NCBI GenBank assembly: GCA_002269645.1
Contig: NIVC01002394.1
Location: forward strand, 62,001-126,000
Source: Macrostomum lignano
Taxonomy: Eukaryota
DNA: 64,000 bases
Reading direction: 5' to 3'
Part shown: positions 1-64,000 of the stretch, one piece after another
Layout of the letters: every line of letters starts with the position of its first letter
Position numbering within the stretch: position 1 is the first letter of the stretch
Notes under the pieces: model-generated
Databases searched by the model: none
Seen by the model: the letters and a program-made list of their open reading frames with translations, nothing else
Told to the model about the DNA's origin: nothing
Position numbers and translations under genes: made by a program

Positions 1-148
1 GATCACTTGAGAGTCAGACAGAGATCACTTGAGAGTCAGACAGAGATTGCTAGAGAGTCAGGTACAGATTGCTAGAGAGTCAGACAGAGATCACTTGAGA
101 GTCAGACAGAGATCACTTGAGAGTCAGACAGAGATTGCTAGAGAGTCA
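1..148. repeat. 22-bp minisatellite (gatcacttgagagtcagacaga / gattgctagagagtcagacaga), runs off the window start
   Basis: Two variant units alternate in direct tandem from base 1. Confidence 0.9.
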
Positions 149-360
149 GCTGGGGACTATTCTTGATCTAGTAAAGAGGATATTGTTATTTTTAAAAGCT
201 GCGTCATTTCCACTGTGCACGCACACTCCGCGGGGGGGGCGAACCGCAGGGTCCCCAGCCCCCCTCCCTAAACCCCCGGCGCCCGTGCTAAATGAACAGC
301 AGTGTATATTTTCACTGGCTGTGTGAGCGCGGCCTTCAACCGCACACAGGAAGGGCACAG

Positions 361-427
361 GAGGGGTTGGCGCTGACCAAGTACTCGCTCATTGGCTCCA
401 AGCTGTACTCGCCCGCCGGGCAGTGCA
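361..427 (+). CDS. Isolated 67-nt candidate coding exon of an unidentified gene (EGLALTKYSLIGSKLYSPAGQC)
   Basis: cacag acceptor at 356-360 and gtaagt donor at 428. 21 of 22 codons end in G/C in this frame. Confidence 0.5.
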
Positions 428-605
428 GTAAGTATTTCCGAACAGGCTTCCAGGCTAGATAAAGCGCACTCTTTTAAATGCAACCCAAATTTTTCCGCCA
501 GCCTTCAATAAGTCAGGGGCAGTGCAGTTGAAAAATTATTTTTAAAAACACACAGTCACGAAACTTACAGCCGCCCGCAGCACCGATGCCACACAAGCTG
601 GGACA

Positions 606-3600
606 ATGCTACTGGCCAATGCGATGACGCCACTGCTGCTGCTCCTGTTGATTCTGCCAGCCAGAGCTACGGACCTGAAGATATGCAAGTCTGTCGAGCT
701 CACACAGGGCAACTTTGAGCAGCATAGAAACACTGGCAGGCTGTACAGGGAGCTCAAAGCCCGGGTCAGCAACTGCCAGTACATACACGGCGACCTCACC
801 ATCAAGAACATCGGCGTGAACCTCATGAACGAGGCACTGCTGCTGGACACGGAGGTGCGCAACATGAGCACCGACTTTCTGGACTCCATCGAGGAGATCA
901 GCGGCCGCCTGCTCGTGTTCCGCGTCAACCTTCGCGTGCTCCGCCTGGCCAGTCTCAGGGCTATCCGCGGCTACAACCAGTTGGGCGAGTCGCCCTACTA
1001 CCCGCTAGAGATTCGCCAGTCGCCCTATCCCATGCAGCTGCAGCTGCCCAGCCTCGGCGCCATCCTGCAGGGCTCTGTGCTGCTCAGCGGCGAGCTGCAC
1101 GAGATTCTCTACTGCCACCTGACCCGCAGCGTCGCCTGGAACGAGCTGTTTAAATCGGCCAGCCAGAGACTGCAGGACCGCGTCACCGCGGTGGCTCCAG
1201 TGGGGAACTACAGCTCTGAGGTCCGGTTGAACACGTCCGATGCCTGTCTGTCGGGCGATCCGCAGCTGAACTGCCACGGAAGCTGCAAACTGGACGTCGA
1301 CAGAGGCCAACGCATCTGCTGGTCTGCCGGGCCCAACGGCTGTCAAAGCTCCAGTCGGTGCAGCAGCGACCACAGCGGCTGCGGCTCCTGCTTCCAGGAT
1401 GCTGGCAGGGAGGCCTGCTGCGACAGCTACTGCCTCGGCGGCTGCAGCTCACGTGGACGCAGCGCCTGCTTCTCCTGCCGAGACGTCAGCCGCGATGGCA
1501 AGTGCGAAAACGCCTGCCCGACGGACTACGACCCGGGCAAGGGCGTCATCGTGAGCCGCAACGACAGCACCCTGCAGGTTGGCAACATCTGCGTCCGGAC
1601 CTGCCCGCCCGGCTTCCAAGAGAGCTCGGACAGCCGGTTCTGCCTGTCCGAGTGTCCGGTCCAGGTGCCCGGAGACGATCGGCGACGCGGCGAATTGCCA
1701 GTCAACGGAATCTGCCGGCCCTGCGAGCGAGCAGCCGACTGCAGAGCCTGCCGTCTGTCGGCGGCGATCTTTACGGACGCCGAGGCTGACCGCCTGCGGG
1801 CTGACGGCTGTCCCGTCTGGCAGGCCTCCGAGCTGCAGCCGATGCTGGACGTCGACCCTCAGAGGCTCAGCAACGCAAGCCTGCAAGTTCTCGGTCAGCT
1901 GCGCTACCTGTACGGTAACTTTGTGGTGAAGAGAGTCAAGGGCAGCCTGGACTTCCTGACCAACCTCACCTTTGTATCGGGCAACCTGGGCCTCATGATG
2001 ACAAACACTCCTTACCTGGGCCTGGCGTCGTTGCAGAGCGCCAAAGCTGTGACGCTGTTCCGGGTGAGCGGCCTGTGCCAGGCCTGGTACCCGGCAGAGC
2101 GAATCAACAAGCTGCGGGAAAGGTCAGCGCTTCTGATGCATTTTGTTCAGAACGTATTAAAAAGCCAAACGCTTAAATTGACCCCTCATAGTGAGCCTAA
2201 AGTAAATTTAATTGTACGAGCATATATTAATACTAGCATAATAACTAGATGTATCGCACAATACGAGCGTACGTTTGTGAAAAAGTGGAGCGTCTACTCT
2301 TTGTTCAGTAGTATGTCTGCGCAGTGTCATTTAAATTCAATGTGGCAGCAAAAATTTCTTTTCCTTCCTCTGGTTTTTGTGGTCTGGGGTAAGAAATAAT
2401 TCGATGTAGGGGGCAGAAAGACTGGCTCAGCCAATGAGAGAGCAGTAAGGAGAGAGGTCAAAGTTAGACGGACGAAAGAAACTCAGTTTAGGGGTCTGGC
2501 CCAATCTGGCTCAGCCAATGAGAGAGCAGTAAGAAGAGAGGTCAAAGTTAGGCACAAGAGGGCCAAGAGGAAAGCAAATCGGCTTAGCTGGGGGCTGGGG
2601 TGCCACCCCTTTTCTCTCTCACTCGCTACGCAACACGCACTGGATTTTGGGGCTTTCAGGTTTTCCTGCAATTTTCAGACCTAAGTTCATTTCTTTTTTA
2701 AATAATTTCGAGTCTGGGACAGTCTGGAGTTGATAAAGCATGATTAAGATGCTAATTTAATGGGTCTGATTGGTCAGAAGCCAGAAGCGATTGTTGCAGC
2801 CTGTAAAATATTGTAAAATTTATTAGATTTATAATTTAAACTGCAAACTGCAAATTGAGCAGAATTTAACCCTTTGAGCTAAAAAGAGGTCAGACATTAT
2901 GAGTTCGAGCTGATCAATCAAGCAGCACATTAAAGGACAAAAAAGATGGGACAGAAGACCATGCATGGCTTAGAAAAAAGAGCACACGGCGCCCCATGTT
3001 GCTGACGCCCCTTGGTGCTGGCGCCCCTTTGGTGCTAAAGCCCTTGGTCAGCGCCCGACGGCGCTCATCAAAATTGTAGTCATATTGAATCCGAATCGCA
3101 CTGCCCCATTCCCGCAGGTTCGAAATCTCCGAAATAAATGTCAGCTTCGACAACACCAGCGCCGAGTGCGCGAAGGCCGCCTGTCATCCTCAGTGCACCG
3201 GCGGCTGCTGGGGCCCCGGACGCCGGCTCTGCGTCGCCTGCCTTCGCTACCGCGTCAACGACAGCTGCTACGCCGATTGTAAAGAGGCGCACCGGTTTGC
3301 CTGGAATGCCACAGCCTGCGGCGCCGCCTGCCACGCCGAGTGCAAAATCGGCTTCGGGTGCAGCGGCCCTGGCCCGGCCGACTGCGTCAGCTGCCGCCGG
3401 TTCAACGAGAGCGGCGTCTGCGTGTCCGAGTGCAGCCGCGGCCACCGGCCGGACTCGAACGGTCGGTGCTACTCTGTGATGGTGGCGGTTGGAATCTGCC
3501 TCGGTGTCGGGCTGCTGCTGCTGCTGACGGCCTCGCTGCCCCTGGCTGTGCTGTACTATCGCAGGCGCATCACCCGCTACGAGGCCGTAGACCTGGACGA

Positions 3601-6600
3601 GTACCTTCGCGATGCCAGCAATCCGAGTGACATGGTCAAGCTGCTCATCGTTAACGACGACGACGTGTCAAAGCAGCGGGTGATTGGCACCGGCGCCTTT
3701 GGTACCGTCTTCAAGGTGAGTTGGCAAACGCAAGACCGAGAGTGACAAGAGTGACAAGAGTGACGAGAGTGACGAGAGTGACAAGAGTGACGAGAGTGAC
3801 GAGAGTGACGAAAGTGACAAGAGTGACAAGAGTGATAAAAGTGACAGGAGTGACAAGAGTGACAGAAGTGACAAGAGTGACAAGAGTGATAAAAGTGACA
3901 GGAGTGACAAGAGTGATAAGTGACAAGAGTGACAGAGTGAGAGAGTGACAGAGTGGCATAGTGACAGAGTGACAGAGTGACGAAGTGGCATCGTGACAGA
4001 GTGACAAGAGTGACAAAAATGACAGAGTGACAGAGTGACAGAGTGGCATAGTGACAGAATGACAAGAGTGACAAGAGTGACAAGAGTGACATAGCGACAT
4101 TGTGACATAATTACAGAATGGCAGAGTATTAACTTAGTGGATTAGTTAGTTAGACATGAATAGATAATCTTAGATGTGCTTGATTGATAGACACCATAGA
4201 TCATATATTACCAATATATACAATATACAATATATTATAGACACCAACTAACGATTTGGCAGCTTTATGATGCAATGCGTACTCGTATTTCACATAGACA
4301 TGACAGAATAAACACGTGACGGAGTTAAGATTATGATCTTGGATGAAAGCCCTTGAGCCGCGAGTACTGCATCCTGACGCGATAGCGATTTTGGGTTTGG
4401 ATAGATAAGGTGAAAATCAGTCTATGACCTCGATACGTACGTAGCACAATAAAGTGACTAATTGCATATGTGCGTCGCGAGAAGGTGACGATTCGTTGAT
4501 TTATTGCTTAATCAAGCGGTTGGCCATAAAACAGCGGAGAAACAGATTCGAAATAGAGAGCACAAAGTGCACTCATAACTCACAATTATTGTTTATGAAC
4601 TGCAGCGCCCCGTGCCAGCCTAGCAGCGAGAGGAAATATATCGATACTCGTAGTTGCACTACCAGCTATTGTTTTTACTAAAACGAGGGCAATGGCTGTA
4701 TATTATTATTTATCAAGGGTTTTAAAGTGCATAATAGAGAACAATAGGTACTGAGGGTACACTGGGGATAGAGAAATCGGTCGGAACTGAGTGTACACTG
4801 GGGATAGAGAAATCGGTCGGAACTGAGTGTACACTGGGGATAGAGAAATCGGTCGGAACTGAGTGTACAGTGGGGATAGAAATCGGTCGGAACTGAGTGT
4901 ACACTGGGGATAGAGAAATCGGTCGGAACTGAGTGTACACTGGGGATAGAAATCGGTCGGAACTGAGTGTACACTGGGGATATAGAAATCGGTCGGAACT
5001 GAGTGTACACTGGGGATAGAGAAGTCGGTCGGAACTGAGTGTACACTGGGGATAGAGAAATCGGTCGGAACTGAGTGTACACTGGGGATAGAGAAATCGG
5101 TCGGAACTGAGTGTACACTGGGGATAGAGAAATCGGTCGGAACTCAGTGTACACTGGGGATAGAGAAATTGGTCGGAACTGAGTGTACACTGGGGATATA
5201 GAAATCGGTCGGAACTGAGTGTACACTGGGGATAGAGAAATCGGTCGGAACTGAGTGTACACTGGGGATAGAGAAATCGATCGGAACTGAGTGTACAATG
5301 GGGATAGAGAAATCGGTCGGGACTGAGTGTACACTGGGGATAGAGAAATCGGTCGGAACTGAGTGTACACTGGGGATAGAGAAATCGGTCGGAACTGAGT
5401 GTACACTGGGGATAGAGAAATCGATCGGAACTGAGTGTACAATGGGGATAGAGAAATCGGTCGGGACTGAGTGTACACTGGGGATAGAGAAATCGGTCGG
5501 AACTGAGTGTACACTGGGGATAGAGAAATCGGTCGGAACTGAGTGTACACTGGGGATAGAGAAATCGGTCGGAACTGAGTGTACACTGGGGATAGAGAAA
5601 TCGGTCGGAACTGAGGGTACACTGGGGATAGAGAAATCGGTCGGGATTGAGTGTACACTGGGGATAGAGAAATCGGTCGAAACTGAGTGTAGGGGATAGA
5701 GAAATTGTTCGGAACTGAGTGTACACTGGGGATAGAGAAATCGGTCGAGTTTATTTGAATACATGAATGTACAAACAGTCCCACCCTCTTCACCCAATTA
5801 CAGGGCATGCTGCGCTCGCACGGCCGCGAATTGCCCGTGGCAGTTAAGGTGCTGCGCGGCCGTAGTCCCAAGCTGGGCCAGGAGCTGCTCAAAGAGGCCG
5901 GCGTGCTGGCCCGGGTTCGACACCCGTGCTGCATCCGACTGGTGGCGCTGTGCCTCACCCAGGTGCGTTGTTAATTGACCTTTCCAAACGGATACTGTAT
6001 GAAGGCACACGCTCACACAAGGTGTACAGCGGTCCTCATCGTCAGTCATGTAGACTCTCTGTGCCTTGGGGTGTTGACCCTCGAGGGGGAGAATCTCACG
6101 ACAAGCCCCCGCCCCCAGGCCAGTTTCCGAGCAGAAGCCTCAAACTAAAGCAGCTTCGCACAGAATCGAACCCGCGTTGCAGTTGAAGAATTCGAATGAG
6201 TTGATTTGATTCTCAAGCCCCCCCCCCCGAAAACCATGCCGACGCCAGGAGCCGCAGCTCATCACGGCGCTGATGCCGCGCGGCTGCCTGCTGGATTTTG
6301 TGCGCGAAAGGCGCCGCCGGATTGGCGCCAACAGAATGCTGCACTGGGCGCTTCAGGTGGCCGAAGGCATGGCGTACCTGCAGTCGGAGGGCATTGTGCA
6401 CAGAGACCTGGCTGCTAGGAATGTCCTGCTGCAGACGCCAGATCAGGTGAGTCATGCGTGCTCTCGTGACTAATAATTATCTTAATAACCATTTTTACCT
6501 GTGAGCAATTCTCTTACACACCTATGTATACTCAAACCCGCCCCTATGTACCCACCACAATCAACACACCATCATCTGCCCCAATGTACACCCACCATCT

Positions 6601-7726
6601 GCCCCAATGTACACCCATCATCTGCCCCCAATGTACACCCACCATCTTCCCCAATATACACCCACCATCTACCCCAATGTACACCCATCATCTAACCCAA
6701 TGTACACCCACCATCTACCCCAATGTACACCCACCATCTACCCCAATGTACACCTACCATCTACCCCAATGTACACTCATCATCTAACCCAATGTACACC
6801 CACCATCTACCCCAATGTACACCCACCATCTGCCCCAATGTACATCCACCATCTGCCCCAATGTACACCCACTATCTACCCCAAAGCACACCCACCGTCT
6901 ACCCCAAACTATAACCCGCCACCCGCCCAAAATCGCACTCCAGGTGCGCATCACGGACTTCGGCCTGGCCCGCCTGTTGAACATCAGCGAGCGCGATTTC
7001 GCCAGCCGTGGCGGCCTGCTGCCCATGAAGTGGCTCGGGCTCGAGTGCATCGAGTCCGGCCTGTTCAGCCACCAGTCGGACGTGTGGAGCTACGGCGTGC
7101 TGCTGTGGGAGGTCTGCACCTTCGGCGAGTCGCCCTACTGCCAATACGGCATCCGCAGCGCAGAGGACATGCTGGGCCTGCTGCGCAAGGGCATCCGGCT
7201 CGGCCAGCCCGACGTCTGCAGCGTGGACTTCTATAACATCCTGCTGAGCTGCTGGCTGCCGTTCCCGGAGTCGCGGCCCTCCTTCTCGGACCTGACGGAC
7301 ACCATGAAGGACTGTCTGAAGGCTCCCGAGAAGTACATCGCTTACAATGCCGCCGGCACCAGAGAGGCTGGAGGAGCCACGGTAGCCGCCAGCGTCAACG
7401 AAAGTGATGGTGATGGCGAAGGCGACGGCGAAGGCGAGACGGAGACAACTATGGCCGCCACCGTCGTAGCCGCGGACGCGGACGTCGGAAACAACGGCGA
7501 TTCCGCCAACGCGTACATCACGGATCCGGTGGAGAAGCGAGCGCTGCTGGAGCCGGAGCTCCGCGATCCACCGGCGGGTGAACAGTGCGACGATGACGAC
7601 GGCTACTTGGTGCCGTGCTCAGGGGGCCAGCCGATGCAGCCCATGTCGCAGCAGCAGCAGCAGCACGCGGCCGACTGCGACAGCGATCCATGCGCCAGCA
7701 GCTGCCTGTTGCCCAAGCGAAAGTGA
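606..7726 (+). CDS. EGFR: EGFR/ErbB-family receptor tyrosine kinase, ~1084 aa; coding exons 606-2122, 3118-3715, 5804-5962, 6249-6446, 6944-7726
   Basis: Signal peptide, L domain, furin-like Cys-rich region, second L-like region, second Cys-rich region (CHPQCTGGCWGPG), TM helix (VMVAVGICLGVGLLLLL), then kinase motifs GTGAFG, VAVK, HRDLAARN, DFG, PMKWLGLE, SDVWSYG. Tail motif DDDDGYLVP. All introns are GT-AG with consistent phases (2,0,0,0); total 3255 nt. AATAAA at 7750-7755. Confidence 0.95.
2424..2551. repeat. Short direct duplication (~43 bp) in EGFR intron 1 containing a CCAAT motif
   Basis: ggctcagccaatgagagagcagtaag(g/a)agagaggtcaaagttag occurs at ~2424 and ~2509. Confidence 0.8.
3738..4107. 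repeat. 7-9-bp microsatellite (agtgaca[ag]) in EGFR intron 2
   Basis: Tandem agtgacaag/agtgacag units start ~22 nt after the donor at 3716. Confidence 0.95.
4750..5747. repeat. 36-bp minisatellite, ~28 copies, EGFR intron 2
   Basis: Unit actgagtgtacactggggatagagaaatcggtcgga. Units are contiguous with no spacers. Confidence 0.97.
6100..6190 (-). mobile_element. tRNA-derived SINE-like fragment
   Basis: Minus-strand B-box-like GGGTTCGATTC at ~6164-6174. Adjacent aatctcacgacaagccccc resembles aatcgcacgacagccccc at ~57696. Confidence 0.35.
6540..6905. repeat. 23-bp minisatellite (ccccaatgtacacccaccatct[a/g]) in EGFR intron 4
   Basis: About 16 direct tandem copies. Confidence 0.95.
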
Positions 7727-7962
7727 AATTCTGTTCGTTCCGATTCTGCAATAAACAGTTTATCTTATGAAGCCAGTGCAATTGCCGCTTTCACATCATT
7801 CACTGAGTCTCTCCTTCAATGTTTTCAGCGCACTTGGCTCGAACATTAACAGTTCCTATGTGTACTTTTTATTGTGTTCTTTATTTGCGCTTCGATCTTC
7901 TGTCTGATAATCAGCTTGATAATTATTACCCCTCCCTAACTTCAAGCCCTCCTTAAGGGAGT

Positions 7963-8657
7963 GGGTACACACCCAGCCCCAGCTAGCAGCACCCTCTCCC
8001 CAATGTACACACCCACCCCAGCTAGCAGCACCCTCTCCCCAATGTACACACCAGCCCCAGCTAGCAGCACCCTCTCCCCAATGTACACACCCACCCCAGC
8101 TAGCAGCACCCTCTCTTCAATGTACACACCCAGCCCCAGCTAGCAGCACCCTCTCCCCAATGTACACACCAGCCCCAGCTAGCAGCACCCTCTCCCCAAT
8201 GTACACACCCACCCCAGCTAGCAGCACCCTCTCCCCAATGTACACACCCACCCCAGCTAGCAGCACCCTCTCTTCAATGTACACACCCAGCCCCAGCTAG
8301 CAGCACCTTCTCTCCAATGTACACACCAGCCCCAGCTAGCAGCACCCTCTCCCCAATGTACACACCCACCCCAGCTAGCAGCACTCTCTCTCCAATGTAC
8401 ACACCCACCCCAGCTAGCAGCACCCTCTCCCCAATGTACACACCCAGCCCCAACTAGTAGCACCCTCTCTCCAATGTACACACCCACCCCAGCTAGCAGC
8501 ACCCTCTCTTCAATGTGCACACCCACCCCAGCTAGCAGCACCCTCTCTTCAATGTGCACACCCACCCCAGCTAGCAGCACCCTCTCTCCAATGTACACAC
8601 CCAGCCCGAGCAAGCAGCACCCCTCCCCAATGTACATACCCAGCTAGCAGCACCCTC
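7963..8657. repeat. 38-39-bp minisatellite (ccccagctagcagcaccctctccccaatgtacacaccca)
   Basis: About 18 direct tandem copies downstream of EGFR. Confidence 0.95.
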
Positions 8658-9113
8658 CTTTGAGGAACCTTCGTCCACAATTTCCATTCGGCAATTTGAA
8701 AGTTAATGCGCTTCTCTTCTACTTGTAATCGTAATCAAGCACTTGCTTTGCTTTCTCACTACATTTCTCACCAAGTCTGAGATCGAGCAGTTGTTTTTGC
8801 CTAACGCGATAAGACTATTAAACATGGCTTACATATTAACTGTAAACTGCTTATTTTTTATTCAACGTCTTCATTCTAATTTCCTTTCTGTCAAGCTTTG
8901 AAATTACAAAAATTACATTTTTCGAAGTTACGAGAGTTTTTTCGTCCTATCAGCTTCTCGAACAGTGGCCTCGGTATTTTTTTCTTATTGCCAGTTTATT
9001 ATCAACAATTCCATTTAATGAAGATTTCGCGAAACCAGTTTAGTGCTTGGAATGCTTAGGATGCCTGTTTTCTGCTCATAATGCCATTTTTGGTGTACAG
9101 GATGAAAGTTAAA

Positions 9114-9511
9114 GAATCCCAATGCCAGTTTAACAATCCTAATGCCAATTTAACAATCCCAATACCAGTTTAACAATCCTAATGCCAGTTTAACAATCCC
9201 AATGCCAGTTTAAAAACTCCAATGCCAGTTTAACAACCTCAATGCCAGTTTAACAACCTCAATGCCAGTTTAACATCTCCAATGCCAGTTTAACAACCTC
9301 AATGCCAGTTTAACAACCTCAATGCCAGTTTAACAACCCCAATTCCAGTTTAACAATCCCAATGCCAGTTTAACAACCCCAATGCCAGTTTAACAACCCC
9401 AATGCCAGTTTAACAACCCCAATGCCAGTTTAACAACCTCAATGCCAGTTTAACAATCTCAATGCCAGTTTAACAATCCCAATGCCAGTTTAACAATCCC
9501 AATGCCAATTT
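9114..9511. repeat. 20-bp minisatellite (aatgccagtttaacaacccc)
   Basis: About 20 direct tandem copies. Confidence 0.95.
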
Positions 9512-9991
9512 ACCCGCATGTTAGCTGCAACAAGTATCCATTTCCACAAGATGAAAGTTCATAGAATTTATAACTAAAATTTAACTATAAATTAATCATC
9601 CATACTTTTACATACGTTTAGCTCGATAAAATATAATCGCATGCATATGCTTAGCCAAGAGCAAGACAGATGCGCTGCCCCGAACTCATCCATCCTCGCT
9701 CGGTCATTAATCTGACGTTTCTGGATCCGCCGGGCTTACTCTCTGATACAGGCTCTGCGTGCGAACTCGCCATTCATCAGTTGTCTGCATCTGCGAGCGC
9801 ACCATGCTGGCATTAATAAAGTTGCCAATACTGAGGGTGTACCGCTCGTACTGCCATAATTACCGGCTGTTGTTGCTATGCTAACCTCTTAGTTCATGTG
9901 CCATGCTGACTACTTACTGTTTGGCTGTCAGTAGCTAAGTCAGAGTTTTTAATCGCCTCTAATCTCAGATCCTCACAGATCCTAACAAATC

Positions 9992-10167
9992 GGGTCTATG
10001 TGAATTTAGTAACCGTAATTTATGTAAACCGTGAATTTAGTAACCGTAATTTATGTAAACCGTGAATTTAGTAACCGTAATTTATGTAAACCGTGAATTT
10101 AGTAACGCTGGAATTTACGTTCAATTCTTAAATTCTTAAAAATAAACGTTACTAAATTCAACGGCTC
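9992..10167. mobile_element. 176-bp MITE-like insertion with an 11-bp direct repeat at its flanks
   Basis: cctaacaaatc at 9981-9991 and 10168-10178. Imperfect inverted ends (tgaatttagtaac ... gttactaaattca). Internal ~31-bp tandem triplication. Confidence 0.6.
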
Positions 10168-10244
10168 CCTAACAAATCTTTATAGATTAATTGATAATTA
10201 TTACCCCTCTCTATCTCAAGCCCTCCTTAAAGGGAGTGGGTACA

Positions 10245-12545
10245 GACCTTCACAGATCTTCCACAGATCTTCACAGGTCCTCACACATCTTCATAGATCC
10301 TCACACATCTTCATAGATCCTCACACATCTTCATAGATCCTCACAAATCTTCATAGATCCTCACACATCTTCAAAGATCCTCACAGATCTTCAAAGATCC
10401 TCACACATCTTCAAAGATCCTCACACACCTTCATAGATCCTCAAAAATCTTCATAGATCCTCAAAAATCTTCATAGATCCTCAAAAATCTTTATAGATCC
10501 TCAAAAATCTTTATAGATCCTCAAAAATCTTTATAGATCCCACAGATCTTCATAGATCCTCACAGATCTTCATAGATCCTCACAGATCTTCATAGATACC
10601 ACAGATCTTCAAAGATCCTCACACATCTTCATAGATCCTCACACATCTTCATAGATCCTCACTGATCTGTTTAGATCCTCACAGATCTGTTTAGATCCTC
10701 ACAGATCTGTTTAGATCCTCACAGATCTGTTTAGATCCTCACAGATCTTCATAGATCCTCACAGATCCTTGTAGATCCTCACTGATCTTCATAGATCCCA
10801 CAGATCTTCATAGAATCCCCAAAAATGGTCATAGATCTTCACAGATCTTCATAGATCCTCACAGATCTGTTTAGATCCTCACAGATCTTCATAGATCCTC
10901 ACAGATCCTTGTAGATCCTCACTGATCTTCATAGATCCCACAGATCTTCATAGATCCTCACAGATCTGTTTAGATCCTCACAGATCTTCGTAGATCCTCA
11001 CAGATCTGTTTAGATCCTCACAGATCTTCATAGATCCTCACAGATCCTTGTAGATCCTCACTGATCTTCATAGATCCCACAGATCTTCATAGAATCCCCA
11101 AAAAATGGTCATAGATCTTCACAGTGTAGAGTGTTCTACCTCCCGTAAGAAGACATAAAAGTGTTAATGTACTACTCAAACATTTTATTTAGTAGTAAAT
11201 TGAAGAGCATAAATAAAGGTATGCTTTGAACTATAAGTATATTCGGACTAACCAGTAGGAAGAGAGAGACCTCGAGCATGCTAATTTTAGAAATCACCCA
11301 ATCACGTGCGACCAACAACTGTCAATTCAAACCCCACCTTCAAGTCATCATTTGGTTTGCACTCGGGTTGCACCCGGATGAACCAATCAAAGTCTACCAG
11401 CTACGGTAACCAATCATGCGCTTTTACAGTAGACTAGTTGCGCAACTTTCTACCCTGTCATGCTTGACAGCCACCGAATCGTGACCCTTTGACATTTGCG
11501 AAGACAGTGATGTACGACCTCGAGAGAGGTCTGAACGCCTATAAATACAAGTGGTCCGGAACGGACCCGGAGCCACAATTCCTCCGGAAGGAGAAGAGCT
11601 CCGAAGAGGAAGCCACTACAGGACTTCCTACAGAAGACTCGTCGAGTTCTTGCGGTAAGCCTTACTCATTTGCGCCTGTGTTTTGAGACGTCTCGTTGGA
11701 GTTTAGTTTGAGTCTGTTGAGACTCCTGAGTCTGTCTATACTCTACTGGTTGCAGTCTCCAGAAGGACTGCCCCTGATAGATCTTAGAAGACTATCAGTG
11801 GTTTCCGGAGCTATACCTAGAGTGCATAGAGGCACTGCTAGAAGGAGTAGGCTTATGTTAAACCGCAGTTTGGCGCAGGGTACCCATTGTTTATTTGGAA
11901 GCTTCTTATTGGTCCGAACGACAGATACCGGCCGGCAAAAGAAGAAAAGAGAAACTCGGACCAGGACTACAAGTCGAGTCGAATTCAGGCCTGAACTACA
12001 GATCGAGATCTACACGAGATCTACGAAGGACTCAAAGAAGGAGAGATATCTCATAAGAAGTCAAGGTAATTGAATACTTTCGTTTGAATTACTGGGTTGC
12101 CTAGCTAAAGAGCTAGAAGTGATTGTTCCTTGATTACAGTTGAGGACTGGTAATAAGGAACACATCAACAGATCTTCATAGATCCTCACAGATCTTCGTA
12201 GATCCCCACAAATAGTCATCGATCCTCAAAAATCTTTGTATATCCTCACAGATCCTCACAGATCCTCACAGATCCTCACAGATCCTCACAGATCCTCACA
12301 GATCCTCACAGATCCTCACAGATATTTATAGATCCTTCGTAGATCTGTGATCAGTGAGGATATGTGACCTGTGAGAACCTGTGATCCGTGAGTATCCGTG
12401 ATCTCTGAGATATCTGTGAGGATCTGTGAAGATCTGTGAGGATATACAAAGATCCTCATATGGTTTCACATCCACACAGGTCACAGATTCTCCAGCTGTT
12501 CCTGTGATTTCTCTGAGATCCGTGAGGATCTGTGAGGATCAGTGA
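10245..12545. repeat. 10/20-bp satellite (agatcttcat agatcctcac), interrupted by a solo LTR and inverted at its right end
   Basis: Forward units at 10245-11124 and 12168-~12340. Reverse-complement units (gtgaggatct) at ~12345-12545. Confidence 0.9.
11125..12167 (+). mobile_element. Solo LTR (1043 bp) with ACAG target-site duplication
   Basis: Starts TG (tgtagagtgttc) and ends CA (gaacacatca). ACAG at 11121-11124 and 12168-12171. An uninterrupted copy of the same satellite context sits at ~10825-10855. Three CCAAT motifs (~11298-11415) precede TATAAATA at 11540-11547. Confidence 0.85.
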
Positions 12546-12959
12546 GCCTTGGATTCCACAACTTGATAGAATTCTGTATGCGAATATATGACTGCATGAG
12601 CGTGGGAATTTTCAAACTGGACTCGTCTCCTAGAAAACACCTGCAGCACAGCCGGCGTTGACAGCTCCATCCAACTTGGCTGGCAGCTCAGCTGGATTCT
12701 CACACACTCCAGTTCAACACTTTCTCACAGCCGTTCTAAGCGGCCTCCTTCACGACTCGGTGATTCTCTGCCAGCCAATCCCGGTTGTTGCAGAAAACTG
12801 CAGCTAATCTTGCAGGAAATTTTCCCTCCTAAAAGGAGAGGCATCCGTTCACGACTGAGATCCGAACACTCCATGTGACAAAAGACGTCTAGCCGGTGAG
12901 TTCAAGACATCTGGCTTTTTTATCTTCTGTTAGCTTGGGTCCTTATCATAGTCTCCCCC

Positions 12960-13428
12960 TATATCTCACAGCACTCTCACCCTATATCTCACAGCACTCT
13001 CACCCTATATCTCACAGGATTCTCACCCCATTCCTCACAGGATTCTCACCCCATTCCTCACAGGATTCTCACCCCATTCCTCACAGGAGTCTCACCCCAT
13101 TCCTCACAGGATTCTCACCCCATTCCTCACAGGAGTCTCACCCCATTCCTCACAGGAGTCTCACCCCATTCCTCACAGGAGTCTCACCCCATTCCTCACA
13201 GGAGTCTCACCCCATTCCTCACAGGAGTCTCACCCCATTCCTCACAGGATTCTCACCCCATTCCTCACACGTGTCTTACCCCATTCCTCACACGTGTCTC
13301 ACCCCATTCCTCACAGGATTCTCACCCCATTCCTCACAGGATTCTCACCCCATTCCTCACAGGATTCTCACCCCATTCCTCACAGGATTCTCACCCCATT
13401 CCTCACAGCAGTCTCACCCATTCCTCCC
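12960..13428. repeat. 23-bp minisatellite (ctcaccccattcctcacagga[t/g]t)
   Basis: About 20 direct tandem copies. Confidence 0.95.
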
Positions 13429-13766
13429 AGGAGCCTCTTACAGCAGCCGAATATCCATATTCGAGTGCAAATCAAAGCTCACCTGAGCACCCGGCAACAA
13501 GCAAATGCTATTATCTGTTCCCATGCCAGCGCTCACACAGCCGATCTGTTTATTCACCCGCTGCTCTCCACCCACTGCCTGGTTGGGGATCAGCTTTAGC
13601 CTGAGCGTCTCATGGTTGCACTGGGGTGCACAAGCATATCTCGGAATTGCACAGAATGCTGCCTGTGTTTGACCATCTGAGCAGCCACCGCATATCCAAG
13701 CGTGTTTGGTTGTTATTCATGCCAGATTAATTTCTGATTCATGCGGCATCAGATTTGAGGGATCTC

Positions 13767-14050
13767 ATCTCAACTCCCATCCGCCTACCCACCCGATTCC
13801 CATCCGCCTATCCACCCGATTCCCATCCGCCTTCCCACTCTATTCCCATCCGCCTTCCCACCCGATTCCCATCTGCCTACCCACCGATTCCCATCCGCCT
13901 TCCCACCCGATTCCCATCCGCCTACCCACCGATTCCCATACGCGTTCCCACTCGATTCCCATCCGCCTTCCCACTCTATTCCCATCAGCCTTCCCACCCG
14001 ATTCCCATCCGCCTTCCCACTCTATTCCCATCAGCCTTCCCACCCGATTC
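13767..14050. repeat. 23-bp minisatellite (cccatccgccttcccacccgatt)
   Basis: About 12 direct tandem copies. Confidence 0.9.
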
Positions 14051-14545
14051 CTGCCCAGCAACTCAAAAAATAAGTCTTCACACCCTGCCTTACAACACTC
14101 GAGGCAAAAGCTTCTCAGATTACAAATTGGTTGCCCCCTTACTGTCCTTTCTGTGTCCCCCTCCGTTAAAAAGGCTGACTTCCCATCTTCCTATCTCTAC
14201 TCTAGATTATCCCAACGCGAGCTCTCGTCTAAGCTATTTCCCTCCCCGAGCAGAGGCACTCGGCAGGCATCTCATTAGGCCTATATAGTTAAAAAGCCGA
14301 GGTGCGAAAGCAGACCACTCGAGGCGCTGCTGGTTAAACAAGAAACTTTAAGAGAAGGCGCGGAAAAGGCGGGGGACCTTCGCTTGAAAGTCAACTCAAA
14401 TTAAGCTGGCAGGCGGCCTGACAAAGTAGCGAGGCTCTTCTTGGCTTCTTGGCCGCTCAGCGCCATCCTCTCGCCCTCCTCAGCCCCGAGGCGGCCGCAT
14501 AAAAACCAAACCGACTGGCCGGAACAGTTCCAATTACATGTGGAC

Positions 14546-15232
14546 CAGGGGTTGAACAAACTTTTTGTCTTAAAGCTAGATGGCGAATCTAGCGCATCAC
14601 TGCGGGCCCGAGAGGGAGAGAGAGGAGAGAGAATAGAGGGGAGGCGAGGAGAGAAGAGAGGAGAGGAGAGGAGAGAGGAGAGGAGAGGAGAGGAGAGGAG
14701 AGGAGAGAGGAGAGGAGAGGAGAGAGGAGAGAGAATAGAGGAGGGGAGAGAGAATATAGGGGAGGCGAGGAGAGAAGAGAGGAGAGGAGAGGAGAGAGGA
14801 GAGGAGAGGAGAGGAGAGGAGAGGAGAGAGGAGAGGAGAGAGGAGAGAGAATAGAGGAGGGGAGAGAGAATAGAGGGGAGGCGAGGAGAGAAGAGAGGAG
14901 AGGAGAGGAGAGAGGAGAGGAGAGGAGAGAGGAGAGGAGAGGAGAGAGGAGAGAGAATAGAGGAGGGGAGAGAGAATATAGGGGAGGCGAGGAAAGAAGA
15001 GAGGAGAGGAGGACAGGAGGGGAGAGGAGACGAGACGAGACGAGACGAGACGAGGAGAGTGGAGAGGAGAGGAGAGGAGAGGGGAGAAAAGGGAGAAGAG
15101 AGACGAGATTAGAGAGGAGAGAGCTGAGAAGAGACACAAATTGCTGTTGTGAAGTTTTAAAAGACCCGAGACCCGGATAGAGAGGCTTGGTGGGCCGCAT
15201 GTGGCCCGAGGGCCGGAGTTTGCCGGCCCCCG
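14546..15232. mobile_element. Degenerate hAT-like non-autonomous element carrying a (GAGGA)n tract (14614-15132)
   Basis: Left end caggggttgaacaaact. Right end gggccgcatgtggcccgagggccggagtttgccggcccccg resembles hAT-MITE termini. No clean 8-bp TSD. Confidence 0.45.
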
Positions 15233-15835
15233 ACTCAGACCGACAGAAGCTGACCTCGCTTGGTCAACCAGCGGAAACTTCTCTCTCCGATTTGCTTTAA
15301 GAATCAGTCGCGATGCTGTTCCGTTTTAGGGAATTAACAGTTGGAAATTTTTTATCTCTTGTCGCCATTGGGGACAAATCGAACTCTCTTTCGGGTGCTA
15401 GCGGGTTTTCATCGAAAAATCAGTTCTTCAAGGCGGCAATATTGAGTCGTTTCCAGATTAAGAATTCTGACTTTAATGAAGTCTGCCGCCAGTATCGAAG
15501 CTTAGCTATCGTCAGAACTTTGTTTAACTGTTCCAACCCCCTCCCTCCCTAAGTTTCTAGTGAACCCCTCTGATTTTGCAATAGATTTCTACATCATCTA
15601 CTTATCATATTAACCTCAAAGAAATTGTAATAAATTGATTGCTAATTGCCCGATTCCAACCGAGGCCTTGATTTGTGCCAGTTCCGAAAGCCCCCTGCGA
15701 AACAAAGTACCCGGCAACTCGATTACGCCAAAGCACCTTGTCAATGCAATTAGTCTAGCATCTTGCCCAATCATTCCAGCCCCAGCAATCAGCTCGGATT
15801 TGACACAATCACCAGCATCATTTAAAAGCCAGCAG

Positions 15836-17104
15836 ATGCAGACGGGCCAGAAGTCGACAGCGCCGCCAGCCCTGGTGGCCTACATCATCATGGCGAGCAT
15901 CATCGCCGTTGGCGCCGCGGGCAACTCCATTGTGCTGTACGTCTACGCCAAGAAGAAGGACGGCCACGCGGCCAACGTGTTCATCCTCAGCCTGGCCGTG
16001 TCGGACCTTCTCGCCTGCACTCTCGTCATCCCGATGACGGTGGCCATGGAGGCGAGGAACTACGAGACCAGCGCCCTGGTGTGCCGGCTGCACTACCTGC
16101 TCAACTGCAGCGGCATACCGTTCTCATCTATGCTCATGGCGGCCATCGCGGTGGAGCGGTACTTCTGCATCTGCAAACCCTTCCTCCGGGCCATCACGGT
16201 GCGCAGGGCGAAGGCCATCGTGGCCACCCTCGTCGCCGTGGCCGTCACCCTGGGCGCCACCACCGCTTCGTTCAGCGCCGTCGTTCGCAGCTCATTCGAC
16301 GGGCCGAACGGCACCGAGCAGTGGAAATTCGCCAGCTACGGGGAGTGCCGCGAGATCAGCGACCTGAGCGACGGGCCGTCGATGACGGTGTCCAGAGCCA
16401 GCCTGGTGTTCTACCGGGTGTTCCAGGCCATTCACCTGTCTCTGTACCTGCTCTGCATCGTGCTGGTGTTCATCCTGTACGTGCTCATCTACGAGTCCGT
16501 GCTCCGGCTGAGGCGGCGGCGGCGCCAGCGGGCGGAGCGGATGAACAAGCGAATGCAACTCGCAGCCGCTCGGTCTGCTGGTGGCCCCGTCAGCATCGCT
16601 GCCCTCGACTCGACCCCAGCCGACGAGGGCGACACCGTGGCTGCGGCTGCAACCACCACTACTGGCGATGACGCTGCGGCCGCGGCCGCTGCTGCCGCTT
16701 TCAGCGCCTCGTCGGACCAACTGCAACAGCGACAGCAGCAGCAGCAGCAGCAGCAGCTCTCGCTGGTGCCATCAACTTCAAACAGCGCGTTGGCGGTTGC
16801 CAGCCGCGACAGTCGAGACAGCGACGCTCTGCAGAATTTGAAGACAGCCGCGATGCTTTTTGTGGTGGCCATCGTCTTCATCCTCACCTTCCTGCCCGCC
16901 GCGCTGATGACAATCAAAGCCGTGCCGTTCAACATTATCGTGTTCTACATGTACTATCTGGCGCACGCCACCAACCCCATTATCTACTGCTTCATGAACC
17001 ACAACTTCCGCGACGATCTGAGCCGAATTTTCTGTCCAGACAGGCGGAGCCGTCGCCAGCAGCAGCTGGACGATGCGAGGTCCAACCAGATACCGCTGCG
17101 GTGA
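15836..17104 (+). CDS. Class A (rhodopsin-like) GPCR, peptide-receptor-like orphan, single coding exon, 422 aa from the first ATG
   Basis: Seven hydrophobic helices with GN (TM1), LAVSD (TM2), C...ERY (TM3), ECL2 Cys, FILTFLP (TM6) and NPIIY (TM7). Long Arg/Ala/Gln-rich ICL3. The frame is open from 15635 but the first ATG is at 15836. Confidence 0.93.
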   Translation: MQTGQKSTAPPALVAYIIMASIIAVGAAGNSIVLYVYAKKKDGHAANVFILSLAVSDLLACTLVIPMTVAMEARNYETSALVCRLHYLLNCSGIPFSSMLMAAIAVERYFCICKPFLRAITVRRAKAIVATLVAVAVTLGATTASFSAVVRSSFDGPNGTEQWKFASYGECREISDLSDGPSMTVSRASLVFYRVFQAIHLSLYLLCIVLVFILYVLIYESVLRLRRRRRQRAERMNKRMQLAAARSAGGPVSIAALDSTPADEGDTVAAAATTTTGDDAAAAAAAAAFSASSDQLQQRQQQQQQQQLSLVPSTSNSALAVASRDSRDSDALQNLKTAAMLFVVAIVFILTFLPAALMTIKAVPFNIIVFYMYYLAHATNPIIYCFMNHNFRDDLSRIFCPDRRSRRQQQLDDARSNQIPLR

Positions 17105-20100
17105 ACTCTGCCGGGCAATTTCTAAGCAAAATTAATTGATGCAAGCAGATTCGAAACATTTTTTTAAATCGCGGGTAATTTTTATTACGTACAAGAGATG
17201 CTTGGGATTTTTTCTAACAATCTTTTTGCTTGAGCCGCAGATGTTAAGTATGATGGAAGATTTACCAGCCTTATTTTGGTTAATAAAGATGGCGAAAGAA
17301 GGAAAAAAGAAAAGAAAGAAGTAAAAAAATAAATTATGCGACCTAAATAAATAAAACAATTTAATAAATTTAATAAAATAAAACAAATCGAAAAATTTTA
17401 CTAAGAATACTAATTATTAGATTAAAGAAATTAGATAAAAAGCCCTTTGCTGATGCATTTTAAGAAGAAACCTGCTTATGCTTATAATCATGAGCTTATA
17501 ATTGCTTATCTAAGGATATACTCGTACGCACGTAGCAATGTCTGTCCTCGTATATTACAATTGTCTGTCAAGCCTAGCCATTAGGACGACATTCACTCGG
17601 AATTTCAATTTGATTGCATGTACATGTATGCAAACGAAAGTAAATGTTGTGGCCGTAGTTGCGTTTAAAGCGGTCCCGTTTTACAGATAAATTTAGGTAT
17701 ATTTATTAAAGTTCGTCTATATTAAAGTACAGTGTACAAGTTGCTTACACTGATTGAAGTTTACACATCAACCTGATCTAAACATTGTTATAAGTAGAAC
17801 ATAATTCGTATTCTATAATGCTCCACTCTGTGATGCAATATCGAACTTGTATCTGTTTTAATTGTTACGATATATCCCTGACGTTAATCTCGACTGGTGT
17901 ATTGCTATATTTCACGTCCCGGCTCAGCCAGCTCCGAACCCAATAGGGCAGCTAGTCAGAAACAGATACTTCCGGATTATTTTTGTGATTGTTTTATGTG
18001 ATCAAACCGGGCCGGGCCGTCAAATACCACCACCCTACCTCGACTAGCTAGCACTTCCATACTTGTATCAATCGCAACAAATTTAAAACAAATGTTTTGT
18101 TTATTCAGGAATCAAATAAATATATACTCTTCTAAAAATATAGACCTTTTAGACTAAGTAATTGTTTTATTTGCCTTATACATGTACATCTACCATTCTT
18201 AAATTACAGGACATGTTGCATGCGCAGTGTGTACCTTCAACTACAAGTACTCGTAACTAAAACGGAATCAGATCTTCGTGAATGCACGTTTGCACGTACA
18301 TGTAATAGAAGAACTGAATTTTTGTTTTGAAAAATATGGACGGTGTGACGTTGTCAGTTGAGGTAGCCCCGACAAGGGCCGTTTTAGCGAGAGCAGTGCC
18401 TTCTATAATATTGTTAATTTAATGGTCTCGTACTCTAACGTCTGCTTATAGTAATCCCCAAAGAATTTTAAACAACATTGCGTGCACTTGTAAAGCCTAT
18501 GTACAATGCGATCGATAATTTCTGTTTTCAAGTTGGTTTTTCTCGCCGGCCAATAGAAAAGCCGCGCATAAATTATGCTAGCCTGAAATTAAGCTCTCCG
18601 CGCGCACCCACCCCCAGCCCGCTCTTTATCAGTCCTGTCTGGCCCGGGGTTAGCCCCTTGTTTTTCACCCTTGTTTACTTGTTTACCCGTCTTCTCTCTC
18701 CGCCTCGCTCCGCCACAGTCCTAAACCACGCCTCTGCCAAGTCTCAGTCACGCCACCGCCACCGCCAATTCTCGATCACGCCACTACCGTCTGTATAGGG
18801 TTCTCGCTACGAGTACCTACCGCCACCATCGATCACTGCCATCACATCGTCGCCATTGCCTCAGGCTCATCGACTCGCTCTATCATCTATCTTATTGTTG
18901 CGTAGCCGCTTAGTGCATTCCTTACGGATTCAGCAAATACTCTGGCCCATCTCTATTAACTACCCTGACGGAATTGATAATAACGAGCCCAACTATCCAC
19001 TTATACGGTTACAATAAATAATAACTGCGGCCACCGCCCGCATCATTCGCTACTATCATCAAGTGCTACCGCTACAAAATTTGCCTCCGCTGTATTTGTC
19101 TTCGTCAGTTAATTTCGAGTCTGCCGGTTAATCGTCACAGACGGCCTTATATCGATTAAATATGCGGAGATCGCAGCTGTGCCGTTCAGAGATTGCATGG
19201 CGACTTTTACCGCGATCCATTCCTGCACAATATATGACCGACAAACGACAATATGCCATATAAATAGGGTGCAATTGCATGCTATAGAAGATCCTACATG
19301 TACCTAAAAAAGCATATCACTTATAATTTGTTTCGTTTGCTGCAGGCATCCTTATTCATCCTTTTTTCTCTGCAAATCTCGTAAATTTATAGCATGCCAA
19401 AACTGTAAAAAATGTTTTGTTTCGAGGGTAGTATAGTAGAGTCCGTGGCGGCGCAGCACCGATCCAATTAGGTGGGGGGAGTGCAGGTTGGTTGGTTGAC
19501 CTCATCCCCTGCATCGAATTTTTAGAATTAGAGCAGCGCACTGCGCTAAATCTCACAAAAACGTCTTTACGAGTAAGGAGCTCGTACCGAAAAATTATAC
19601 TGGGGGGTAGGAGGGTGGTCAAAATGACATTTATTAATTATTAGACATTAAAACTAAATTGCATCCATCCGCCGTGAAGCAGCTGCAAATGCCCAAATAT
19701 TAAATTTGAAGTCAATGAAGATATGTAATTAAAGAGGACACTAAAGGTTTACTAAATTTATCTAATCTAGGCTTATTTTCTTAAAATATTTTTCAAGTCC
19801 TTTTAAAGCAGCTTAAAAGTAAAGCTTGCTAATTTTGTTATAACTGATCTCCATGGTAAACTTGATACAAACGTTAATTTATCAAACGTCGAGGGCGCAT
19901 GATATTTTTAACACAAAGCCGATAGAAAAAGGTTTCGTTAATACTATAATTTCTGGAGTACTGGAAGGAAATAAATGCCAGACGTGCCGCCTTGCATTTA
20001 AAGCAATTAATCTAATTGTAACTTCGAAAAATTGACAAGCCATGAACTTTCACAATTCTGCGTACAAACCAGATTCAGAAATATCTGAAAATAATAAAGG

Positions 20101-20806
20101 AAACGAGTAAGTTGTGTTAGAAATTGAATTGGCATTACAAGTTGCAATCGATCCTAAACTCCTAACCATATTGCCTTAGCATCCAAAAATCTTAACTTTG
20201 CAAAGCTACTTACACGTTGCTTTGGGTCATTTATGTATGGCTGAAAAGTGTATGAGAAAAATATGATAAATCACTAGCGTAGTATTGGCCTAACCTTATT
20301 TTTTTAACTTTGAGTACTACTAAAAGCAGAAATTTTAACCAAATTTTGCAAAAAATTATTTTTGGTATCTTTATTCTCAAGTGATTTGGATGCTTGGTTT
20401 ATTTTTTCCCCAACTGTAAGTCTAATAGACACAAGTGTGATTTTGCATTATTGTATTATTTCTAAGTAAGAAAATGTCGCTTACCCAGCCCACCCTCGAA
20501 CCTCTCACTTTCTTTATGTACATTATTATTTCTTAAAAACTTTATAAGCACTAGGGAAATTCGATCCACAGAAGAGCCAAAAAAGAAGTTTAATTAAGAA
20601 ATATAAATTTAATGATTGCTTTATTCAATATTTAAAAAATGAAAATGAGTTACTTAGCTTTCACTAAAGCACTAGCAAGGTTTCAAAATTCATGAAAAAT
20701 TTTATTCTCTACAATTTTCATAAAATAGTCATGAAAATTCAGTGACAAAAAACCAGTTATTTGAAAAGCATTCATTTCAGAACAACTCAAATCTTCATTA
20801 ATTCAG

Positions 20807-20967
20807 GGATGCTTTAAAAAGTGCAGACGATCAACAGAGGGCGTCATTCCAAAATGTGGCCGACATTGTCACCTACATTGAGTACTGGAAGCGGGTAGCC
20901 ACACACCGCAGGCAGCTCACCAAGGATGACAAGTCCAAGCAGCTGGGCAGTGAAAAAGATAACGCGG
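20807..20967 (+). CDS. Probable upstream coding exon of the TRP-channel gene (DALKSADDQQRASFQNVADIVTYIEYWKRV...)
   Basis: attcag acceptor and gtaagg donor. Only one frame is open. Its junction to the ankyrin exon is not resolved. Confidence 0.6.
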
Positions 20968-21160
20968 GTAAGGGCCACTGAAATTTAAACTGCTTTCAGC
21001 CATCGATATTTGATATAGTTTAGACATTTGTGCAATTAAACAACATATAATTTTGAGTTTGGACAGAAAATCTTAATTGAATTTTGTATCCGTAATATAG
21101 TTTATGGATTTTATGTTAGACTGTTAACTAAAGTGCTAAAAATTCAAATTTTTAACGAGG

Positions 21161-21402
21161 AAAGAGGGAGAGAGAAGAGATGATAAAGAGGAGAGAGAGA
21201 GACGAGAGAGAGGCAGAGAGAGAGAGAGAGAGAGAGAGAAATGAGAAAGAGGGGTGAGATAGGAGAGAGGAGAGAGAGAAATGAGAAAGAGGGGTGAGAT
21301 AGGAGAGAGGAGAGAGGAGAGAGAGGAAAGAGGGAGAGAGGAGAAAGGGAGAGAGGTGAAAGAGAGGGAGAGAGGGGAGGGAAGGAGAGATGGAGAGAAA
21401 GG
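21161..21402. repeat. Purine-rich (GA) low-complexity tract
   Basis: Degenerate gagag/gagga units. Confidence 0.9.
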
Positions 21403-21567
21403 AGAGCGCAGATCAGGCAAAATCGGTCGTGGCGGAAGCACCAAGGAAAGGGCGCCATGTCGAAGCTGTTCCGAACCAGCGCCCACCCTAAAAGAGATAT
21501 GGGACACCAAAGTAAGGGTGAGCTGAGAAAATGAAAGTAGTAAAATTGGTGAAGCAGATCCCACAGA

Positions 21568-29216
<7,649 letters not shown>

Positions 29217-29287
29217 AGGCTAGCCGGGATGATTGAGTTTTCTCGGCTTCTTCAATCTTCATGCTGACAAACCTATTTTCAGTCCTT

Positions 29288-30807
29288 TCTGACACCTATA
29301 TTACAGCCCTCTGATATTAGAGCCCTCTGACACCTATATTAGAGCCCTCCGACACCTATATTAGAGCCTTCCGACACCTATATTAGAGCCCTCCGACACC
29401 TATATTAGAGCCCTCTGACACCAATATTAGAGCCCTCTGACACCAATATTAGAGCCCTCCGACACCTATATTTGAGCCGTCTGACACCAATATTAGAGCC
29501 CTCCGACACCTATATTTGAGCCCTCCGAAACCTATATTAGAGCCCTCTGACACCAATATTAGAGCCCTCTGACACCTATATTAGAGCCCTCCGACACTTA
29601 TATTAGAGCCCTCCGACACCTATATTAGAGCCCTCTGACACCTATATTAGAGCTTTCTGACAGCTATATTAGAGGCCTTTGACACCAATATTAGAGCCCT
29701 CTGACACCAATATTAGAGCCCTCTGACACCAATATTAGAGGCCTCTGACACCAATATTAGAGCCTTCTGACACCAATATTAGAGCCCTCTGACACCAATA
29801 TTAGAGCCCTCTGACACCAATATTAGAGCCCTCTGACACCAATATTAGAGCCCTCTGACACCTATATTAGAGGCCTTTGACACCTATATTAGAGGCCTTT
29901 GACACCTATATTAGAGCCCTCTGACACCAATATTAGAGCCCTCTGACACCTATATTAGAGGCCTTTGACACCTATATTAGAGGCCTTTGACACCTATATT
30001 AGAGGCCTTTGACACCTATATTAGAGGCCTTTGACACCTATATTAGAGCCCTCTGACACCAATATTAGAGCCCTCTGACACCAATATTAGAGCCCTCCGA
30101 CACCTATATTAGAGCCCTCCGACACCTATATTAGAGCCCTCTGACACCTATATTAGAGGCCTTTGACACCTATATTAGAGGCCTTTGACACCTATATTAG
30201 AGGCCTTTGACACCTATATTAGAGCCCTCTGACACCAATATTAGAGCCCTCTGACACCAATATTAGAGCCCTCTGACACCTATATTAGAGGCCTTTGACA
30301 CCTATATTAGAGGCCTTTGACACCTATATTAGAGGCCTTTGACACCTATATTAGAGGCCTTTGACACCTATATTAGAGCCCTCTGACACCAAAATTAGAG
30401 CCCTCTGACACCAATATTAGAGCCCTCTGACACCAAAATTAGAGCCCTCTGACACCAATATTAGAGCCCTCTGACACCAATATTAGAGCCCTCTGACACC
30501 AATATTAGAGCCCTCTGACACCTATATTAGAGGCCTTTGACACGTATATTAGAGGCCTTTGACACCTATATTAGAGGCCTTTGACACCTATATTAGAGGC
30601 CTTTGACACCTATATTAGAGGCCTTTGACACCTATATTAGAGGCCTTTGACACGTATATTAGAGGCCTTTGACACCTATATTAGAGGCCTTTGACACCTA
30701 TATTAGAGGCCTTTGACACCTATATTAGAGGCCTTTGACACCTATATTAGAGGCCTTTGACACCTATATTAGAGGCCTTTGACACCTATATTAGAGGCCT
30801 TTGACAC
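29288..30807. repeat. 22-bp minisatellite (gacacctatattagagccctct / ...aggccttt), ~68 copies
   Basis: Direct tandem array downstream of the TRP stop codon. Confidence 0.97.
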
Positions 30808-31885
30808 GATGTTTTCATTGGTTTTTGGTGAACTAAATAAAAGTCCAAAAACAAAATTTTGCAATCGAATTCTTTATTCTTACATTTTATAAGTAATCGT
30901 GCAATAAAAAAGCAATTTTTTTATAATTTTTGCTTTTTGACTATGTTTTATCAATTTGTTTTTTTCAAAGCTATTTTATCGATCCTTGCGTCTTTATACC
31001 TCACTGCGTGTCAATCAGCAGAAACATGCACATTTTTTACTTCATGCACCAGCTCTACAAAACCAGTAGTAGAGCTGTAGTTCTCTGACCCGTGCCTTGA
31101 ACTATAATGCTCAACCTTATGCATGTATAGAAGTTGTTTCACACAGTTATTTAATTACGAGTAATTCAAGTGTTTTTGCTTTTATTTAATTGATTTCTGT
31201 TCCGGTAAACATACTAATTGTGTCAAAAATCCAGCCTAAGGATGGCTGTCTGTTATGGTCAGAGATCTGCTTCATTCTCTGTGATAAATGATATGTACAT
31301 ATTCAGTTGATCGCTGCACTTAGATAAATGCTAATCGGATACATATAATATTAAAATATCTATACATTTATGTAACGTTTATTTGATTATGCTTCTACGG
31401 CATCGATCTCGGCTACAGCGGTTTTTCCTGCGAACTTACACTTCACCTCCTTTGATTTTTACTGCGCTGTGACAGAATTTTACTGCGCCGCCTTATACTA
31501 CTAACCTTGTGCTTTTTCGCGGTGAAATCTATTAAGCGACTTAGAGATACTGATGTTCTACAGGCTCTATTCAATGTTTTTACGAATACCAGTCTATCAA
31601 TATATAGCCACTTAATGTTTTCAGTCTTTTAAGTAGTGTCAGAAAACTGATGTACATGTAAATCTACTTCTCTTCAAAAATACACACTTTAATTAAACGG
31701 ATTTCTCTTGCTTTTTAAATAAAATACAATATTATTTATAGTAATTAAAGTGTGTAATTACGTCACACACTTAATTAACGTGTGTAACGTTAATTAACAT
31801 TAACGTTAATGTTACCAGTAATTAACGTTAAACATTAAGTACCTCTTAATATGACTCGTTGGTATTCATGTAGCAGTATCCATGC

Positions 31886-32113
31886 ATTGGAGTTCGGTCA
31901 AAATTAAAATTCATAAGTGGTATGCTCCCCCTGGTGTAAGCCAATGTCAACTTGTATATGTATAACAACTTATATATTAGATTGTTATAAAAGTTGTTAT
32001 AAAGTTGTTATAAATCAACAAGTATATGTATAACAACTTATATATCAGTTGACATTGGCTTACACCAGGGAGAGCATACCACTTATGAATTTTAATTTTT
32101 ACCGAACTCCAAT
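31886..32113. mobile_element. 228-bp foldback/MITE-like element with 67-bp inverted arms
   Basis: 31886-31952 is the reverse complement of 32047-32113 with 2 mismatches. AT-rich internal repeats. No clear TSD. Confidence 0.7.
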
Positions 32114-33312
32114 ATATACTACAGTGGTCCTTGTTTTTAATTTTCCCATAATTTAGTGGTAAATGCTTGCGACAAGTAAAAAACTGACTTTGTAAAGCAA
32201 TTACCTGTAGCTCTAAAAATACTTTAATTTTGATTTTTTTAAGTTTAATACACTGCAATAAAGCAAATAACACCTTACTGCACTGTAATTAGAATTTTTT
32301 GTTGTAATGCGTTATCGTATTATCGTGACCGGTATCGTTCATTTTCGAAAGGTACAACTCTAGTTATAAATCAAAATCAAATATAATTAATTTAAATATC
32401 TAACGTCTATAATATACAAATGAGTACTGAGTAGCACCATGTCCATTACAGTTCAAATATATACAAAGTATTTAAATTTGGAGCATGGTTCAGCTTAAAA
32501 TAGGCATTTTACTTTTAAGTAAGATAAATTATTTAAAAAAGTATACAAGTAAGTTTTATGCATGTATAAAGCTATGTTCTATGTACAATAGTTTTGCCTA
32601 GTCTTAGTGAGAAAGGTGGCATGGCATGTGCCATGTGCTAGGACAATTTTTGGGGGACAATTTTACATTATCGATTATTGATGTTTAAAATAAGGACCCT
32701 TCAAATGCATGCACTAGGATTTTCATTTTCACCACCTTGATTATAGCCATAGTCAGGATCATGGCACACCTGTGCTGCACTGGAACAAATCCTGTAATAA
32801 AAGTTTGCTTGCGCCATGTGTTGAAACTATTTTTGTCAAAACAACAATAACAATATTAACATATTTCAATTTTTATACAACAATTTTGTTTGTTCAGCTT
32901 AACCTTGCTTAAGGTCCTTGACTAAACACTAAACACTAGTAGTGCCCAAGCCTTAAAATAAAATATAGTAATTCATAGTTTTAATAGAAAAAAATATTTG
33001 TAAATTAATAAATAATTTTTAATAGTTATAATATTCAATGAAATTTAGTAATAGAATATATCAAATTTAATTTTTGTCTAAATTCTTAAATAATTATACT
33101 AATTAATAACCTAATTAGCCTTTAAAGTTAGCCTATTCAAGCTTATTTATTAAAAATTAGAACTTTTTATCTTTAATTTTGTCTTTTATCTTTATTTTGT
33201 CTATTTGTTGATTACTAATTTTGTCTGTTTCTTAGAAAAGACTTAATTAAAGAAATGTTGCCTATAGGCATACAGTAATACAACTAGAAATTTGTCAAGG
33301 AGGCAGATTTTA

Positions 33313-35068
33313 GGTTCCTGGATACTTCGTCATCTTACCACTTTGTCATCCACTCATATTTTTGGACACTTTGTCATCTTACCACTTCATCATCCACATT
33401 ACTAATGTGGACACTTTGTCATCTATTCCCTGGACACTTTGTTATCTACTCCCGGGACATTTCGTCATCCACTTTTACTATGAAAAACTTTGCTATATAT
33501 GTAACATACATATACTCATACATGCAACTACATGTATAAAGATTAAGATTCAACATTATACATGTAAATGTATCTACATATAGATATAGTCGCCCTCCTT
33601 TCACATTCTGGGCTTGGGACCAGACAATGGCAGAGTTACGACCCACAAAGATAGTCATTAAATACCATAATTTGTAGCTATACATGTAGGCACAAAGATC
33701 ACAAAGTTCACAAAGCATAAAGAGAATAGCATTAAGACCTACACATTTAAATTATTGCAGAATTAATAGTACTAGCTAATATTAAGTGTAGCTAAATGTA
33801 GCTAAATTTTTCTTAGGTAAATGTAGCTAAGTAAAACTTTGAAGTTATACAACTGCAAAAGTGATTTTGTCCAAATAGAATAATTCCATAGCTGATTTTA
33901 AAAATCAAGGAAGAACTTACGTACATTAAATAAATACTCACTGATGGCCTTGCACTTGACCGCCAAACTGAGGGATGTGACCCAGGCGAGAGCAGCTAAG
34001 CAGGAAGCTGCGAATGGAGAGTTTGCCAGCTTGATATTTAGCCTAGTTGCTCTCCACAGACTCCTGCAGCTGCTGGTAACGCAACTTGCACTGACGCTCT
34101 TGGGCTCCTTGCTTGCGTACCAGGGAGGTGTAAACTGGCACAAGCTTGGCTTCAAGAATTGGCATGTTGCACTCATAGACAAAAAAATACATGTATGGCT
34201 TAGCATATTTAGGGGGTGAAAATGCTCTACAGCTTAGACTGTATGCGTGTGAAGGGTTGGTTAAGTCCCTGCAGGTGAAGCAAGGATCAAAAAACCCATT
34301 ACGTAACATCACTCTAGCTTAGATTTTATGGGGTTGTGATTCAAGGGTTGGTTAAGTCCTTAAAGAGAAATCCATTACGTAACTACACATGCATGGCCAC
34401 ATACTTTGTTGCCTCCCCTTCGGTTGTAGAAGTGATAATGCTTTAACGTTTTAATGCTTGAATGTTTTAACAATTAGGCCAAGAACTAAATGGCGAGCAC
34501 TAGTATTTCATGGCTTGGGCGTGAACAAAGGCCGCGCCACCGGCAGTGTCAGCCAGCAGACAGTCGACGTAATGCCAAGTTCGCGCTTGACCTCGCCAGT
34601 AGAGGGTGCCTGCAGTGTGAGCAGCAGCACCTCCTGCACCAGCTGTGGGCAGTACAACTTGGCGCGGATGAGATGGCCTGCAAGCTGGAGTCACCGACTG
34701 CGCAGTAAGATCGCTTGGACATGGCAGGCCAGCGCGGCAATAGAGTGTATGCCAATTATAGCAACAAGTTTAATTTCTAAGTGTGTATTTAATCCTAAAC
34801 CTAATACTTCCAAATATACTAAATCTCTAAGGTTTGTATGTATGCTTGTTACAGACTAAATTGACCGAGTAACAATTTATAACAATATAACAATCGAATA
34901 ACAACTTACAGCCTTGCGAAATCTTGGGATGACGAAGTGTCCTCAAAATTTGGTCACTTTGTCATCTAGATTTACTAACTATTTTTTGATATGACAAAAT
35001 GTCCGAAATCCATGGTCACTTTGTCATCAAGATGACAAAGTTGTAAGATGACGAAGTGTCCAGGAACC
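33313..35068 (-). mobile_element. Internally deleted Mutator-like (MULE) DNA transposon with a degenerate transposase C-terminus
   Basis: 38-bp TIRs (ggttcctgga[t/c]acttcgtcatctta[c/a]...ctttgtcatc, 2 mismatches). AGATTTTA duplicated at 33305-33312 and 33069-type site 35069-35076. Subterminal GGACACTTTGTCATC repeats. Minus-strand peptide EAKLVPVYTSLVRKQ...RYQQLQESVESN*AKYQAGKLSIRSFLLSCSRL at ~33970-34155. Confidence 0.8.
33940..34160 (-). pseudogene. MULE transposase C-terminal remnant with an in-frame stop (TAG where Trp is expected)
   Basis: Resembles, from recall, the EA.LV...KY..LQ....W..Y..G..S...L..CS C-terminal pattern of invertebrate MULE transposases. Not database-verified. Confidence 0.6.
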
Positions 35069-37337
35069 AGATTTTAGAAGGTAACTAGCAATCTTCGCCC
35101 CCCGTTGGGGGACATCTGTATAGAATCTCTGTTCTCTATAAGTACACAACAAGTACTAGTCTGTCGTGTCTACACGACATGACAAGTACAAGTACAAGTA
35201 CTCTACAAGTACACAAGTACCTCTACAAAAAATTTACTTGGGCCCTTCTTTAATTTTTTAATTTTTGCCTAAGGAGGGCAAATGTCCTTACCTGCCTTGG
35301 TTGCACTATTGTAGGCATTACATTTTTTATAAATAAAGTTACTTAGACAAAACATTCAATGAAAAAATCCTATACTTAATATATTATATCTGAAGCCTAT
35401 ATCTTTTAAATTAGTATAATTGTTACTACTTATGAGTAATCAAGCTTTCTATTTAAGAAAGCATCAAGCACAAGTGTATAACTTGATGCCTATTTAAAGG
35501 CATTGCTAAAATGTAGAATATAATCCATCTTTGTAATATTATTAAATGCCCCAATGATAGCCATTTCAATAATAGCCAAGTAATTTATAATAAAAAAAAT
35601 TATCAAGACTATCTTTTATAATATTAGGCCTAGCATCAATATTTTTGTTTTTAAGTCAATGAAGTTAATTTAAAAAAAACTTAGATGAGTTTAAATGTTG
35701 ATTGCATTATTTTAATCAACTATTTTTGCAACATATATATAGAGTATCTAAGTAGGACCCTAAATACCAGCATTAATAGCTACGAGGGCTGTCCCAAAAG
35801 TATTACTTTTCATTATATCTCTCATTTTGCTAATCCAAATAATATCATTTTGCATAGATTTATAGTGACAACCCTCTTCATATTAACTTTAACATTATTA
35901 AAAATAGACGCAACAAAAGTTAAAAGCTAAAATGTAGCAAGAGCTTGATCATAGACATATAGTAAGTCAACAAGTTAACAAAATTTTTCAAAGTGGTAGC
36001 TGTCAAATGGGTAATTGGCTGCAGTGAATGCTTTAAAATGACTGCAGTAAATGACTGCTAAGACCCATGAGCCAATGAAAGTTGAACATGAATCTTGGTT
36101 TAACTATGCCCCATCCTCCAAAGGGTGTATATCACACTCCTCTAAGCAACACTTAAATGCACATCCATGACTTTCAGTGTAGCAAAAGGAAGGAACAAAA
36201 AGCAGTGAAGCTAAAGCCCAGTTTAAAATATTCTGTAGCTTTAAAAATTATATGCTTCTCTTAGTTTTTCCATAGATATCTCTTTGTCACAGCAGCCTAA
36301 CAAAGAAGTCTAAGTGCATTCAATCAAAATTACTTTTGCTACTTTCTGCTAACTTGTTGACTTACTAAAGGTCTATGGTTGAGTTCCTGCTGCATTTTAG
36401 TTTATAAATTTAGTTTCTTCTATTGTCTATTCTTAATGATATTAAAGTTGATATTAAGAAAAGAGTTGCTGCTATAAATCTGTGCAAAATGATGTTATTT
36501 GTATGAGAGATATAATGAAAAGTAACACTGCTTTTGGGACAACCCTCATATATCAATTGAAAATAAAACATTTCATAGTGCATTGTCTACCATTAGTGAA
36601 TAAAATGTTTTATACTTTTTTAAATAGGGTTATATTTCTAAGTAATAACCAAGAATATATATTATTTGATTATCTTTAAATATATAAATGTTATTGTAAT
36701 TAGTTCTTATGTAAATTTACTTATGTAAATTTATGTAAATTTATAATTCTTAGACTAGAATAAACTGCAACACAATGACAAATTTTTATATTCTAGAATC
36801 CAAAAAAACCTTTTTGGCTCCATTTGGATTAGTTATATGGAATCCTGGAGAGATATGTTACACTTATATACAATTTATAATTGGCAACACTAGTGAATGA
36901 GTTGGTTAGTTATAATGTAAAACATATCTTGAGTGTGTAGTCCTCTACTTTTTAATAAGCTTTGTTAATTTTAATTTAAAATCCATTCATTTTATCTTGT
37001 TCTATTTCATCTACTTTTAAAGTTCTGTTTAATTAAATAGTTGTTTGTTACTTTTATACTTTCAATCAGTTTTTCCTCATAGCTTTCCTAAATGATAGTA
37101 TGTAATTTCATTGAAAAATTAAGTGATATTAGCTAATTATAATATGATGATTAAGGTTTATTTGCCAAATATTTTCCACTGTTAATAAACTTTTTATATC
37201 AATTATTGCTAGTTAGCTTAAAATTCTCTTAGTCTGTTTTGTTAAACTACCAACCTACAGTTATATTAAAGTTTGCAATTGCAACTGTTGCATTTGGCTT
37301 GACATTTCAGCTTAACTCAGTTAGGACAATAAAAACA

Positions 37338-40300
37338 ATGGCAGAAGCATTTGTAACACTTGCCACCAATGACTCCTATGCGCTTGGCGCAATTGTTTGG
37401 GCTAACTCTCTGCGCAATGTTAATACTACCAAGCAAATCTGCGTTATGATCACAGATGGTGTTAGTCCGCAGTTCAGGTAAGTTAAGTGAACTAATGAGA
37501 TGACGAGGCGTTTAACCATCGTAGTACATTAATAGTTACTCCCGCCGATTACCCGGAATTTTTATAATCTGTAAATGTGAATCATTTAGGCAAGCCCTGG
37601 CACGCGTAGCTGACCACGTAGAGATGGTGCAGCCTCTCGACAGCAGCGACCCGGCCAATTTGGCTCTGCTTGGCCGGCCAAACCTTGGCTGCACATTCAC
37701 CAAGCTGCACTGTTGGCGTCTGATTCGCTACACTAAAGCCGTCTTCATGGACTCCGACACCCTGGTAATGGCTAATATTGACGATCTGTTAGAACGCGAG
37801 GAGCTCTCGGCCGCGCCAGATCCTGGCTGGCCCGACTGTTTCAACTCTGGCGTGTTTGTCTATCGGCCTAGCGAGGACACTTACAGGTAAAGGCTGTGAC
37901 TAGGGTAGGTAGAGTAGCCAGTATAGCAGTAGGGTAGGTAGAGTAGCCAGTATATCAGTAGAGTAGGTAGAGTAGCCAGTATAGCAGTAGGGTAGGTAGA
38001 GTAGCCGGGGTAGGCAGCCAGCACTGTGGGGTAGACAGCCAGCACAGTGGGGTAGGCAGCCAGCACAGTGGGGTAGGCAGCCAGCACAGTGGGGTAGGCA
38101 GCCAGCACAGTGGGGTAGGCAGCCAGCACAGTGGGGTAGGCAGCCAGCACAGTGGGGTAGGCAGCCAGCACAGTGGGGTAGGCAGCCAGCACAGTGGGGT
38201 AGGCAGCCAGCACAGTGGGGTAGGTAGGCAGCCAGCACAGTGGGGTAGGCAGCCAGCACAGTGGGGTAGGCAGCCAGCACAGTGGGGTAGGCAGCCAGCA
38301 CTGTGGGGTAGGCAGCCAGCACAGTGGGGTAGGCAGCCAGCACAGTGGGGTAGGCAGTGAAGCAGCTGCCAGCACAGTGCTGCTCACTCCGCATCCGCAG
38401 GCGCCTGCTAGACTTCGCTCGCAGCTGCACCAGTTTCGACGGCGCCGACCAAGGCCTGCTGAACATGTTCTTCAACGACTGGGCCACTAAGGACATCACC
38501 AAGCACCTGCCATTCACCTACAACTGCGTGTCGCAGGCCTTCTATTCCTACTTGCCAGCGTTCCGTCATTTCCGACGCGACATCAAGGTGGCCCACTTCA
38601 TCGGCGAAGTGAAGCCGTGGCATCACTCGTACAACAGCGCCACAGGGCAGGTTGAACCGCGCGAAGGCACCGGGCACCAATCGGAGTTTCTGCAGCAATG
38701 GTGGGACATCTACGTCACCCAGGTGCACGCTATGCTGCCAGCCGGAGCTGTAAGTGTGCAGTTAGTTACCTGCGGCCTCTAGCAGATTGATATTCTCATA
38801 TTCAAGCATAAATTAATATGTTGTTATAATTTCTATCATTAACTTCTAGCCAGCAGCTGGGGATGCGGTAAGCCAGTGTATGGTAGAGTGTCATTGTCCC
38901 GTGTTGTTCAGCTGATGTATTAGTCAATTGGAATGCATCACGTGCATCCTATCTTGCATTTTATGCAACATATATAAATCCTTCTGATTTCATATTTAGA
39001 TCTGTTACAAATCGTAATATTTAATAACTGTGTATATAGACTAGCGCAACTTATAATTCACTCTAGATCTCTTTACAATCGGCACCAACTTATCATAGAT
39101 TGTCATTGTACGGTTAATTAATTTTTAATTAGAACTGTGTTATGATTATGATTATTAATTTTTATTAGCTTAATTGCACAATAGTATCTGACTGACTCTT
39201 ATTATCCAGTCTAACAGCCTTCGCTGAGGGGCTGGTTGGAGAGTTTTGGGTATGGAACGGAGTGGAAAAGCTTTGGAGGCATTCGCGAATGGGTTTGGGG
39301 ATGGGAAAAGGGCTGAAAGTTTGGGAGAGAAAAGCTTACTTAGTTGCAGAGATTTCATTTTGTGTATTCTGCAGACTTAGGGGGCAGGGTGGCTGGTCAG
39401 GAATGCGCTGGGCTTTCATTGTACACTACTTTCCCTATTCTAAATGTACATTGGATTTTGTACTGGCCTTCCGCGCAACGAGGCCGCTTCTACACCAAAA
39501 TCTGTTCCAGTTAGTGTCAACTATTGAAGATTGTTAGTTAGTCAGCAAGGAGACTGGGGGCAGAGGGGGTTTTGACATTTTTCGATGCGATACTATATAT
39601 AGTTTGTAACTTTACTTTATGTACTTTTTGCAATGTGCCAACATTGATTGACCTTCATTTGTTCTATGATTTAATCGTTGCGAAACGAGCAATACGATGT
39701 AGAAGTACATTCTGAACTTGAATTTCAACGATTTTCTTTTTATCTATTGTGCTTTGGTTGGGGAATCGAGTCCCGGACCTCTGCTGGGATATCACTACCC
39801 GTATTTCAACGCTTCGCGAACACACAAAACGCAGCGCCTGCTGCCAGACAGTCCCGAACTGGCCGAGGCCGCTCGCCAGCGTCGCCGCGTGCTAGCCGTT
39901 ATCAGCGGCACTCGCCGATTGGTTCGCCTACGCCGGAGCCGTCTAGTCCGCCGGCTTGGCAACCGCCAGTGGGGCTGGTCGTCGGCAACTGGGACGACAA
40001 CTAACGAGGCCGGTTTTGTTAGAATCCGCCGCAGCCAGAATCGCCTGGTCGAGGCGCTGCTGTTGCCGCCGCTGGCCTCGTCGGCTTCGTCCAGCTCCGG
40101 TCGGAGGCTCCGTCTGGCTGGCGAGCGCACATTCTGCTCCATCGTTCGTCAGCCCGCGGCGGCCACTTCAATGTTGACAACAACATCAACAACGACAACT
40201 TCGACAACAACAATAAGGACGCCTGCGTCATCTGTTGTGGTGTTCAGACCGGCCACTTTGCCAGCTGCGGACTGCGGCGTCGAGGCTGGGTCATTCACCA

Positions 40301-43300
40301 GGCACACTTTCATCACCCCGCTGGCCAAGCCGGATCCCAAGTCTGTGCACTCGGTTCGCATCAAGCAGAGTAAGAATAAGGCGGCAGCCGCCACGGCCGC
40401 TGCTGATGAAGAGGCGCAAATTGAGGTGGCTAGGACTAGTCGTTCCAGCACCACCACGGTGACGGTGACAGCGGCCGCCTTGGCTGATCGGCTGTTCGAA
40501 GCGCTCCACTTGGAGCCGCCAGCTCAGGAGCAGCTGGAGCGGTCGCGGATTCTAGCCCCGGCTGCTGAGATTGACGACTCCTACATTACTCGGCGAGTAG
40601 AGGAATTTGACGAGTCGGCAACCACTGGCGCGTCAGAGTATTATGAAGAATTCTATGACGAATATTATGACGAATCGGAACTACCTGTTGAGGTTTGGAT
40701 ACACGCCACTGAGATTTGCGAGATAACTCTCTGGCTGGCTTGCTATCTAACACAGTGTGCATTAACAGCGGCCCTACGTATTCAAATTTGCTTTGATTTC
40801 AAGGACACGGGAGCTGAAGTCTTTGATGAGTCAAGAGATTCGTTCCAAATCTCTTTCCAAACTCCGGTGTCTAAGTCTTCACTACGCGTCAGTAGGTCCA
40901 TGCAGCTGTCAGCTTGCAGTGTTTACTGCGCGTATCTTTCCTTTAACATCTTTGAAGGAATCTTTGAATACCTTAACGGTCTTGCTCACTTGTTTGGGTC
41001 TTGCTGCGATATTGATATTGAAGACTGCATTGTGGTCCTGAGTGGAAGGTCCTCGAATCGAATCCCGATTGGTTTCATTAATCTACCGCAATAATGCGTG
41101 TCCTAACAAAACAACATTTTCCTATAAAATAAAGAATACTGCAGTTTTTATGTGGATACATCGATTTAACAAAGATTGTTGCTGTTTTCATGGGCTGCGC
41201 CCAGTCTTTGAAGTTTATAATAACAAATGCTTACAGTATTTTAAAGATTTGTTGTTGTTCTAAACTGGCTAATTGTGCAGTGGGTTCGCGGAGCGTTTAG
41301 AGTTTATTTCATTGAACGATGGCCAAAATTTTATTGTTAAAACCAGCAACTATTAGAAAATAGAGAGAAGAATGCCGCAAGGGGTCTCCGATTAACTCGT
41401 TCTACTCAAACACGTGCTGCTAGTGCTGTCTGTCTGTCTGTCTGCGTCTGTTGCGTCCACCCCACGCCCCCGATAAGCCCCTCCGGCCTAGTTGTTGTGC
41501 CCGAAGGCAAATCTAGCACAAAATGCCGCCTTTATTTAAAATAGATAAAAGACTGGCAGAATTGTGCTGTCGGTGTTGTATCTCTTTGCATTCTTGTGCA
41601 CGTCGTTACACGCTATTATCGGGACGGAGGAGGGCCCGTGCTGCGTACATTTCTGTGACTCGGCTGGGTTGAGCAACAGTTGACAGGCCGAATTAGTAGA
41701 GAGCAGTTGTAGAGAGGAAAGGTCACGCAGCTTTATCGTGTTACGCAGTTGGCTTGCTTAATACGCCATTGGAGTAGAGTCTGACTGGGTATGCACGACA
41801 ATCTGATATCTGCCTCGGTCATATAAGACCTCGCAGGCTCTTGCACCCGTCACGCTTCCGTTCCGCTCTGTTGAAGGCTTTTTATTCGCTATTCGTATTG
41901 CATCGTTTGTCCATTCTCTATGCGCGAGTCTTTTCTGCCACTTGAAGGGAGGGCAGAGTTAGGCACAGAATCTGAGCCTTGTCTTGTGTCTGCTCTGCCC
42001 CGCTCTCCGCTGGCGTGATTCATTATTTTTCTGTGGCGGACTTTTGTGCCTTAGTCCAGTTGCGCTATACAAGCTGCAACGTAACTAAACTTTGTACCTT
42101 AGAGCAGTGGCTGGCAAGAAAAATATACAAGCCCCCCCCCCTGGGGCGATTTTACAGTCCAACTGGCAGTGTGAGACAGTCTGAGATAGCGTGGGTTAAA
42201 GTAGATAAATGTAACAAATTGGTTAGTGCTGTTTTTCGAATAACATGTAAACAGTTTTTTTTGTTGACTGGAACAATTTCAAATGCAAATTCCCAGTGAC
42301 CAATTAGCAGAAATGCAAAGTTTAAGAATGCATGCTGATAAAAAAGGTAAACAATCAAATTTAGTGCAACGTATTTGCGCACAAAACTAATCTCTTATAT
42401 CTGATCATGCTCAATAACTGAGAGTAGTCCTTGACTATTGTGTGTCATAACACTCACTAGTGTGTTTCATTATCTCACTTTTTGTATTAATGATTTTTAC
42501 CGACTGTTCACAGTTGGACACTAGAGCTGTGTTGTACGATTGTGTTGCTAGTACTTTGTAGCGGTAGCATCGGGGCAGATTGTAACAGCAGTAGCATCGG
42601 GGCAGATTGCAACAGCAGTAGCATGGGGGCAGATTGTAACAGAAGTAGCATCGGGGCAGATTGTAACGGCAGTAGAATCGGGGCATATTTCAACAGCAGT
42701 AGAATCGGGGCAGATTGCAAAAGCAACAGAATCGGGGCAGATTGCAACAGCAGTAGAATCGGGGCAGATTGCAACAGCAGTAGAATCGGGGCAGATTGCA
42801 ACAGCAGTAGAATCGGGGCAGATTGCAACAGCAGTAGAATCGGGGCAGATTGCAACAGCAGTAGAATCGGGGCAGATTGCAACAGCAGTAGAATCGGGGC
42901 AGATTGCAACAGCAGTAGAATCGGGGCAGATTGCAACAGCAGTAGAATCGGGGCAGATTGCAACAGCAGTAGAATCGGGGCAGATTGCAACAGCAGTAGA
43001 ATCGGGGCAGATTGCAACAGCAGTAGAATCGGGGCAGATTGCAACAGCAGTAGAATCGGGGCAGATTGCAACAGCAGTAGAATCGGGGCAGATTGCAACA
43101 GCAGTAGAATCGGGGCAGATTGCAACAGCAGTAGAATCGGGGCAGATTGCAACAGCAGTAGAATCGGGGCAGATTGCAACAGCAGTAGAATCGGGGCAGA
43201 TTGCAACAGCAGTAGAATCGGGGCAGATTGCAACAGCAGTAGAATCGGGACAGATTGCAACAGCAGTAGAATCGGGGCAGATTGCAACAGCAGTAGAATC

Positions 43301-43728
43301 GGGGCAGATTGCAACAGCAGTAGAATCGGGGCAGATTGCAACAGCAGTAGAATCGGGGCAGATTGCAACAGCAGTAGAATCGGGGCAGATTGCAACAGCA
43401 GTAGAATCGGGGCAGATTGCAACAGCAGTAGAATCGGGGCAGATTGCAACAGCAGTAGAATCGGGGCAGATTGCAACAGCGATAGAATCGGGGCAGATTG
43501 TCACCGAGACCCATTCGCGATTTGCAGGCGTCAAGCCAGGGTGAGCGAATCGCTTTGTCGCAGCAGGGCGGCGGCGGCGGCGACGGCGGCGGCGGCGGCG
43601 GTGCGGCGGGAGGCGCTGCCGGAGGTGGCAACCGTCGGGAGGCCTGGGAGCGAGGCGAAATCGACTACCTGGGCAGTGACAGGTTCGATAACGTGCTGTC
43701 TCGCCTGCGGGAGAACATCCAGGACTGA
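37338..43728 (+). CDS. GYG1: Glycogenin (GT8), 328 aa; exons 37338-37477, 37590-37886, 38401-38749, 43528-43728
   Basis: [24 protein letters not shown] (DxD), [32 protein letters not shown] (autoglucosylation Tyr), HFIGEVKPW and the C-terminal synthase-binding motif [20 protein letters not shown]. Phases 2,2,0; total 987 nt. Confidence 0.96.
37903..38357. repeat. 22-bp minisatellite (ggtaggcagccagcacagtggg) preceded by a related ~29-bp unit, glycogenin intron 2
   Basis: Direct tandem copies filling most of the intron. Confidence 0.95.
38850..38867 (+). CDS. Candidate 18-nt in-frame microexon of glycogenin (PAAGDA)
   Basis: Pyrimidine-rich acceptor ttctatcattaacttctag and donor cg|gtaagc. 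Phase 0/0 matches intron 3. Confidence 0.55.
39835..41094 (+). CDS. Candidate alternative terminal exon of glycogenin or a nested gene (419 aa, low-complexity, acidic/Tyr cluster, hydrophobic C-terminal part)
   Basis: Non-repetitive stop-free frame 39718-41094. Phase-0 acceptor (aaaacgcag) at 39834. AATAAA at 41128-41133. Confidence 0.5.
   Translation, partial: RLLPDSPELAEAARQRRRVLAVISGTRRLVRLRRSRLVRRLGNRQWGWSSATGTTTNEAGFVRIRRSQNRLVEALLLPPLASSASSSSGRRLRLAGERTFCSIVRQPAAATSMLTTTSTTTTSTTTIRTPASSVVVFRPATLPAADCGVEAGSFTRHTFITPLAKPDPKSVHSVRIKQSKNKAAAATAAADEEAQIEVARTSRSSTTTVTVTAAALADRLFEALHLEPPAQEQLERSRILAPAAEIDDSYITRRVEEFDESATTGASEYYEEFYDEYYDESELPVEVWIHATEICEITLWLACYLTQCALTAALRIQICFDFKDTGAEVFDESRDSFQISFQTPVSKSSLRVSRSMQLSACSVYCAYLSFNIFEGIFEYLNGLAHLFGSCCDIDIEDCIVVLSGRSSNRIPIGFINLPQ
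42563..43500. repeat. 27-bp minisatellite (gcagattgcaacagcagtagaatcggg), ~35 copies, glycogenin intron 3
   Basis: Near-perfect array ending ~28 nt before the acceptor at 43527. Confidence 0.98.
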
Positions 43729-44662
43729 GAGAACAGCAGTGTCGTGACCAGTAATTGTTAAGTCCACTTTTGATGCGGACGGATTTGCTGGATTTGTGAC
43801 AATGAGGAACCCCAAACCCCCTGAGAATCACGCATGACCCTGTATTACCAATTTCTAGTATTTAGGGAACGCTTATAACGAGAGAGTTTGTAGTTTACTT
43901 ACAAGGCTTTGTTTTGAATGCTTCTGCTGACAGTAGTGTGTGTAGCAGCTAAACGAGCGTAAATCATTTTAATCCTGAAAATGGTCAATTAAGATTTACC
44001 TGTTCAAAGAATGCTACTTTCAGTAGTTTGCTAGCCAAAGAATGGTTGAAAACTGTTTTGCATGCATGAAAATCTTGAAAAGAGTCTTCTATCCGTCTGT
44101 TTTTTAAAACATAGAGCCGTCAATGTGTTCTCCTAAACTACTTGAAGCAGGCAGTTTGTTAGTGAGGATAAAATAAATAAATATTTAAAATACCCTGAAG
44201 CAGCCAAATTTTGTTAGGAAGCTCGCCTTTTTATTTTTTTGTGTTTTTTAGATTCACTCTCCCTCTCTGCGCTGCTTGCGAACAAACTTCCTGACCAATA
44301 TATTCGTATAACAATAGTTGATACTTGAAGTTTTAAGCTCCTTAATATTTACTAGCCGTATGTTGAAAGTTCTTTTTTCAGCGTGGCTCAACTGGCTTTG
44401 CTATTATCGTAAATGCGGTGGTGATTGTTTTTTAAAAAATGCCATTTTTGCGAATTTTAATTTCCTAATATTGGAGCACTTAGAAATTAATAATCATTCT
44501 GGTCGCGTGAGTGCTTGAGTAATTAGTGCACCTTATTATTTTCGCAAACTTACGTACTTGAGAACCTTGGTTCCTGAGTACTTGATTAGCCTACTGAGTG
44601 CTTCAGAACTTGAGGATGTATTTCTTTACAAGTGCTTGGATACATGAATGCGAGAGTAATCA

Positions 44663-44812
44663 AGTACTAGCGTACTTGAGTACTAGCGTACTTGAGTACT
44701 AGCGTACTTGAGTACTAGCGTACTTGAGTACTAGCGTACTTGAGTACTAGCGTACTTGAGTACTAGCGTACTTGAGTACTAGCGTACTTAAGTACTAGCG
44801 TGCTTGAGTACT
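44663..44812. repeat. 16-bp minisatellite (actagcgtacttgagt), ~9 copies
   Basis: Direct tandem units. Confidence 0.93.
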
Positions 44813-45591
44813 CACTATTTAGGCTTGATGTTTCTAGCGCTCAAAGCACTCGCAGGACTTTTAGCGTTTCTAGGCTTAATAAAAAACAGCCATCCCTTAG
44901 GCATCTGTTTGCTCTGACTCCATATTTATAGTTATTTAATTTAGACTTATTAAGAAGCATAGTTTAGGACAATTTTTATTCAATTCATTATTCGTCGCTT
45001 GTCATATCTTAGCCAGCCATTATTAGCTAATTAATATCGTCTATTCCCGCCTTGCTGGGTTCAATTGCCCCCACAGTAACAACTACCGCCCTCACATTTG
45101 CTTGGCTGTCATATCTTTAGCACATCACTCGCTATGCTTCAACTTTTCCAACTGTCAGATCTATTAGTATTTGCTCATTTATACTAATGCAGATCCCCAA
45201 TATTTATTAACCAATTAGGCCTAGACTCGGTGTGCTGTTTACTCATTTCTCGTATTAGCTAATACCCTTCATTTTTATCCCCCCGTTTTTGCCCAGAGCA
45301 ACACCTGTCGGCCCGCTTGTTGTGTGTTTTGAAGTTGAATTTTGATCGTTTTAAAAGGATTTGATCAAAAAGATTCTGAACTTTGTTTTCGTTGAAAATT
45401 AAATTAAAGATTTTTTTTACTGACCATTGTTAAGAATTTTTTAAATAAAATAAGACGGAAAGTTTCATAGTGTTGGAGAACGACGTTTTTAGGCTTATCA
45501 TCATCTTGAATAAAAAATTCTATGTGGAGTTTTTTGTCAGGTTCTTTGATTCTACTGCTATGCCAAAAAGGTCACTATGATCTTTTGTCAG

Positions 45592-46165
45592 AGAAAGGAA
45601 GCTGGGGTTGGTCAGGGAAAGGGGATGCGGGTGCTGAGGTTGGTCAGGGAAAGGAGAGGCGGGTGCTGGGGTTGGTCAGGGAAAGGGGAGGCGGGTGCTG
45701 ATGGTCAGGGAAAGGAGAGGCGGGTGCTGATGTTGGTCAGGGAAAGGGGAGGCGGGTGCTGGGGTTGGTCAGGGAAAGGGGAGGCGGGTGCTGGGGTTGG
45801 TCAGGGAAAGAGGAGGCGGGTGCTAGGGTTGGTCAGGAAAAGGGGAGGCGGGTGCTGATGTTGGTCAGGGATAGGGGAGGCGGGTGCTGAGGTTGGTCAG
45901 GGAAAGGGGAGGCGGGTGCTGAGGTTGGTCAGGGAAAGGGGAGGCGGGTGCTAGGGTTGGTCAGGGAAAGGGGAGGCGGGTGCTGATGTTGGTCAGGGAT
46001 AGGGGAGGCGGGTGCTGAGGTTGGTCAGGGAAAGGGGAGGCGGGTGCTGAGGTTGGTCAGGGAAAGGGGAGGCGGGTGCTAGGGTTGGTCAGGGAAAGGG
46101 GAGGCGGGTGATGGGGTTGGTCAGGGAAAGGGGAGGCGAGTGCTGGGGTTGGTCAGGGAAAGGGG
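45592..46165. repeat. 32-bp G-rich minisatellite (gggttggtcagggaaaggggaggcgggtgctg), ~18 copies
   Basis: Direct tandem units. Confidence 0.95.
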
Positions 46166-46947
46166 CTGCATGCAGTAACTATGCATGCGCATTGTAATTA
46201 AGAAAAGCAAATAGGAATTTGAAGGCAGAGAGAATTGCAAAGCACTAAGATGATAATCGCTTCAGTGCAGTGTATTAAATTTGCCTCTTATATTGGTTTG
46301 TCATATTTACATAGAACAAATTTGTTTGTTATATTGCCTCTTATATTTACATCAATGCACACCCAGTCGCGTATATCAGTTATTTATTACAAATGTAGAA
46401 TACTACTCAAGAATCGTGTCTTTGAATGTCCCACTGTCAGTAGCTCGTGGAGCACATAAAATGGGTCTTTGTTGGTTATCAGGTACCGTAGATTATCCTT
46501 ATTTACTAATTATAATAGTAGTGTAAAAAGTGCGATACGAGCGTAATTGTCATTTGTAACAAAAGTTGGGGACGAATGCGCAAGTTAGCACATATTTTGC
46601 TTTTTGACAGTGATGTATGCTCAATGCTGTATGGAGTACGTAAGGTTTTTAAAAGTGCAAACATTCTAAGTAAATCATGTAAGTTGTACATATACAAACA
46701 TGAGGTAGACAATGCAAAACATCAATGAATATCAATAAAATACTTGAAGAAACTTCGTGTTACGTAATCCATAGAAGCAGACCGAGCTGAGATATGACTA
46801 TCGGACACTTCTTTTGTAACAACGCAATAAATAATTGACCGCATTCAAGAACTGCAGATTTCTTCAGCCTAAATGACGACTGCGAGTAAGAAATAGATCC
46901 GGATCCAGATCGACTCGTTCAAACCAATATTAAATAATTGGCCTAAG

Positions 46948-47280
46948 AGGAGAGGAAAGGAGAGAAAAGAAGCGAGAGTAGAGGAGAGGAGAGAACTGAG
47001 AATAGAGAAAAGGAGAGTAAGGTAGAGAGAGCAGAGGAGAGGAGAGAAGTAAGAATAGAGAAAAGGAGAGTAGAGAAGCGAGAGAAGAGGGAGAGAAGTG
47101 AGAATAGAGAAAAGGGGAGTAGAGAAGAGAGAGTAGAGGAGAGGAGAGAAGTGAGAATAGAGAAAAGGGGAGTAGAGAAGAGAGAGTAGAGGAGAGGATA
47201 GAAGTGAGAATAGAGAAAAGGAGAGTAAGGTAGAGAAAGTAGAGAGGAGAGAAGTGAGAATAGAGAAAAGGACAGTAGAG
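46948..47280. repeat. Purine-rich degenerate repeat (gagaagtgagaatagagaaaagg...)
   Basis: GA-rich units with longer-period recurrence. Confidence 0.85.
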
Positions 47281-47338
47281 CAGAGGCCTTTAACCATCCA
47301 TAGGCCTGGAGTATTTCATCCCTTACAATCAGCCCCCG

Positions 47339-50300
47339 TCAAACAGCCGCAGGCGCGCAGTCCACGCAGGCGCTGCCGGGCCGGCTGTCCCGCAGCAGCG
47401 GCTGGCGCAGCCCGGGGCTGCAGCCCTGCAGCTGGTATCTCCCGGTGCCGATCTGCGCGTACGGCCGCCGCCCAGCAGCAGCGGCAGCCGGCCGGTGAAC
47501 ATCGCGAGCCGAGGACTCCACCGGCAGCAGGTAGTGCCGGGCAATCTGGACTGGGAAGGCCACGGTGGCCGTCGCCAGGAATCCGCTGGCACAGGCCAGC
47601 ACGAAGGCCCAGCCCAGCTGGCAGCGGCCTGCAAGGCGACGGGGAATTCCGCAGAATCAGTCAGAATTCCGAAAATATCCCAGAATTCCAGAGATTTTTC
47701 AGACTAGCCCAGAATTCTATACAGTTGCCCACAATTCCCCAAAAGTGCATACAGTTGCCCAGAATTCCCCAGAATTGCCCAGAATTCCCTACAATTTCCA
47801 AAATCGTCCAAAATTGTCCAGAATTTCCCAAAATTGCTCAGAATTACTTAGAATTGCATAGAATTGCCTAGAATTCCCCAGCACTACATAAAACTACTCA
47901 GAAGTCCCCAGCATTGCCTAGAATTCCCCAGCATTGCCTAGAATTCCCCAGCATTGCCTAGAATTCCCCAGCATTGCCTAGAATTCCCCAGCATTGCCTA
48001 GAATTCCCCAGCATTGCCTAGAATTCCCCAGCATTGCCTAAAATTCCCCAGCATTGCATAGACCTACTGAGAATTGCCCAGCATTGCATAGAATTGCCCA
48101 GCATTGCATAGAATTGCCCAGCATTGCATAGAATTGCCCAGCATTGCTTAGACCTACTCAGAATTCCCCAGCATTGCATAGACCTACTGAGAATTCCCCA
48201 GCATTGCATAGAATTGCCCAGCATTGCTTAGACCTACTGAGAATTCCCCAGCATTGCATAGAATTGCCCAGCATTGCTTAGACCTACTGAGAATTCCCCA
48301 GCATTGCATAGAATTGCCCAGCATTGCTTAGACCTACTCAGAATTCCCCAGCATTGCATAGAATTGCCCAGCATTGCTTAGACCTACTCAGAATTCCCCA
48401 GAATTTCATAGAACTACTCAGAATTCTGGGAAAGAATGCATAGCAGTTGATGAATCCCCATTTTCATTGTAGGGAACAATGTATGGGTAAAACTGTTACT
48501 GAAACTAATCGTGCGGCCGATTGAGCAGAAAAACTGAAGTGCTTTTTGTTTTTTTTTAATACCCCTCGAAAAGCAGCAATCAAAAGGTCTGCGTTCATTG
48601 GCGTGACAGGCTTCAATTGGTTTAATTTAAAAAAATGATTAATGGCTGTCGGATTCAATTTGAGCGAACAAAAATGCATGCGATTATGCAACAGTGACGC
48701 ATGGCGGCTGGGGTAACTGCTGCCAATGCAATTATCCAATTCTAAATTTTCAGTAGTCACGGGGGTTGTGGAACAATTAGCCAAGAAGTCCGAGCTGCGG
48801 CAGTGCTCTGCATCGAGGCAGATTGAGGAGGGAGGGGTGAATTCCGCTGTTTAAGCGGATTAAGGCTCTGGCAACCAGCTGCTGCGGGATAGCCAGGTTC
48901 TGTTGATGTTGAACATCTGTGGCAGCCCTGCTCTCCCGCTTTTACGAGCATTTCGATTATGGCTAGGGAGCTGAGCACTGCCCAGCTGGGGTAGATGGTG
49001 GATAAGCGATTAGATCAGCTGTGAGAGGAGAGAGGAGACGATAGCAGAGACAGGAGCAGAGAAGAGAAGGGAGTATAGGAGAGGAGAGGAGAGGAGAGGA
49101 GAGGAGAGGAGAGGAGAGGAGAGGAGAGGAGAGGAGAGGAGAGGAGAGCAGAGCAGAGGAGAGGAGAGGAGAGGAGAAGAGAGTATAGGAGAGGAGAGGA
49201 GATGAGAGGAGAGTATAGGAGATGTGGGGAGACACCACAGCCAGCTCAGCAGGCGGTACAGCAGTGCAGGCACAGGATGGATGCAGAGTGCTAAATGGCT
49301 TGGCAGTGTCAGCAGCGGCAGCGCCACAACGCTCAGCAGGCAGGCAAATGGCAGTGGGCTGCAAACCCGCGGCAAGCTGCACCGCTGCGCGCACATGGCA
49401 CCCCGCTGCCCACTGAACTGGAATTCATTAGCGCCACCGCTGACTAGAGCAGAATTTGCATGCATTCTGTGAAGCAGTGGGCCGCCATCAGTCACAGTGC
49501 GCAGTGGTTGTCTGTGCCGCATTTGTTCCAATTAAAGAGAAAGCTAACCAGCCTCCACTATTCCTTTTAAAACCCATTCCGTGCAGCTGCCAGTGTCAGG
49601 AAACCGAATGAGCATTGACAACTAAGAAATGGGACAAATTCCTTTCCGTTCTTTGAAACTTGAAGAAAATAAATACATATTGTCATGCTTGCTAAAACTA
49701 CTGCCTATATACTACTTACTAGTTCGATTTTGCTTGTTTTTTTAGGCTGCCGCAATCAAGGAATTTATCAGAAATGTGTCAGAAATGTGACAGAAACTTG
49801 TCAGGAATGTGTTCAAAAACGTGTCAGGAATGTGTCAGAAATGTGACAGGAGTGTGTTTAGGAATGTGCCAGGATTGTGTCAGGAATGTGTTCAGAAATC
49901 TGTCAGGAACGTTTCAGAAATGTGACAGGAGTGTGTTCAAAAACGTGTCTTGAATGTGACAGAAATATGTCGGGAATGTGTCAGAATTTTGTCAGGAATG
50001 TATTAAAAAATGTGTCAGGAATGTGTCAGGAATGTGTCAGGAATGTGTTAAAAAATGTGTCAGAATTGTGTCAGGAATGTATTAAAAAATGTGTCAGGAA
50101 TGTGTCAGAATTGTGTCAGGAATGTGTTAAAAAATGTGTCAGAATTGTGTCAGGAATGTATTAAAAAATGTGTCAGGAATGTGTCAGAATTGTGTCAGGA
50201 ATGTGTTAAAAAATGTGTCAGAATTGTGTCAGGAATGTATTAAAAAATGTGTCAGGAATGTGTCAGAATTGTGTCAGGAATGTGTTAAAAATGTGTCAGA

Positions 50301-52590
50301 ATTGTGTCAGGAATGTGTTAAAATGTGTCAGAATTGTGTCAGGAATGTGTCAGGAATGTGTCAGGAATGTGTCAGAATTTTGTCAGGAATGCGTAAAAAA
50401 TGTGTCAGAATTGTGTCAGGAATGTATTAAAAAATGTGTCAGGAATGTGTCAGGAATTGAACCCGGGTACTTTGGCTTGGAGTCGGACTGGTTAAACCGC
50501 CAAGCCGCTGTCCCCCTCCCCAGATACAAGCTAGTCGTGAACTCACTCAACAGCAAATTATTTTGGCTCACCAAGTCGAAAAGATCTGGCGGAGCTGCCA
50601 CACACCTGGGCCACGTCCGGGTTTGCCGACCAACCGATCGGGTAGAGCAGGCAGGTGAGCAAAATGCAGATCGCTGATGGATGAGCGGGGGAGAGAGGTG
50701 GGAGAGGCTTTTGAGGGGATTTTTTATTCAGCTAGTTGCCACGGCGAGCTTTTATAAACTGCATGTGGCTTTAGGGGCTGGGGCATTTAATATACTGAAG
50801 TAGTTGGATAGAGATGGATAAAGATGGATAGAGATGGATAGAGATGGATAGAGATGGATAGAGATGGATAGAGATGAATAGAGATGGATAGAGATGGATA
50901 GAGATGGATAGAGATAGATAGAGATGGATAGAGATGGATAGAGATGGATAGAGATGGGTAGAGATGAATAGAGATGAATAGATATGGATAGAGATGGATA
51001 GAGATGGATAGAGATGGGTAGAGATGGATAGAGATGGGTAGAGATGAATAGAGATGGATAGAGATGGATCTGCAGTTAGCAGGGGGGGGGGTAAAGCTGA
51101 AGAAATAAAAAACAGCGGTTGCTAAGGAGCCCCCAGAAGTCAATGAGGTACAAAATGAGTCCCGGAACAAGTTGGCACAGCAAACAAGAAGCAGCCGAGA
51201 GCAAACCATGACGGGGCTGATAAAGGCCCCCCTCGCCACAGCAGCCAGCAACACATGGAGCAGATGGGCCCCGCAGTTGGAGCCGCAAAAGCAGACATTT
51301 GGCCGCCGGGAGAAGAAACTCAGCAATGAAACAACTCCCTCACATATGGAGCATTAGCCATACCCTCACACTGGAAGGCTGGTATAGCAACAAGGCGACT
51401 GAGAGCTTTCTGTATTCATTAAATATTTATGATCACCTGCAGTTTAGCCGCCAAATACGGCGCGCTCCACTTTTTGAATTGCTTTATCGATATTATCGAT
51501 GCTTTTACAGCGAATTAATTAGTTAATTAATTAATCCTTAGAGCGGCTAATTTGCTATGCTGGGCGGGCCGCCCCGGGAGGGCTGAAACGCCTTGGGAAA
51601 TCTTTAAGTCTGAGTTGAGGCGCAAGGCAAGCACTGGCCGGGACAGGACAGCCCTGCGAGTGCTGGATGAAGAAGCAAAAAGCACGGGTGCGAATGGGAG
51701 AGACATGTGCGGAGGTTGCGAGGAAGCACTTCAGGCTGGGGTGGAGAGACATGGGAAAAGAAGGGAGAGGAGAGTATGGAGATGAGGGAGATAAGAGAGA
51801 GGAGAGTATGGAGATGAGGGAGATAAGGGAGATGGGGAGAGAAGGGAGAGAAGGGATATGAGGGAGATGAGAGAGAGAGGAGGGAGAGGAGTGAGAGGAG
51901 AAGGAAAAGGGAGAGTAGAGAGATGAGGGAGATGAGGAGAGGAGGGAGATGAGGGAGATAGATCAGATGGAGATGAGGGATATGAGGGAGAGGAAGGAGA
52001 GAAGGGAAATGAGAGAGATAAAGAAGATAGGATCAGATGGAGATGATGGAGATGAGGGAGAGGAGGGAGAGAAGGGAGATGAGAGAGATAAAGATAGGAT
52101 CAGATGGAGAGGAGGGAGATGAGGGAGGAGAGCAGCGGTCAGTGTGCCAGAGATGGGCGAAGCCAGAACACAGCAGACGGAGAGGCTGCCAGTGAGAATC
52201 AGCTGGCAGGGAAATCCAACAGAAACAGGACAAGCCCCGAGCTTTCGAGCTGTCCAGCTGAGTCGGGGGCTTCAAGACGCGGCAGAGTGAGAAGAAAAAC
52301 TGTAACTGGGAATCAGCCGGCAGCATCTCTCAGAACATGGCCCCAGCCCCCCCCCCCCCTGGGGCGATGGAGACCCCGGCTGCCAAGATTCCGTGCGCCT
52401 TGTGTCGGCTGGGAGAATTATCCCTAAGAGACTGGGCAGAGAGGCAAGCCGAGAGGATATAGTAGTCGTAGGCGAGCCCGTCTCATTTTGGGACACTCTG
52501 CCACCCTGCGGCGATTCGAACCACCCACCCCACTGCTTTGCCGCCCTGGCCGAGAGCTGACATGGGGCCGGAGAAAAAAATTCGGAAGCG

Positions 52591-52639
<49 letters not shown>

Positions 52640-55600
52640 CGTAGTGACTTAGCGCCAACGGAAATAAAAACTGGACTCAAGGGCGGGGATATGGCTGCCC
52701 CGGGACTCAAGACAGAGAAAGGCCAGGCCCTCCGCCTTCTGGCACATAGAAAATCTAAGATAGGAGGAGTAGAGATCAGTTCTGACACGCTGAGATGCCT
52801 GCTTGCAAAAAAATGTTAATTAGTGCTTCTTGAGATGGAGAATCGCAATAGATTTATTTGTGGCTGTGATGAGAGAGTGCTAGCTGCGGACTGTGAGGTC
52901 GCGGGAGACTGAGATAACTAGGCGAGAGAGTCTGAGACAAAGGCGAGAGAGTCTGAGACAAAGGCGAGAGAGTCTGAGACAAAGGCGAGAGAGTCTGAGA
53001 CAAAGGCGAGAGAGTCTGAGACAAAGGCGAGAGAGTCTGAGACAAAGGCGAGAGAGTCTGAGACAAAGGCGAGAGAGTCTGAGACAAAGGCGAGAGAATC
53101 TGAGACAAAGGCGAGAGAGTCTGAGACAAAGGCGAGAGAGTCTGAGACAAAGGCGAGAGAGTCTGAGACAAAGGCGAGAGAGTCTGAGACAAAGGCGAGA
53201 GAATCTGAGACAAAGGCGAGAGAGTCTGAGACAAAGGCGAGAGAGTCTGAGACAAAGGCGAGAGAATCTGAGACAAAGGCGAGAGAGTCTGAGACAAAGG
53301 CGAGAGAATCTGAGACAAAGGCGAGAGAGGCTGAGACAAAGGCGAGAGAGGCTGAGACAAAGGCGAGAGAGGCTGAGACAAAGGCGAGAGAGGCTGAGAC
53401 AAAGGCGAGAGAGGCTGAGACAAAGGCGAGAGAGGCTGAGACAAAGGCGAGAGAGGCTGAGACAAAGGCGAGAGAGGCTAAGACAAAGGCGAGAGAGGCT
53501 GAGACAAAGGCGAGAGAGGCTGAGACAAAGGCGAGAGAGGCTGAGACAAAGGCGAGAGAGGCTGAGACAAAGGCGAGAGAGGCTGAGGCAAAGGCGAGAT
53601 CCAAAGAATCAGGGTGAAGAGGCACTGAGACGAAGACTTGCTGAGAAACGCAGCGCAAGAACGCAGGGAAGACAGGCTCTGATTGCAGCAGAACTGGTGG
53701 GTGAGGAGGTCGAGGAGCCCTCGAACTGAGGGCTGGCGCAACTCCAGGCCACGCACGGAAAGAAGATTTTTGCTTCAGAAGGAAGTGCGGGGAAGGCAGA
53801 ACGGCTCAAGAATTATCTGAACTTAAATAGGGCCATATAAAACTGTTTACTCTCCCCCATCGGCCTCAGCCCCCCGTCATCAATCACGATCTGGTCCGAG
53901 TGGGATTTTTCTCCCATACTTTTTCTCCTCTCCCTGCCGGTGGGAATAGCTCGAAGAGGAAAAGTGGAATGAAATTCCAACTGTGAATGTGCGGCGCTAT
54001 CTGTTCCGAATTTTGCTCTTCTCACTTTCTTCCACTTTCACATATCCGCTCTAATATTTATTTTTTGGTCAGTGAATAATCCCGCAATGCAGTAAGATAG
54101 ATGAGCACTCTTCCAAGGCACTTGTTAAAGAAGGATAGCGACTAATATTCCTTCAAGGATGCTTGAACTGTAAGTCACTCCCAGAGATGAGACTGAAAGT
54201 TTTCAATAAATATTTTTAAAGGGTATTCGAATGAGCTTAAAAAATAAGGCTAAATGAACTTTTTATTCAATACACGTTAAATCACTTATGTCTATTGAAT
54301 TAATACAGGTTACATATACCTATAAAACGGAAAACTCTGTCTTAGTAGATAAACGAAAAAATGCGACAGTACGAGAGTACGAGAGTACGACAGTATGAGA
54401 GTATGAGAGTACGAGAGTACGAGAGTACGAGAGTACGAGAGTACGAGAGTACGAGAGTACGAGAGTACGAGAGTACGACAGTACGAGAGTACGAGAGTAC
54501 GAGAGTACGAGAGTACGAGAGTACGACAGTACGAGAGTACGACAGTACGAGAGTACGACAGTACGAGAGTACGACAGTACGAGAGTACGACAGTACGAGA
54601 GTACGACAGTACGAGAGTACGACAGTACGAGAGTACGAGAGTACGAGAGTACGAGAGTACGACAGTACGAGAGTACGACAGTACGAGAGTACGACAGTAC
54701 GAGAGTACGACAGTACGACAGTACGAGAGTACGAGAGTGCGAAGACACGAGAGTATTAAATCGTTCTCACCCGCGCTGAGCTGAGCCAGGCCGCAGGCGA
54801 CCAGCACCGGCCGGATGCGCAGCACCAGCAGGCGGAAGCCGCTAAAGGCCAGGAAGAAGGTGAGCAGCAGGGTCAGGCAGCTGGCTGCGGCCATCAGAGC
54901 GAAGGCCGCACGCCAGGCGGGGCTGGGGATCTCGCTGAGGTGCCGATAGTGCCCGCAGTCCAGCACCAACTGAACCCGGCCGTCCGGCCCCAGAGCCGGG
55001 TAGGCGCACAGGCGAAAGAGTCCCAGATCGCTGAGGTGGCGGGCCGCCGCGGCAGAGTCCGGGACGGCGGCCGCGCTGTCCCGGCTGCCCTTGAGCCAGT
55101 AGGGCAGCAGAAACGCCGCCGAAGCCATCATGCCGCTGGCCCAGCACATGAACACCCAGCCGGCCCACAGACAGCGGAGCGGCTGCTGCTGCTGATGATG
55201 CCGATGCTCGAGCAGCCGCTGCCGTGACGGCGAAGCCGATCCGCCCAGCACCGCGGCAAACTCGGAGGCGGCGCCAAAAGTAGAGCCGCCGTCCGCGTCT
55301 GCGGCCACCTTGCGTCGGCGTTCCAACAGCTGGAGCGTCTTGCAGCTGTGCGCCTGCTGGCGCTGTTGATGAGGCTGGAGAGGCTGCAGCTGCTGGTGTT
55401 GCGGGGGCTCCCAGGTCGACGCCAGACTGCCCATTGAGCATCTGCAGTAGAGGATCAAATGCGGGTCATGAGCAGCTTTATGAGTTGTATGAGCACTACT
55501 GCAGCTGTATGAGCACTACTGCAGCTATATGAGCACTACTGCAGCTGTATGAGCACTACTGCAGCTATATGAGCACTACTGCAGCTGTATGAGCACTACT

Positions 55601-55899
55601 GCAGCTGTATGAGCACTACTGCATGCTATTTACTGAAACTTCCGCAAGAGTTCCCACTTCAATATCCTAATGGATTATGGGATTATGCCCTAAGCTACAG
55701 GTGACTCGCATGGTTACTCACGCAATGTAACGAGAGGGACAACACAAATGAGTTTTATCTACCTAGTTGGAGTCTGATGATGCAGAAGCTGCTGATGCTG
55801 GGGAGTCAGACTCCTACTGTGGCTTCCACTGCCGATCTCCGCCTCCTCCTCAGCTGCCAGGGCTCCATCGCCTGCGTCTTCATCTTCCAGAGCCAGCAT
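47339..55899 (-). CDS. LHFPL: LHFPL/TMHS-family tetraspan membrane protein, 399 aa; coding exons 55899-55763, 55441-54771, 50673-50572, 47628-47339
   Basis: Family motifs AAFLLPYWL, LGLFRLCAYP, CGHY..LSEIPSPAW, CGLAQ, LLYPIGW, VAQVCG, FRLGRCQLGWAFVLA. GT-AG introns with phases 2,1,1; total 1200 nt. An alternative start at ATG 55434 gives 351 aa. Confidence 0.9.
47750..48425. repeat. 20-bp satellite (agaattccccagcattgc[c/a]t) with gacctactga variants, LHFPL intron
   Basis: Direct tandem units with alternating variants. Confidence 0.93.
49020..49220. repeat. (GAGGA)n tract
   Basis: Pentamer run. Confidence 0.92.
49765..50455. repeat. 11-bp satellite (tgtgtcaggaa) with a 79-bp higher-order period
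   Basis: Identical phases recur at 50055, 50134 and 50213. Confidence 0.92.
50452..50506 (-). pseudogene. tRNA-like head (SINE head or tRNA pseudogene)
   Basis: Minus strand GGCTTGGCGGTTTAACCAGTCCGACTCCAAGCCAAAGTACCCGGGTTCAATTCCT has A-box-like and B-box (GGTTCAATTCC) motifs. The anticodon stem does not pair well. Confidence 0.5.
50806..51068. repeat. 10-bp microsatellite (gatagagatg)
   Basis: About 26 tandem copies. Confidence 0.95.
51735..52132. repeat. Purine-rich low-complexity tract
   Basis: gagatgagggga-like degenerate units. Confidence 0.85.
52592..52636. repeat. (CA)n microsatellite
   Basis: Perfect dinucleotide run. Confidence 0.97.
52919..53597. repeat. 21-bp minisatellite (ggcgagagag[t/g]ctgagacaaa), ~32 copies
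   Basis: Variant polarity: gtct units on the left, ggct units on the right. Confidence 0.97.
54365..54737. repeat. 8-bp microsatellite (agtacga[g/c])
   Basis: Tandem run starting ~30 nt inside the intron after donor 54770. Confidence 0.96.
55480..55623. repeat. 20-bp minisatellite (gcagct[g/a]tatgagcactact), ~7 copies
   Basis: Direct tandem units. Confidence 0.92.
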
Positions 55900-56284
55900 C
55901 CTGAAACTTGAGAACAGCGGAGCGCCTGACTCAGGGGTCAGGGCGGCATGGGCATCGAGCACGCATTGATTGCGGCTGCACACCTGGGCCAGTGTCTGCC
56001 AATTCACCAACTGTAGCCTCGGACGACAATTTTCGGGGAAAAGTCATATTGATACAATTGTGCTCAAACAGAGATATCAAGTTGCTACACTTTGCGTTTG
56101 ACTTCGGCTTAAGATTGTTAAATAGACTGAAGCGAGTGGGTAGGGGCTGTTTGATCCTCTCTCCCTCCTGTCCCTAGCGTGTACCCATGAACCTAGCATT
56201 TGTCTTAAAATGTACAACTTCACCTTATTTCACCTTGCATAGCATGTGCTAGGACACAGTTTCTGTTTATGTCAGATCATAAAT

Positions 56285-57139
<855 letters not shown>

Positions 57140-57150
57140 CAGCAGCTCAC

Positions 57151-57261
57151 CCAGTGTCCGCAACAGAAGTGCAGAGGCCTACAGAGCCAGAGCAGTGCTG
57201 TGCTTCAGTGTCAGTGCCGCAGTCCGCACAATGGGCTCAGTGCCGTGGTCTCGCTGGCATG
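57151..57261 (-). other. Candidate 5' UTR exon of the LHFPL gene
   Basis: Minus-strand acceptor gtttcag and donor gg|gtgagc. All three frames contain stops. Confidence 0.45.
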
Positions 57262-57689
57262 CTGAAACTTCATACAATTTTCTACCCGGCTCAGTGACTG
57301 CTAGGGAATAAAATCCCCCCTGCACCCGTCACTCAACCGCCCAGCAGCAGCCAATCAGCACTGAAGCCGGCTGCCCAGCCTCTCCCACTGCATCCCACCC
57401 TGTCTGTCGGATTGCAGCATGCGGTCTCCGTGCTGACCTCCCTATCGCGAAATCTATAATTACACAGAGCCCTCCTTCTCACTATCCTTCTCCAAAAGCC
57501 TCAAACCCTTTTTATTATCCACAATATTGCCGTCCCTAACAATGACACGATCTCCGCTTCAATCCGCTGAATTCCGCTGACTCCACGAACTCAAACACAC
57601 GTTCACACAGGGTGCACAGCGGTCCTGACTTTCTAATCGTCAGGCATGTACATTCTCTGCGCCATTTGGGGTGGGTGTTGGCTCTCACA

Positions 57690-57785
57690 GGTGTAAATCG
57701 CACGACAGCCCCCTGGCCACAAGCCCCAAGTGAATGTGGAATCGAACCAGGGGTCGTGAAGCAAGAGCCAGACGCGTGGCAGAGC
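57690..57785 (-). mobile_element. tRNA-derived SINE-like head
   Basis: Minus strand GGCCACGCGTCTGGCTCTTGCTTCACGACCCCTGGTTCGATTCCAC with B-box GGTTCGATTCC. Confidence 0.5.
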
Positions 57786-58483
57786 ATGCATGCAGCAGAC
57801 CGAGAGCTTGAGAAGTCGGAGAGATCACCAGGGGAAGGGGTGCCAGTGGGATGTCTGTCTATCAGAGCCCGCCTGCTACATGCAATTGAAAATACTTGCA
57901 GTGCAGAGTGGCCGTCCGCACACTCATCCTCACTGATTAGGGTTTGTTGCTGCGGCTGATTACTGACTCGCCAACGATTACGTAATAACTTCTAGATACT
58001 CAGCAGCGACCAAGTGAAAATAGTGTGCATCTCACTCCCTACTCTCTCCATCCTTTACTATGCAGTTTAGACTTTCCCTTCCTTGACCCTAACTCCGGAA
58101 ATTAGAGCTGCCATTGAGCTGTGTGAGGTCGGTGTGGCAGTCTGCCAGTATTAGTGAAATAATAAAATGACTGACTTGGCCAGCAATTATTTTTATATAG
58201 CGTCCTCACCTTTAATAAGCCATGGACGCTTACAGTTAGACATCTGGATAGAAACCCCAGGCTAGGATTCCGCCCAAAGTCCTAGTTGTCCATGTTTAAA
58301 TAGTTGATAATAAAATGGAGTTAGCTGGTTGATTGATTTTTGTAGGTGTTGTAAAACCCGCTCGCTTTAATTGCTTTTTGTTTATCTGGTGGAGAGAGTT
58401 TGACAGACAGGGTAGAACGCTATGCTTAACCATTTTCTCACTGTCTTTTATTCATGTAGTGGTGGTGTCATCAGGGCGAGATT

Positions 58484-59250
58484 GATAAGGATGAGATTGA
58501 TTATGGATAGAGATTGATAAGAGATAGTGATTGATAAGATAGAGATTGATAAGGGCAAATTGATTATGGCAAGGTTGATAAGGGCGAGATTGATAAGGGC
58601 GAGATTGATAAGGGCAAATTGATTATGGCAAGGTTGATAAGGGCGAGGTTGATAAGGGCGAGATTGATAAGAGCAAATTGATTATGGCAAGGTTGATAAG
58701 GGCGAGGTTGATAAGGGCGAGATTGATAAGAGCAAATTGATTATGGCAAGGTTGATAAGGGCGAGGTTGATAAGGGCGAGATTGATAAGGGCAAATTGAT
58801 TATGGCAAGGTTGATAAGGGCGAGGTTGATAAGGGCGAGATTGATAAGAGCAAATTGATTATGGCAAGGTTGATAAGGGCGAGGTTGATAAGGGCGAGAT
58901 TGATAAGAGCAAATTGATTATGGCAAGGTTGATAAGGGCGAGGTTGATAAGGGCGAGATTGATAAGGGCAAATTGATTATGGCAAGGTTGATAAGGGCGA
59001 GGTTGATAAGGGCGAGATTGATAAGGGTGAGATTGATAAGAGATTGAGATTGACAAGGGCGAGATTGATCATGGCGCGAATGATAAAGGTGAGATTGATA
59101 AGAGCGAGATTGATAAGGGCGAAATTGATTTTGGCGAGGTTGGTAAGGGCAAGATTAATGAGGGCGAGATTGATCATGGCGAGATTGATCATGGCGAGAT
59201 TGATCATGGCGAGATTGGTAAGGGCGAGAATGATAATCGCGGGATTGATC
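58484..59250. repeat. 15-bp satellite (gattgataagggcga) with a 60-bp four-unit higher-order pattern
   Basis: Regular alternation of aaattgattatggca, aggttgataagggcg and agattgataag variants. Confidence 0.93.
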
Positions 59251-59528
59251 AGGACGAGAACGCGACGGCGTTGACGGACGGACTAGTTTGAGAAGAAAAG
59301 GATTTTCAACAGTCTTAAAGCAGACTGCCATATCAGTCAAAAGGTGCGCATGCGAGTTTGAAGGATTGCTTCATGCCATCACCAGGAGACAACCACGAAC
59401 TGTTTATTTGTTTAAAAACTGCCGTCAGTACATGCAATTACGGGCCTTTTCTTATGTTCCTACGAGCTACTAGAAGTAGAACGTAACATAAATGAGCAGC
59501 TGAATTTCCGGCACCGACTGGCATCAGA

Positions 59529-61367
59529 TCAGTCGCCCTTCTTCAAGGTCATCTCCATCTCGAAGCAGGACATCAAAGAGCCGCTTCGGCTGTTGCTCAG
59601 CTCCACACGGATCTTGTAGTCACCCTGTCAGTTGTGGGCAGGTTGTACTTTTGACTGCTTTGCTGGATTATTGAATTACATGAACTGCCTAGCTTCTAAT
59701 AACTGCCTACTCCATCATCTATAGCACCTGCCTAATCCATCACCTATAGCATATCTACCTAATCCATCACCTATAGCATATCTACCTAATCCATCACCTA
59801 TAGCATACCTACCTAATCCATCACCTAATAGCATATCTACCTAATCCATCACCTATAGCATATCTACCTAATCCATCACCTATAGCATATCTACCTAATC
59901 CATCACCTATAGCATATCTACCTAATCCATCACCTATAGCATATCTACCTAATCCATCACCTATAGCATATCTACCTAATCCATCACCTATAGCATATCT
60001 ACCTAATCAATCACTTATAGCATCTGCCTAAGCGCCTAAACATACTAACCGCAGCCAACTCTGCTTAACTTGCTTCGCTAGCAAACGAGCTAGCTAAAGC
60101 CAACAGCCTATGAACCCATTATCTGTCATCTTCCATAATTATCTGCACTTTCCGAGTCGCCGGTCAGTCATTACTTAGAGATATATTAAATTCCAATTTC
60201 GCTACTTGCAGTAGGCTGCACAGCACATTCCATTTCTACTGCAGCTTTCATATCTCACGTTAGCGATAGCGGCCAGCAGGGAAGGAATGCCCGGCAGGTC
60301 CAGGGACCTGTCAGCGATCTCCAGTTCGGCCGGCTGGTACGGGCAGGCCTGCAGGCCCTCGGAGTCCACGCTGGCGATGAGCTGGCGAATTTCGGCCGCG
60401 ATCCGGGCGGAGATGCCGACCCAGTCCTCGCGTTCCATGCGGTCCAGCAGGTTGCACAGATCCGGGTAGGAGCTGCGGGTTCGGCGGCTCTGCTTGGGAA
60501 TTCTGCGCTTCACTAATCTGCAGCTCCCTTACTTGCTCACATTTTCAACTTTCTGGAGCTTTCTGGTCACTCACCTGCAGCTCTAGTCACTCACCAGCTG
60601 CTCTAGTCACTCACCAGCTGCTCTAGTCACTCACCTGCTGCTCTAGTCACTCACCTGCAGCTCTAGTCACTCACCAGCTGCTCTAGTCACTCACCTGCAG
60701 CTCTAGTCACTCACCAGCTGCTCTAGTCACTCACCTGCAGCTCTAGTCACTCACCAGCTGCTCTAGTTACTCAATAGCGTCTCTAATCACTTACCAGCAT
60801 CTCTAGTCGCTCACCAGCATCTCTAGTCACTCACCAGCTGCTCTAGTCACTCATCTGCAGCTCTAGTCACTCACCAGCTGCTCTAGTCACTCACCTGCAG
60901 CTCTAGTCACTCACCAGCTGCTCTAGTTACTCACTAGCGTCTCTAATCACTTACCAGCATCTCTAGTCGCTCACCAGCTGCTCTAGTCACTCACTAGCAG
61001 CTCTAGTCACTCACCAGCTGCTCTAGTGACTCACCAGCTGCTCTAGTCACTCACCAGCTGCTCTAGTCACTCACCTGCAGCTCTAGTCACTCACCAGCTG
61101 CTCTAGTCACTCACCTGCAGCTCTAGTCACTCACCTGCAGCTCTAGTCACTCACCTGCAGCTCTAGTCACTCACCAGGATCCAATATTAAAGATGCAGGG
61201 AATTCGAACGTTGCCCAGCCACGTCTTGCGCACCAGTTCAATTTTCATGTCGATATTATCAAAAGGACGCTGGATTTTTCCAGCGAATCCCAGTGTGATG
61301 CGGCCTGGCAGGGTGATGACGCTCGGCTCCAGGCTGATGGCCTGCACGTTGATGTCATCGTTGCCAC
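59529..61367 (-). CDS. GM2A: GM2-activator-like ML-domain lipid-binding protein, 5'-partial; exons 61367-61175, 60472-60259, 59624-59529
   Basis: ISLEPSVITLPG, IPCIFNIGSC|SYPDLCNLLD, ACPYQPAEL and GDYKIRVELS...MSCFEMEMTL parallel GM2A motifs. GT-AG introns with phases 2,0. The first exon (signal peptide) is not seen. Confidence 0.85.
59727..60024. repeat. 27-bp minisatellite (ctacctaatccatcacctatagcatat), ~11 copies
   Basis: Direct tandem units in the last GM2A intron. Confidence 0.95.
60566..61174 (-). repeat. 20-bp minisatellite built on a splice-donor motif (minus unit ctgcag|gtgagtgactagag), ~30 copies
   Basis: The array starts exactly at the authentic donor (61174). Confidence 0.95.
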
Positions 61368-61571
61368 CTGTGACAGATTAATCATGATGAAAGCCGGAAT
61401 CCATACTCAATTCAAACAAAAATAAACTGCTATTCCTATCGATTATACGTTGGTAAACAGCTGGCATGTTATATGCAAAAAAGGAGAAAAATGGGGAGTT
61501 AGTCGTACTAGCGAGAAGCTGCTACTGAATAGTAGAATTCTATATAGCTTAACCTGCAACACTGTACTTAA

Positions 61572-64000
61572 CCCTTAGATGCCGGTTGGCTAGCAGAGCT
61601 GACCATAGCCATAGAATAGAAGGTGACGAGAAAAAAAATTGGTAGTCTATGGCCAGTGAGGCGCAGAATTGCAGCTCCTTTCCTGCCGAACACGGTCAGC
61701 TGAGCTGACCATGGAATAAATAGCGCACTCACTCAGTCTGTAGCACTCTGTAGCGACCACTAGAGCAACTTTCATGTACTAACAATGGCACAGAAGAAAG
61801 ATGCAGTTTATTGTTGAATTAATTTCGAACTATAAAGTTAAAGGGAAAGTTAAAGTTCAAGTTCAAGCAAAAGAAGATATTTGTCCAAAAGCAACAAAAA
61901 ATTTATGATTTTGAGACGCAACTACATGTACGCTCGTATAGTAGCATATAATAATACAGGGAACAATATTGTGGTAGAGTGCCGCAGTTGGACATTTAAT
62001 TATTTTTGTCTTAACATAAAGGTAAAAAATTAATAGTCAATGCCGAATACAAACGCGAATTATATAGTACGGCTGGTGAAAGGAGTTCTTTAATTCAGTG
62101 ATTCACATGCCACCGTTCAAAGCAGGGACTTGGGCACAGTCCAGGTGCATTCGGACACGCACTGCAGCAAAACACGGTGCGCTTCGCAGTGCCGTTGCGG
62201 TAGCACACGCGGCATCGCTTCACCGGCCTCGGGCACGATTCCCTCGGAGGCAGCTTTGATGGAAAGTGCTGCTGAGCTGCGGCCGCCGCTGGTTGCCTAG
62301 CTGCCGTTCGCTGTCTTCCTGGTCCCGTGGAGTCAACCAGTAGGGTGATACAGCTCTCCAGGAATTTGAATAACTGCAGCCGGCCACCGTGCTTTGAGTA
62401 TACAACCCATGCATTGTGTACAAGCAGCAGGCAGAGATGAAACCCCAACTTATGAAACCACTTGTAGGTTTTGCGGCAGCTGTCGTAAGGTTTCAGCATG
62501 GCATCGAGTCGGTCAACGCCTCCCATGCAGCGGTTGTACAGCAGGTTCGAGGCGCTTTTCTGCACTTGCACAGCTTCACCATTCTTGCGAATTCGGTTCG
62601 TCGCTACTTTCTGAGCTGAGCCGTGGGTGTCGATCATGAAGAATGTTTTCAAGCCGCTTTCCTTGCGCTCCAGGATTTTCATGGCCAGCACTGGCAGCTT
62701 CCTCATGAAAACTGCGTCATTCAACGGCACCTGCTGACTGCGCAATGCCAACGGCACTCCACGGTCGGCTCGAACAGTTGCTGTCAGCAGTGTGCTGCGT
62801 TCGTACAGAAAAGTCGCAAGCCGTACTGAGGCAAACCACTTGTCGACGAAAAGGTGATAGCCGAAACCGAGCAGGTCCTTGCAAAGGTGCACTACGATTT
62901 TCTCGCTTAGAGACAGCTGGTCACAACCGAGGTCGTCGCCAAAATGAGAGTTCTCTTCAGCAGTCGAATGTACTAGAAAGTTATACAGGTAGCCAGATGC
63001 AGACTCACAGGCGCAGTACATTTTAATTCCAACTCTGGCTCTCTTCGATGGGATGTACTGCCTAAACTGAAGGCGCCCCTTGTACAGAATCAGGGACTCG
63101 TCGACGCTGACCTGCTGCTCCGGCTGGTACACGTTCGCGCAGAGCTGCTGAGCCAGACGGAGCAGCGGCCGAATCTTGTGCAGTGGGTCGTTCGAGGCGG
63201 GTGCTCGTGCATCGTAGAAACGAAGGAAGGCCAGCAGCTGCTTGAATCGGTCACGGGTCAAGCCATTGGGCGATTGAAAAAACGGAGTACTGTGAATGAC
63301 ACTGGTGCTCCAGTAATCATGCAGTTCCGGCTTCCGTGAGATGCCCATGAACAGGTACATACCCAACAGCTTGGATATCTCACTGCGGTTTGTGTCCTTC
63401 CATGACTTCAGCAAGCTCGAAACATCTTCTCCATCATGTGTCGCCTGCTCATACTCAGCCCAAGCTTTTGCGTTTGTCCACTCCACGATCTTATCCAGCA
63501 GCTCATCGGTTAGAAACAGTCGTAGAAAATATTGGATGTCTTCACGGTCTTCGGGAAGGACAATGCTGGGGTTTACACCCGAAATTCCAGTGAAACTGGG
63601 GCCGTCTTCAACAATGTCTTCGCCTGGCTCCACAAACTGCCAATCGTCTTCTACTTCGCTGATAGTGACCGACTCAGACGACTCGGAGTTCTCCGCTATT
63701 CCAGCGTCACTTTCGGAGTCGGAAGTCAACAGAATATCCATATTTGGATTGATTTGAATTACATGAATAGAATTGTACAGAATTTGGCACAGCCCTTAAT
63801 ATACTAAAACTGGACTGTCTATGGCCAGTCTTGTACAGTTTTGATAAGCGTGTGTGCAACCCATTCCAAATGTACATTCTCCTTCAACCCTAGATTAGAC
63901 CAGCGATGGCTGGCTTATCGGCAGGAGTGGCAGTGCAATTCAGTTCACTGAAAGCTTGAAATAGTCTATGGTCAGCTCTGCTGACCATGCCGGCAGGAAC
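61572..64000 (-). mobile_element. piggyBac DNA transposon; far end just beyond the window
   Basis: TTAA at 61568-61571 followed by CCCTTAGATGCCGG. Subterminal gcagagctgaccatag is mirrored by ctatggtcagctctgc at ~63966-63981, and gtctatggccagt occurs near both ends. Confidence 0.92.
62095..63741 (-). CDS. piggyBac transposase (DDE_Tnp_1_7-like), 548 aa, uninterrupted
   Basis: Acidic N-terminus, SVDES, YIPSKRARVGIK, FVDKWFAS, YNRCMGGVDRLD, KWFHKL and C-terminal Cys-rich domain CRVC...CSAC...LC..PCFERWH. Confidence 0.95.
   Translation of the reverse strand: MDILLTSDSESDAGIAENSESSESVTISEVEDDWQFVEPGEDIVEDGPSFTGISGVNPSIVLPEDREDIQYFLRLFLTDELLDKIVEWTNAKAWAEYEQATHDGEDVSSLLKSWKDTNRSEISKLLGMYLFMGISRKPELHDYWSTSVIHSTPFFQSPNGLTRDRFKQLLAFLRFYDARAPASNDPLHKIRPLLRLAQQLCANVYQPEQQVSVDESLILYKGRLQFRQYIPSKRARVGIKMYCACESASGYLYNFLVHSTAEENSHFGDDLGCDQLSLSEKIVVHLCKDLLGFGYHLFVDKWFASVRLATFLYERSTLLTATVRADRGVPLALRSQQVPLNDAVFMRKLPVLAMKILERKESGLKTFFMIDTHGSAQKVATNRIRKNGEAVQVQKSASNLLYNRCMGGVDRLDAMLKPYDSCRKTYKWFHKLGFHLCLLLVHNAWVVYSKHGGRLQLFKFLESCITLLVDSTGPGRQRTAARQPAAAAAQQHFPSKLPPRESCPRPVKRCRVCYRNGTAKRTVFCCSACPNAPGLCPSPCFERWHVNH

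What the first reader, a model, noticed from the sequence alone, without database searches (positions are those of the whole stretch)
39718..41133. Hidden 1.3-kb ORF may give glycogenin an alternative tail that drops the glycogen-synthase-binding motif
Seen: a non-repetitive open frame inside intron 3 on the sense strand, a phase-0 acceptor at 39834 matching the exon-3 donor, and AATAAA 33 nt after the stop. The product has an Arg-rich start, Thr/Ser/Ala tracts, [15 protein letters not shown] and hydrophobic Cys-rich C-terminal stretches. Known: glycogenin binds glycogen synthase through the terminal W..G..DY.G.D.F motif, which here is in exon 43528-43728. Inference: mutually exclusive last exons could produce a ~680-aa, possibly membrane-anchored glycogenin uncoupled from synthase. 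A weak phase-0 donor at 40693 would instead make it a cassette exon that keeps the motif.
Basis: partly seen in the sequence, partly recalled or inferred. Interest (0 to 1): 0.7.

Follow-up and report, generated by a model that had tools for sequence, protein, structure and literature searches.

The report
Glycogenin linker cassette exon, already annotated
The long open frame inside the flatworm glycogenin gene is mostly an optional middle exon, already in public protein models, that lengthens the flexible linker and keeps the glycogen-synthase-binding end; the supposed new tail is intron read-through that stays open in only this one of three gene copies.

Summary
The window is Macrostomum lignano scaffold NIVC01002394.1. 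The frame is a composite.

Codons 40-325 (39835-40692, 858 nt, phase 0 at both ends) look like coding sequence: GC 0.61 and strong 3-base periodicity. They are open and free of indels in all three genomic copies. UniProt models A0A1I8I0Q4 and A0A1I8IS51 already include them as an internal exon joined to the last exon, so the synthase-binding motif is kept.

The 133 codons after the GAG|GT donor look like intron: GC 0.45, GC3 0.46 and no periodicity. They have no credible homologue among 1.84 billion proteins and no membrane-helix-grade hydrophobic stretch. In both other copies an extra T gives a TAA 60 codons after the donor.

The RNA-guided GenBank models of all three copies encode only the short, cassette-skipped isoform. 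Six molluscs and a nemertean have annotated short and long glycogenin isoforms that differ by a 166-229-aa insert at the same place.

Verdict: this is an ordinary alternative linker cassette that is already annotated. The "alternative tail that drops the motif" reading is not supported, although no RNA data could be examined here.

The parts
37338..37477 (+). Glycogenin exon 1 (ATG at 37338; donor CAG|gtaagt)
   Evidence: Translation matches GenBank PAA58266 (P0124) and the glycogenin N-terminus.
37590..37886 (+). Exon 2 (GT8 catalytic domain, contains FMDSDTL)
   Evidence: Period-3 signal is 3.3x the mean.
38401..38749 (+). Exon 3 (end of the catalytic domain, contains AFYSYLPAF; ends in phase 0, GCT|gtaagt)
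   Evidence: Period-3 signal is 7.2x the mean.
39718..39834 (+). Intronic in-frame run-in to the ORF (39 codons before the acceptor)
   Evidence: GC is 0.44. It lies upstream of the acceptor cgcag| that the UniProt models use.
39835..40692 (+). Alternative cassette exon, 858 nt = 286 codons. It encodes an Ala/Arg/Thr/Ser-rich linker that ends in [19 protein letters not shown]. Both splice sites are weak (acacacaaaacgcag| and GAG|gtttgg).
   Evidence: Included in UniProt A0A1I8I0Q4 and A0A1I8IS51. GC is 0.607 and GC3 is 0.64. Period-3 signal is 5.7x the mean, reached by 0 of 300 shuffles. Open with no indel in 3 copies. Splice sites are identical in 3 copies. Skipped in the RNA-guided GenBank models.
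40693..41094 (+). Intronic read-through of the frame (133 codons plus TAA), open only in this copy
   Evidence: GC is 0.446 and GC3 is 0.459. Period-3 signal is 0.8x the mean. There are 8 substitutions in 402 nt, and an extra T after 40871 in L001 and L003 gives TAA. No credible homologue, no PDB match, no TM-grade hydropathy.
41128..41133 (+). AATAAA hexamer; its use as a poly(A) signal is untested
   Evidence: It is conserved in 3 copies, but the hexamer occurs 0.8 times per kb in the window.
42560..43500 (.). 27-nt tandem repeat (about 35 copies) in the last intron, ending 27 nt before the acceptor
43528..43728 (+). Last exon with the glycogen-synthase-binding (GN34-like) motif. An alternative acceptor at 43564 is used in A0A1I8IS51.
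   Evidence: It aligns to human GN-1 residues 302-329 (7zbn_E) and the C. elegans GYG-1 peptide 4qlb_G.

Best explanation
The locus is one of three near-identical copies of the single-type glycogenin gene of Macrostomum lignano. The gene has three exons for the GT8 catalytic domain and a last exon for the C-terminal glycogen-synthase-binding helix pair.

Between them lies an 858-nt exon (39835-40692) with weak splice sites that can be skipped or included. Because it starts and ends in phase 0, both choices keep the frame. Skipping gives the 328-aa canonical protein. Inclusion gives a 614-aa protein in which a 286-residue low-complexity linker separates the catalytic domain from the synthase-binding motif.

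The rest of the 458-codon ORF is intron that happens to be stop-free. That is 39 codons upstream of the acceptor and 133 codons downstream of the donor. The downstream stretch is stop-free in this copy only, because of a 1-bp difference.

Shown here: the exon boundaries, the coding-like statistics, the presence of the exon in existing models, and the non-conservation of the tail. Inferred: the exon is actually included in a minority of mRNAs, and its effect is to lengthen the tether between glycogenin and synthase. Linker length was shown in vitro to tune glycogen particle size (cited in PMC9188544).
For: Identity of the locus and existing models:
- P0002 (A0A1I8I0Q4) is identical to the 5-exon model of this window from PLDSS onward. 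It joins ...AMLPAGA|RLLPDS...ELPVE|ASSQGER....
- P0001 makes the same joins using acceptor 43564.
- The window is identical to NIVC01002394.1.

Coding signal:
- Cassette GC is 0.607, GC3 is 0.64 and period-3 signal is 5.7x the mean (0 of 300 shuffles). The tail has GC 0.446, GC3 0.459 and period-3 signal 0.8x, like the introns.

Three-copy alignment:
- The cassette has 0 indel events, where 3.6 are expected from the flanking rate (P=0.028), and 0.82 substitutions per 100 bp.
- The tail has 1.99 substitutions per 100 bp, plus an extra T in both other copies that gives a stop 60 codons after the donor.
- The cassette splice sites are identical in all copies.

Other evidence:
- The tail has one database match, a 17-residue match to an 8-fold repeat protein that is judged spurious, and no PDB match. 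Its maximum 19-residue Kyte-Doolittle mean is 1.36.
- The linker is known to vary in sequence and length, and its length governs particle size in vitro (PMC9188544).
Against: - No transcript data could be examined.
- The RNA-guided GenBank annotation gives only the cassette-skipped 336-337-aa product for all three copies. Inclusion therefore rests on the UniProt gene models alone, and I do not know what evidence those models were built on. That GenBank set was also filtered against repeat-overlapping transcripts (PMC5730564), so absence there is weak evidence.
- Substitutions among copies in the cassette are 5 nonsynonymous and 2 synonymous (omega about 0.8). This gives no sign of amino-acid-level constraint, though the counts are tiny.
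- Substitution-density contrasts are not individually significant.
- The cassette shows no sequence similarity to the inserts of other species (hhalign probability 0.1%).
Confidence: 0.7

Rival explanations
1. The donor at 40693 is not used, transcripts are polyadenylated after the AATAAA at 41128, and a ~681-aa glycogenin is made with a novel Cys-rich hydrophobic tail and no synthase-binding motif.
For: In this copy the frame stays open for 133 codons past the donor, which happens in only 0.085% of dinucleotide shuffles. The donor GAG|gtttgg is weak. AATAAA lies 33 nt after the stop and is conserved in 3 copies.
Against: - The tail has intron-like GC and GC3 and no period-3 signal.
- Both other copies carry an extra T that gives TAA 60 codons after the donor, so the distal 73 residues, which include the Cys-rich stretch, are not conserved even among ~98%-identical copies.
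- The tail's substitution density is the highest of all segments.
- It has no credible homologue in 1.84 billion representative proteins.
- It has no TM-grade hydrophobic window, and charged residues sit inside the hydrophobic stretches.
- No annotated model ends here.
- The 1-bp difference could even be a residual error of the PacBio/Pilon assembly in a duplicated region.
Confidence: 0.07
2. The cassette is not an exon at all. It would be a GC-rich, fortuitously open or fossil segment of the intron that an ab initio predictor incorporated, and only the short isoform exists.
For: RNA-guided GenBank models of all three copies skip it. Omega among copies is about 0.8. The cassette has no homologue outside M. 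lignano. The same UniProt models contain an evident error elsewhere: 34 residues of the catalytic domain are missing.
Against: - It has 286 stop-free codons (0.015% of shuffles) with exon-like GC inside a ~40% GC intron.
- It has a strong period-3 signal, like the bona fide exons.
- Its length is a multiple of 3 and both boundaries are in phase 0.
- It has no indel in three copies, while the flanking intron has 12 indel events.
- Its position is the same as the annotated cassettes of six other spiralians.
Confidence: 0.2
3. A separate nested gene in the intron, for example trans-spliced at the 39834 acceptor and polyadenylated at about 41150.
For: M. lignano trans-splices many mRNAs (PMC5730564). 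An acceptor and an AATAAA bracket the ORF.
Against: No gene is called inside the intron in the RNA-guided annotation of any of the three loci. The first in-frame ATG is 113 codons into the cassette. The 3' part is frame-broken in the other copies.
Confidence: 0.03

Closest known systems
UniProt A0A1I8I0Q4 / A0A1I8IS51 (Macrostomum lignano 'glycogenin glucosyltransferase' gene models)
   Same: They contain the cassette residue for residue (A0A1I8I0Q4 is identical to this locus from PLDSS onward). They join it to the last exon, which carries the synthase-binding motif.
   Different: These models lack 34 residues of the catalytic domain because of a different intron call in exons 1-2, and they start at AFVTL. 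The two models use different last-exon acceptors (43528 and 43564).
GenBank PAA58266.1 (BOX15_Mlig029655g2), PAA92011.1, PAA61148.1: RNA-guided models of the three gene copies
   Same: Same gene. PAA58266 is this locus. The catalytic exons and last exon are identical to the window.
   Different: They skip the cassette, joining exon 3 directly to 43528, which gives a 328-aa coding part.
Long and short 'glycogenin-1-like' RefSeq isoforms of molluscs and a nemertean (Haliotis, Aplysia, Pomacea, Mytilus, Patella, Lineus)
   Same: The isoform pairs differ only by a 166-229-aa insert at the same place, between the end of the GT8 domain and the C-terminal W-E-x-G-x-x-D-Y-x-G-x-D-x-F motif.
   Different: Their inserts share motifs with each other (FPYVPP, ETHYxEEP). 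The M. lignano cassette shares none of them (hhalign probability 0.1%). It is also longer (286 aa) and Ala/Arg/Thr/Ser-rich.
Variable-length glycogenin linker described for human and C. elegans glycogenin (Zeqiraj et al. 2014, as cited in PMC9188544)
   Same: A disordered tether between the catalytic domain and GN34. It varies in sequence and length, and its length modulates glycogen particle size in vitro.
   Different: No functional data exist for the flatworm. Here the linker length would be switched by one cassette exon.

Membership tests
Glycogenin (GT8 self-glucosylating glucosyltransferase) | GT8 catalytic domain (Pfam PF01501) | tested here: met
   P0001 and P0004 carry PF01501. They are 55-61% identical over the full length to mollusc and flatworm glycogenins.
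Glycogenin (GT8 self-glucosylating glucosyltransferase) | DxD metal/UDP-glucose motif and the acceptor tyrosine in the (F/I)YSYLPAF context | tested here: met
   FMDSDTL and [10 protein letters not shown] are present in exons 2-3. They match FMDADTL and [10 protein letters not shown] in the homologues. The roles of these residues come from established knowledge of rabbit and human glycogenin.
Glycogenin (GT8 self-glucosylating glucosyltransferase) | C-terminal ~34-residue glycogen-synthase-binding region (GN34) | tested here: met
   Last-exon residues 34-61 align to human GN-1 302-329 (7zbn_E, E=5e-4) and to the C. elegans GN34 peptide 4qlb_G.
Glycogenin (GT8 self-glucosylating glucosyltransferase) | Self-glucosylation activity | not testable with these tools
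   Needs an enzyme assay.
Alternative linker cassette of glycogenin (long/short isoforms) | The insert lies between the catalytic domain and GN34, and both inclusion and skipping keep the frame | tested here: met
   The cassette is 858 nt with phase 0 at both ends. Exon 3 ends and the last exon starts in phase 0. The position is the same as in six spiralians.
Alternative linker cassette of glycogenin (long/short isoforms) | Both isoforms documented as transcripts | tested here: inconclusive
   The short form is in the RNA-guided GenBank models (PMC5730564). The long form is only in UniProt gene models of unknown evidential basis.
Alternative linker cassette of glycogenin (long/short isoforms) | Sequence homology of the cassette to the cassettes of other species | tested here: not met
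   hhalign probability is 0.1% against the 6-species insert alignment. The only database hit is M. lignano itself.
   GC3 is 0.459 with flat GC1/2/3. Period-3 signal is 0.8x the mean.
   L001 and L003 have an extra T after 40871 that gives TAA, and the frames downstream are full of stops.
   The best 19-residue Kyte-Doolittle mean is 1.36, below the usual 1.6 threshold. D, E and R residues lie inside the candidate stretches.
   No RNA 3'-end data are available here. The hexamer alone occurs 0.8 times per kb.

The most novel reading that the evidence does not exclude
In this one of three recently duplicated copies, a 1-bp difference has fused two open stretches. Skipping the weak donor and using the AATAAA at 41128 would then yield a copy-specific 681-aa glycogenin without the synthase-binding motif. 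That would be a nascent divergence of a duplicated gene. A separate speculation is that the acidic Tyr-rich [13 protein letters not shown] end of the cassette provides extra glucosylation acceptor tyrosines; this rests on my recollection of the multiple acceptor tyrosines of yeast Glg proteins.
Probability: 0.05. Interest if true: 0.45.

Novelty: already known. Interest (0 to 1): 0.12.

Why it matters
It matters little beyond annotation hygiene. The result reconciles two public annotations of the same gene: the UniProt long form and the GenBank short form appear to be the two splice outcomes of one cassette exon. It also flags that the UniProt models drop 34 catalytic-domain residues.

If inclusion were confirmed, M. 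lignano would offer a transgenesis-capable animal in which to test in vivo the in-vitro observation that glycogenin linker length sets glycogen particle size.

The more striking claim, a membrane-anchored glycogenin uncoupled from synthase, is not supported.

Tried and rejected
- Homology search of cassette plus tail. It found only M. lignano's own models.
- Exhaustive HMMER search of the tail alone. The one hit is a 17-residue match (LSHYFGECPDIDIEK against [15 protein letters not shown]) repeated 8 times in a prokaryotic-looking repeat protein. I rejected it as chance.
- PDB sequence search of cassette plus tail. Nothing was found.
- Profile comparison of the cassette with the mollusc and nemertean inserts. 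No similarity.
- Look-up of the contig encoding P0001. It is not on record; the loci were reached through the GenBank proteins instead.
- BLASTN of 40693-42500 against the window and L001, to test for a repeated element. Only the syntenic match appeared, so the tail is not a repeated element within the sequence held.
- dN/dS and substitution-density contrasts among the three copies. The direction is as expected, but there are too few differences for significance.
- An attempt to read Wasik et al. 2015, to learn how the UniProt-source models were built. The paper is not held.
- Structure prediction of the orphan low-complexity segment. I did not run it, because a single-sequence model would be uninformative.
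Full report
**What is there.** It runs from 39718 to 41094 on the + strand and is 458 codons long. It lies in the largest intron of a glycogenin gene. The exons, fixed by translation and by comparison with database proteins, are:
- exon 1, 37338-37477
- exon 2, 37590-37886
- exon 3, 38401-38749, ending in phase 0 with GCT|gtaagt
- a last exon, 43528-43728

An AG at 39833-39834 gives a phase-0 exon start at 39835. A GT at 40693-40694 follows GAG in phase 0. The stop is at 41092-41094, and AATAAA at 41128-41133 lies 33 nt later. The last exon encodes [27 protein letters not shown]. This aligns to residues 302-329 of human glycogenin-1, the part modelled bound to glycogen synthase in 7zbn, and to the C. 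elegans GN34 peptide of 4qlb.

**Whose genome, and what is already annotated.** A protein search with the frame from 39835 to the stop returned one cluster: three UniProt 'glycogenin glucosyltransferase' models of the flatworm Macrostomum lignano.
- A0A1I8I0Q4 (P0002, 577 aa) is identical to my 5-exon model of this window from PLDSS onward. It reads ...HAMLPAGA|RLLPDSPEL...DESELPVE|[15 protein letters not shown]...ENIQD. In other words it uses exactly the 39835 acceptor and the 40692|40693 donor, then continues into the last exon.
- A0A1I8IS51 (P0001) does the same but enters the last exon at a second acceptor, 43564.

So 286 of the 458 codons are an annotated internal exon. They are not hidden, and in those models the synthase-binding motif is retained.

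A second search, using the cassette-less protein, found three GenBank proteins of the Mlig_3_7 assembly: PAA92011, PAA58266 and PAA61148, of 336-337 aa. All three join exon 3 directly to 43528. Fetching their contigs showed that the window is identical to NIVC01002394.1 and that PAA58266 is this very locus. It also supplied two further genomic copies, L001 and L003, which are about 98% identical to the window including the introns. According to Wudarski et al. 2017, the GenBank annotation derives from a genome-guided RNA-seq assembly, with gene ends set by experimental trans-splicing and poly(A) data. It was then filtered to remove transcripts overlapping repeats (PMC5730564). The same paper explains the redundancy: the sequenced DV1 line carries duplicated chromosomes.

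**The ORF is a composite.** Its three parts behave differently.

| Segment | GC | GC3 | Period-3 signal (x spectral mean) | Shuffles reaching it |
|---|---|---|---|---|
| Cassette 39835-40692 | 0.607 | 0.64 | 5.7 | 0 of 300 |
| Exon 2 | 0.577 | - | 3.3 | 0 of 300 |
| Exon 3 | 0.595 | - | 7.2 | 0 of 300 |
| Last exon | 0.707 | 0.773 | 4.6 | 0 of 300 |
| Tail 40693-41091 | 0.446 | 0.459 | 0.8 | 54% |

(Values are. GC3 for exons 1-3 combined is 0.683. The two intron control segments gave period-3 signals of 0.5 and 1.6.) The tail's GC1, GC2 and GC3 are flat at 0.459, 0.421 and 0.459. The 39 codons before the acceptor have GC 0.44.

**Comparison of the three gene copies.**

| Segment | Length (nt) | Variable substitution sites | Per 100 bp | Indel events |
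|---|---|---|---|---|
| Exon 3 | 349 | 2 | 0.57 | 0 |
| Cassette | 858 | 7 | 0.82 | 0 |
| Intron 38750-39834 | 1085 | 19 | 1.75 | 5 |
| Tail | 402 | 8 | 1.99 | 1 |
| Intron 41095-42500 | 1406 | 15 | 1.07 | 6 |

- From the flanking rate, 3.6 indel events would be expected in the cassette, so finding none has P=0.028.
- The tail has the highest substitution density of all segments.
- Both other copies carry one extra T after window position 40871 (GTGTC-TAAG against GTGTCTTAAG). It puts TAA in frame 60 codons after the donor, and the downstream frame is then full of stops.
- The acceptor, the donor and the AATAAA are identical in all three copies.

The 133-codon stop-free run is rare by chance (0.085% of dinucleotide shuffles). 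The three-copy alignment shows how it arises: it is two moderately long open stretches in different frames, fused in this copy alone by a 1-bp difference. The assembly is PacBio/Canu polished with Pilon. In copies that are 98% identical, a residual indel error cannot be excluded, and in that case the long tail would not exist at all.

**Further tests of the tail.**
- A word-index-free HMMER search of the 133 residues against 1.84 billion representative proteins gave one hit. It is a 17-residue match repeated eight times in a repeat protein, which I regard as chance.
- The tail has no PDB match.
- The most hydrophobic 19-residue window has a Kyte-Doolittle mean of 1.36, with acidic or basic residues inside each candidate stretch. 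It falls short of a membrane helix.
- AATAAA occurs 52 times on this strand of the window (0.8 per kb), so its proximity to the stop carries little weight.
- The region is not a repeated element within the sequence I hold.

**How it most likely works.** The cassette has the weakest splice sites of the gene. Its acceptor has a purine-rich tract (acacacaaaacgcag|) and its donor is GAG|gtttgg, whereas the constitutive donors are CAG|gtaagt, CAG|gtaaag and GCT|gtaagt. That fits an exon that is mostly skipped. It also fits the RNA-guided models showing only the short form.

Because the cassette is 858 nt long with phase 0 on both sides, both outcomes are in frame: a 328-aa canonical glycogenin or a 614-aa form. 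The added 286 residues are 47% Ala, Arg, Thr and Ser and end in an acidic, Tyr-rich stretch. They sit exactly between the catalytic domain and the synthase-binding region.

This is the known variable linker of glycogenin. [quoted passage not shown] The same architecture is annotated in other Spiralia. In Haliotis, Aplysia, Pomacea, Mytilus, Patella and the nemertean Lineus, the long and short isoforms differ only by a 166-229-aa insert at this position. Those inserts share motifs among themselves, but the flatworm cassette shares none of them (hhalign probability 0.1%). The correspondence is therefore one of position and presumed role, not of demonstrable sequence homology.

**What remains open.** I could examine no RNA data. 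Inclusion of the cassette rests on four things: gene models whose evidential basis I could not check (the source paper is not held), the coding-like statistics, the absence of indels, and the cross-species analogy.

Among the three copies the cassette has 5 nonsynonymous and 2 synonymous differences (omega about 0.8). That shows no amino-acid-level constraint, though the numbers are far too small to decide. I therefore give 0.7 to 'a genuine, mostly skipped cassette exon' and 0.2 to 'a predicted but never-used pseudo-exon'. In two of the three copies such transcripts would carry only a 60-residue non-conserved tail. A nested, separately trans-spliced gene gets 0.03, since no gene is called in the intron at any of the three loci.

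**Novelty and verdict.** The real feature is already in UniProt, and its kind, a linker-length isoform of glycogenin, is established. The surprising part of the finding, a motif-less and possibly membrane-bound glycogenin, is not supported. The residual value is in annotation. The long UniProt models and the short GenBank models appear to be the two splice outcomes of one cassette exon. The UniProt models also wrongly omit 34 catalytic-domain residues. Interest is low.

Noticed in passing
window 38851-38868: Candidate 18-nt micro-exon with strong splice sites (tttctatcattaacttctag|CCAGCAGCTGGGGATGCG|gtaagc), in phase 0, encoding PAAGDA. It is identical in all three gene copies but absent from every annotated model. 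It would add six residues just after the catalytic domain.
   Followed up: partly
window 37419-37632: The three UniProt models (A0A1I8I0Q4, A0A1I8IS51, A0A1I8I638) splice AAT|gt (37419) to cag| (37632). This drops 34 residues of the GT8 domain ([34 protein letters not shown]) that the RNA-guided GenBank models keep, so it is probably a prediction error. A0A1I8I638 also ends by reading through the exon-3 donor (…[13 protein letters not shown]).
   Followed up: partly
window 43528 and 43564: There are two in-frame acceptors for the last exon, 36 nt apart (atttgcag|GCG and gtcgcag|CAG). The GenBank models and A0A1I8I0Q4 use 43528, while A0A1I8IS51 uses 43564. The difference is 12 residues ([12 protein letters not shown]) of the linker.
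   Followed up: no
window 37901-38357 and 42560-43500: Large intronic minisatellites lie inside the gene. Intron 2 holds a 29-mer x3.7 followed by a 21-mer x16.5. A 27-mer x35 ends 27 nt before the last-exon acceptor. They create long spurious ORFs on both strands, and they coincide with the places where the alignments to the other copies break. The gene spans 6418, 7866 and 5580 nt in the three copies.
   Followed up: partly
window 27311-29216 (and L001, L003 starts): The upstream neighbour on the same strand is a 929-aa ankyrin-repeat / Ion_trans (TRP-like) channel gene that ends near 29216. An 11-nt-register tandem repeat at about 28566-28926 within or next to it aligns at many offsets between copies.
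   Followed up: no
L001 (NIVC01000067.1:731185-759050), L003 (NIVC01002065.1:18285-43864), window = NIVC01002394.1:62001-126000: The whole locus (TRP-like channel plus glycogenin) is present three times in the Mlig_3_7 assembly at about 95-98% identity, introns included. This matches the published chromosome duplication of the DV1 line. L001 and L003 share 8 states against the window within 39700-41200.
   Followed up: partly
window 44663-44812 and 45601-46165: Two further tandem repeats lie downstream of the gene: a 16-mer x9.4 and a G-rich 32-mer x17.8 with strong GC skew.
   Followed up: no
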